Source: Protoeuglena noctilucae (taxonomy: Eukaryota). Taken from it: a stretch of 64,000 nucleotides of DNA. Each line of letters starts with the position of its first letter. Within the stretch, counting starts at the first letter, position 1. The stretch is from NCBI GenBank assembly GCA_958009085.1, contig OY253672.1:806001-870000 (forward strand), given 5' to 3'. Shown piece by piece: positions 1 to 64,000 of the stretch. The notes under the pieces were generated by a model. The model saw only the letters and a list, made by a program, of their open reading frames with translations, searched no databases and was not told the origin of the DNA. The translations under genes and the position numbers were made by a program.

Positions 1-630
1 GGTTTCAGCTGAACAGCCTGCGAGACAACAACAACCCGTACGTCGACGCAGGTAAGCTGAAGCGCTCGCGCGCAGGGGCAGGGCTCCTCGCTTGATTCCG
101 ACGCCGTTGCTCCACGCTATCCGCAGGCATCGAGGGCCTCTACAGTTTCGCTGAGATGGACCCATTCGAGAGGAGCACGTACTTTGGGTGAGAATGCACG
201 GCAACCGGGGCCGACGCAGTTTGTGCGTGGCGAGGGTGGTCCGACGGTGCTCTCTGGACTCTTCCTGTCTTAGGAAGAACCTGGACCTGGGGCAGTTCGA
301 GCGGTTTCGGCGAGTCCTGCACACGCCGCCATACCGGACGTTGCTCGGGTGGACGAAGCTGGATGTCCTCTCGACCCTCGCGCCGACCGAGCGAGACGTC
401 TTCCGCCGCTTCCAAGTCGAGGTGCCACGGGGTCCCTTTTTCGAGCTTTTGGGGTGGCCTGTAGCGAGATGCAGGGCACGATGCTATCCCTGGCACCCTG
501 CATGCAGGGCACACATGTTTTCCTCATGCACCAGCGGCAGCGGCTGGGAGGGCAGCGGGACGGGTATTGGTTTACCGTGAGTCTGCAGGTGGAGGCGCCG
601 GGGTTCGACGTGGGCGGGCTCGCGCTCTGA
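1..630 (+). CDS. 3' part of a conserved green-lineage protein of unknown function (partial, spliced)
   Basis: Spliced exons read LNSLRDNNNPYVDAG/IEGLYSFAEMDPFERSTYFG/KNLDLGQFERFRRVLH.../GTHVFLMHQRQRLGGQRDGYWFTVSL...*. Resembles, from memory, an uncharacterised plant protein with LDLGQFERFRR and GG.WDGYW motifs. GT-AG introns. Confidence 0.6.
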
Positions 631-1339
631 GGCCGTCTGGCCAGTGAGACGGCCCACAAAGTCGCCGCCCCACCGGCCGCCCAGCGACGCGATGACGTCG
701 CGATCGCACCCATCGCGTCCTTGTCGTTTTGGTGATAAGTCTTTGCAATTTCGCGGGGGTTATACGTCGCAGTTGGGGGGAGGCCGCACCTGGTGCTGCT
801 GGGGACGCGCGCTGACGATTCTTCGCGCGGACTTCAATCAGTGCATGGCTCTTCGCATTCTTGGCGTCGTGCCCGGCCGCACCCTCGGCTCGCATGCCAC
901 AGGACGAACACCGGAGCTTCGTAGCCAGCGCTGCCCCACCAGGTGCGTCGCCGGCCTCTTTGCGCGAAGCAGATTGTTGCTGTCACAATGCCGCCGGGGG
1001 GGGGAAGCCGCCGTCGCGGCCCGCGCCTCCCCTTGGGGGGCGCTGCCCCGGTACCGGTGGGGGGCCCGTCCTCGCTCTTCGCGGGCCCTCCCCTTTCCAT
1101 ATCCGAGTAAATGCGATTGTGTCTTTCCTCGCACGAGGACGCAACGCGACGGCTGCCCGCTGCGCCAGGCCGCGCGGACATCTCCCCGACCAGGCCCCCC
1201 ACGATTTGCGAGCGTCGCGGTGATCGCGGCGGGCGAGCCATGCAAGAATGTCCACGATTTGCGTCGTCGCATCGCAGGGATGTCCTCTCCGCGCTCTTCG
1301 GCGCCCGCGTCGGCCGGCGTGCTGGTGCCCCCTCCCCTG

Positions 1340-4300
1340 ATGGCGCGCCTCGGCGGCGGCGACGGCGGCAGGTACGCGGCGTTTGGCGCGCACATATCCA
1401 TTGTTGCAGAAGTGGCATCATACAGACGCCCGCGCCGGCCCTGGCGACGTCCGCGCGAGGCGGTTGCCACGCGGATCGATCACATGCTGCGCGGGTCCCC
1501 CGGCCTGCGAGTCGCCCCGCGCCAGCGACAGCTTGGTTCCTGCGCATCACGTCCATCGCACCGTGCGCCACGTAGATGTCGGCACCGTGAACCCCAGCGC
1601 GCGGGCGAAGGCGCAAACTGGACCGTGCCCGTATGTGCAGGCTCCCGTCACAACCCGCCGGCTTGCCAGCTGGGCCCAACGAGCGCCATTCGCTGGCGTC
1701 GAACGGTCGTGGTCCTGCTAGCTACGCCGATGGCGGCGACTGCGACAGCATCTGGGCAGACATCGTGGAGGCGTCGCAAAAAGCCACGTCAGAGGAGCGC
1801 CTTGGCCCGGGAGCCCAGGAGGCCTTGCTCCGGCGGTGCGACGAGATCCAAGAACGCCTCGTGTGCCTGGGGAGCGCCGTCGGAGTCGCGGGGCCATCCG
1901 GGGCGACATCGGGGACGTGAGAGCGCCTTCGTGCGTACCAGTAGACGAGCCTCAGGTCGCGTTGGAGCTTGGTATGCCACGCCGCCGATCCCGCCACTTG
2001 CAGGACGGACGGCCAGACCAGGACGCAGGTGCTCTTCCTCGTGGGCGCTCTCTCGGAGCTCTACCTTCGTGCCCACGAGCGACACGCAACGCACGAGACG
2101 TGGAAGCCCCCAGACACCTTCATGCGCCGCACCACCAAGGTGCGTCCCCAGCGAGGCGTGCTCAGCGTTAACCTGCCATGCTGCTCGCCTGGGATGTCAG
2201 TGGAGTGCCAGTGGCGTGCCGCCTTAGCTGGCTGTGATCCGATCCCCCCAACCACCGCGCAGCTGTGGGTCCGCCCCGAGCGCGCCGTCGAGGTCATGTG
2301 CGCGATCGGCAAGCACCTGCCCGTGCTGGTCTTCGGCCACCGCCAGGGCTCAGCCCTCCTACCGCCCCACCCGCTGCCGAGTGGCCCCGGCCGCTGCCCG
2401 AGCACCCCCGACCCGTCCTCTATCGTCCAGTCCGTCTACCTCGACTCCCCTGGCATGCACGCCTACACTGACCGCCTCTTCCGCCGCCACAATGCTTCGG
2501 TGCTTCGTATCCGATGGTACGGCGACCACGTGCCAGGGCCTGAGTCCCAGGTGACAGTCCTGGGAGGTAGCAGACGCTGTCGTTGCGCGCCGGAGCGATC
2601 CGCACATTGCGCAGCATTGGACAACATTGCGCTGTCTGCACGTGGAACAGCATAGGACAACGCCGCCATGTTTGACAGACCTGTGCAGCATCTTAGCCTA
2701 AGTAAACGTGATTGATGGTCCGGCGTGGTCCCAGGTGTTCTTGGAGCGCAAGGTGCACCGGGAGGGCTGGACGGGCGAGATGAGCGTCAAGGAGCGGTGC
2801 AGCTGCCCCGCGGCGGACGCGGCGGCCCTCGCTGCCCTGGCCAGCAAGGCTGAGGCCGACCAGGCAGCCGTGATCAAGGGCATCGCGGCAAGGGGAGGGA
2901 ACCCGGACCTGGCGGCTGCCATCGCGGAGGAGGTGGCCCGGGCGGGCCAGGCGCCCGTCCTGCGGTGTGTGGGTGGCGGCTGCCTGCGTGTGCTGCTCCC
3001 GCGCATGCCTCGCTCTGTGCGCCAGCCTCTGGCAGGCACCAGCAACGGCCAGCGGCCGACTGACTGCCCGGCACTGGCGTGTCACTGAGCCTTGCGAATG
3101 TGAGCTGGCACTGCGCGACTGGCCCTAGCAACCTCGCCACTCGCAGGACGACGTACCGGCGGATGGCCTTCCAGCGTGCCTCTGGCAACAGCATCCGAGT
3201 GTCGCTGGACTTGGACCTGACCATGCAGCGCGAAGTGGACGGCGCGGCCGGGGCAATGCAGCCGACCCACGCGCAGCAGACGGTGGCGAACGGGGCGGTT
3301 GCTGGTCCCGCGCCCCCCGTCGACTTCCCCTACATCGTCATGGAGGTCAAGCTGCAGAGCGAGCCGCCCGCGTGGCTCCTGGACCTCGTGCAGTGGGACG
3401 CTGTGGTCCTTGCACCGAAGTTCTCCAAGGTGCCACTGCCGTGGGGTTGTGTTGCCGTGTTGCCTTGTGGCCGCATGACCACACCATGTTGCCATAACCA
3501 CACCGTCCTGTCTTGTGGCCACATTGTCGTGTTGCCCTGCTGCCTTAGTAACACCAGAAGCAATGCGCGCCTCCACGGGGCCAGCTGGGTTGCACGGTTA
3601 GCGCAGTGTGCGAAGCTTGGCAAGCGATGGAGCCGCGTCACCACCCGGTGTCGGTCACACGCAGTTCCTGCACGGGGCGGCAATGCTCTTCTCGGAGCGG
3701 GTGGAGCGGACGCCCGACTGGGTGGCGGCGGACGCGCAAGGGGCGCTGCGGGGGCTGACCTTTGAGGAGATGGCGGCAGCACACGACTCGGGGCAGGCGG
3801 CGTGGGCGCTGGCCAACAGCATCGCGCCCGGGGAGGCGGTGGCGACGCGGCTGGCCCTCGTGCCGCTCGCGGCGAAGGTGGGGTGACGCGCAGGCGATGG
3901 CGGTGGGCAGGCAGGTAGATGTTATGCCGCCCTTGGCCTGGCTTGGACCGTGCTGGCGCGGCGCTGGTGGCGATGCAATGATGTTGCAGTGGCGTGGTAG
4001 CTGCTGATGCGCATTGAGCAGACTGGGATGCTCGGTCCATAACACGCGTCGTCTTGCGACACCAAGTGCAGGGCCCTGCCTCGTGTGGGGCGTCGAGGAC
4101 CCTGCCTCGTGTCATCCAATCGTCCGAGGACGTCGCAGAAGAGAGCCACGAGCTCTTATCGACGTCACAGGGCCAGGTGAGCGCTGCGCGCAAGGCGACG
4201 CTTGCCGCATTCCAACAACTCAGCCCGGGACATGGGGATGGGTGCGGGTGGCAGCCGAGGTGGTGGGAAGACAGCGAGGAGTATCTAGCAACACTGTTGG

Positions 4301-5889
4301 CCGTCCCCGTGCAACTCAGGGCCGCCGGGTGGGAGAGGCCAGGGTGGGCGGCAAGTGGTCTCCTCAGGACACAACCACAGACGATATGGACACAGAGCAT
4401 CCGAACGGCGACGGCATCGCGTTCCATGAGCAGGTGCCAGGTGGACGGATAACTGCCGGGCTGACCACGCGTGCCGCTGCCGTCGATGTCGCACGCATGG
4501 GCGACGCAATGCACGCCCCCTGCTCCCGGCGGTCTCGTCTTCGCCGCGCATTGCTCAGTGCGTTGGCAATCGATCGCTTGACCCGCACTCGCAGCATGCG
4601 ACGAAGGCCGCTGCCCGTCCCGGCCTCGCCCGGCGCGTGTGGATGGGCGTCAAGGCGCGGGCGCTGCGCGTGAGGGGCGGGTGGCACCGGCAGAAGAGCC
4701 TCGCGGAGGTCGACTTGGAGTCGGGCAGCCGGTGAGCGATCGCAGCGGCGGAGGACTGCCGGCTTCCCTGGCTGCCACACCAACCACTGCATCTAGCGCG
4801 CGCGGGCAAGGTGGTACCTTGCCCAGCCAACTCCTCAGGGTCGGGTGGACCTCAACTAGCATCGCAGATGCCAGCTGTTTAAACGCCAATTCCTTGCATG
4901 CTGCAAACCCTGCTCTTGCTCTCCCACCTCAGACCCATCCCAGCCAAACGCACCCCACCCCGGCCGGTCGTGCGCACGCGCGTCGAGCCAAAGACCTTCT
5001 TCGCCAACGAGCGCACCTTCCTGTCCTGGCTTAGGTGAGAGCGAGGGGCAGTTTGCTTGCAGGAGCCGGGCAAGCACAGGCAGTGTATGGCGAAGGGCAA
5101 CAACCTTGGGCGCAAAGCACTTCCATATCTGCCCTCGTGGCGGTACCCTCCCCGGCCGCCTTGCCACCTCTTCACCCTGGATGGCCCCCACGCCGCCATC
5201 CACCGCCCCTCCACCCCATGCCGCAGCACCTGGGTGCTCGCCATGTTCACCTCCATGCTCACCTGCCTCTCTCTCCACCCCCGCAGCATCTCGGTCCTGG
5301 TCATGTTCACCTCCCTGTCCCTCATCGCGGGCAGCCTCCAGATGTCCGAGGGAGGCACCGTCAAGGCGTCCTCGTGCGGGAGCAGGCTCTCGTGCCTGGG
5401 GGGCAAGGTGACGGTGCTGCAAGGGTAGCATTCGTGCCTGGGCGTGCCTGGGCAAGGTGACGGTGCTGCAATGATAGCCACAGTGCACGCAGCACTGGTG
5501 GTGACACTGCGACGTCCAGCGCTGCTACCCAGCCACCCTTGGCTGAGCTTCAGCAGACTGCCCCTGGCCCTTCTCTACCGCAGGTGGCTGGCGTCGTCAT
5601 CGCCCCTGTCGCCATCCTCTTCATGATGTTCTCATTGAGGACCTATCGCCGCCGCACGGCACTCATCATCGCTAGGGAGGACATCCGCTACGACGACCAG
5701 CAGGTGAGAGAGCTGGTGATATGGGTGAGGCCCAGTATGAATGTTGGAGATAACAAAGCTGGGCTGAGGAAGAGGCATCTTCCGCTCTCGCAGGGCCCGT
5801 TGATATTGACCGTGACTTTGGTGTTGGCCATGATCACCGCGCTCGTCCTGACCCTGGCGAGCAACTTCGGCCAGGTCACGGGCCTCTGA
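1340..5889 (+). CDS. VTC4: Vacuolar transporter chaperone, Vtc4-like polyphosphate polymerase (VTC domain plus C-terminal DUF202 TM region); multi-exon, start uncertain
   Basis: Motifs F.RRTTK/LWV, SVYLDS, LRIRWYG, FLERKVHRE, SVKER, TYRRMAFQ, RVSLD, MEVKLQ, PKFSK/FLHG, RVEPKTFFANERTFLSWL, then three hydrophobic helices and RYDDQ.GP. Confidence 0.85.
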
Positions 5890-6331
5890 GGCGGCAGGGC
5901 GATGGGGTGTGACGGGCCGCACGGCGAGGGTGGCAGACACGCGGGCGAGGGGAGCGACGAACCGAGGCGGCTTAAGCGACCGGGGCAGCTCTCGGAGGGC
6001 GGCGGCTGCGCGCTGTGACGGCCGCGTGCGCTGCGGTAGCTCATGGGTCCGTGTCACAGGGCAGAGAGGAACGCTTTGTGAGTTCTGAGGACGCGCGAAC
6101 GTGGATGTTCGGCCGCCACGCGCTGTTCCGCTCAGCCCGTCCAACGCATCGCCCAGCAGGGGCGCGTCGCAGCAGCGACGTTGCGTGCGATTCGGGCGCG
6201 ACTGTTTGAATGACCACGTCCCCACTCTCCACCCATTCATCACACCCCACGACCACCGCAAGCAGCTCCTCTGGTTCCTCCTTCAACCACCACTGCTATC
6301 GCACCCTCAGCTCCCACATCCTCGGGCCGAC

Positions 6332-9276
6332 TCAGCCCATCGTGTATGACGCGTGGTTGAGGTTGATGACCGTGGACTTGATCCTGGTCATGAGCTCGAT
6401 CGAGTTGGGGATGCCCTGGGAGCCGATGCCAGAGTCGCGGAAGCCCTGGAAGGGGAAGTGGTCGGGGCCGCGCGCCGGCGCCGCGTTGACCTGGACCGTC
6501 CCCGTCTCCATGGCGTCAGACAGGCGGATGGCCTGCGAGAGAGAGGAGCAGAAACGGTGCAGGGGAGGGGCAGGGGAGGTGCAGGAGCGGCGCAGCCTTG
6601 CGCGGATGGGCTGGAGCGCGAGCCAGGGAGGGCGTGGTGCATGTGCTGTGCCTCTGGACCGCCTCTGTGCCCGTGCTGCTCCGTCCATACTCTGACATTG
6701 CCCATGCAGCTCCACCTGTGCCACCCGCCATCACCCAAGCACCCCCGGCCCTCACCTCGTCCATGCCCATGCACCTCTATTTGTACCTCTCGCCATCACC
6801 CAAGCACCCCCGGCCCTCACCTCGTCCATGCCCATGCACCTCCATTTGTACCTCTCGCCATCACCCAAGCACCCCCGGCCCTCACCTCGTCCATGTCCTT
6901 CGTGAAGACGCACCCCTGGAGCGCGAGGCGGTTCTCGTTGCAGTGCCGCACGCCCTCGTCCATGCTCGCGACGCGCACGATGGGCAGGACGGGGCCGAAC
7001 GGCTCCTCCCACGCCAGCCGCATGTCCCGGGTCACCCGGTCCACCACCAACGGGTGAATCAGGTTCTTGTCCCGCTTCCACTCCTGGCACAGCACGGCGC
7101 CCTTGTCCCGCGCGTCCTCCACCAGGCCCTGGATGAAGTCCGCAGAGCCCTTCGAGATGACCGCCGTGACGTTTGCGTCGTCCTCCGGGCGCCCCACTGT
7201 CAGCTTGGCCACCCCGGCGTTGACCTTGGCCACCAGCGCATCCGCGACCGACTCGTGCACCAGCACCACCTTGACGGCCGTGCACCGCTGGCCCGAGTAG
7301 GAGAAGGCGCCCTTGACGATGTGAGAGGCCGCGTGGTCGATGTCGGCGTCGGGGCACACCAGGCAAGCGTCCTTGCCGCCCAGCTCCATCTGCAGCGGCA
7401 CCATGGCCGCCTTCTTCGCAATAGAGATGCCTGCGGGCGAGGGGAAGGCCGGCAGCGGCGTCGCGGTCCCATGCAGAGCGACGCTGCCATGTCTGTCGCC
7501 ACGCACACCCACACACTGGCGGGGTGCGCTGGCAGCAGGTGCATGGCTGAGGGTGCGCGACTGTCACATGCGCTGGGTGCAGGGTGCGCAGCGTGTCAGA
7601 TGCGCATGCTGTCCCGCTGCGCCCGTCACCCGTGTCGCCGCCCGTGAAGGAGATGGCGTTGGCCATCGGGTGCTGCGTCAGGTAGTCCCCGATCTCGGAC
7701 CCCTTGCCCGTGGCGACCTGCAGGAGGCCCTTGGGGATCCCCGCGGCGTGGAAGCAGTGCACCATGTGGAGGCCGGCCACGGCACCCTGGGTGGGGGGCT
7801 TGAGCACCACCGCGTTGCCGGCGATGAGGGCGGGACCGATCTTGGACACCGCGAGGTTGACGGGGTAGTTGAAGGGCGGGATGCAGAGGACCACGCCGAG
7901 GGGCACGCGCTGTACCAGGGCCAGCTGCGGGCATGGGGCAGAGCAGGCGGTGAGGTGCGATGCGCGTGTGGGCGTGCGTTCCGGATACAGTCCACTGGAC
8001 TCAACAATCCATTGAAAACACTCGGAACGCATCGGCTGCAAGGCAAGGCATCCGCAGCAGTGTCCCGGGACAGCCCAGGTGGCACACGGACCTTGTTACG
8101 GGCGTGGCCGGTGAAGGCGTCCGACGTGAGGAGCTTGCCCTCGGAAAGCTTGCGGATGCCCTCCTCGGCGCAGAAGTCCAGGAGGTCGGCGGAGCGGAGG
8201 ACCTCGGCCTTGGAGTCCTGTGGGAGGTGAAGGAAGAGAGGTGGGCTGGCCAGGGGTCACCACAATGAGGACGCACAACATGAGGCGATGTGATGGTGGG
8301 CAGGGGGCGTGTCATGCGGTGAGAGGGCAACGCCGCGCGTGCGGGAAGCGGGCGCCGCACCTTGGCTGGCTTGGCCACTTCCTTGACGAGGCACTCGGCC
8401 ATGCCCGCCCAGTTGTCCCGCATGACCTGTGCGGCACGCTTGATCAGCTCCGCCCGCTGCCACAGGGGCGTCCGGGCCCAGTCCTTCTGCGAATCAAGAC
8501 GCGGATCACGGGCACGGCTGAGGACATGCAAGGGGCTCAGTGAAGAATTCTGCTACAGCAGAACGCCCATGGCAAGCCTCAAGACGCCCACCTGGGCGGC
8601 GCGAGCTCCCTCGAAGCAAGCGTCCACCTCCGCCTGCGTGCAGGCCTGGACGTCATACTGCGGGCACCAGAACAGACGGGGAGCGGTGGGCGGTGCACAG
8701 CCCCAGGCACAGCAGGCGACTCGCGGGGGGAGCGCAGCCGCTGGCCGACGCGCCTGCCGGCTGTCCGTGGAGGGGTTGTTGATCGGGCAGGTCTTGCCGG
8801 ACGACGACTCTTTCCACTCCCCGTTGACGTAGTACCTGCGCGAGTGTGGGTGAAGGCCGTGCGACTGACGGTGGTGCCGCTCGCGCAGCCCAGGCGCCCA
8901 GGAGGGGTGCGCGGGAAAGGATCTGCTCGCCCCCCCAGTTCACAGAACTGTTAGAGAATTCATCGATGATGCGGGGGGATGGGACAGAGGCCATGGGACC
9001 TCGTTGCGTCCGGCTAGGAGGGAGGGCTCGGAACCCGCCGCATCCGCGATGCGATGCTCGCTCCCAAACCCTCGCGCGCACCGAGCACACCGGAAAGGAG
9101 CCTCAGGACCTAACGCGACCGCAGGACAACGACGCGCCCGCTGGAATCGCGCGGACGACGGGGTAGGGCAGGTGGGGAGCCAGCCGCTCGTCGAATCCGG
9201 TCGAGGCGGCGCGCGGAGGCGCAGCTCACTTGTACGCCCCGCTCGACGTCCGGATTTCCTCGTAGAAGCCCGTCAT
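6332..9276 (-). CDS. GAPN: Non-phosphorylating NADP-dependent glyceraldehyde-3-phosphate dehydrogenase (ALDH11)
   Basis: MTGFYEEI...YK/YYVNGEWKESSSGK, IPPFNYPVNLAVSKIGPALIAGN, LKPPTQG, FTGG, MELGGKD, SYSGQRCTAVK, EEPFGP, ARGPDHFPFQGFRDSGIGSQG. Confidence 0.95.
6700..6895. repeat. 65-bp tandem repeat (about 3 copies) spanning a GAPN exon end and splice donor
   Basis: cgccatcacccaagcacccccggccctcacctcgtccatg starts at 6726, 6791 and 6856. Confidence 0.9.
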
Positions 9277-9729
9277 TTTCGTGGTCAGACACCGCGGTGC
9301 GGTACACAGGTTTGATAGCACCGCACGTAGCATTCGAGTGAGAAATTGGCTGGTGGGGTTGCGAGGGAGCCCGCAGTAATCCCAGCAGTCAGGCCCAGTC
9401 GGACCCGTCTGTCAGGGCTGGCGCGAAGTTAGGCATCCACAGATAAAGTGCCAGCATTGTGCAACTATATCGTGTTGACGCGAGAGCTCGTTCATCGGTC
9501 GGCAGGTGCACGCGTTTTTCAGCTCGTTGGCCTCCCCTCCCACTGTCCCCAACGCTCGAACCCTTCCGTCACGGAATTCGCTCGCGTCCGTCTTCCTTGA
9601 GCGGGGCATCCCGGGGGCGATTGGGGAGAGCGCGGGCCGGGGGCGCTGAGCACGGCTGTTTGGCGCGTTTGCGGACGTGCCCGTGGACGCGCTTCCGGCG
9701 GCCTCCATCCCGAGAGCGCACGTGAAACC

Positions 9730-10583
9730 ATGGGGTTCCACTTTGTGCTTCTCCTCTCGCGTCAGGGGAAGGCGAGGATCTGGCCGGGGCGCTGGGCGGG
9801 CGCCTCCCCGTCGGTTGCCCGTCCGAGGCGTCCACGCGCCCGTGGACCGCGCCGTGCGTCCCCCCGCGCGCGCGGGGCACTGCAGAATGCCTGACGTCGC
9901 CAAGGGACGCGTCGTGGCCTCCGCAGGTGCGTCTCGGGAAGTGGTACAGCACGTACAGCCAGAAGGAGCGGGCCAAGATTTCCAAGGAGGTGTTCTCCCT
10001 CATCACGGGCCGCACGAGCAAACAGTGCAACTTCTTGGACTACCGGGACATGAAGCTGGTCTACAGGTGGGAGGGACTACAGCGCTGTCTGTGCTCCCCG
10101 CGGTCCCCCGCCCTGGCCCTGAAAACACTGCGCGCCCTGCCGCGTTTGCAGGAGGTACGCGTCGCTGTACTTCCTGGCTGCGGTGGACGTGGACGATAAC
10201 GAGCTCATCGCGCTGGATACCATCCACCACTTCGTGGAGACGCTCGACAAGTACTTTGGCAACGTGTGTGAGCTGGACCTCATCTTCAACTTCCACAAGT
10301 GAGCGGGTTTCAAGCGAGGGGAAGGTTGCGATTCAGAGCCACGTAGAGGGATTACCAGGGGTCCGGTGCGCTGCGTTGTCCCACCCGGCGTCCATGCGAG
10401 CTGTGTGGACGGGTCCCTCGCAGGGCGTACTACATCCTGGACGAGATCCTCTTGGGCGGCGAGCTCCAGGAGACGAGCAAGCGCGCCGTGCTCCGCACCG
10501 TCGAGCTGCACGACGAGCTGGTCGACCAGGCCAAGCTGGGGCTGCTGAGGGAGGAGGACCAGGACTCGCGCAACATCGCCTGA
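9730..10583 (+). CDS. Clathrin adaptor complex small (sigma) subunit, AP-1 type
   Basis: [29 protein letters not shown]...[10 protein letters not shown]...[42 protein letters not shown]. Confidence 0.93.
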
Positions 10584-10619
10584 TGACCGGCATGGCGCAA
10601 CGTATGTTTGTCTTGAACT

Positions 10620-11610
10620 TCAGGGCTTCTGGCCGGCGTTGGCGTAGCTGATGTAGCCGTTCCACAGCAGCCCGGCCGCGTTGACGAACGCGACGCGGCC
10701 GCTGGGAGGCACTAGCAGAAAGTTGAAGAGGTTAGCCACCGGCCAGTAGAGGCTCCCGGCTACGAAGGCCGGGGCGGCGAACGTGCGGACCTTTTCTGCG
10801 GGGAGGCGGGCTGGCCTGTCGGGTCAGTGCCGGGACTGCGATGGCGATGATGGCTGGGGATGTAATGGGGGATGGCAAGTCGACATCCGGCTGCCCGCAG
10901 CCCTTGACTGCCAGGGCCGCCCCTCGCCGCCCCTCTAACAACCCCATGTACACGGAGAAGGCCAGGATGTAGGTCGGGAAGAGCGTGACCTGCCCCGTCG
11001 CGCTTTTGGCCATCGCACGGATCAACGGGCTGCCACCCGTCGCCACCCGCAACCCGTCCAGCCACTTAAAGCCCCTGCGGCGACGCAAGGGCGGTAGGGT
11101 CTCGCCTTGATGCAAGGGAGCGCCTCTGGCACGCCGGACTACTCCGGGCGGTCTGCTCGCCACGCACCAGAAGAAGAAGGGCCCGTGCAGCGTCAGGCCG
11201 ACGAGCGCGAATCGCGCCGTCCTCTGCCAGTCGACATGCTGCCCTGCCGGCGCCTCCCTCGCCCCATGCGCAAGCATCGCCCCAGCATCCTGGGCCCGGC
11301 GCTCGCTCGGGGCGCGCGATGGCGAGGCGTGCGTGTGCGATGCCGTCCTCTGAAGAAAGCACGGTGACGAAACGAGGGATTGATCGTGCTTGGGCGGACT
11401 ACCTGGGCCGCGCGCGCCACGACAAACGCGCGCCACGCGATGCGGATTGGTCCCAAAAGGCGCCTCCGCTCCCATCCGAGCCCGCCCCTGCGGGCCTTAA
11501 AGGTCACTCGCCTGGGCCTGAATGAGCTGGCACGTCACGTCCCCAGCAGCCATCAAACTGCAGCTCGTCAGCGCGGCCCGCAGGACGGGTCGGAGGGGAG
11601 CGACCCGCAT
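10620..11610 (-). CDS. Mpv17/PMP22 family membrane protein
   Basis: LTSCSLMAAGDVTCQ, DWQRTARFALVGLTLHGPFFFW/GFKWLD, AKSATGQVTLFP, AGSLYWPVANLFNFLLVP, FVNAAGLLWNGYISY. Confidence 0.85.
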
Positions 11611-11828
11611 TTGGGCTGGCCAGACGGAGGCGCGCCTGGTAGACGTAGATGCAACGATGTCCGGCGTCAGATGTGCGCCACCGTCCAGAGAGCCTTGCCC
11701 TGACGTCACGCCAGGAAACGACACGCGTTTCTGAGCCGGTCAGTGACGTCCAATCCCCGCGGCGATCGGCCAGCCACAGTTCCCCAATCCCAAGAGAGTT
11801 CCTCTCGCAGCGCTCCGGCAGCACTCGG

Positions 11829-12495
11829 ACGCTCGTTATCGCGGCAAGAAGCCGTCTTCGCCTTTCCAGCCTTGGGCTAACCAGGCCGCCGCGCAAAGCA
11901 GGCACTACGTCGCGGGTGGCCAGCACCCTCTCTTTGCGGGGTGCTCGTCCCGCGAGGCGATCCGGCGGTCGTGGTGCCGCTCCAAAGGACGGAGGACACC
12001 CGTCGGTGAGCGCCCTGCGCCGTCCCCGCTCCTCTGCAGCGTTTTATTTCTCACTCTGTTTATCGCCCCGGGCATCGGCGGCCTCTGCCGTGCGCTCGGT
12101 TCGCCCAAATGCGGCCCGGGGAGTTCGAGCCAAACGCGGCGCTCGCTGGCCCCGCGGGCTCCGGAGCGGGTTCAGCAGTGTCGTTTTATTCATGAATGCT
12201 GCGATCTGTCGTCGAACGGGTCGGAAATGCCATCCCCTGGCCGTGTCGGCTCGCTAAGTTCTGTGTGTGGCAGGCCGGGCATCTCGCGGCGGCCAGGCCC
12301 CCGCGCGTCCGCCCAGGTTCCTCAGGTCGATTGCACGCTCAAACTCTCGCGGATGCGGGCGCTGGAGCCGCGCGACCGCGGTTTCTCGCCAAAGACGCCC
12401 CCACGCGGCTCTCGTGATGCCAACGTGCCCTCTTTGATTTGTCGCGCCCCCCGCCGCCGCAGGACGCCCTTCGCAACGCTGGAGGCGGTCACTGA
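11829..12495 (+). promoter_or_regulatory. Conserved-peptide upstream ORF of GDP-L-galactose phosphorylase (exons ~11829-12005 and 12463-12495; candidate ACG start)
   Basis: Spliced translation ...PRKAG...SGGRGAAPKDGGHPS/DALRNAGGGH* resembles the plant GGP uORF core GGRGALPSEGGSPSDLLFLAGGG. Intron gtgag(12006)...ccgcag(12462). Confidence 0.8.
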
Positions 12496-12967
12496 GCTGC
12501 GCAAAGAGTGACCGACGACCGCAGACCAGGCGAGTGTGGGCCCGCCAGCTGGCTGCGAGGGATTGGCCGGCATCTTTCTGGGCAGGGCGCGGCGCGGGCG
12601 CCTGCCCCGCCCTCCTTTGTAATTTTTACGACATCCTCGTTGCTTATGGTGGCCCATATGCCCCGCACGCACCAGCAGCGGGCTTATATTGGCGCTGGGG
12701 GTTGGTCCGCCACACGGCTCGCTCGGGCCCATTTGCGCCCTGCGGCCGCGCGCGCCGCGTCGGCCGCTCCGCGCAGGCAAGCCATCGACTTGTGATCTTG
12801 CATTTCACACAGGTAGTTTGCGCATTCCCCTTGAGCAGCAAGACGTACTGAGGAGCTCGGGCTAGCTGGACTAGCCGGCGCAAATACTGCACCTACGGAG
12901 CGCGCACCCGCGCGCGTGTATCGAGTACATCCGCGGGAAGACCCCGAGTGCGCAGAACGGCGCCAAG

Positions 12968-14929
12968 ATGTCGTGCCCGCTCTACATTTCCAAGGTGCGC
13001 ACGGCGAGCGCCCCCTTACCTCAGCCGCGCGCGCGGGCCCCGGCGCGCCGGCGCTCCCGCGCGGCCGTCCGTCTGCTGTTCTCCGCCGCTCTCTGACCGC
13101 CCGCGCCCCGCCGCTCGGCACGCGCGCAGGTCCAGAGCGTCGTGTCCATGGCGCAGCTCCTGGAGGACGGGCGGGAGCTCCCGGAGATCGAAATCAAGGA
13201 CCTGAACCGCCTCACGCCGAACGCGAAGATCGCGGACGTGATGGGCAGCTACATCCCGTTCGTCGGATACGCCTCGACCCCCGCCGTCGCCGCCAAGGCG
13301 GTCCGCAGCTTCGTGCGCGTGCCCAGCGCGCGGACGCTGGCCAACCTCAACGGCAACGAGGACTCCGAGTCCGTCTCCTCCTTCGATTCGCGCGCCCAGG
13401 AGGTGACGGCGCCTCGCTTGGGCTTGCTCTTGCTCTTGTCCATGGCATAGCATCGGCAGAGTGGGCGTGGACGAGACCTGGCGTGGGTTTTGGCTCCTTC
13501 GCCACGCCACGCACTGTGCCGGCGCACGAGCTGCGCTCGTGGCCGCCTTTCTTTGCAAACCCTGCATCGCCGCCTTGGGTCGCAGTCGGACGGGGACACG
13601 ACCGAGACGGCCCCGCCCCGCCCGCCCCTGGCGCGCTCCTACATGGACGCCATCATCATGACGGGCTGGGAGGACCGCAAGGCCCTCTTCCGCTACCCGC
13701 TGGCGGACACGGAGACCAAGGTCGTGCCCGGCAAGCTCGGCTTCGTCGCCCAGCTGAACGAGGGCCGCGCCACCAAGAAGCGCGCCACCGAGTTTCGAGT
13801 GGACCTGGTCACGCAGGAGGCGAGTGGGTCATTCGGGGTGGCGCATGGCGACCATGGCCGGCGCCACCCCAGAGCAGCCCACGCAGACGCCCAGTGCGCC
13901 CTGCCTGATGGTGTAACCTCCCGGGCTCTCACAGTTCGACGACGGCAAGTTCAACTTCACCAAGGCACTGCAGCACGAGGCGCTGTTCCAGTTCGCCCCG
14001 TCGCGCTCCGGCGCCTCGCAGTACCACCTTTCATCCCGGGTGCGCCGGTCGCCGTCCCTGGTGCTCATCAACGTGTCGCCCATCGAGTACGGGCACGTGC
14101 TCCTGTGCCCCTGGGTCCTCAACCGCATCCCTCAGCTCGTCGACCCGGCAAACCTCCTCCTGGCACTGCACTTTGCCAACGAGTCGGCCAACCCGTGCAT
14201 GCGCCTCGGATACAACTCCCTCGGCGCCTACGGCACCATCAACCACATGCACTACCAGGCCTACTACATGCAGCACGCCTTCCCCGTCGAGCTCGCCGAG
14301 ACCGTCGACCTCTGCCAGCCAGAGCACGCCGACGACTACCAGGCGAGACATGGCCCCTGTGCGCACCCGTGCATGCCCTCGGCGCCCGCCCTCCTTCCGC
14401 TCCGCTGTCTGCCCAACCCGCCCGTGCTCACGCTCCTCGTTGCTCCCCGGCGCAGGTGTCGGTGCAAGAGGTGACGGGCTACCCCGCGCGGTGCCTCGTC
14501 TTTGAGGTGAATGACTGCCTGGAGGCGCTGGCGGACGTGGTGGGGCGGCTGTGCCAGGAGCTGGCGGCGCGCAACGTGCCGCACAACCTCCTCATCTGCG
14601 ACACGGGCCATCGCGTGTTCCTCTTCCCCAACAACTTCAGCGCCCAGCAGGCGCGCGGCCGCGTCCCTGAGGACGTCCTCGACACGGGCGTCAACCCCGC
14701 GTGCTTCGAGATCGCCGGGCACATGGTCATGAAGCGCCGGCAGGACTACGAGGACCTGGACGAGGCGGCGTGCGAACGCCTCCTGGCCCCGTGCTCCTTC
14801 CCGGCGCCGGTGTTCGACGCCGTCGCCGCCCTCGCCGAGGAGGCGGCGCGCCTGCTGCCGCACCAGGAGCTGTCCACGGCGCGACTCGAGGCGGCGCTGG
14901 CGGAGATGGCCGCCGAGTTGCCCAACTGA
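12968..14929 (+). CDS. VTC2: GDP-L-galactose phosphorylase (ascorbate biosynthesis)
   Basis: MSCPLYISK/VQSVVS; WEDR..LFRY; GFVAQLNEGRATKKRATEFRVD; FDDGKFNFTKA; INVSPIEYGHVLL; RLGYNSLGAYGTINHMHYQAYY (HIT-like motif); VNPACFEIAGHMV. Confidence 0.95.
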
Positions 14930-15285
14930 GGGAGGTAGCGTCACATTGCGTGGCGAGGGTGGATTCGCGCTCACGTCCTCTGATTTAGCCGTCACGTAGT
15001 ATGACGACGGCCTTTCCCAGTTTTCCGCAACGCCTGCTGGACGAGCTTGTAGTATCTTGTCGCTGCTGCGGCCTCACTCTCACTCGCCTTTTTCTGCGGC
15101 TGGTGTCAGGGTGCCTGAGCCATCGCCAGCCGGCAACAAGTATTTGAACGTAGATGTCCAAAGTGACCGTTACGAAGCTGCTCTGGCCGCGCGGTATCCG
15201 CCGCAAGTGGGCTCGCCTTGCCGTCTCTGCGCTCTGGGCAAGTTCCCCTGCTTGGGAGCATCTGAAAAGGCCCTTCCTAGCTACC

Positions 15286-17182
15286 ATGGTCGAACATGAT
15301 GTTCGTGATGTTGTGGAGGCATTGAGGGTGAGCCTCGTGGCCTTTCGGGGGCGCGCGGCTCACAGGTGCCGCCTCGTGTCCCCGAGCCTCTCGCGTGCGC
15401 AGCCACAACTGTGCGCTCTGATAGCATCACGAGCACCATAACGACGATAATATCTTTGCAGGGCAGCAAAGTTACGCCCAAGAAGGCATGGAGGGCCGCC
15501 GTGGGGCGCCTCGCCACGCTTCTGGAGCGCTGCCCCCGCGCGCTGGCTCGGCTCACGGATGGGACAGGCAGGACGGTCAAGTTTGTGACCCGGATAAGGT
15601 TGGACGAGCAGGGAGGCCATGGAATCGTCGCGCTTCTGAGAGGGATGGCTGCGAATGCTGTGGAGAACTGCGCATGGGCCAGGAATGAGCCGCTCCTGAC
15701 GAGCGACATCCTCGATGGACTGGCCAAAGCGGAGACCCTCAATCTGAGCGAGGTCGGGGAGCCGCTGGAGCGCATGTACGCCCACATCGCCGCGTGCGTT
15801 GACAGCGCGGCACGACCGACGACCTTCCTCGCCCTGTGCGCGTCCTGCACCACGGCAGGGCCTTGCGATGCCGCGCGCCAGGCGAGCCAAAGCGAGCCGT
15901 GTGCGTGGCCGAGACACCATGATCCCAGCGCAGCGAGATATTGCTGACACTCCTTCCTGCCGCGCATCTGATGCAGGCGTGGGCCGACCTGGCCTCCCTG
16001 GGCAGTCTCACCGACGACCAGCGGGCATGGCTTCTGAGGCCGGGGGGCGTGCTGCGGCGGGGCCTGGAGACCATGCGTGCCACAGACCACGAGAGCGTGG
16101 ATGGGCGCGTCGCTGCTGCCATCCAGTCGCTGCTCAGGTCTGCCATCACCGCCCTGGCAGCAGCGCACATGCCACGCACCTCGTCCCATGCTCAGCTGTA
16201 CATGGCCGGCGCCTCCTGCCCTGCACGCAGGGACGCACTGGCATGGCGACAGGGCCTGACCCACGCGCAGGCGGGCCAGGGCCTTCTGGATGGCTTCGAT
16301 TGGACGGCAGCCCGCGAGGCAGCGACCAAGCCCCTCGCCAACATCCCTGCAGTCCGCGCCAAGGAGCCCGAGCCCTCCGCCCGCCTGGACAGCCCAGTGG
16401 CTCAACAGCCCAGTGGCTCGCCCGGCATCGCACACCCGAATGCTGTATCAACAGAGACAGGCCTCCAGGTCTCGCCCAGCTCAGCTGCGCAGGCTGTCGC
16501 ATTCGCCACAGAAGGTGACGACAGGTCGGCTGTGCTTTGCAAGGGCGTAGCTCCATGCGATGGTGGGGATGTGCTGTGTGTCGCTGCGCCGCAGTGACGT
16601 GGGACCAAGGGTTGACCGACGTCCACGTCTACGTGCCTGTGCCAGTGGGAACCAAGGCCGGGGCCATCGCAGTGGAGGTCAGGTCAGTGTCCTCGTGTGT
16701 CGCCTTGGCACGCACATGAACGACGACACCTGCCATTCACATCCCACAACCCATCATCTCGATCGGTGGGTCCATCCTACCCTTGCAGGCCGTCCCACCT
16801 CAGCGTGGCTCTGCGGACACCCGAGGGACTCGTCGCCCTGGCAGCTGGCACCCTCCCGCACCCGGTGTTGCCCTCGGAGTCCCTGTGGGTCGTGGAGCAA
16901 GAAGGCAAGAGCAACACCGTGCACGTCGTGCTGCACAAGAAACCGGGCACGGCCCCCTGGCGGACCCTGTTCACGGAGGGCGCAGGAGAGGCCAAGTCGC
17001 ATGTGCAGGTACTCTCTGAGCTGCTGGCGGCGGACGACCCGCTGTGCCGCGTGGATGAGATGGACGACGATGCCCAGGACCTGCTGGCGGACCTGCTCGA
17101 CCGGCAGCGGATGGTCGCATCGGGGGAGCTGGACCTCGAGAGGGGTTTCGACGACTTCAGAATCGTGCTAGGCGACCGGTGA
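15286..17182 (+). CDS. Protein with C-terminal CS (p23/NudC-like) domain
   Basis: C-terminal exons TWDQGLTDVHVYVPVPVGTKA..., GTLPHPVLPSESLWVVE..VHVVLHKK..PWRTLF. N-terminal part unrecognised. Confidence 0.6.
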
Positions 17183-17266
17183 AGTGCGGGCGAGGTGGTC
17201 ACGTGCGCAAAGCTGGCGAGGCAAACGGTGGCAAAAGGGGAGTTGAATGCGATCGGCAGCTTGGCT

Positions 17267-18288
17267 TCAGCCAGAAGGCGGCGCGGCCATGCTGGCTTCC
17301 TCCGCGATCCCGGCCAGCCGCATCAGCTCGTGATAGTCCTTCACAGTCGCGCACGCCCCCGCCCCGACAAGGACCTCGGCCTTCTGCCCCGTCAGGACGC
17401 CGAAGGTCGGGACCCCGGCTGCCACGGCAGCTGCCATGCCACTGCGGGAGTGCGGAGAGCGGGGAGCTGTAAGCCAGACCCCACATAAGCAAACCCCTTG
17501 ACTTGCATGGCCTTCGTGGATTGCGTCATCTGCAAAGGCCGACTCCGCCTTGCCTGGGGGAGTCTTCCACAGCGACTGCTTCGTCCGCCTGAATGCCCAG
17601 AAGACGCATGGCCTCCAAGTAGGGGTCAGGGAAGGGCTTGGCACGCGTGCACTTCTCACTGCGGGAGCGAGACGAGTACGCCGGTACACGAGGAGCAGTC
17701 GCTGGCATAGGCAGACAAGCCATGTCGCCCACCCACGCTGCTCACCCCAGCACGATGGCGTCGAACTTCCCCTCGAGCCCCAGCGCCCGGATCATCACCG
17801 CGGCGTTCTCCCCTGGCGCGTTGGTCACCGCGGCCTTCTTGAGGCCCCGCTCGTCAATCCAGCGCAAGAAGTCACTCAGCCCCGCCACCGGCTGCAGCAC
17901 GCCCGCGGCCAGCTCGCGATATATCCTTTCCTTTTCCATATAGAAGGCCGTGCGCTGCTCCTCCGACCACGCAGGGAACAGGTCCGCCATGATTTCGGGG
18001 TTGTGACGGCCGGCGATGCGAGAGTTGAAGAACTCCTTGTCTATCCGCTGACCCCCGTTGAAGCCCTCCCGCTGAAGCATGTCCTGGAAGACCCTGGGGA
18101 GGCACAACGGGCCGGGAGCGCGATGCGGCCCCGGGCTCGTGAGACACAGCGCGTGCCCGCATCGACCGGCCTGGAACCCGCCTGAGATGCAACGGGTCGC
18201 TGTCGCAAAGCGTGCCGTCGATGTCAAAGAGGACCCCCTTAAGCTTCCCAAAGTCTGGGATCGCGTTGCTCTTTCTCGACGACGCCAT
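17267..18288 (-). CDS. HAD-superfamily hydrolase (CbbY/Sgpp-like sugar phosphatase); may extend 5' with a transit peptide
   Basis: GVLFDIDGTLCDSDPLH (motif I), AAVTNAP, KPFPDPY, VEDSPSG..AAVAAG. Confidence 0.9.
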
Positions 18289-18845
18289 GGAGGCAATGGC
18301 ACCTGCGGCGGCCGATCAGGCGCTTGCGCGGGGTCGACGGTGGCGTGCGGCTGCCCTTGCATGCGCTGGAACGGAGACGCCAGCCAAGCCGCGCGCAACT
18401 CAGTTGCAGAATCTTGAGTGCTCACCAGCCTGACACAAGCGACCGCGGGTTCCAGACTTGAGGCGGGCCAGGCGCGATGCAGCGTTCGCAAGAAGGGGCA
18501 TGAGGGGGCACGCGGTCGTCCAGGGTCGATGATGCAGTGTTTGTGCGCACGCCGACAAAACGTGGTTTGCAGTGTCGTCCGCTGCATCGTTGGCGCTGAA
18601 ATCCCGGCCATCGGTGGCAAACACTCTGGCGCAGTGCTTGCCGGTCGCCGTGCCAGCTACGCGCGAGCTGCGAGCTTGAGCGCCCCCCGCGATGGGCTTG
18701 CAACAAGCAGATCTTGTGTACGTGGAGACCATTGGCGCCCGCTTGCTGTCTCGAGGGAAAGCGTACAGTGCCGCAAACTGCTGCAACTCGTAATTCTCCG
18801 CCCAAAGGCGCTGCCTTCGGCTCGCAGTGAATGTATGGGACCTTT

Positions 18846-19948
18846 ATGGCGGCGTTGAAACCGTGGAGATGCCCTCTGGGCCGACAGGCACGCGGCATCG
18901 CCGCTGCCGCGACGACTGGGTGCGGGCCTGCCGCTGCGAGACGATGCCGTGGTCTGAGGAAGCCCTTCCGCAGAGCACGCGATCTCCTATCTAGCGCAGG
19001 AGATATCCGCACAAGATGGTTAGCCTCAGCGAGCCCAAGACGATGGACGTCATCATCAACACGCGCCTCGGCCCAGAGGTGACCATTGGACCCCTCCCTG
19101 GGCCGTCCAAGTTCCTGAAACCCGTGTCTGCGTTTTACAGGTGCGGAGCTGCCGATTGACGCTCACGTCACGCGCCTCGCGGCCCTGCACGTTGTGTTGA
19201 GCACACCGGGCCGGGCCGCGTCCCTCCCTGCAGCATGGACGGGAAGAGCAAGAGGTGGGACCTGGTCGAGTCGCTGCCCTCGGTCGCCGTGGCCCTGTAC
19301 CACGCCGACCTGGACAGCCTCGTCGTCGTGCGGCAGTTCCGCCCTGCCGTTTATGCCGCTGCGTGCCGTGAGGTGGGGGAGCGACGCAGCACACAGGCAC
19401 GCAGGCAGCCGCTGTGGCAGGTGACATGACATGCGATAGCCGATGAGATTCCTCTCCGCAGGCCAACGTGTCTTTGCCAGTCGAGCAGGGCTTCACCTAC
19501 GAGCTGTGCGCGGGGCTAAAGGACAAGCAGGGGAAGAGCGAGGAGGATGTGACGAGCGAGGAGATTGAGGAGGAGTGCGGGTGCGGAACGGTGTAGCATC
19601 AAGTGAGGTTCGCCTGGCTCGCTGGCGTGGACAGCTCATGAGTGTACCACCCTGGGACTACGCTCCAGGTTCCGAGTCCCACCGTCCAAGCTCCGGCGGC
19701 TCACATCGTTCGTGACGTCGGCAGGCATCAGCGGGGTCAGGCAGACGCTGTTCGCGGCGCGGGTGGACGACAGCATGCGCGTGTCGGGCGGCGGGGGCGT
19801 CATGACGGACGGGGAGGCGATCGAGGTGCTGGCCGTGCCCATGGGGACTCTGGACGCTTTCTTGGAAGACGACGCACTGCCCAAGAGCGCGGGGCTGCAG
19901 TTCGCGGCCATGTGGCTCCTTCGCCATGGCCCGACCGCGCTGCCGTGA
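18846..19948 (+). CDS. Nudix hydrolase, NUDT14/NUDX14-like nucleotide-sugar pyrophosphatase
   Basis: WDLVESLPSVAV, VRQFRPAVY, GFTYELCAGLKDK..SEEIEEECG, SAGISG.RQTLFAA.VDDSMRVSGGGG, EAIEV. Confidence 0.88.
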
Positions 19949-19959
19949 CGCGAGGGCGA

Positions 19960-20050
19960 TTCGTGCTTTGCTTGATTCGTGCTTTCTTTTGAAGGTCTCA
20001 TCCTCAAAACGATCGTGCTTTGTTTTTTGAAGGTCTCATCCTTAAGACGA
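19960..20050. repeat. Imperfect ~35-bp direct repeat downstream of the Nudix gene
   Basis: tcgtgcttt...ttttgaaggtctcatcct.aa.acga occurs twice, plus a partial copy. Confidence 0.75.
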
Positions 20051-20214
20051 GAAAAGCGGGACAAAGGGCCCCGAGTGCTGTTCCTAACTGCAGCTGCGGT
20101 GCACATAGACATCATCGACCCCACATGCATAGAAGCACAACCGCGCTCGCAAAACTCCCCATGTTGTCATGTGGCGTAGCTCCACGATCGACACCCAGCA
20201 GGACACCCCCTAGC

Positions 20215-22490
20215 TCACTTCCTGCCCGACCCAACCCCAGCGCGCGCCCGCACGGGCCGCCGCCGCGACGGCACCCCCCGCGCGTGGCCAGACCCGGCCA
20301 CGCCACACCCCCCGCGCTTGCCCCACCCCACGTGCTCCGTCCCCCGCTTGTCGTCGCCCCCGACGTCCACCACGGGCCCAGCGGGGCACAGAGCGTCCCG
20401 CGCGGCCCCGCTGTCGGTGGCCGCGGCCCCCACTTGGCCCCCGGAGTCCGCATCGTCCTCGACCTCAGCAGACACCGGCCTCAGCTCGCCCTGCGCAGCG
20501 AAAGCCACGTCGTCCGGCTGCGCGAAGCCGCGGAGCACGTCCGCCACCTCCGCGGCGCCGTCCGTCGCGCACGCCGACGCCTCGCGCGGCCCGGGTGCGC
20601 GAGGGGAGGCCGCCTCTCCGCCCGCACCCCCGCTGGTGCGCCGGACACCCCCCAAACCACCGCCACCCGCCGCCTTCTTGAAAGCCCGTGCGCGCCGCGA
20701 CATGCCGCACGGCGTCCCTGGCTCGGGCCCCAGGAGCTCCTGCCCGCGCCCCCCTCGCTGCCCACCCCGCCCGACCCCGCGCCGCCGGCCCCCGGGGACG
20801 CCCGACTCGGCGTGCGTCTGCGTGGCCGCCTGCGTCGCGGCCGTCTCGGCCTGGGCCGCGTCGCCCGCGCCGCGCGCCAGCGCCGCCCGCAGCGCGGCCT
20901 CGTTGTCGGGCCCGNNNNNNNNNNNNNNNNNNNNNNNNNNNNNNNNNNNNNNNNNNNNNNNNNNNNNNNNNNNNNNNNNNNNNNNNNNNNNNNNNNNNNN
21001 NNNNNNNNNNNNNNNNNNNNNNNNNNNNNNNNNNNNNNNNNNNNNNNNNNNNNNNNNNNNNNNNNNNNNNNNNNNNNNNNNNNNNNNNNNNNNNNNNNNN
21101 NNNNNNNNNNNNNNAGCTGCCCGCCGGGGCCTTGCACACGGTGCTCGAGGATGAAGGCATCCGCTGCCGCCGCCGCCTCGTCCCGAGAGGGGAAGTCGCC
21201 CACGTGGTGCTCGCCGCCCGTCGGGAGCGGCACGCGCGCCGCCCACCGGTCGCGGGCGCAGGGCGCCAGCGTGGGGCGCGGGGACAGCAGGGGCGGCAGC
21301 GCCGTCTCGAGCCTCGCGCGCTTCGGCTGCAAGTAGGGAGGCGAGGGTGACAATGTCATCTTATGCTCACGAGCCCCCCTCGAGGCCCACAGTCAAGGCA
21401 GCCCGCGCTCGCTGCCTGCCTGCGCAGCGTTGCTGTCCGTGTCCCCATCCCCCACACTCAAAAACCGCCCCCGCTTGTGCACGGCGGGCGGCGCGACCCC
21501 GTTGCCCCACCCCGTGCGCGCGGCCGCAGGCGCGGGGAGGCGTTTCCCGGCGCTTCTCCCGCTAGCGGGATCTGCGGCAGAAGGGGAGAAAGCGTATGGC
21601 CTCCGTGTCCATTCCACAGCTGACCCAAGCCTGCCAGACACGAGCCGGGCCTTACGACATCCAGCAGCTCAGCCACGCTCAAACACGTCCCTCACCCGCG
21701 CCGGGAGAGCCGCTCTCGTCGCTCAGCTCGACGGTGGCCAATGCCTCGCCCTCCGCGCCTCCGCCTGCGCCCGCGAAGAGCCCCTCCAGGATGTCCGCCG
21801 CAGCATCCTCAGCGCCCAGCGAGATAGCCAGGCCAGGGCTGCCGGCGAACGACGACGGACTCTGCGGGGGCGTCCAAGGGGCCTACGTCACCATAACCGC
21901 CAATCAATGCCACCGTCGCACGTGAGGCAGGGCCACGCGCACGACAGCGCCCAGCAAGTGCGCTTTCGCGGCTCGCCTTGTCGGACGCGCGGGTGTGGCT
22001 CGGATAGGGCGACCAATTCTGCCCCTTCTCGCCCCGGCCCCGCCCTCGCCCGCGCCCCCGCCCTAAGGAGGGCGGGGACCGCTGGAGCCCCGGGAGGGGC
22101 TTGGCGTCGAAGGCGGGGGCGGGAGCGGAGGGCCGCGCGGGGGCGTCCGAGTCGGCGACCATCGGGGAGCCAAAGGGCACGCTCGCAAAGTGCGGCGGGG
22201 GGTGGGACCACTTGAGGGGGCTCGTGGCCACGTTCGGGTTGTTGACGTCCGAAGCAGAGTCCGCGGCGCCCTCCGAGCCCGACTGCGTGTCGTCGGCGGG
22301 CGCCGCGTGCGCCGCGCCGAGGGAGGCGAGGTCTGCGGAGGGCAGTGGGCGCAGGAGGGCGTGGGTGGTCGGCCAATGAGCTCACCCTGCCGGGATCGGC
22401 ACCCACCAGAGCGCAAGCAGGCGTGCCGGAGCCCCGTACACGTCGGCTGGGAGGTTCGGAGCTGCTGCAAAGACGTTCAGTTGGGCACAA
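20215..22490 (-). CDS. Low-complexity protein with a degenerate AP2-like DNA-binding domain; spans the gap, boundaries uncertain
   Basis: DRWAARVPLPTGGEHHVGDFPSRDEAAAAADAF (~21150-21250) resembles the AP2 consensus RW.A.I...LG.F.T.EEAA.AYD. Confidence 0.5.
20915..21114. other. Assembly gap (200 N)
   Basis: Run of n characters. Confidence 1.
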
Positions 22491-23416
22491 ACGGACCCCG
22501 TCCCTGCCGGGGCTTGCCTGGCATCTCCCAGACGCCCTTCACCGCCCTTGTACCGATGCGCGCCGAGATCTCGACCAACCCATTGTCACAGCCTGCGTGG
22601 CCAGTGGGGGCGGGGCCGGGCGGGTGTGTACGGGGCCCAGGAGCGCAGGCCTGGTGGGCCCATGAGCAATTTCGTGCCCCACGTCGCGCAGAGACGGACT
22701 CCGGCTGTGCATTTTTGAATCTCTCGCCCGCGGGCATGTGACTTGGGGGCCCCGTCCCCACGCCCGCGGGGAACGGGGGGTGTTTGGACAGCGCCTAAGC
22801 TCAGACCCCTCCCCGCGGGGCCGCGCTGCCCCGCAGCCCCCGGAGCGGCCGGCGAGGGTCGCAGGACGGTCCCTGAGACTTCCCGGAGCCACGAGCTGCG
22901 TCGCGGGCGGTCGGGGCACGCCGCTCACCGGGTCCCAGAGGATGAATGGCGCGCGCAGGCCATGGCTCGGAGAGCATCCACGAGCACGAACGAAAAAAAA
23001 CCTTCAAGAGGGAGGTGGAAGGGTTTGTGGGGAGGCGTACGCCCGGAGGGGGAGCGACGCGCTACGCAACGCCTCGGGAAGAGCGTCAGGGCCACAGAAC
23101 GCCGCCCGTCGCAAGCATGGAAGATCTACTGGCCAGGGGGGGACGAAAGGGGCCCAAGAGATGCTTCGCTGGCAAAAACGGGAGCTCGGGCGAGTGCCCC
23201 AGCCGGACCGCGACGCGCCCGGGCGGCCCCCGTGCCCTCCGCGCGGCTCCTTGACGAAAAAGCCGCGGCCGGAGCCCGAGCGGAGCGCCCCCGCCGCACG
23301 CACCGGGGCAGCGTCGCACATCGGAAGCTTCCTCGGGCCCGCGGGGCCGCGGAGGCCTCCCTGGCCCGCCCGTGGAGGCGCTGGTCGTGGGGCATGCGAG
23401 CACGGCCGGCGCGCGC

Positions 23417-24962
23417 CTAGAAGAGGCCCAGATCATGGATGCCGTCCCGGTCCACCACCTGCGTGGGCAGCGTGCCGACCCGCGTGAGACGGGGGGTCCC
23501 CGGAGCGACCAGACACCTCGAGCAGCGCGCAGGCGCGAGCAGCGAGGCAGATCCGGTCCCCAGCCCCGGCGAGCGAGCGTCCCGGGCCCGTGCGCGCCCT
23601 GTGCCCGCTCACCTTGATGGCGTACTTGGGCGGAGCGACGACGAGTCGCTTCTTCACCTCCGCGATGCCCTTCTTCATCATCTCCAGGGCCTCCTCCCTG
23701 CCCAGGTCGGGGTGCCAAAGGCGGTCGAACATGGACAGGACGAAGTAGGAGCCGTAGCCGGTCCCCGCCACGTTCATCTTGTGCTGCGTGGCCAGGTAGT
23801 CGGTCCAGTACAGCGAGGCCCCTGCGGAGGGTGCGAGAGGGGGCGCGGGATCGCGCAGAGGGCCCAGGGGGATTGACCGTGCATCCTGCCCGGCGCAGGC
23901 CGCGCGCGTTCACGCGGGAAAAGCCGCAGTGATATAAGGCAAACACAAACGAACGCGGCGAGATCGAAAACACGACGTAATCTCCTGGCCGCGCCGGCCG
24001 GGAGGGGCGCCAAGGCACGTCCCACCCAGCCACGCCGCGCCGGCGGGCCCCGCGGGCTTCGCGGCCCGCAGCGCGACGCGAGAGGACTAGCATTTGGCAC
24101 CGACAGCGCCCTCACCCTCGTCGTCGTCCCAACCCGCGATGAGCAAGTTGACAAAGTATGGACGGCTCCGCAGCGCCCCCGCGAGCTCTGCCCGCGTGAA
24201 GTTCGCCAGCGCCTTCGTGCTGAGCTTCGTGCTGTTCCGTAGACTGCATCCGGAGGGGAGGGAATGGCCAAGGTGAGGGGAGCGCGGCGCCGCGGGGGAG
24301 CTGGGCAGGGGCAGCCTTCGGAGGCCCGCGGGCGCCGGGGGACGCACAGCGGGACGCCCCGCGCCCCCCCTCCGCCGCAATCTACGAATCCACGATCGGC
24401 GGCGGCGCTCGCATCGGCGAAGGGTCGGGCGCGGGGGCCAGGAGCCGTGTCGAGGAACCAAACCAAAGGGTGCCCGGCGGGAGCGCGAGGGGCCGCCCCG
24501 CCGCTCGATACCCCGTCCGCGCGCGGCATTCGGCACAAAGATCGAGATCCGGGGAGCGCGGGGGGGGCAGACGCCCCCGCCGCGGCGCAGCTCGCCCAGG
24601 GCAGCGTCCGGCCCTTTGCGGCCCCCACGCGGCGCGCCGGGGCACGAGGGCGGGAGATGCCGGTCGAGTCGAGCGGACATACGCAACGAAAATCCCGAGA
24701 CGCGGTCGGGCGACTGCCCATAGCGCGCACGAGCGCGCGGCGAGGCCCGAGGTGCGTACCTGTAGAGCTTGGCATTGGCGACGATGTACTCGGAGAACTG
24801 CACGCGGTCGCCCGGCTCCCCCGAGAGGACGAAGAGCTTGTGCGAATCCACGGGCACGATTTTCTCCTCGTCGTCCTTGATGGCTATAATCTGGTTCACC
24901 GCGCTCGTGTCGCTGCACACCATCACAAAGTCCCGGCCCCGCAAACCCATGAAGAAGTCCAT
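23417..24962 (-). CDS. PSMB2: 20S proteasome subunit beta type-2 (beta4/PBD)
   Basis: MDFFMGLRGRDFVMVCSD...GEPGDRVQFSEYI.AN.KLY/SLRN..LS.KA.ANFTR.ELA..LRS.PY.VNLLIAGWD/GASLYWTDYLA...GYGSYF...EVKKRL.../VVDRDGI. Confidence 0.95.
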
Positions 24963-27900
24963 CGTCCCTGCCTCCCGCGCGGCCCAGGGGCCGCACTCCG
25001 GGGGCGGGGGAGCCGCAGACGCGCGCTAGGGTTGCCTCCTCCGGTCTCCGCGGCGCAAGGACCTCTGACGGGCCGCGGTCGTGACGAATCGATCGATAGC
25101 GCACTTGACGCGATCGGGCGGCCCGCGGGGCAAACGGAGTCCTCGCCCCGGCTACGTGCGGCACAACTCGGCGTCAGAAACATGAGGTGACCTTTCAAGC
25201 GTTCCGCGGCCTAGACGTCGCGGGAGAGAGCCCTAGACGTCGCAAGAGAAGGCGGTGTAGGTGGCGCGGTCGGCGCTCGCCGTGATGACCACGACCTGCC
25301 GCGCGTCCATCGCCCCGGAGGGCACGAGCAGCGACACGAAGTGCGGGGCGGCAAGCGGCCCGCCCATGCCGTGGCTGTGGCTGTGGCAGTCCTCCGCGTC
25401 CCCGTCGACCTTGTCCGAGCCGACTTGGCGGCACGCGTCGCTCCGGGGGGCGGACGACACGTCCACGAGGGCCGTGGCCGCGCCCATATGCTCCTTGGCC
25501 AGCCGCACGACCTCGGCCTCTGCGCCGGCGGCCCCGGCCTGCCCAGGCACGTGCGAGGCGCTGAAGTGGAAGACGGCGCGGCAGGACGCCATGCGCAGCC
25601 CAGGGACAGGCGCCACAGCCTCCCCCAACAGCCCCGCCAACGTCGGGGAGTCCTGTGGGAGCAGCAGAGGGTCACAGGGTCGAGTGCAGGATCCGGAGAT
25701 GCAGCGCTGTACTCGCACGCGCCCCCCCTCCGCCGCAATCTACGAATCCACGATCGGCGGCGGCGCTCGCATCGGCGAAGGGTCGGGCGCGGGGGCCAGG
25801 AGCCGTGTCGAGGAACCAAACCAAAGGGTGCCCGGCGGGAGCGCGAGGGGCCGCCCCGCCGCTCGATACCCCGTCCGCGCGCGGCATTCGGCACAAAGAT
25901 CGAGATCCGGGGAGCGCGGGGGGGGCAGACGCCCCCGCCGCGGCGCAGCTCGCCCAGGGCAGCGTCCGGCCCTTTGCGGCCCCCACGCGGCGCGCCGGGG
26001 CACGAGGGCGGGAGATGCCGGTCGAGTCGAGCGGACATACGCAACGAAAATCCCGAGACGCGGTCGGGCGACTGCCCATAGCGCGCACGAGCGCGCGGCG
26101 AGGCCCGAGGTGCGTACCTGTAGAGCTTGGCATTGGCGACGATGTACTCGGAGAACTGCACGCGGTCGCCCGGCTCCCCCGAGAGGACGAAGAGCTTGTG
26201 CGAATCCACGGGCACGATTTTCTCCTCGTCGTCCTTGATGGCTATAATCTGGTTCACCGCGCTCGTGTCGCTGCACACCATCACAAAGTCCCGGCCCCGC
26301 AAACCCATGAAGAAGTCCATCGTCCCTGCCTCCCGCGCGGCCCAGGGGCCGCACTCCGGGGGCGGGGGAGCCGCAGACGCGCGCTAGGGTTGCCTCCTCC
26401 GGTCTCCGCGGCGCAAGGACCTCTGACGGGCCGCGGTCGTGACGAATCGATCGATAGCGCACTTGACGCGATCGGGCGGCCCGCGGGGCAAACGGAGTCC
26501 TCGCCCCGGCTACGTGCGGCACAACTCGGCGTCAGAAACATGAGGTGACCTTTCAAGCGTTCCGCGGCCTAGACGTCGCGGGAGAGAGCCCTAGACGTCG
26601 CAAGAGAAGGCGGTGTAGGTGGCGCGGTCGGCGCTCGCCGTGATGACCACGACCTGCCGCGCGTCCATCGCCCCGGAGGGCACGAGCAGCGACACGAAGT
26701 GCGGGGCGGCAAGCGGCCCGCCCATGCCGTGGCTGTGGCTGTGGCAGTCCTCCGCGTCCCCGTCGACCTTGTCCGAGCCGACTTGGCGGCACGCGTCGCT
26801 CCGGGGGGCGGACGACACGTCCACGAGGGCCGTGGCCGCGCCCATATGCTCCTTGGCCAGCCGCACGACCTCGGCCTCTGCGCCGGCGGCCCCGGCCTGC
26901 CCAGGCACGTGCGAGGCGCTGAAGTGGAAGACGGCGCGGCAGGACGCCATGCGCAGCCCAGGGACAGGCGCCACAGCCTCCCCCAACAGCCCCGCCAACG
27001 TCGGGGAGTCCTGTGGGAGCAGCAGAGGGTCACAGGGTCGAGTGCAGGATCCGGAGATGCAGCGCTGTACTCGCACGCGCCCCCCCTCCGCCGCAATCTA
27101 CGAATCCACGATCGGCGGCGGCGCTCGCATCGGCGAAGGGTCGGGCGCGGGGGCCAGGAGCCGTGTCGAGGAACCAAACCAAAGGGTGCCCGGCGGGAGC
27201 GCGAGGGGCCGCCCCGCCGCTCGATACCCCGTCCGCGCGCGGCATTCGGCACAAAGATCGAGATCCGGGGAGCGCGGGGGGGGCAGACGCCCCCGCCGCG
27301 GCGCAGCTCGCCCAGGGCAGCGTCCGGCCCTTTGCGGCCCCCACGCGGCGCGCCGGGGCACGAGGGCGGGAGATGCCGGTCGAGTCGAGCGGACATACGC
27401 AACGAAAATCCCGAGACGCGGTCGGGCGACTGCCCATAGCGCGCACGAGCGCGCGGCGAGGCCCGAGGTGCGTACCTGTAGAGCTTGGCATTGGCGACGA
27501 TGTACTCGGAGAACTGCACGCGGTCGCCCGGCTCCCCCGAGAGGACGAAGAGCTTGTGCGAATCCACGGGCACGATTTTCTCCTCGTCGTCCTTGATGGC
27601 TATAATCTGGTTCACCGCGCTCGTGTCGCTGCACACCATCACAAAGTCCCGGCCCCGCAAACCCATGAAGAAGTCCATCGTCCCTGCCTCCCGCGCGGCC
27701 CAGGGGCCGCACTCCGGGGGCGGGGGAGCCGCAGACGCGCGCTAGGGTTGCCTCCTCCGGTCTCCGCGGCGCAAGGACCTCTGACGGGCCGCGGTCGTGA
27801 CGAATCGATCGATAGCGCACTTGACGCGATCGGGCGGCCCGCGGGGCAAACGGAGTCCTCGCCCCGGCTACGTGCGGCACAACTCGGCGTCAGAAACATG

Positions 27901-28442
27901 AGGTGACCTTTCAAGCGTTCCGCGGCCTAGACGTCGCGGGAGAGAGCCCTAGACGTCGCAAGAGAAGGCGGTGTAGGTGGCGCGGTCGGCGCTCGCCGTG
28001 ATGACCACGACCTGCCGCGCGTCCATCGCCCCGGAGGGCACGAGCAGCGACACGAAGTGCGGGGCGGCAAGCGGCCCGCCCATGCCGTGGCTGTGGCTGT
28101 GGCAGTCCTCCGCGTCCCCGTCGACCTTGTCCGAGCCGACTTGGCGGCACGCGTCGCTCCGGGGGGCGGACGACACGTCCACGAGGGCCGTGGCCGCGCC
28201 CATATGCTCCTTGGCCAGCCGCACGACCTCGGCCTCTGCGCCGGCGGCCCCGGCCTGCCCAGGCACGTGCGAGGCGCTGAAGTGGAAGACGGCGCGGCAG
28301 GACGCCATGCGCAGCCCAGGGACAGGCGCCACAGCCTCCCCCAACAGCCCCGCCAACGTCGGGGAGTCCTGTGGGAGCAGCAGAGGGTCACAGGGTCGAG
28401 TGCAGGATCCGGAGATGCAGCGCTGTACTCGCACGCGCCCCC
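24360..28442. repeat. Tandem triplication of a 1358-bp unit (bZIP last exon + intergenic + proteasome beta-2 exon 1)
   Basis: Identical ORFs recur at exact 1358-bp offsets (ATG at 24962, 26320, 27678). Junction microhomology cgcgccccc at 24360, 25718, 27076, 28434. Confidence 0.97.
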
Positions 28443-30167
28443 GCGGCTCGGCACCTGCACGCCCCCCTCGGTCCGGCCCTGGGCGACGCGCCGGGTGCGG
28501 CACCCGAGCTCCTCGGCGCGCACCACGTCGCGCTTGTCCCAGCTTAAGGGCACGAGGGCCCGCGAGGGGTCCCCGCTCCACGCCCCCGCGCCCGCCGCCG
28601 CCGCGTACATCTGCCGCCGCTTCAGGAACTTGGCCGCGTCCACGATCGGCCCCGGGAGCAGCAGCGGCGCCACGCACTTGGCGCCCTCTACCGCGCTCCG
28701 CGCAGGGTCCGACAGCGACGCCTCGGCGTCTCGGTTGACGTCCAGCAGCCACACCGTCTGCGCGCCTTCCGCGCCCCCACACGCGCGGGGAGCAAACCCC
28801 GCCAAACCCTGTGCGCGCCAGTCTTCGACCGGAATCGCGACCAGCGCCTTGGAGGACCCTTCGCCCGGGCCCGGGCCCAGCGAGAGGAGGCCCCGGCGAG
28901 GCACCCCGACGTGCGCCTGAGGAGCAGCGGGGCCCCACGATGCCGTGAGGACTCCGATAACGGCGAGTCCCGCGGCCACGACGGCGACGCCCTGGCGAAT
29001 CCGCTTGGCCGCCCCGGCCCATAGGCCTTCCTGGGAGCTGGGGCCCGCAGACGCGTGGGCTCGCTTCCGCGCAGCTCCCGCGCTGTCCCCGGCCGGGGCG
29101 GGCCCCACTGACGTCGCCAGAGGCTGCGCTGGGACTGCAGGGAACGGCGCGGCCGCTGCGACGTGCCCTGGCGCCTGGGGCAGGAGGCAGCCCCACCCTC
29201 CCGGCGCTCCAAGGCGTGCCCGGAGCTGGGCGTTCTCGCTCGCCAGCGCAAACAGGGTGGCCTCCAGGTGCCTGTTGCGGACGAGGAGCTGCTCGTTCTC
29301 TTCTCTCAGCTCACGGACGACGTCCTGCGGAGGGCGAGTGCCACCGGCAGGTGGTGGCTCCCCAGCGCGTGCGGCATGGTGGGCGACAGAGAGGATCGAG
29401 CTGAGCACCACTCACCTGGTGGTTGGCCCGCATGCGCCTCGCGCTGAGTCGTGCCCTCTCCCTCCGAACGGCGTCCTGCTCGTCCTCAGCCGGGGCATCC
29501 CATCGGGGCCCCGCGGGCGCCTGAACGGGTCCCCCCGGGCGTGCGAGCGGACGCGCAAGATATGAGGAGTTCGCAGGGGCTCCCTGGCCCCCGGCCGGGG
29601 CCACGTCCCCCTCCTTTTGGCTCAATGCGGGACTCGTGTTCTGCCAGCTGTCCTCCCGGCTGTCCCCCGCCCAATGAGTCGTCTCCGCGCCGCTCGTCTT
29701 TTCGTCGTCGCTCTTGGAGGACGGCGAGTTCGCGCGAGGGACGCCATCGGGCCTGCGCAAGGTCGCGATGCAACATCCGGATCGAACGAAGGCGCGACGC
29801 CGCGTCCGCCCCAAGCCCGAAGCGCCATTCTCGCACCTGGCTTGTGGATTGGATGGGAATACCAACTCGTTGCCGGCGTCGAGCGCAGCGACGCTCCACA
29901 GATCCTGCGCCAAGCGGGCAGGCGCGAATTCATCGCTGCCTCGCGGCCGCACGCGGGTAGCGCTCCACGCAGAGATTTTGATGAATAAAATGCTCAAACG
30001 GCGATATGTGTTCTGCGTGCTCAGGGAGCGGCCCGCTCCCTGCGTCCGCTCACCTGCTCCGCCACACCCGTGACGTCCAGCAGCCCCAGGACCTCCTCGT
30101 CGATCTCGCTCCCCACGCCATGCGGCCACTCGTCGCCGTCCTGACCACTGGCTGCAAACGGCGTCAT
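27949..30167 (-). CDS. Membrane-anchored bZIP transcription factor, bZIP17/28-like
   Basis: Basic region RRERARLSARRMR, zipper LREENEQLL..N..LEATLFALASENAQLRARL, TM GVAVVAAGLAVIGVLTASW, RRGLL, luminal CRAVFHF..FVSLLVP..VVVI..TYTAFSC. Confidence 0.75.
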
Positions 30168-30571
30168 CGGGGGCCACGGCAGGCCTTGACCCAGTCCCCG
30201 AGACCCTGCTGTACGCTCCTACTGCGGCTCTTCAGGCTGCCGGACGCTCTGCCGCAAGAGGCTGCCAGACGCACGTCCAGTCACCGACAGGGGCGACAAC
30301 CCAGGCGTGCAGGCAATGCCAAGCAAAGAGTAATGCGGCAAACCCCTTTGAAACCGATGGCAGATACGGCCACTGGAGAGAATTCAGGAGGGCAGAGTCG
30401 CCGGGAATGCCATGTCCTGTGAAAGATCGCTGGCACGGTCCTTGGCTTACTGACAGCGCAACGCAGGCCGTCCCCCACCCCTGTATCATCTCAGCCGCGC
30501 GAGGCGGGCGCTTGCTGGCAGACCTCGCTGTGCCAACATGCGTGGCTGGGCAGCAGCGAGATCTCGCCGCG

Positions 30572-32810
30572 ATGGACGCAGCTGCGAGCATCCGCGCTGT
30601 GTCCTCCACGCTCGACGATCCTGCCGCAAACCTGAGCCATCTGAAGGACGCGCTATTTGCCTTGGATGTTCATGACACCGGTGGTGGGGTCGGGATCCAC
30701 GGAGCCGGGCCCGGCGAGCTGCTGCAGTGGGCGGAGAGCCTCGCTGCCTTTGCGGCAAAGCCGCCCGAGTCCGCCTTCCCCGAATTCGGTGAGGAAGAGA
30801 ATGAGCATGGAAATGCATCGCACTGGTGCGACCTTGTGGCGAATGAGCCCCTCTCCTGGCCCGCAGTGGACCGCGTGTCGACGGCAGCATCGCGCGAGGC
30901 TGGGAGGGAGTTTCGCGAGAGGGCGGAGCTCTGCGCGCGCCTGCTCTTCCGTCTCCTGCGCGCTGGGGTTCTCGAGCGCCTCCAGGGGGCTCTGGACGAC
31001 GCGCATGGGAAGGCACAGGGTGTGCAGACGTTGCGGCATGAGGTGGGTGTGGGGGGATTGCACTGTGCCAAACCTGCGCTGTGGGCTTGATCCTGTCGAT
31101 CGAACCCCCATCGGCGCATGCAGGGCGGAGTACGGTCTCTCGTCGTGGAGGAGGTGACGGAAGAGGAGGCGCGGGGCATCGAGGGGCGCCAAGTGGCCGC
31201 GTCGTGCCTGACGAGCGTGACCCTGTGCTGCGCGACGCACCTCGCGCACCCAGCGCTCCCCTCGCCGTGGATCTCGCCGGGCGCAGCCAAGGCATCGGCA
31301 TCGACCCTCGCGCACCTCGCCTCTGGCCTGGGCAATGGGGACGACGCGGGGGCGGGAGCCACTGCCGGCGACGAGCGCGGCGACGCGCTGGCGGACCCCG
31401 CCACTGGTCACTGGGCCCTCGTGCACAGGGCGAGTGCCGCGACCGCGTGCCCGCTTTGTGGCGAACCGGAAGGGTCAAGCTTCGGGCACCCAATAACACC
31501 AGCCTCGTTCCTTCTCTCGCAGTGTCTGCCCTCCTGGAAGCCCCTGCTCTTGTCGGGCGGGGGCAGGCTGGACGACAGCCGTCCGGAGTCGTACGAGCCC
31601 GACGCCCACCCACCCGACTTCGCCCGCGCACTCGCGTCGCGACAGCTGGCTGCGCTCGTCCTCGCCCTCAAGTGAGCTTAGCCACGCCTTTGACATCTTT
31701 ACCTTAGCCCACGGAGCATGGCCCCATGCCACGTCGTGTGATGCACCCTCACGTTTTTCGCCGCCCTCCCAGACCTCCCGAGCTACCCGCCGCGCTCCCC
31801 GCGCTCGTTCCCTTCCTAGCCGGCACCCTGCAGGACGTGTGCGTGTCGGTCCAGGCGCACGGCCTCGTCACCACGCACGCCCTCGCCGTCCGGTGCCTCC
31901 CGGGGGACCTGCGCTTCACGGCTCCGCTCCTGCGGCACCATGTGGGCCGCCTCACCCGCGGGTGCCACGTGCTGCTCTGGCCCCTGGCCGCGCCGTGCCT
32001 CGCCGCCCTGGCCGCGTCCGAGTGCGGGGGCGACCCCCGGCACGAGGCTCTCGAGGACGCACTGGCGACGCTGCTGGAGGAGGCCGAGAGGCACCGCGGC
32101 GACCCGGCCCGGCGCGGGGTGTTCTTGGAAGCCCTGCCGCCCCTCCTGCGCTCCGCGGGTCTGGTGTCGCTTCGGTTCGCGTCACGCACACTCCCGCTCC
32201 TCCTGGAGTGGACGTGCGCGGTCGACCTGCCCACGGTGGCGGGCGCGCTTCACGCCCTCGGCCTGTTCGTCCGATGCGCGTGGGTACGCGTCGCCACCCA
32301 CGCCGGCGCACTCTGGCGGAGTCTTCGCCTCGCTGCCAGGAACCTTGTGGAGGTGAGGGGATGTGCTTGGAGCCACGGCTGTGACACTGCCAAAGTGCAC
32401 CTGCGATTCACAAGCCTGGAACGCTCCCCGCCCCTGTGAAACCCTTGCAGTTCCACGGCATGCCGGGGAGCCTCGCGGGGCAGGTCGACTGGTCATCCAG
32501 GAGCGCCGTGTACAAGTCGGATCCGAGTCTGGTGCAGGAGACGTGGGACGGTCTGACGGCAGGTGCAGTTGGCATCCAGGGGCGTGCAGAGGGCGGCGGC
32601 GCGGGTGTTGGTGTCGAAGATAAGACCTGTCAGTGCAATGCAGCAAACACCTTCCGCGCTTTGCTCGCAGTGGGGATGCTTCTGTGGCTGACGGAGGCCG
32701 AGGCGGTGCGCGCAACGATGGCCGAGGACACAGAAGGTGGCGGAGTTGAGGGCACGCTCGCGAGGACGTGCGCCGCGCTGGGGGCTGAGGCCGCGGCCAT
32801 GGAAGCGTAG
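30572..32810 (+). CDS. ARM/HEAT-type helical protein, probable Tti2 (TEL2-interacting protein 2) family
   Basis: Segment AGLVSLRFASRTLPLLLEW...ALHAL..FVRCAWVRV..HAG.LW resembles, from memory, the Tti2 domain. Confidence 0.6.
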
Positions 32811-32969
32811 CACGAAGCGCGTCTTTGGGTTATCAAGGATTGAAGCCTCGATGCGTGCTTCTGCAAAGCCGCACCATGGGTCACGTGCGGATGCGAGACT
32901 AGCCCTCTACTCAAGTCGACGGTGGTGGGGCGCTCCGACCTCTGTGGAAGCAAGCGTTCGTCACTGCCT

Positions 32970-35032
32970 TCAGTTGGCGAAACGGAACAGCAGCACGTCA
33001 GCCTCCTGCACGACGTACTCCTTCCCCTCCAGCCGCATCTTGCCCTTGTCCTTGGCCCCCTTCTCGCCCCCGCATTCGATGAAGTCCTGGAAGGCGATGG
33101 TCTCCGCGCGAATGAACCCCTTTTCGAAGTCCGAATGGATGACCCCGGCCGCCTGGGGCGCTGCAGGGACACCACAGAAGCGCTGCTGATGAGTCGGGCG
33201 CACCCGGCGCATCCACAGCAGAGGCACGCTAGCCCTTGCGATGCCGCCGCGAGGACAGCACCCCGGCCAGCCAGCACTCACCCGTGAACCCCTGGCGGAT
33301 GGTCCACGCCCTGGTCTCCTTCTCGCCGGTCGTGAAGTACGTCTGCAGACCCAGCGTGCGGTACGCCGCCTGCACCAGGGCGTTCAGACCGCCCTCCTCG
33401 ACCCCCAGCGCCGACAGGTACTCAACCCTCTCCGCTGCGTCCAGGTCCACCAGCTCCGCCTCCACCCGAGCCGACACCACCACCACCTCGCACCGCTCCT
33501 CAGAGGCCTTGGCCTTCAGCGCCTTCACGTGCCGGTTGTCGGCGCCCTGGCTCGCCAAATCCTCCTCCGGCACGTTCGCCGCGTAAATCTGAGGCGGGTG
33601 TGCGGGGCAGGTGCCTTGTTTGAAACCGTCCCCTGAAGGGCCTGCGGAGGGTGCCTGGCCCATGCAGACGGGCTGCCGAGGGACGATCATGCTGTGCTTC
33701 CTGTTAACAACTGCAAAGTCCGCTCCGGCTCTCACCATGGGCTTCATGGTGAGCAGGTTGAGGTGCGTCACGACCGCCCGCTCGTCCTCGTTGAGCTCGA
33801 CCGACCGCGCCGGCCGGCCGCCCTCGAGGCTCGCCATGATGCGCTCCAGCGCCCCGCGCTCCACCTCCGCCAGCTTGGCGTCCACCTTGCCCTTGCTCTT
33901 CCCCAGGCGCTCGAGGCGCCGCTCGATCTGCGCAAAGTCGCTGATGGCCAGCTCGAAGTTGATCACGTCCGTGTCCTGCACCGGGTCCACGCGGCCGTCC
34001 ACGTGAATGACCTGCGACGACAGGAGCGCTGGGGGGCAACTCTCCACTGCAAGGACCCGCGCATTAACGGGGCACACCGCGGCGAGGGTAGCGTGTGTGC
34101 ATGGCGGGTGTCTGTCCGCGCGGTCTTCGACGTCGCCCGCTCACGCACCTGGTCGTCGTCGAAACACCGCACGACCTGCACGATGCAGTCCGTCTCTCGA
34201 ATGTCTGCGAGGAACTGGTTGCCCAGACCCTCGCCCTTGGAGGCACCCTTCACCAGGCCGGCAATGTCCACGAACTCGACGGTGGCGGCCACGACGCTCT
34301 TCGAGTTGGAAATCTTCGCCAGAGTGTGGAGGCGCTCGTCTGGCACTGCAGCCACGGGGCGGGGTGGCGCACGCAATGTCAGGCGGTGTGCCGGACCCCC
34401 GCGCAGGCCGGCTGGCGTGGGCGCGGCAGGCGCACCGGTGACGACGCCCACGTTGGGCTCGATGGTGCAGAAGGGGAAGTTTTCCGCCTGTGCGCCCTTA
34501 GACTCAGTCAGGGCGTTGAAGAGCGTGGACTTGCCCACGTTCGGGAGGCCCACGATGCCCGCCTTGAGGCCCCGGGCCACCGTGGACGACCTGCGAGACG
34601 GAGCCAGCCACGAAACGCAGGTGATGATAAGAGCCATGGCAGGTGGGGTCAGCCGGCGGAACGAGCAGGCACGGCACTGCGCCGTCACCGGAAGCGCCGT
34701 ACTCCCAGCGTGACGGACGCGAAGGCGGGGCCCTGGCGCGCAAGGCTCAGCTCCGCCGACGCCGCAGCGCCCCTGGAGGTCAGGTATTGCGCCCTCACTG
34801 CAGGCACGTGGGCGACAGCTGGGCTGACGCGAGGCTCCCTGTCACAGGGTCGGCGTCCGCGCCCTCTCGCACCGCGCGATGGACGCTCTCGCGACTCCGG
34901 AGCAGGGCAGTCGCAAAGATGCGGCCATCGGAAGTCAGTTTCCCCAGCCACCTCCCGCCGCCAATCGTGACGACAATCGGCGTCCGAAAGGCGGCCGGCG
35001 CCAGCATGCGCTCCCTGCTCACCTGCCGCCAT
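32970..35032 (-). CDS. ychF: Obg-family ribosome-binding ATPase YchF, probably organellar; start uncertain
   Basis: [110 protein letters not shown]. Confidence 0.95.
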
Positions 35033-35465
35033 GCTCCATGATGCAGCTGCCAGGGATCTCTCCCGGGAGCACAGCCCTCCCAGGCGCGCGGCCCCCGCGA
35101 CCGCCGCACTCATCCTGGGAATGCCGCGGCTCTGCGATGTCTCGCCGGTGAGCGACACCCAAGCAGCACCCTGCTATCCTTATGCGCCCGAATGCAACCA
35201 GCAACTGTAATCCCGGAACGCGGTTGACCTTGTGGGACGTCTGAAGTCCAGGGAGTATCTCAAGGATGCCTGCTCCGCGAGGTCGCTACCATATACAATT
35301 GGCGCTGACTCCGAGCCCCTTCGCGGTCTTCCGTCCACTCGCCCGCACGTGGCGGGCGTTCTGACAAGAGACCGTGTCAGAGTCTGCGCGTTCCGCGCGA
35401 AGGGAGGGCCACGCCGCCCCCCGCCTGCCTTTTCGGCACCGCCGCCTCCCTCGAGAAGTGGCACG

Positions 35466-37134
35466 ATGGCGCGGGGGTTGAGGAAGCACCTTAAGCGGGT
35501 CAATGCCCCGTCCCACTGGATGCTGGACAAGCTGGGCGGCGTGTTTGTGAGTTCCCCGCCCGCGTTAGGGCGTCTGGGACGCGCCGGCGCGGCGACGGGC
35601 CGCGGGGTGGCCGGGCCAGCGTGCCCGGGGCTCCCGGGGTCGAAAAGGGGCCATCCCGCGACGCCGGGGCCGTCTCGCGGTCGGCCCGGTCACCCCAGGG
35701 CCCTCTTTCGGTGCTGAGATGCCGCTGATGCGGCGGCTCGCGCTCTGGAGACGGGGGCGTGGCGCGGAGGCCTGACTTGGGCGGGGTCGATGGGCTGCGG
35801 GGCCCCTGCGGGTCGTGCGTGAGGCCGACTTTCCCCGGCATCGATACGAATGCAAACCCAAATCCCCACCTCCTCGCGCAGGCCCCCAAGCCGACCACGG
35901 GCCCCCACAAGCTGCGGGAGTGCCTCCCGCTCATCCTCATCCTGAGGAACCGCCTCAAGTACGCCCTCAACAGGCAGGAGGTCATCAAGATCCTCATGCA
36001 GGTGCCTATCGCGCCCAGCCGGCGACGCTCGACGGTGCCTGGCACCGCAGGCACCGTCCCCGCGTGGCCCGGTGTCAGCGCCGCGCTTAGGTTTAGACGT
36101 CGAATGCGGCTCCGTGCCGGCGTCGGCCTGCCGTCGCCCACCTGCTCGCGCACCGCGGGCCGAATTGCCGGGCCGCCGGGGGGCCCCAACGCGCCGCCTC
36201 GCTCCGCCCCCTCCCCCCAGCGCCTCATCAAGGTCGACGGGAAGACGAGGAGCGATGGGACGTACCCCTGCGGCTTCATGGACGTGGTGCAGATCCCCAA
36301 GACGGACGAGCACTTCCGCCTCCTCTACGACACCAAGGCGAGCGGCTTTCCCGCGGGGGTGGGAGCGCGGTGGCACGGCTCCTGAGATGAGCTTCCGGCC
36401 GGCCCGCTTGCGCGTCCCGTCGGCTGCGCGCTGGCCCGGGCACGCGCTGCCGGGGAGGGGAGGGAGTGCTGCCATGAGCTGCGTGCTGGCTCTCCCGGCG
36501 GCTCCGCATGCGAGGGTTCCCGTCGCGTTGGATTCACGCAGGGGCGCTTCGTGGTGCACCGCATCACGGCCGAGGAGGCCCAGTACAAGCTGGGGAAGGT
36601 CCGCCGCGTGGAGTTCGGGAAGAAGGGCATCCCGTACTGCGTGACGCACGACGGGCGCACCATCCGCTACCCCGACCCCAACATCAAGGTGCGCGGCGGG
36701 CTGGGACCGGCGGGGTCGGCGGGTGTGGGCCGAAGCGGCGTCTCAGGGCGCAGGCCCCAGAGCGGGCCGCCGGTGGCCGCAGCACATCGCTGACAAGCAA
36801 TTCGTCGCCGCCTCGGCCGCAGGTCGATGACACGATCGTGTACGACCTGGAGGAGGGCAAGATCACGGACTTCATCAAGTTCGAGATCGGCAACCTCGCC
36901 ATGTGCACGGGGGGCCACAACTGCGGCCGCGTGGGCGTCATCACGAACAAGGACAAGCACCTGGGCGGGCACACCATCATCCACCTGCGGGACGCGACGG
37001 GCGCCGAGTTCTCGACGCGCTCCAACAACGTGTTCTGCATCGGTAAGGAGAACAAGCCCATGGTGTCCATGCCCAAGGGCAAGGGTGTCCGCCTCACCAT
37101 CGTGCAGGAGCAGGCCAAGTCCCACAAGCTCTGA
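35466..37134 (+). CDS. RPS4: 40S ribosomal protein S4 (eS4)
   Basis: [44 protein letters not shown]...[14 protein letters not shown]...[11 protein letters not shown]...GKGVRLTI. Confidence 0.98.
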
Positions 37135-37527
37135 GCGGGCTGGCACAGGGGCCGTGGCCCCTTCCCGGCCTGGGCAGGTGGTCTGTGGAGGGCGCCCCCT
37201 CGCCTCCCGGCGACCTGCGCCCTCGCACGCCCGTTCGCTGCGCCGAGGCTGCCCCGCTCGTCGCTTACTCGCGTGGTTGCTTGTGGGTGAGGTAGTGAGC
37301 GACGCGCCAGGCATGCCGTGCGGCTGGGCCTAACTTTGAACCCCACTGGTCACGCCAGAGCGGAGAGCGAGGTAGCGCAGGGTGGAAGGAGCGTTCAACA
37401 TGCAGCGCCCGAGCAAACCGGGTTCAAAGTCCCATGCCCTGGTGACGAGCCACGCATGGGCGTAGTGCGGCCCCCGTAGGAGCGCCACCGCACGCCTACG
37501 CGCCGCGACACCCAACCGAGCGGAGGC

Positions 37528-38204
37528 TCATGCCTGCTGGCCCTGGCCCCCCTCGCGCTTGGGCCCGCCCCGGGCCGGGAAGCGCCGAGGCGGCTCCCGG
37601 TTCCTCCGGTCCTTGCGGGACCGCACGCGGACAACACGCGAGTGGATGGCCGCCGAGATGCAGTAGTACACCTTGCGGTAGATCTGCGAGCACGGGCGCG
37701 GACCCTCCCGTTCAGCGTCGGGGCCAGGCACGAGCCTGTCGTGACCGTGCACCTGATCAAGTCCGCCAGCGTGCTCGTCCGGCCGGCCCACCTTGGGGAG
37801 CTGGTAGTTCTCCACCGTCGACGCCTCCTGGAGATCGCGAACGGCCGACGCGTCGACGATGTTCCGCACCACGAACCGCTTGATCGCCTTGTCCTTGGGG
37901 ACCATGCACCCCGAAGACTCGCACCTCACGCGCTTGACCTGCGCCGTATTGAGCCAATGCACCGGGCCTCAGCGGGGCGCGGCGAGGCAAGGCGGGTCCC
38001 CGCGGGGGCAGGGCCGGGCAGGCAGCCCGCCGGCGGCAGCCCAGCACCGGCCTCCTACGCGGGCGCAGGCGGCCCCCCAGGCCACAGCAGGGAAGCGCGA
38101 TAGCGTCCCAAGGCAGGAGCGAGCGCGGGCGTGCGCGAGACGGCCCCACTCACATGGCCCCTCCCCTTCTTGTTGCGGCCGTTGTTCCTCCTCTTCTTCG
38201 TCAT
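37528..38204 (-). CDS. RPS26: 40S ribosomal protein S26 (eS26)
   Basis: [23 protein letters not shown]...[17 protein letters not shown]...[25 protein letters not shown]. Confidence 0.98.
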
Positions 38205-38823
38205 CGCGGCTGCTTCCCTGGCGAGCCTGCGGACCACGAACGAGACGCAGGATCCGTCTGCACGTAGTTGACGGCCCAGGACAGCAGGCGGGGTCGCAGC
38301 GTGGCTCAAAGGCCCCCCACTCCATCTCAGGGCGCGCCGGCAGGACCCGTGCCGCATATCAACAAAGACATCGGAAGCAGGAGCTCCCGCGCCACGCATC
38401 GCTGCCGCGGGCTCGCAAATGGGGTCCCAAAGCTTCGGCCCGTGCAGACGGGCGCCCCGGCGGCGCAGAGAAGGAAACCCGCGACCAGTAGGCTATGCGA
38501 GACGCTGCAGGGCGGTCCGGGGCCGTCGCGGCGTCGCAGGCGGGACGCGCCGCGCGTCCGCCCCGCCGCAAGCCCCCGAGCGATGGCGACGCTCTCACCT
38601 CGGCAGAAAGCGGCTTCGGAAAAGAGCAGGCGGTGGACTCCCGCGTCGCCGTTACGCGCCTGCACTCACCGCCAGTGCTGGCAGTTTCTGGCGCAGCATT
38701 TCCCCCCGCGCGGCGACTCGGCCATCCGGGCGTGCCTGACGACGGAGGCGACGTTACTGCAGCGGCGGGTGGCGCCTCGCTCGCCATCGTCGAGCATCAG
38801 CGCCGCGGCAGCCGCGTCTGGGC

Positions 38824-39955
38824 ATGACGTGCGTGTTGCGCGTCGGGATCCCGAGCTCGCGCCTTTTGGGTACCCTTCACAACGGCCCTGCATTCCTGTG
38901 CTCAAGCCGCACCGTACCAGTCGTGGGGCGCGTCGCGCGAGGTGCGGCGAGAGCAGCCACGGTGCTCGCCCAGGCCACGGCGCTCTGGCCGCGCGCGCTC
39001 ACTCGCCTTTCTGCCCCCGCAGGCCATCGGCTGGGGCTTCTGAGGCACGCAACGACCATGGCTGCGCCAGGGCCCCTATCTCTGGTCGTGTGCGGGCCAT
39101 CGGGGGTCGGGAAGGTGGGGCACACACTCCGCGCGCCCGGCGTCGCTACCTGGGAGCCCTTGGCCGCCGCCGGACCCACCCATGTTTTTTTCCCGTTTCT
39201 GCCAACCGCGCACTGGGGTCATCCCGTCTGTTGTCCCGCGACGCGCCGCAGGGCACGCTGATCGGTGCCGTGATGGCACGGTACCCGGACAAGTTCGGCT
39301 TCTCCGTGTCGCACACGACTCGGCAGCCGCGAGACGGGGAGACGGACGGGGTGCACTACCACTTCGTCGATGCCAGCGTGATGCGCGCCGAGGTGTGGCT
39401 GCCGAGTCGGGGGGCTGCGTGGGGGCTACGTCGCGGTGTTGCGAGGCGGCGGCTCAGGCCCGGCGCAGCGACTCCTTCGGATGCTTGTGCTTCGCAGGTG
39501 GCAGAGGGCAAGTTTGTGGAGCACGCCGAGGTGCATGGCAACATGTACGGGACGTCCAAGGCGGCCATCCGGCGGGTGCTGGACGAGGGCAGGTGCTGCG
39601 TGCTCGACATCGACGTGCAGGGCGCTCGGAGCATGCGTGCGTCCGGGCAGCCCGCGCTGTTCGTCTTCGTGGAGCCTCCGTCCTTCGCCGAGCTCGAGCG
39701 CAGGCTTCGGTGCGTGCGCAGAGCACTGCTGGCGTGTCTGTCGAGTGCGCCCATCATGGGCCGGCACCGAGGATTACACCGATGTGCGGGCTCTCACGGG
39801 CTTGCAGGGGGCGTGGCACTGAGACGGAGGACAAGATCGCCAGGCGCCTTGAGACCGCCAAGAAGGAGCTGTCCGCGATTGGCGAGGCGGGGCTGTTCGA
39901 CTTCGTGCTGCGGAACGACAGCCTCGAGGAAGCCACGACCTCTCTGTCGGCGCTG
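38824..39955 (+). CDS. Guanylate kinase domain (N-terminal part of a probable GK-SDR fusion gene)
   Basis: LVVCGPSGVGK/GTLI, FGFSVSHTTRQPRDGETDGVHYHFV, FVEHAEVHGNMYGTS, LDIDVQGA, LERRLR/GRGTETEDKIARRL. Confidence 0.93.
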
Positions 39956-40049
39956 GTGAGTGTGCCCATGGCAGTGGGAGGGGGGAAGCGTGCACGAACC
40001 GGCGGGTGTGGCAGCAACCGCGTGTGCCACCCCGCGCGCGTGACCGCAG

Positions 40050-40907
40050 GCGCACCGCGCTCTGCGTGGATGCCAGGCGGAGGCGCCCGGGACCGCTACG
40101 CCTTTCCGGGTAACGGCGCTTCCCGCACTGCCTTCGGGCATGGCGCGGTGGCGGGGCCGGACGGCGCTGGTGACAGGCGCGTCGGCGGGGATCGGGCGGC
40201 AGCTGGTGCTCGCTCTGGCGCGGGCGGGCATGCGCGTGGTGGCCGTGGCCCGCCGAGAGTCGCGGCTGCGGGAGCTGGTGGCGGACGCCGAGGGCCTGGG
40301 GGCGGAGGGCCCCATCCTGGCCCTCCCTCTCAACGTGACGGACGAGGCAGCCGTGGAGAGCATCCCCTCGCGGATCCAAGAGGCGTTTGGGGCGGAGGCG
40401 GGGATCGACGTGTGCGTCAACAATGCGGGCATTGGCATTGGCGGTACGGCGCTGATGGACGGCGACACGGCGCGGTGGCGGCATATCCTGGACGTGAATG
40501 TGCTGGCGCTGTGCATGACGACGCGCGTGGCGGTGCAGGACATGGAGCGGCGGGGGGCGTGGGGCCAGGTTGTCAACCTGTGCTCGATGGCCGGCCACCG
40601 GGTGCCGCCGGGCAACGGCGGGTTCTACGCCGGCACCAAGCACATGGTCAGGGCCCTGACACAGGCGCTGCGCAACGAGGCGCACGCCCGCGGGGTGCCC
40701 CTGCGCGTCGGGTGCGTGTCGCCCGGCTTTGTCGACACCGAGTTCTTCCTCGTCAGGTATGGCGGCGACCGGGAGGCCGCCACGCTGCCGATCGACCGGC
40801 CCCTCGCGGCGGAGGACGTGGCGGCGGCCGTCCTGTTCCAGCTGGCCGTGCCGGAGCACGTTGACGTGAACGACATCATGATGCGCCCTCTGCAGCAGCA
40901 GTTCTAG
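40050..40907 (+). CDS. Short-chain dehydrogenase/reductase domain (DHRS11-like), C-terminal exon of the probable fusion
   Basis: MARWRGRTALVTGASAGIG, VCVNNAG, SMAGHRV, YAGTKH (YxxxK), VSPGFVDTEF. A TGTAA poly(A)-type signal lies at ~40964. Confidence 0.92.
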   Translation, partial: AHRALRGCQAEAPGTATPFRVTALPALPSGMARWRGRTALVTGASAGIGRQLVLALARAGMRVVAVARRESRLRELVADAEGLGAEGPILALPLNVTDEAAVESIPSRIQEAFGAEAGIDVCVNNAGIGIGGTALMDGDTARWRHILDVNVLALCMTTRVAVQDMERRGAWGQVVNLCSMAGHRVPPGNGGFYAGTKHMVRALTQALRNEAHARGVPLRVGCVSPGFVDTEFFLVRYGGDREAATLPIDRPLAAEDVAAAVLFQLAVPEHVDVNDIMMRPLQQQF

Positions 40908-41219
40908 CCGCCCCGGGGCGCAGTCGGCGTCCATTGAAGCTGAACGTCCCAGGATCCGCTCGATGTAAACGATTTAAAGCATATTAGGGCTTCGTGCTGG
41001 CGTCAGGCTGAGTCGTCGACACATCTGGCATCGGGAAGTCGTGGGAAAGCTCTTTGGATGCAGTCACGCATGCATGTGACGCACATAGACACGCCGATAT
41101 GCGTCATCGGGTGCCTGGCTGCTTGACTGAACCGCTCGTTGCCTTTGCTGGCGTCTGCGGCAAATTCGCGACGCGGCCGTGGATATCGCAGCCGTGCGTG
41201 CGTCCACAAATCCGGGGAC

Positions 41220-43604
41220 ATGGCGGAGGGGTCCAGGCGTCATCGCCCAGAGCGAAGGCAGTTACACGAGCGGTTGCTTGACCCCCACGAAGGACAGGCC
41301 CTTCTCCATCCGCACGAGGGTCGCCATGACGAGCGTGAGGCTGCCGGGTTGCACAATCCAGCTGCTTTGATCTCTAAATGTGCACATCGTGGCATGGGGC
41401 GCGACGGTCGTGTTGTCCCTCGCGCAGTTGGGCACGGCCAGGGGCACGAAGCCTTTGCGCGTCCGAGCGACGCGCCCGAGTGGGTCCGGATGACGCCCAT
41501 GGAGCGCTACTTGGGCGAGCGCAGCCGTGGCTCGCGGGGGACGAGGTCACACGGGTCCAGGAACCACGGCCCGGACGGGGCGTCGGTCGAGGCGGGGGAG
41601 CGGGGCGACGAGGGCAGCCGGGCGCGCCTGTGAGTGGCCCGCCGCGCCGCGTCGCAGCCACCGCGACCTCGCATGCCTGCTGATGCCGTCTGGGTCCCCT
41701 TGCACAGTTTCGGCTCGAGTGAGTTAAGCGTACCGCCAGGGAGGATGATCACAGTCCCGTCGGTGACGGGCATGGAGGGCAAGACGGTGCAGCTCCAGCT
41801 CAAGCAGGACCGGGAGGGTTCTGACGTGGTGCGTAGGCAGCGGGCCAAGCTCGACAACTACGCCCGCCACGCCGTGGGTCCCCGCAAGTGGCTCCGCATC
41901 GACCCGTCCGGTTTCGGCACGGCCGTGACGATGGAGAAGCTCGCGACGGCGCGCCGGCTGGGTGTGCCCCTCCGCGACCTGCGCGTCCTGGACCCGCAGC
42001 TGTCCAGCTCCTACGCCAGCGCCGTGCTGTGCCGCGAGCGCGCCATCGTCATCAGCCTGGAGCAGGTGCGCTGCATCATCGGCCTCGACGAGGTCTTTGT
42101 GCTTTACTACGACGAGGAGGACGTGGCCCCTTTTGTGGCCGAGCTCCAGCACCGCCTGGCGAGCGCGTGCAGGCAACAGAAGTCCGAGGAGCGCAGCCAG
42201 GTGCGCGGGGACCGGGGAGTGGGCAGACACGGGCCGCTTTTGTGCTCGGCCAGCCAGCCGTGCTCGGCCAGCCTTGGGGTTGCGCTCGTGTTGGCTGACG
42301 TTACGAGTCGAGGCCCGTACGTGATGCATGCTACGCAGGACGTCGTGCCGTTCGAGCTCCTGTGCGTCGAGGTGGCCCTGGAGGCCGTGACGAAGAACCT
42401 GGAGGGGCAGATGGAGGATTTGGAGGCGGCGGCGCACCCGGCCCTCGACGCCCTGTCGCACGCTGTGACCACGGTCAACCTGGAGCGCGTGCGGCGCATC
42501 AAGAGCCGGATGAACCGCGTCAAGGTGACTGGCGGGGGATGGTTGTGGATGTGGAGGCTGTAGGGGGTTACGGGGAGCAGATCTTACTCATGAAAGGCTG
42601 CGAACGTAGCTCCCTGCCCTGTGCATTCCAGGTCAGGGTGGAGCGGGTGCGCGAGATCCTCGAAAAGTACCTGGAAGACGACGACGACATGATGGATATG
42701 TACCTGTCGAGGAAGGCGGTCATTGACGAGCGCGTGCATGAGATCCTCGACCATGCGAGGCCTGTGTCGGGTGCCAACGGGGAGGCGGGTGTCAGCGGGC
42801 GCGATGCAGATGCGGGGCGAGGTGCAGACGCGCACGCGGGCGGCGAGGCAGCAGGTGCGAGGCATGCTATCGGGGGCGTGTTGAATTGGAGCGGCGGGCG
42901 TGACGGTGGCTCAGCTGGTCGCCTGCCCTTGCCGCAGCAGACGCCGGGGAGGGCGCGGGACCCTCGCGGACTTCGTCAGAAGGCACGGGCACTGAGCACT
43001 CTCACTCGTCGGGGTTGTCGTCTCCTTTGGCGTCTACCAGCACGCGGAGCAGGAGCTCTGTTGAGAGCGAGGTCGAGGAGGGCATCGTGGACGAGGTGGA
43101 GATGCTCCTGGAGGCCTACTTCATGCAGGTGCGCGGCGCCAGCGAAGGGGCTCGCAGGGAAGTGAGGCGTGCGGGACGCGGGAGGGGCGGCCTGCCCCGT
43201 GCGCGCAGGTCGACGTGCTTTCCACGAAGCTCAACACGCTGGGGGAGTACATCAACGACACGGAGGACTACGTCAACATCAAGCAGGACAACCAGCGCAA
43301 CCAGCTACTGGTGGGAGGCACAGCGCGGGCAGCACATGGGCAGCGCAAAGGCAGGGGGCCGAGATGCGTGACAAATGGCGGCCTGTTGCTCCCGCAGATG
43401 CTCGAGATCGTCCTCACCACCGCGACGTTCTGCCTTGCCATCATTTCGGCCGTGGGGGCCATCTTCGGCATGAACTTGACCCACAAGCTGGAGTCCAGCT
43501 ACGTCGCCTTCCTCGTCGTCACGGGCGTGTCGTGCATGGTGGCAGTAATCGCCTTCCTGGGCATCATCCTCTTCATGCGCCGGCGCAGGCTCATGCTCAC
43601 CTGA
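41220..43604 (+). CDS. MRS2: MRS2/CorA-family magnesium transporter
   Basis: LRDLRVLDP, CRERAIVISLE, PFELLCVEVALE, AHPALDAL, DDDDMMDMYLSRK, EMLLEAYFMQ, EYINDTEDYVNI.QDNQRNQL, IFGMNL. Confidence 0.93.
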
Positions 43605-43963
43605 CGTGCGCTTGTCAGAAAAGCTTGCGAACCGTTGAACGCGCAACTGAAGTGTACCTGCGCGCCTAGCTTTCACTCATCATCAAGCACTTTCGTAGGG
43701 CCCGTCAGTAGCTGCTTCTTTGGCTCCAGGCTGGGCATTGTCGGACGTCTAGTCTTGGCTCCCTCCCGCACCGGCGCCAGCGCATCGTCCGCCGGGCAAA
43801 CTCCCACTGCAACATTACGTATCGCTTTTGGCGCTCGTTACGACGCAACGCGCTCCTTATAGCCTCTTGGCCGCCCACGTCGCGACACATCTGTCGTTTG
43901 CCTTTGTTCGAATTTCCCGCCCTGGCCAAGCGCGCTTTCCGCGCTCCAACGGCATCCGCCGAC

Positions 43964-45394
43964 ATGGACAAAGTGTTTCAGGGATACGCCGGCTCGCTGG
44001 GGATCCGGGACCCCGCGGTGGTCGGGAAGGCCCGGGAGATATACCGGCGGTCCACCGCGATGAAGACGCTGCTCTTGGGCCCGGTGAGAGCACGGGCCAT
44101 GCACAGCGGTAGACTCCAAGTGGCAGCCTCGCGCGCCACGCGAAGCGACGCCCGAGAAGTCACGGCGCGCTTCCTCGGGCTCCAGCACGCAATGTCGTCG
44201 CCTGCGCCCACCCCCTGCGCAGGGCGAATGCTGCCGCGCGATGGCCTGCTTCGAGCTCGCGTGTGAGGCGCTGGGCCACGAGGTTGCCCCCCAGACGGCC
44301 GCGCGCCTGGCCGGGGCTGACGAGAAGCGATACCAGCAGGCACTCCTGGTGTTGCACCGGTCCCTCGGATGCAAGTGAGCCGCGCTTGCCGGAGCAACCC
44401 ATGCCGAATGCTCCACCTGAAGCATGTGCCCAGCGCGCCTGCGACTCAACGCCGCGCCTGGACTTGCCCCGATGTCCGCCCATCGCGAGGCTGCTTGCCC
44501 TGGGTGCAGGCCGGCTACGTCCCTGCGCCTGCGAGACGTCCTGACGCGCCTGGGCTGCGCGGACCTGGAGGGACCGGTCGCTCAGGCGCAGCGCGAGTAC
44601 CGCCAGCGCGCCCTGGAGGAGATGCCGCCAAACCATCGGTGCGTGGCGTGGCAGTGTGGCATGGCAAAGCGTGCCTCAGCACACCTCTTCGAGCAATTGT
44701 GAAGGCCCTTGCGTGGGCGCGCTATTCGCTGCAGACGACGAGCCCCCGCATCCTGCGCTCGCAGGGACAGCGCGTCGTTCGCCCTGCCTGCGGTGCCGTG
44801 CGCCGCGCTGCTGCTGGTGGCGAGGAAGCTTCGCCGGCGCGTCGACCAGGCAGCCGCCCTGCGCGCCTGGGGAGTGTCGCGGCAGGAAGTCTGGGAGCGG
44901 GCCCAGGCCATGACGAGGTGACGGGAGGGCAGGGCTGCCGTCTCTGGTAATCGCACGACAAGCCCTGCTCCAATGAACCTACCCAGCATTAAAGACACCC
45001 CTGGCCCCCGCTCCCACGCAGGCTGCTCCCGCAGCTGGCGATCTCGGTGGTGAAACGGTCGAAGAAGTCAACCGAGGGTGCGGCTGAAGGCACGGGCTCA
45101 CGCGCTAAGGGGAGCGCTCCAGGGGATGTCGGGCCCCGGCCAGTCACAGAACCGGGTCCAAGGGGCACAGACCGTGACGGGCAAGGCGTCAGCGGGGAGG
45201 GGCTTTCTCGAAAGCGGGGCCGCGGGGGAGCGAGGAAAGCGTGCGGGGGTGCGGAGGCCGGGGGTGGCAGCGGTGGCAGCGGTGACGCGGGGGTTGGGGT
45301 GGGTAAGGAGAACGCGGGGGGCGAGCGGAAGCGTCTGCGACGGGGAGGCGACCTGAGCTTGGGCCTCATTCGCACTCTGGTCGTCAACCAATGA
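43964..45394 (+). CDS. ORC6: Origin recognition complex subunit 6
   Basis: KAREIYR.../GECCRAMACFELAC...ARLAGADEKRY...RDVLTRLGC...YRQR...FALPAVPCAALLLVARKLRRRVD follows the plant ORC6 pattern. Confidence 0.75.
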
Positions 45395-45833
45395 CGCACA
45401 CAGGCGTCACGGCTTGGCTTCATCCAGAGATGCATGTGTGGTGGCTATTGAAGCACAAACCGAAACGAGGCAAAGAAAGCGGGTTGGAAAAGCAAACGGC
45501 ACATGCCTGCCTGGGAGGAGACAATATGGGCAGGAACAGAGCAACTTGATATGACCGGCAGCACCACAGCGGCACTGGTGCAACACAAACACAATGGGAT
45601 GATATGGCCAGAAGGAAGAAATGAGGAGGGAGGCGTTGTGGTGGTGTGGGCACCGGACAGGATGGAATTTTGGGAATGCCAATTGGGCCAATGGAGTGGA
45701 GCGCGTTGGGAGGGAAAAGTCAGGCTGCGAGACCGCAGCCTGCAAAAAGTATTGTGAAGCACAACGGAATTGCGGGTCTGTGAATCAGGAAGTTGCATGC
45801 CATAAGGCATGAAGGGAATAAGGGCACGAGCCA

Positions 45834-46410
45834 TCACTTCCCCTGCTCCTGGGGCTTGAGCTCGTCGGGTGTGGCCACTCGCTCCTCTGGGACCTCTTGC
45901 TCGCCTGGGACCTCGAGCGCCTCACCAGGGACGCCAGACACTGCGGACGGCAGCCAAGGATAGACGTAGTCGAGTGACGGGTCGAGGGCACGACGGAGAC
46001 TAAGGGTGCGGGACCACTTGCCTTCGGACCGAGCCTCGTCGAGCCTGGGATCGCCGAGGTTGCTCTCGCCGGGCTCATTCTCGCCAGGCATAGGCACGAC
46101 CGTCTCCGCGCTGGCCTCGTAAAGGCCGCGGGCGTCCTCGCGATTCACTTCCTCGACGTCCCGAATCCGGGCCTGGAGCTCCTGCGCCAAATTCCAAGGG
46201 CGTCGCGGTGGAGAGGAATGACCGACGGCAGCGAGCGCTCGCTCATCTGCGCATAGCGCGACGAGGAACCCCACGCACGGCGAGGACATCTCGCCGGTTG
46301 CTGCAGGCTGTGGGGGCACCCAGCGTCCTCACCCGCGAGTGTCGCCTCTTGACGTTGGGGCACGGCCCCCGCATCCCCGCTCCATTTTGAGGCGAAGCGG
46401 GTTCATTCAT
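45834..46410 (-). CDS. Hypothetical protein
   Basis: 161-aa ORF with protein-like, acidic composition and a possible upstream exon. No recognised family; frame uncertain. Confidence 0.3.
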
Positions 46411-46789
46411 AGTTGTGCTTCTTGGAGGCAGCGGGGGTCGGGGTGTCACCAGGCCCAAGATTTTGTCATTGATTGGCCACAACAGCCCCGCAGCGAGCCA
46501 GCAGCGCCCATGGCGAAGCACCTCCGCAGTGCACAAGATATTGGGATGCTGATGTTGTCTTGTGGCGGTGGCGGCTCCGGTCGCCGTCAACTGCCGACCT
46601 GCCGCTCGACCAAGCGCCATTCACTGGCTGGCAGACATCATCGCGCCAGTCGCCTCCGCGGGCACCATTACGTTCGCGAGAGTCGGAAGATTCAAGCGCA
46701 CGCGCGCCACGGGCACTGGACGGGCCAGGGGCGGCCAGCGCGGCCGTAGCACACACCCACGCGTGGCGCAACGTGCATCCGCCCGGCTC

Positions 46790-48302
46790 TCAGTACCCCG
46801 CCGCCACGGCCACGCCCTCCTGCTGCTCGTAGGCCGGGATGGCCCCCCCCGCCGTCATGGCGTACTCCTGCTCCTCCTGCATCCCCTCCCCCGCCTCCTC
46901 CTGCTGCTGCTTCTCAATCTCCTCCGGGTCGCGGTAGAAGAACAGGTCCACCATGACCGAGTCCCAGGGCTGGCCGTACGGCAGGGAGCCCCGCATCTGG
47001 AGGACCATCCGCGCCAGGATGTAGTACATGACCCCGATCGAGTGCTTGCCCTTGTTGTTGCACGGGATGGCGATGTCCACGTTGCGCAGGGGCGAGTCCG
47101 TGTCGCAGAAGGCGATCGTCGGGATGTTGACGTACGCCGTCTCCTTCATCGGCTGCGGGGCACCGCGGGGCGGGCAGGGGAGTCAGGGTCCTGTGGTCCC
47201 CCCGAGAATGGCGCGGAGGAAGTCAGGCCCCATGGGGAGAGACTGTGGGCTCCATATAGTAAGCGCGCGGGAAGGTGCATCCGGCGGCCTGTGGGTGGTA
47301 GCCGCCTCGATCTCGGCAGCACGCGGCTACCCCAGGCCACAGGCGGGGCCCGCGATAGTTTGACAGTGGTGCCGGCATCAGCTAGACGCGAATGCGATCG
47401 CCCGCGCTTCCCGGGCCCGCGCCCCCGCGCATCGCACCTGGTGGTCCGTGCGCGGGTCCGTCACGATCAGCAGGCGGGGCTCCTCGAAGTTCTTCTGCTG
47501 CTGGTTCGTGAACGTACCGGGCGTGTGCCGACCGGACAGCACCTTGGCCCCAGTGTAGTGCGCGAACTTGAGGACGGCACGCTGCGAGGGCGAGAGGGGC
47601 GAGAGGAGGTCCGTCCAGCGCGACGCGCGGGGTGGCGCGATCCAGAGCGGCGCGAGGAGCGAGCCCCACGCTTTGCGTCACTCCAGCGCCGGGGGCGAGG
47701 CGCGAAGGCCGCGCGCCGGGCCCCCTCACCTGGCCGTACGGGCGCGCCGACTGGGCGATGATGTCCTGCGGGTTCTCGATCGCGACGATGGCGCGCGCCG
47801 CCAGGCACAGCTTCTCGTACGTCTTCTCGAGGTTGATGACGTAAATCCCTGCGCGGGGGATCGGGAGGTGGCGCCGTGGGGATGCCCGCGGGCCCGCGCC
47901 CCTTCCCCCCACTCAGAGACCCCTCCCGTCCGCGGCGCCAGCCCGGTCGGCGCAGAGCCAGGCCCTCCATTCGCCGACGTGCGCCTCCACCCGAAGCCGC
48001 GCGTCTTTGGCCGCGACCGACCCGACTGGCACCCCCCCCGGCTCCCCGGAGCCCCGTCGCTTGCTGCCGCGGACGCCAAGCACATCAATATCGCTCCCGT
48101 CGCCGCCGGGACGGTCGACAGATGCGCGACGAGCCCTCAGCGCCGGGTTCGACCCGCGCTCCCCGCGTAGCTCACCGTCCGCCCGGCGCTTGAACACGTA
48201 GCGCTCCATCTGGAAGTCCAGCTGCTTGGTCCCGAGATGGCAGCCCGCAGCGAGCATCATCTGGATGTCCTGCTCCTTCTGGGAGAGGGTCGCGGTCGCC
48301 AT
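46790..48302 (-). CDS. RPSA: 40S ribosomal protein SA (uS2/p40)
   Basis: [100 protein letters not shown]. Confidence 0.98.
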
Positions 48303-48519
48303 TGTCGCGGCGTCCTACGCGTGGGCCCCGACAAGGACGCGAGAACCGACCGGCGGTGAAAGGAAGGGGCGGCGGCGAGGGAGCGGGCCCATCACCGCGC
48401 GCCCGGGGTTCGCCAGTTTCTGGCGCAACTTTGCGCGCAAGAAACAGGCGAGGGCGAGGTGGCGTGCCACGCCGGCCCACGCCGCTCCGCACTCCGATCG
48501 GACGGCGGAGGCTGGCGAG

Positions 48520-50033
48520 ATGGCCTGCCGGGCGCTGCACCGGGCTCTGGCCCCGGCCAGGGCATGTGGGGAGTGGGGTTCGCAAACTACCGCGGCCCTC
48601 TGCGCCAGGTCGGCCAGCGGGGACGCGTCTACGAGCTCGCATGAGGGGAATTCCTCGCGCCCGAGGGGACGGGGCCGGGGCCTGCTCCCCGCGCAGCAGC
48701 ACGTCTGGGAGGCGAGTGCTCTGCAGTTCTTATTCCCGCCATCGCGCGCCGCTCGGGGCCGTGCGACGTCAGCCGATCGCTGCTCGCTCCCGCAGTTGCT
48801 GAAGAGCAAGGCGCGACCGGGGGACATTGCCAGGGAGCTGATGGAGCCGAGTGTTCGCGCCCGGGACCCCCGCGACAGCCCCCTCGTGCGCTGGCGCATG
48901 GAGATGGACGAGCGGAGGAAACACGGGGTGCGTTGTCAGCTAGTTTAGTCATCGCGGTGGTCGTCGCGAGGGTTCGCGCCGGCAGACCCGAAACAATCGC
49001 CCCTGGAGTGGCGCAGGTGCCAAGGAGGATCGGGGACGCGAACGCCCCGGGGGGCCTGCTGCCCAGCAAGAGCAAGAATCTGACCAAGTTCTTCGGCGAG
49101 CGCGCCGCGGCGGAGCTGCGCCGGTGGCGGCGCGAGAGGATGCGCGTCCAGGCGAGGGGCCCGCCGCCCACTCGCGCCAGCTCTTACTGCCCTGGCTGCA
49201 TGATCCGAATGGGCAGGCCGTTCGCTGGGCTTCGCAGAGGGTGTACTACCAGCAGCAGTATGCGGCGGAGCAGGAGCGCCGTGCCATGGAGGAGTGGGCG
49301 GCGCGGTGGCGCCAGCGGACGGAGCTGCAGCTCTTCCAAGAGGTGTGGGCGATGGAGTTTGGGCAGGAGGAGTGGGAGGCGCGGGCGAGGCGGCGCCAGG
49401 CGGACGAGGAGGTCCGCAGGGTGGCCGCGCAGGGGCGTGCCGTCCGAGGCGTGACGCGCCTGCTTCGCGAGGCAGAGCTCAAGGTGCGTGCGCCCGGGGG
49501 CCTGCGTGCGTGCGCAGCCGCCGCGCCGAGGCCTCGGCTCACGCGCACTCCGTCGCTGCGCCCGCAGCAATGCCGGGAGGACTTCCTGGCTGAGTTGGCC
49601 CGGCGCGCCCAGTCGTGGATCACGGAGGACACCCTGGACGCGCGCATCGCCCACGCCCTGGCGCACCCGGAGCCCCTGCGCTCCGCCCGGGAGCGCCTCG
49701 CCCCGCTGCGCATCGCCGCGCCGCGCATGGCCATCGTGGACGAACTCGATGCGTCGGACGTCGCCAAGCCGCGCGCCGACCGCCGCGCCCTGCTGAGGGC
49801 CGAGGTGAGCGCCCGCGCGCTGCAGCCGCGCTGTGCAGGCGACGCTGCGCGTGTCCGCACCTCCCTACTCCAACCGCTCGTCGCGCTCGCAGCTGGAACG
49901 CAAGGCGAGGCTGGCTGCGATGGACCTTTCCAAGATCAACTTGACGGGCACGGAGGCTGAACTGAGCCGGCAGCTGGCCAAGCTCTTTCCGGAGAAGCGT
50001 ACCCCCGTCGTGCCGTCGTGGGCCAAGACATGA
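48520..50033 (+). CDS. Coiled-coil protein, possibly mitoribosomal mS26-like
   Basis: Transit-peptide-like start MACRALHRALAP, charged helices, and WITEDTLDARIAHAL resembling the mS26 C-terminal (F/W)IT.E.L...I..AL motif. Confidence 0.45.
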
Positions 50034-50332
50034 ATGGGTGCCAATGGGTGGCATATGCCTTTGCTGCCAAGTCAGACTAGCTCGTGGTGCGCGTGTTACT
50101 GAAGCTAGGCTGGTTGACCCACACGGCCACTATTCAAGCTTTGCTGGGCGGCATGCTGCTGTTGCTGAGGGCGGGACGCACGGCAGCAAGAGGTGCTGCT
50201 GCGCTCATGCTGCGTCGCTGGCGAGTCCACGTGAATGGAATGGGGGCGGCGAACGTGATGCGGCGAGACAAGGAACGTGATGCGACGAGAGTACGGAAGC
50301 ATGCGGTGTCTTGCTGACGGCGCTCTCCCGCG

Positions 50333-50417
50333 GCGTCTGGCAGAGGGTACGTCTGGCAGAGGGTGCGCCTTGCGGAGGGTGCGTCTTGTGGGGCGGAGGG
50401 TGCGTGTTGCGGAGGGT
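50333..50417. repeat. Degenerate ~16-bp minisatellite
   Basis: About five variants of gcgtctggcagagggt. Confidence 0.7.
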
Positions 50418-50431
50418 GTCCCTCCCGCACC

Positions 50432-53400
50432 TCACAAGCGCAGGCGCACGCGCTTGGGGTCGCTGCGGAAGGACGTGTCATTCCTGGGCGGGGTGCGGTC
50501 GCCGGAGATGAAGCGCCGCGTGAAGCGCTTGACGGCCACGGATGCCATGCGGCAGGCGAGGGCCAGCCCGGCCAGGACGCCTGCGCGCAGCATGATGAAG
50601 GACGGCGGGGCCGACAGTGGCACCACCACCTGCAGATGGGGCAAGCGATTGCAGTCAGAATGTGATCATCGGCCTAAGGGCAGCGTCAACTTTCATGAGC
50701 TCGCCCACCACTTCGCTGCCTACCTGCGTGGCCTTGATCAGCGCCACCCCCGCCGCGTGCAGCACGTGTGCCACGGGGCCCGCCCCCGCGGGGATCCCCG
50801 GGACCACGAAGCCCGACCCCGTCTGGGCCCCGGACACGGCCACGGCTGCCACGACGCCCGCCAAAATCCCCAAAGCCACGGCTGCCGTCTGCGAGGTCCA
50901 CACGAGGCGAGCGGGTGTCTTGCGGTGTCACACACGTAGCACGGTGGTGACGCAGACACGTCGCAGTGACGACAGTGCAGCACCCGCAGAGCTGTTTGGC
51001 AGCCACCGCCAGCCGCGGCTTCCCAGGTGCCACCTCGATTGTCCCCCTCACCTTGAGGGCACTCTCCAGGCGCGTGAAGTTCCTCAGCGCCCCGCTGCAG
51101 CTCTTGCAGATGATGGTATGGCTGTGGTAGCGGTCGAGCAGCTCCTCCATCGTCTTCTCCGGGCCAATGGCACGCGCAAAGGCACGGTCGAACGGACCAA
51201 AGGGGCCCCCACCTGCACAGCGAGACGTGCTGACATGATATGACGATCAACAGCGCCCAGTTAAGGACAACGTCGCCGCGCGTGCTCCATCGGAGACCGC
51301 TCCATCGGTCCCAGCGCTGGAGCGCCGTGCGCCGCTGGGCCCCACCGCACGCCGGGTTCTTATCGGCGCTCACCAGCGTGCCGATCGAGCCACCGCCGGA
51401 ATGCCAGGACAAAGTTGTCCGCGGTCGTCGGGATGTAACAGATCTTGCCCAGTAGGACGCCCCCGGATGCGTCCCGGACGTCCTCTAACGTGTCTGCCCC
51501 GGCCGGCCTCTTGGCAATGTACTCCTGCACCATCTCGCGCTCGCCCTGCACCACGACAAGGCTGGGCTCGCTCAGTCCGGCGCCCCTTGCGCTCTCCACC
51601 CTCTCCACCCTGCATAGCCCAAAGCCTCGGGCATGACTCCAATAGCACCTGCCCCTTAGAGCCGCACACCTTGTGCAGGAAGATCTGGTCATCCTCAAGC
51701 GTGGTGTTGGCGCCGGGGTGGGCGATCCAGCCGGGGATTAAAGGGAAGAGCGTGCGTGGGAGGGAAGATTTGAAACGGAACGGGAAGCGGGAGATGACAC
51801 TGCGGGCAGTGGGCAACAGGGCAGGGCTTGCGGTAATCACAACACGATGCTCGGAGTGGCGCTGACGCTAGTCAATGCCGGTAAGTGAGTACTGGCCTGG
51901 CCATCCGTCGCCCACTCTGGCGGGCCTGAGGCAAAAGCACACTGGAAGCACCAACAGCATGGCACCTCACCGGCAGCGTCCCGGGGCGATGGGCACCGCG
52001 TAGACGACCGTGAGGGTGTCAAAGCCCCGCTTGTCGTAGCACCACAGCCCGTGGACCATCAGGTTGGGCGGGGCGAAGCGCGTGGTCTGGGGGCCGTAGT
52101 ACCCGTTGCGTGGGCCTAAGGGCCAGACACCTCGGAAGCCCAGGATGCTCTCGTCGGAAACTGCGCCGTACGGTCGAGGGGGCTGCGTCACGCGAACGCG
52201 ACACGCTCCGGGCACAGGGTGCTCTATGCAACCCGAGTATGCGACACGCTTTGTGCAACCAGCACTCCATGCCATCGGAGTGCGGTGTTGCGTTTGCTGG
52301 CACGCACCTTGGAGGTCGACGGGGCATGCGTTCTTGCGGTTGCTGACCGTGCCGTGATGCGTGAAGGGCACATGGCTGACGTCCAGCACGTTCTCCAAGA
52401 GCGTGGTGAAATCGTAAGGCAGATCCCGCACCGCAGACCCCATCGTCCACTCCTGCGAAAGGCAAGCGAGGGCTCAGTGCGCTGTGCCTCGGCAGGCAGC
52501 ATGCACAGGTCGGTGGCATGCCAGGCGAGACCTGTGGCACCTCCACATCCCTCACCTCCCGGTTCTCCTCAATCTCGGTGACAATGGGGATGTCCTCCTC
52601 CCGGGGGTCCTCCCCCGGCCTCATGACGCGGGGCTTGACGAAGAGCAGCCCCTGCCGCACCGCGCAAGGGTAGTTCTCCAGGCAAGCGCGGCGGGAAGAG
52701 CAAGCGCGCGTCTCCTGCTCCTTGTCTCGCGCCTGCGGGACCGCCACGCACTGCCCCTCCGCGTTGAACTCCCACCCGTGGTAGGCGCACTCGAGATGGC
52801 CCGCCTCGTTCACGCGCCCCTCGCTCAGGGGCACCAGGCGGTGGGGGCAGCGGTCGCGGTGGCAGCGCCACTGCCTGTGGACGGGCGGGGCAGAACGGCT
52901 CGCTTGCTAGCTACCGGCTACCCTGGGACAGGATGTGTCTAGAGGGGGCAGGTATTGGTGTCTGCAATGCCGCCGCCACGCACACGGTGGCGTCGAGCCA
53001 AATCACGATGCCCTTGCCGAGAAGCGTGAAAGCGTTGGGGGCTCCCGTGTCGAGGTCGTCGGTGAGATGGATGGGATACCACTGGTCCTCCCAGTCGATG
53101 GACTGCACCTCGACGGACGTAGGCGCGGTCTCCATGCTGACCGCCGGCGCAGCCAGGCTCAGTCGCGTCCCCGAGGTCTCCGAAGATGGCCTCGGTATCG
53201 CACGCAGCCGGGATGAGATGCTGGCGGCGGGCGCCGCGCTCGGGCGAGGCGCGGGGCTTCCCGGCAGTTCCCTGCCACGAGCTGGGCCTGCAGGCCGTAG
53301 GGACCCGCCGCGGGTTCACATCAGCCGCGCATCGGTGGCGCACTCTCTCGGATCGTCAATTTCGAGCCCCCGAGGCGACGGAAGCGGCCGGACGAGGGCG

Positions 53401-53573
53401 TGCACGCGACAAGCAAGATAACCTAGCTCACCCCACCGGCGACTCCGGGGAACCCGCCCTTTGAATTGGAAGGACATCGCGAGGCCAGCGTAGGCTCCGC
53501 CACCGCCATCCCTTCCTCCGATAGATGGGCTCCGGCCCCCGGCCACCCTGGGAGCCGCTGCAGCCGCACTCAT
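50432..53573 (-). CDS. Chloroplast Rieske non-heme iron oxygenase, PAO/PTC52/Tic55 family
   Basis: WEDQWYP, DRCPHRLVPLSEGR..LECAYHGWEF (Rieske), LLENVLDVSHVPFTHH (Fe site), LEDDQIFLH, LLDRYHSHTIICKSC, C-terminal TM segments. Confidence 0.92.
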
Positions 53574-53859
53574 CGCACCCCCTCCCCGAACGACGCAGAA
53601 GCGGCTTCGAGGATTCTGAGGCGTCGAAACAAGATGACAGGATGCCTAAGTGACCAATTCCGAGCGTCTATTTTGCTTAAACCTCGAGGGCTGACGGGAG
53701 GATGGCGTCAGTAAACGATCAGGGCACGTGGAAAGCTCGGGGCCCCGAAGGAGATGAGGGCCACAGAACAGACGACGGTGAACAAAGGCCAACATAGAGC
53801 CATAGGAAGGTTGGGCTGTGCGTGTGTGCGCGCTCGACATCAGCGGGCGGTCCAACGGG

Positions 53860-54755
53860 TCACGCGCGGGCGAAGACAGCGCTGAGGGCCACCAGCCCGC
53901 CGAGGGAGACGACCCCAGCCTGCCACAACAACTCGCGCAGGTCGACCGCCGCCTGAGGAGCCGGCGCGTCGGGCGCCCTGCCCATGACGGCGTTGCGCGT
54001 CGTCTCCACGATGGCCATGGCCTCGGCGATGAGGTTCTCGGGGACGCTGAAGTCCTCCCGCATCGTGTCCGCGAGGTGCTTCTTCACCTTGTCGAAGTGA
54101 GAGTCGTTCATGCCCATCTTCTCTCGCAGGGCTTTGTGGGCCGCGTTCATCCCCCGGTAGCTGTACTTGTTGGGCCCCCCGAACGCCATGGTCACCTGCG
54201 GTAATGGCAGGGGCGGGGGCTGTCGCCATCGCGTTCAGAAAAACCACCGCAGTGCCCGACCATGTCCAGGACGCAGGGCCATGACACGTCACAGAAGTGA
54301 GAGCACAGCCACGCAGCACTCACGAAGGTCGCTTGCTTCGCGCGCTGCTTGGCCATGTCGACGCCCGAGAAAAAGCGGACCATTTCGGCGTCGCGCATCA
54401 TCCGCTCGTAGAACTTGTCCACCACTGCCACGATCGTGGCATCGGCCTGCAGATGACCAACCACAAACGTTAGCTGTCCACCTGGTCCCCTGGTCCCGGC
54501 GCCAAGCGCCAAATTGGACCGCCAAAAGCTCCATTCGTCGGTTTACGATTAGCGAGAGAAGGCGCACGAGTGGGGATGCGGCCCGGAAATCCCAAGATCT
54601 AGGCGCAGCTGCGCGCCGGCACGCCGCACGCAGGGTGCACCCTGCCCTGGTCCAAACAGGCAGCACTGCAGGCTGGCGAGGGCATCAGGAGTACGGTTTG
54701 ACCAAACTCGCACGCGCACCTTCCCCGGGCCGCCCAAGATCTCGTACAGCGTCAT
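53860..54755 (-). CDS. Group I truncated haemoglobin (2/2 globin) with hydrophobic C-terminal tail
   Basis: MTLYEILGG.../IVAVVDKFYERM..D...FFSGVDMAKQRAKQATF/VTMAFGGPNKYSYRGMNAAH...HFD.V..HL. Confidence 0.9.
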
Positions 54756-55046
54756 GGCCGCGGTCAATCCACGTATGCACCGGAATAAACTCGAAGATAA
54801 GCTTGTGAACAGAATTGACACATTGACACTCGCAAGGAAGCGCTGCCGACGCGGCTTCAGCGAGGCCTCATCGGCAGGCGGACAGCGAAACTGGGTATTT
54901 GCCCGCGGGTAAGTAGGCGCAGGCGCGGCAGCTTCGAACCGCAGCTTGTCCGCGGCTGGCGAAATCCGCAATTGCTGCCCGCCCGGCCTCGCTCTCTCGC
55001 CGAGGTCCATGCGCTTTGAAGCGCCCTTGATGCGCCCAGCTTGACA

Positions 55047-56945
55047 ATGGCGGGCCCTGGAAGCACGTCGCCGGACGGGACGGCGGCGTCGTGGATGGAT
55101 GCTTGGGCAGGATGGGTGGCAAGGGCCGAGGATACCCCACCTTCGCAAGCAAGTGCATCGCCCTGCGTCGCCGCCCCCTTGGCGCGAATGGTGCCTTAGA
55201 TGTCTCGTGGAGTCTTCACGAATCACCGTTATCGCATACATGCCAGACGGTCATCCTCAAAGAGACCCCTTGCCCGACCCTCTTCGCGCAGGGACCGGCG
55301 CTCCCCGTCCCCCAGCGCACGGCCCAGGTCGACGCACTTCGCCTGGACGAGGAGCTCGCGGACATGCTGCGATCGCAAGTCGCGTCCCTGACGAGGTCTC
55401 TGGGCCCTGCCGGGGGCGCCGCGGCCGCGCGCTTCCTCCCCGAGCTGGACCTGGCCCTCGGGTCCGTCGTTCTCCTGGCCTCCGCGGTTCGCACGGGCTC
55501 CACCCCCGGCGCTGACCTCATGAACCTGCGATACGTAACAACGAGCCCACGGAAGGCGGACTCCGCAGGGCCGGGGCCGGGGCTGGGAGCGCTGCGCAGC
55601 AAGGGACGGGACGCCTCTCCGTACGCACCCCCCGTGCTCTGTCTGGCGATGCTCGCGGCCGTGTCGCTTGGCATACGGTACGGGTGGTCCAAGCTAGTGA
55701 GTTGCTGCGTCAAGTGGGGGTGGGCCTCGGCGCCGGAGGGCTCCTGGCGCCGGAACGTGTGGCGGTGGATGCGGCACGTGGAGCAAGCCCACGCTTTGTG
55801 CAGGTGAGCCACGATCCGGTTGCTGCGACGCCCGCCTCGTTCGCTGCCTGTCTCACTGGCAGTCACCGAGCCCCTCGCCTCGCTCGCAGGGCTGCCAACT
55901 TGGTCGCCTTTCTGTACCAGGGCCGGTATCGCACGCTTGCCGAGCGACTTTGCGGGCTCAGGATGGACTACGTCGACCCCGGGGTCGCGCGTGCCGTCTC
56001 TTACGAGTACCTGAACCAGCAGCTGGTGTGGAGGGAGCTCTCAGGTCAGTGGCGGTTCGGCGATGGCCCGACACCAATGGGCGTTGTGGCCCACTGGGTG
56101 CCCGAGTCGGCCCATGCTTCCTATTCCCTGCGCTTCTCGCAGAACTGGCTTCTGCCGTTATGCCCCTCTTCGACCGACGCAAGGCGATGGCCGTGTGGCG
56201 CTTCGTGCTCGCGCCGGCCGTGTCGGCCGTCATGGCCCAAGGCCGAAGGATGCTGCGTGGCCCGCCGAGGCCCGCGGGCGCGTCAAGAGCGGCTGACGGA
56301 GGCGCTGGGACGGCTGGGCAGGCAGCGGCGCGGGACGAGGCGGGGGGGCGTGATGGAGGGGCCGTCAGACGCCAGGCAGCCGGAGTGGCGATGCCAGCGG
56401 GGCGCCAGGGGACCTCCAGTAAAGGTGGCAAAGGGCCCTCTCCGCCTGATCCCAAGGGCCGCCTGGTGCTGCGACTGCGCGCCACGGGCGGGGAGGCACA
56501 CGTGGGCGACGGGGCCGGGGCAGACGGGGCGGCCCAACCGCTGGGGCGGCCCCGCGACGCATCGGACTTGGAGGATGCAAGAGACCCGGGGAGGGTCGAT
56601 GCAAATTTCAAATTTTCCGTTGGGAGTAAACCTACGGACTCAGAGGTGGCGCCATTGGGGCCTGGGAAGGAGGAGCAATGCACCAAGTGCAAGCGGCGAG
56701 ACGTCGCGTTGCCGTTCGAGGTACCGGCCTGCAGCAGCGTTATACAGCCCGGTTAAGCGCTCTGCAACAGTGCTGCGATGGTGCGATGACGCGCGTGCAC
56801 CCTTGCCCCGCAGGCGCTCCCATGCCGCCACGTCTTCTGCTATGTGTGCCTCTTCACCGAGTGCGCGACGGACCCGGGGTACTGCTGCCCCCGGTGCGGC
56901 AGGCGCGTGGAGGAGCTCGCAAGGTGGCGCGGGGACACGGGGTAA
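55047..56945 (+). CDS. PEX2: Peroxin PEX2 (Pex2_Pex12 domain + RING)
   Basis: QVDALRLDEEL, PELDL, TPGADLMNLRY, FLYQGRYRTLAER, RAVSYEYLNQQLVWRELSE, C..C.../LPCRHVFCYVCL...CPRC. Confidence 0.9.
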
Positions 56946-57099
56946 TGGGCCCAAGCGGCACAGTAGCGCAGATACACTCCCAAATGCCTAGCGAACCTGT
57001 TTGTCCGGCTTCAACAAATGCACGCATGAGATGCTGCTGATTGAAGTGATCCTAGCGATAGAGTGGATGAGTGGGGTCACGAGGTCTGGGGGAGTGGGG

Positions 57100-59339
57100 T
57101 CACAAGCCAAGCTCGTCAAGAAGGGCCAGGTGCTGCGGCACGCCCACGAGGGTGTTGGCGGCGATGGCGCCGCTGGCAGCCACCGCTGGCAGGCCGATGC
57201 CGGGGAACGCCGTGTCCCCGCAGAGGAGAAGGTCGCGGATGGGGGTCTTGCAGCCGGGCAGGACGCCCTGGCCCGCCACAAGGCCTGGGCCGTAGCTTCC
57301 CCGGTGCCGCCTCAGGAAGCGCTCATGCGTGAGGGGCGTGCCGACCAAGGACACGTCGACGCGGGTGCGGATGTCCGCGATGACGCGCTCCACGGCGCGC
57401 CAGAGGACCTCGGAGCGCTGTGCCTTGAGGTCTCGATACGCGGGGCTGCTGCGGTCGAGGCCCTCCCACAGAGCGTAGGGCTCCGTGGCGGGGGTGTAGG
57501 CGTGCAGCACGTGACGCCCGGCGGGTGCCAGGGAGGGGTCCTCCACGCTCGGTATGCTGACCAGCACGACGTTCTGCTCGGCCGCCACACCGCGATCCCA
57601 ATCGTTGACGACGATGTGGTGCATCTGGGAGCGGAGCCAAGGTGACAGGGTTTCAGCCGGCGTCGGGATGTGGGGATGGTCCCGTCGGGCAGGGCGGGTC
57701 TAGACAACTGTCTTGCAGAAGGCACCTGCAGGTCGTCTGGCAGCCCTGTGGCGTCGAACCCCAAGTGCAGGTGCATGAAGGAGTGGATGGGCGGGAGGGA
57801 CTTCGCGCCTGCAAATTTCGGTGCCAGGTCGGGCGGCACCATCTTGGCCAGGTCCCAGAGCGTCGCGTTGCTGATGACCGCCTTGTTCGCCCGCACCTCC
57901 CGGCCGCCCCGCAGCCGCACGCCGACCGCCCGCCCTCCCTCCACCAGCACGCTCTCCACGTGAGACTGCGTGCACAACGGCGCCATGCGCCCTTAATGTC
58001 GGTCTCAGCCAATGAGCGGTATACCGCCCTGCACGCGTCGACTCACGTTGAGCTCCAGCCTCCCGCCGTGCCGCTCCAAGCCGCGCACGAGGGCCTGCAC
58101 GAGGGCCCCTGAACCACCCTTGGGGTACTCTGCAAGACACCAGAGGCAACAGGACACCCTCGGGACGCAGCTGTAGCGCCCCTGGCAAGTAGAGTCACTG
58201 TGCTGAACGCTGGCACCATGCTGCTAGCATGCTCCCTGCTGTGTGATATCGGCCTCACCCAGGAAGGACTCGGGTTTGTACCACTCGTTGAACATGAAGG
58301 CGACCTCGGCAGCAATGGTGCCGTTCGCGGGGAGGCCGCTCAAGAGGAAGCACAGCAGGTCGAGCCAGTTCAACAAGAAGCGGTCCGTCACCACTCCCCT
58401 GGGGCGAAGTAGGGCATGGGCGAGGGGCAAGTGAGTCGATTCCAGCAGGGCATGAGACCTCCATAACTCAGCTTACCTGACACCAGGTTCAACATACATC
58501 AGCGCACCTGATGGCTTCAGAGAAGGGCCCGGCGAGCTTGCCAGCAGAGGGTCCCGACGCCACGATCTCTGGCAGGTACCTCCCGAGCGCCGTGAGGACA
58601 ACGCCCGCGTCCGCACGGATCGCGGTAGGGGGCACCATGGTCGCCGCCCTGGCCAGAGGGCGCATGTGCTCCTGCAGGGCTGCGTCCATTCAGGGAGCAG
58701 CAGCGAAGAGTGAGCCAACGTCAACTACCGCAGCTGCGCCCCAGGCATGGGTGAGCAGGCAGCCACCCACCGCGCCATTCGTGGACGGCTGCGGGGCCCT
58801 GGATCCGCTGAATCACATCCAGAAACTGCTTCGCCCCGACCTCCGTGAGGAACTCCCCCTCAGGCACAATCACGTTCCATGTCTTGTACCGAATGAGCTC
58901 CAGCGGTTCCCCCAGCGCCTGCAGAACGTGCGCCAGCGGGTTGGCTGCCCGCCCCCGCGACGCCATGCCCGAGTAAAGGGACGGGCCGGACTCGAAATGG
59001 TAGCCCTGCGCCGATCGGGCAGCAAGTGGTCACGGCTTCTTCATTAGGTTAAGCAGTGTCATGGCCAGGTCGTGCTCTTCATGCGCACCGAACCTTGGGA
59101 TGGACCCAGCTGTGCGCTGCTCCGCCCGGGATGCTGTGGGACTCGAGGACCGTGACGCTCATGCCGTACTTGGCACACAGGGCCCCCGCGGTGAGGCCAC
59201 CGATGCCCGACCCAATCACGACGACATCTGGCCCTGCTGCCCGCCTGATGACAGCCCGCCGCGATCGGTGAGGCGCCGTCCCCCGGGGCAGCTGGACCCC
59301 GGGGGCTGGACAGGCCTGGCAGAGCGCAAGCGTGCGCAT
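57100..59339 (-). CDS. CRTISO/CrtH-like FAD-dependent oxidoreductase (phytoene dehydrogenase superfamily)
   Basis: DVVVIGSGIGGL, LESHSIPGGAAHSW, FESGPSLYSG, YPKGGSG, SFMHLHLGFD, GTPLTHERFLRRHRGSYGP, CGD.AFPGIGLPAVAASG. Confidence 0.9.
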
Positions 59340-59643
59340 GCGGCCGGGCCAGCGGCAACATCTAATGAACGACTTCACAGCCCATGTCTCTGCTGAGAAC
59401 TCCATCCCTGTCATGTCAGACTGGCGCGACCGAGCTTTGGGCGAGTGCCGCCGAGTCACCCGCTGAATCATCGCGTTGCACCTACCGCGAGTCATTGGTG
59501 GCTTTTTGGCGCCCATCCGTCCCCCGCCACGACTGACCGGCGTCGCTGCGGGCGGATGCGTGAGCCCAAGGCCCATCCGCGATCTCTCGTGGCAATTTGG
59601 GAAGGAACGCGCGCTCTGGGGTCGAGGGGGGCGCACGGCAGCC

Positions 59644-61963
59644 ATGGCGACGGGGCAGGGGTGGCAAGGGTGGGTCGGGGCGCTCCGCCCGCGGCCGTCT
59701 GCCCCCTATTTCGACGTTGCTTGATTGCGATGGGTGCACGGGGGAGCGCGTGGCCTGCATGTCGCTCCCACGCCCGCTCCCCGCGCGATGAAGCGGGGCG
59801 TCACATCGCCGGGCGACCGCGCATCGCAGGCGCAGCGCTCCTGGCGCCCGTGCCTCTGGACGTCTCCTTTGCAACGATTCCCTCACTACTGCATGCGCAT
59901 CCCTCTCGTCCGAGCTGACCCGCGAGCCCCTCCTCGCCTGCGGCGCAGTTCCCTCCAGCAGCCCACCCCGGGGCTCAGCCCCGGCGAGTTCTTCCATGAG
60001 GCCAACTTGGACGTTTTCCTAGGGGATCACGCGGCGCACGGGGACGGGGAGGACTGGGTGCGCTTCTGGGACGATCGGGTCGTCCCGCATGGTGCCGTCC
60101 TGCCCGAGAGCGTGAGCCGCGCGGCGCCTCCAGCCCGACCCTGGCACCGGGGCCCGTTTCTGAGCGCCGCGTGCCGATCCGCGCCAGCATCGGCCCAGGG
60201 GCCCGGAATATATTCCGCTCCTGCGCGATCGCAGGTCGTTCACGACAAGCCCGGCGCGGAGGCTCTCGCGGGCGCGGTTTCGCGCACGTTTGCGGACCAC
60301 GTGTCGTTCCCGCATTCGTCGCGCCCCCATGCCCGTGAGGAGGGCTCGGGGTCCCTGCGAGAGGGCGCCCCTGGGGACGGGGACGGGGATGGCGGCCCTG
60401 GCCCGGTCGGCGCGCGCGGCGGCGGCCAGCGGGGCGCGGAGGACCCCTCATCGGTTGCGGAAGCACTGACATACGAGCGCGACGCGCGGGAGGGTCCTTT
60501 CGGGCCCGACGAGCAGGACACGGACGGGACGGAGGGCCCCAGCGACCCTCAAGCGCCAGAGCCTGCCCCGTCCGCTTACAAGCAGCGACTCCGGTGGACC
60601 CCCGAGCTGCACGAGCGCTTCACGCAGGCGGTGCAGGAGCTGGGCGGCCCGGACGAGGCGACCCCGAAGCAAATCATGCAGCTGATGCAAGTGGAGGGTC
60701 TCACCATCTTCCACGTCAAGGTGACGCCTGCGCCTCTCGCTGCGGCCTCCTGCTGGGGCCGTGGGTGGGGTCGAGATCCGCCCCGCCCCTCTGGACGCTC
60801 CGCAGAGCCACTTGCAAAAGTACCGACAAAACGCGGGGCCCCAAGGCCGCCGGGGGCGAAGGGGGCGGTCGAAATCGCGCAACCGGGCGAAGGATGACCG
60901 CAGCAAACGGCGCCGGGAACTTCCCGAGGCGCTCGCGGCCGGCAGGGGTGGTGCAGGTGAGGTCCAGGCGCCAACACCCATGTGCAGGCACGCGCCGGGC
61001 TCCTTGGGCCGACGAGCGCGCCCTTCCCCGCCCGCAGAGCTGGTGGCGGACTCCCGCACCTTCAAGCAGGAGCCCCTCGGTGGCTCGCCCGTGTCAGAGC
61101 CCGTGGAGTTTCCCCTCCCACTACGCGTCGGAGAACACCCCGCTTCGTTCGTCACGGTCCCCGTGGAGCCGCCGGCGAGGTCGGAGGGCCGCCGCAGGGC
61201 CGCAAACAAGCGCGTGCCGCGGCAGTCGTCGTTCGGGGCGCTGGGCGACTCGGCGGACGGGGGCGCGTCGGGCGGGAGCCCCCGTGGCGCCTCCATCAGC
61301 CTCGGGGGGTCGGACAGCGTGGGCCGGGCCCGGTCCGCGCGGCCCTCGCGGGCGCCGCAGCGTGGGAGCCGCGCCGCGGCCCCGGCGCCCCTCCCGGACG
61401 CCGACGACGCCCCCGGTATGCCGCCGGACCTGCAGGACCTCCTCCGGAAGGTCGACAGGGCGCCTCACGAGGCCCTGCACGTCAGGGACGCGCTGCAGGA
61501 GGCGCTGAACCGGCAGATGCACCTGCAGAAGCTCCTGCACCAGCAGCTGCAGATTCAGCGCGACCTGCAGCTGAGCATGGAGAGGAACAACGCCTACATC
61601 ACGCAGCTCATCGAGGTGAGTGCCATTTAGGAACCTGAGCGTTGCGCCGCGCCCACCCGCGGACCCGTTCCGCGGCTCGTTGCGAGGCACCCCACGCCCG
61701 TCCCCTCGCAGGCCGCCGAGCCGACACCTGCAGCCGAGCCGCCCGTGCCCGTCCACCTGCCCCCTGGCATGATCCCGACACCCGTCTTCCGGCCCAGCTC
61801 CCGCGGTCCTGGGAACTCGCACGGCGAGCCCAGCCACGCTGCGTGGGGCCAAGCCCAGGCCTCGGACGCCGGCGCGCCCAGCCGATCCCGGGGGACGTCG
61901 GTCCACGTGCACGACGCCGAGTACGTCCCGGACCCGGGCCAGCGCCCCCGCGCCTGGCCTTGA
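59644..61963 (+). CDS. GARP G2-like MYB-CC transcription factor (PHR1/PSR1 family); start uncertain
   Basis: KQRLRWTPELHERF..AV..LGGPDEATPK..TIFHVK/SHLQKYR and coiled coil EAL..QM.LQK.LHQQLQIQRDLQL.ME. Confidence 0.9.
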
Positions 61964-62465
61964 CGCGACGACGCCGGCGCAAGCCCTGCGCCTTACCTGT
62001 GCGCGGGCTGAGCCAGCGCGTGCCCCACTGTCGCCGCGTCTTATCACTCTGCTGGCCTTTTACAGAGGCCGTGACCACAGGAGCGCATCGTGGAGCCGGG
62101 TGTTTCCCCTGCCCTTGCTCCCGCCCTGTACAGTATCGCAAGACCCCGTTCCCATCCTCGTTAGCTCTTTCCTCCCCGCCCGGCTGTCTCTTGTCGCCTC
62201 CCTGGCGCCGGCAGTCGCTGCAGCTGTGAGTCGCCCCTTAGGTCGCCCGCAGCTCCCCATGCACTCATGCAAATCGCTTGCGCAGTTCTTTGGTCCCAGC
62301 CACGGTCCCCGCGTCAGCCGCCGCCACTGTCATGCACGCCCAGACCTCGTGCTGCAGTTTGCGGAGATCCTTAGCCTTTGCCGCAAGCGTCGTCGAGACT
62401 CATGCGCCAGTTCAATTGGGGACCTTCCCCCTAAGCTACGCCTGTCATTGAAGAGTCGCCCCACG

Positions 62466-63486
62466 TCACAGCTCTCCCGAAACCTCGTTGTCGCCTTCGC
62501 CATCCTCCCCGGTCTCTGCTGCCTGCTCCCTTTCCTCCTCGGCTCGCCGGCGCTCCTCCTGCAGCACACGGGGCGCCGCACAACACGGCTTAGCAACCCT
62601 GGTCGGCTCCCGCCCGCCGCGTGCCCCAGCGCAGTTGCGAGTGTCACCTCTTCCTCGCGCTCCTGGCGCTCCCTGTCAGCCACCGCCTTCCAGTCCATGT
62701 CGGGCACCTCCTCGGCCGTGCAGAGGCCCGCCGCCTCGACGCAGAGCGCCTCCCGCACGGCAGCCTGGCTCGGGGGCTCCCCATTCACAGGCGTGAGCTT
62801 GCCGTCCCGCACGGGCGCGTAGAAGGCCTCCTCGACGTCGTCGGTGAACTCGTAGCACCACTTGCGCAGCCGCGGGGACGTCGTGCCCACGTCTTGGGGC
62901 GTGGAGCCGCCCGCGTCGCCCCACACGGACGACGCGACCCACTGCCGCCCCTCGGAGCCCTCCTTCCCAGATAGGTGGAAGAGGTGCATGCGGTTGCACA
63001 CGTGCGTGTACCGGTCGCTGCCGTGGATGAGGTCGTGCACGCGCATCTCGGATTCGTAGTACTGGGAGCGCAGGTGGGAGGGCGTGGGATGACGCTGGGC
63101 CGATGTGGGGGACAGCGGGCCAGCGGTGCGTGTCGTTTGTGACACTCACTGAAACGACTCGGCCCGTCCGGCTGCCGGTGCTGTCGATGCGCGATCGCAT
63201 GTCGACGGCGCCCCTCACGCCCTCGTCCTTAATCTTGACATGGATCTCGTCCTACAGCGCAGAGAGTGGATGCAGACTCATATCTGGGGCCATCCAGACA
63301 AGTTTCCCAGCGATGCGAGCTTGCGGTGGATGCATTTTCATTCCGTGACCTCCCACTCACCGCCACCGCCTTGCACGCGCTGCACTCGTGCTCGAGCTTG
63401 ACCGCCCACACGCCAGCGCCCGTCCCCCACGCCCAGCCGCAAAGAGCAAGCGCACAGAGGCGCACGATATCACGTGCTTTCATCAT
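62466..63486 (-). CDS. Canopy/seele-like ER saposin-fold protein (DUF3456)
   Basis: Signal peptide, CSACKAVA, DMRSRIDSTGSR.G, Y.ESEMR, C...LC....LC pattern, acidic tail ending SGEL* after a predicted last intron. Confidence 0.75.
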
Positions 63487-64000
63487 ATACCCGCACTTGC
63501 GGTTGAAAGAGCGAACGCTCGGCACAGCGGCGAGTTGGGGCGTGCTTCTGGAACCACGCGGGTTGTGGCGGCCGAATCAAAGTCGTCGATCCTTCCTGCC
63601 GCCGATGCGGCCGCTGCGGAACGCAGGAAGCCGAATATAATGAATGGATGTGGATTAAGACGGCAATAGCGCGGGGGTAGCGAGGTTTCCTGCCCCATCA
63701 TGCATGTCTGTGAAACGGTGCAGCAGAAAGAGGATCGCACATGCAACAGCGGGCGTGAAATGCAGTTTGGAGAACGACCTGTGAACCGCAGAACTATTCG
63801 GAGAGTTGTGAGCCCTGCCGTGGAGAGCGAATCCACTGGGGCCCACACTGCGCCTCCTTTCCTGGCGAGCCCGATGCAAATCAGAGGACTTCGAATCATG
63901 GATGGGACTGCGAGCTGATCGCAGCGCGAGGGAGTCTCGGAAGAGGCATAGGGATGAAGAGCCTGGCTCGCGCACAGCGTGTTTTGCGCGCAGCGTGTCT

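Follow-up and report, generated by a model that had tools for sequence, protein, structure and literature searches.

The mRNA of GDP-L-galactose phosphorylase (GGP), which catalyses the step that controls vitamin C synthesis in green plants, carries in land plants a uORF (upstream open reading frame) that is started by ACG (PMC11066809), is 60-65 residues long (PMC7020166), and is a favoured gene-editing target for crop ascorbate (PMC11066809, PMC7084844). In the sections of these papers available to us the plant uORF is proposed to stall ribosomes at high ascorbate, and it may be connected with nonsense-mediated decay (PMC11066809, PMC7020166, PMC6191929), and it is also stated there that neither the peptide nor ascorbate-enhanced stalling has been directly demonstrated in plants (PMC11066809). 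The same available sections give the range of the uORF as "mosses to angiosperms" (PMC12559526, PMC7084844), and describe Chlamydomonas as being without the land-plant feedback mechanism (PMC7020166). The locus analysed here belongs to a chlorophyte alga, outside this published range, and it raises the question of whether such an alga has the same control element upstream of its GGP gene. An earlier note on this DNA had claimed that it does, in the form of an intron-split, non-AUG uORF with a conserved peptide, and had noted that Chlamydomonas VTC2 is reported to lack the uORF. Positions below are those of the window, which is the whole 64,000-nt stretch of Protoeuglena noctilucae DNA that was analysed.

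To define the transcript, RNA and DNA contigs were compared over positions 11300-15300, using three marine metatranscriptome runs from two studies (study P1 for X1 and X2, study P2 for X5) together with a single DNA run (X8). The splice junction between 12005 and 12463, which the earlier note had proposed, was present in the RNA contigs of all three metatranscriptome runs. It has GT..AG borders, with CCGCAG ending the intron, and skips 457 nt; it was absent from the single DNA run, the contig of which was colinear with the window. Hence, the uORF is indeed split by an intron, as the RNA contigs carry the junction, and it is indeed located upstream of GGP, as the same contigs connect the exons of the uORF with the coding sequence of GGP. 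The 5′ ends of the RNA contigs were at 11796 (X2), 11797 (X5), and 11818 (X1), which is 11-33 nt on the 5′ side of ACG 11829; the furthest of these ends, 11796, is used here as the border of exon 1, although contig ends do not define transcription starts. A short X1 RNA contig of low depth (162 nt, depth 2.8) covered window positions 12521-12682, from leader exon 2 into leader intron 2, and it could stem from a precursor not yet spliced, from retention of the intron, or from carried-over DNA. The features of the locus are collected in Table 1.

Table 1. Features of the GGP mRNA and its leader uORF, in window coordinates.
Feature	Position	Strand	Basis
Exon 1 of the GGP mRNA (5′ leader)	11796..12005	+	RNA contigs up to the donor at 12005
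uORF part 1, as delimited in the earlier note	11829..12005	+	59 codons from ACG 11829
Other in-frame near-cognate codons	ATC 11838, AGG 11883, ACG 11907, GTG 11916, TTG 11934	+	
Conserved core, N half, RSGGRGAAPKDGGHPS, profile positions 1-16	11958..12005	+	profile alignment; mostly synonymous differences from L001
Intron 1, 457 nt, GT..AG, phase 0, interrupting the uORF core after the PS codons and before the D codon	12006..12462	+	RNA junction
uORF part 2: DALRNAGGG (profile positions 17-25), H, TGA stop at 12493-12495	12463..12495	+	
Leader exon 2	12463..12529	+	RNA contigs; splice sites
Leader intron 2, 283 nt, GC..AG, GCGAGT donor, CAG acceptor	12530..12812	+	junction in 3 of 3 RNA runs
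Last leader part; with 12496-12529 it makes up the 189 AUG-free nt from the uORF stop to the GGP start	12813..12967	+	
GGP main ORF, 471 aa, ATG 12968, stop 14927-14929; exons 12968-12994, 13130-13402, 13586-13819, 13935-14342, 14456-14929	12968..14929	+	RNA junctions

The identity of the main ORF was supported by several comparisons. The four introns of its coding sequence were found in the RNA contigs, and the spliced translation was identical to database protein P0122. The exon at 13935-14342 had 998 homologues at E ≤ 1e-5, many of which were named GDP-L-galactose phosphorylase by their source; among the 120 homologues listed, 117 carried both PF26216 and PF26217, and three carried PF26217 alone. 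A Pfam scan of three GGP exon pieces of the window gave no match. In a GGP tree, which is a midpoint-rooted tree of a single gene, the window protein was grouped with proteins of the type found in the metagenome contig L001, and it was placed together with another protein and that of Pedinophyceae sp. YPF-701 with support of 100/100.

The frame in exon 1 reads as it was given in the earlier note, that is TLVIAARSRL...RRSGGRGAAPKDGGHPS, with 59 residues followed by GTGAGC at 12006. On the spliced mRNA it has 69 codons from ACG 11829 and contains no ATG, also as claimed, and it is already open from the 5′ end of the RNA contigs. The spliced leader, which is at least 432 nt long when counted from 11796, has no ATG at all, while 5.1 would be expected in 432 nt from the window-wide frequency, and an ATG-free leader was obtained in 1.2% of 20,000 shuffles (probability 0.012). 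The two leader introns, in contrast, contain eight ATG in 740 nt, six of them in intron 1.

To compare this frame with the leaders of other GGP genes, a set of 80 loci was used, which are metagenome contigs found by a scan with a GGP alignment. A profile HMM of 25 positions was built from 19 distinct unsplit cores of other GGP leaders, including those of land-plant type, with no seed from the window or from any locus with a split core; the regular expressions used to choose the seed cores were patterned on the motif, which brings in some circularity. The profile was run over 18,597 six-frame ORFs of the 80 loci and the window (Z = 18,597). The data showed that the spliced window peptide matches the profile end to end, from position 1 to position 25, with an E value of 1.5e-5, and that the uORF is the only one among the 54 six-frame ORFs of the spliced mRNA to be reported at E ≤ 10. 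The 25-residue core is formed by RSGGRGAAPKDGGHPS and DALRNAGGG, which are joined across the intron, and one further codon precedes the stop. The nearest relatives of the window are loci L001-L003, in which the GGP exon is 79% identical to that of the window. These loci contain RSGGRGSRPSQGGHPS, then a GT..AG gap of 747 nt, and then DALRSAGGGH and a stop. Comparison of the 26 core codons between the window and L001 gave eight identical codons, 13 with synonymous changes, and five with non-synonymous changes, and in uORF part 2 five of these changes were synonymous and one was non-synonymous. The nucleotide differences in the core were distributed 4/3/16 over the three codon positions, so that 16 of 23 are at third positions (binomial P 4e-4). 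In the 14 codons that precede the core, the differences were distributed 10/10/8, and the region N-terminal to the core is without coding constraint relative to L001. The ratio of 13 synonymous to five non-synonymous changes suggests selection on the peptide, here quantified for one pair, the window and L001. Hence, judged from the pattern of codon changes, the constraint is on the C-terminal core as a peptide, and the peptide part of the earlier claim is borne out both by the match to a profile of other loci and by the prevalence of third-position differences from L001.

Two explanations that do without a conserved peptide have to be weighed against these data. One is that the likeness arose by chance, from a GC-rich open frame rich in Gly, Arg, and Pro that happens to lie beside a fortuitous splice junction. 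The window has 68% GC, and such DNA yields long open frames with many G, R, A, and P residues; moreover, the unspliced N half of the window core alone matched the profile only with E 0.045. However, splicing at the RNA-supported junction brings profile positions 16 and 17 exactly together, which gives the end-to-end match with E 1.5e-5; the nearest relative, L001, has the same split core; and no comparable match occurs elsewhere in the 64-kb window, where the best one has E 1.9. Chance likeness, which is contradicted by the profile match, the L001 core, and the window-wide scan, was therefore rejected and is considered extremely improbable. The other explanation is that the conserved element is not a translated peptide but works at the RNA level, for instance by folding, by binding a protein, or by enhancing splicing around intron 1. 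In its favour, an intron interrupts the core at a conserved position in 14 sources, namely the window and 13 loci, and the sequence is rich in G, which might allow folding or the binding of factors. This explanation does not fit the excess of third-position and synonymous differences from L001, nor the fact that the amino-acid core is kept over GC contents from 0.43 to 0.70, both with and without the intron. Neither does it fit the Rfam search, in which no family was matched in the region 11500-13100. An RNA element, including one of a known RNA family, was rejected because of the synonymous bias of the differences and the lack of an Rfam match, and we regard it as very unlikely. Altogether, the codon comparison points to selection on the core as a peptide and not as RNA.

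The start codon of the uORF is less certain than its core. The claim of a non-AUG start held, given that no ATG is present in the leader, while ACG 11829 has no comparative support as the start: this codon aligns to non-ACG sequence in L001, and it has C at both the -3 and +4 positions. Among the other in-frame near-cognate codons, ACG 11907 has A at -3, and GTG 11916, with G at +4, is found at the same distance in L001 (15 codons before the Ser of the core). Judged from this context, ACG 11907 or GTG 11916, rather than ACG 11829, may serve as the real start. The length of the uORF would be 69 codons from ACG 11829, 43 codons from ACG 11907, and 40 codons from GTG 11916. In L001, the 135 codons that separate the upstream stop from the end of exon 1 are likewise free of in-frame ATG. 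An in-frame ATG occurs in the window at 11649, and no stop interrupts the frame from that point on; the ATG is upstream of every RNA contig end and 3 nt from the end of the contig of a neighbouring transcript (11512-11646). Transcripts including this ATG, if there are any, would have an AUG-started uORF of 129 codons. In other loci the starts were of several types. The sequence ATC ACG GCT was found at the expected start in all ten land-plant-type contigs examined, and AAG ACG GCG in three of three alga-like contigs (L038, L069, and L080), which are Pyramimonas-like and related. An in-frame AUG is located 5-28 codons before the core in Ostreococcus/Micromonas-type loci, and in loci of the L014, L034, L042, L049, L056, L058, and L062 types. 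The AUG-started algal uORFs are 40-55 residues long.

The core was also widespread upstream of GGP in the 80 loci. A full-length match with E ≤ 4.5e-9 was found in 49 of them, an N half followed by a gap, or a truncated core (L031, C half only), in 14, with the break at one and the same position, and no core in 17. All 49 full-length matches, seven of which were not among the seeds, had the same strand as GGP and preceded the exon-6 match by 570-1084 nt, while no core match below E 0.1 was found in the loci on the opposite strand or downstream of GGP. The proposal that this alga retains a homologue of the land-plant element is therefore correct as regards homology, but it was too narrow, because 63 of the 80 loci, across many chlorophyte lineages, have the core upstream of GGP. 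The land-plant core motif, which the earlier note had given, was recovered in 12 land-plant-type contigs in the form HGGRGALPS(E/A)GG(S/C)PS(D/N)LLFLAGGG; three of these contigs were placed in a tree, among angiosperms. The taxon labels of the loci rest on protein clusters at ≥90% and on single-gene trees. By such clusters, the L007 type corresponds to Ostreococcus mediterraneus, the L011 type to O. lucimarinus CCE9901, and L032 and L052 to Micromonas pusilla, while in FastTree trees core-bearing loci were placed with Pyramimonas, Trebouxiophyceae (L073), the Bryopsis group (L062), and mosses (L006). The GGP of L038 is nearly identical to that of Pyramimonas obovata. As for the loci in which no core was found, 11 of 17 have at most 731 nt of sequence upstream of the match. 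In the remaining six (L044, L051, L072, L075, L077, and L079) the core was not found despite 1268-1817 nt of upstream sequence, and alignment of the Ostreococcus mediterraneus-like L044 to L007 and L019 showed no degraded core. L072, L075, and L077 have a GC content of 0.47, and the GGP ORF of L072 has 572 aa, with members of its cluster reaching 586. The core-less loci L072, L075, L077, and L044 may reflect losses within Mamiellophyceae-like algae, or may be assembly artefacts.

The position of the intron within the core is shared as well. A core split between profile positions 16 and 17, with the N half followed by GT, was found in the window and in 13 loci (L001-3, L014-16, L034, L041-43, L056, L059, and L065), of which the split in L042 was read by eye. 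Wherever the C half was located, which was in nine sources, it was preceded by AG, and the gaps were 110-747 nt long. This split position is common to several distinct GGP clades, while the genomic loci of Ostreococcus/Micromonas type are unsplit. A profile search of 5.8 billion proteins returned 29 small clusters, 49-90 aa long and without Pfam domains, which were called hypothetical or predicted, or had no name. One of them, P0236, a 50-aa 'predicted protein [Ostreococcus lucimarinus CCE9901]', is identical to the uORF peptide of L011 (L011:7260-7409). The GGP that adjoins P0236 is recorded in NCBI as a partial predicted protein of 319 aa.

To place the window uORF among known elements, it was compared with three groups of uORFs. 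Like the land-plant GGP/VTC2 uORF, it is located in the 5′ leader of GGP and has no AUG start, and the peptide core is the same (HGGRGALPSEGGSPSDLLFLAGGG in the land-plant-type contigs, SGGRGAAPKDGGHPSDALRNAGGG in the window). The AUG-free spacer to the main start is 189 nt in the window and 108-231 nt in the 12 land-plant-type contigs. On the other hand, the window uORF is split by a phase-0 intron, lacks the land-plant ATC ACG GCT start context, and is not conserved in the region N-terminal to the core, all of which differs from the land-plant uORF. After the GGG the window frame stops after one codon, while the land-plant tails have 1-18 codons. The Ostreococcus/Micromonas-type uORFs have a homologous core upstream of GGP, as the window does, with the stop 1-4 codons after the Gly run, but they are started by AUG, unsplit, and diverged in their cores (...GRGGAAKEGAEPNDVTQL.GGG and ...GRGSSS.A.GALPYDVVHLAGGG). 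Their AUG-free spacer was 56-374 nt in eight of nine representative loci; in the ninth, L068, the spacer is 622 nt and contains four ATG. The uORFs of SAMDC, of the sucrose control of S1-bZIP, and of XIPOTL1 likewise encode a short peptide conserved in its amino acids, which in their case represses the main ORF in cis (PMC11062462, PMC6878703). According to the available parts of these papers, they are believed to work within the exit tunnel; their sequences are unrelated to the GGP core, and the ligands named for them (polyamines, sucrose, phosphocholine) differ from that of GGP.

These comparisons make it quite probable that the window frame is the algal orthologue of the conserved-peptide uORF of land-plant GGP/VTC2, including the control mechanism proposed there. 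By analogy with land plants, we infer an ascorbate-sensor function for the window uORF. Some of the scanning ribosomes would start at a near-cognate codon, which could be ACG 11907, GTG 11916, or ACG 11829, and the nascent core, which is about as long as the exit tunnel, would make the ribosome stall on the stop codon or directly beside it. Because the stop in the algal uORFs follows the Gly run after 1-4 codons, the core would occupy the full exit tunnel when translation terminates. The stalled ribosome would keep the following ribosomes from the GGP AUG, and it may expose the mRNA to nonsense-mediated decay, which is possible because five exon junctions are located downstream. High ascorbate, or a proxy of it, would strengthen the stall and thereby exert feedback on vitamin C synthesis. 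The lack of the feedback in Chlamydomonas, as stated in the available part of one study (PMC7020166), means that conservation of the ascorbate response in algae is not assured.

It could also be considered that the frame is translated but works as a constitutive brake, or as a spacer for leaky scanning and reinitiation, which would keep basal GGP translation low and would not sense ascorbate in this alga. The Chlamydomonas observation is consistent with such a role, as is the statement, in the accessible text of PMC11066809, that direct evidence for ascorbate-enhanced stalling is missing even in plants. The AUG starts of the Ostreococcus/Micromonas-type uORFs would also fit it, because an AUG-started uORF was strongly repressive in plant reporters (PMC11066809, in the part available). 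A brake that is independent of sequence, however, would not keep a 25-residue core under peptide-level selection from chlorophytes to land plants, and wherever the element was found it was associated with GGP. A constitutive brake is therefore seen as an unlikely, though not a negligible, explanation.

Under the reading that the window frame is an orthologue of the land-plant sensor, its age can also be considered. Orthologues are present in the window alga, in Ostreococcus and Micromonas, and in Pyramimonas-, trebouxiophyte-, and ulvophyte-like leaders, which sets the origin at least in the chlorophyte-streptophyte ancestor. The control element thus looks far older than the land plants. It is somewhat probable that the GGP uORF was not invented by land plants but dates at least to this ancestor, with the phase-0 intron already in the core, and that it consists of a sensor of about 25 residues before the stop, with basal repression tuned by the strength of the start codon. 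The start would then be AUG in the Ostreococcus/Micromonas-type algae, and a near-cognate codon in the lineage of the window, in Pyramimonas-like algae, and in land plants. Such deep conservation narrows the functional part to the roughly 25 residues beside the stop codon, and natural variants with AUG and non-AUG starts are found side by side, open to comparison. If this is true, transformable picoalgae such as Ostreococcus could be simple systems for studying how the peptide senses ascorbate status, and unicellular algae would be usable for mechanistic work on the GGP uORF. The data also illustrate that regulatory ORFs which are split by an intron and have no AUG escape annotation; even the AUG-started version of O. 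lucimarinus was filed as an anonymous predicted protein. Against the literature, where in the available sections the range is from mosses to angiosperms and green-algal control is described as different (PMC12559526, PMC7084844, PMC7020166), the algal version appears to be new. No report of an algal GGP uORF was found in the literature searched, as far as the text of the sources was available, and primary studies may hold an earlier look at an algal leader. Wheeler 2015 makes no mention of a uORF, and a full-text literature search with a 12-letter piece of the land-plant motif returned no papers.

Two further observations concern the introns of this region and the gene next to GGP. GC..AG borders were found in four of the seven RNA-supported introns, which is an unusually high share. 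Three of them are among the six introns of GGP (+ strand donors at 12530, 13820, and 14343), and the fourth, at 11350-11511 (CT..GC as read on the + strand), belongs to a neighbouring transcript on the minus strand. This transcript is represented by the contig at 11512-11646 and by sequence up to 11349. The interval 11647-11795 had no RNA contig cover, a gap which in itself says nothing on where transcription starts. About 150 nt separate the end of the neighbouring transcript from the starts of the GGP RNA contigs, which suggests that GGP and its divergent neighbour have a short promoter region in common.
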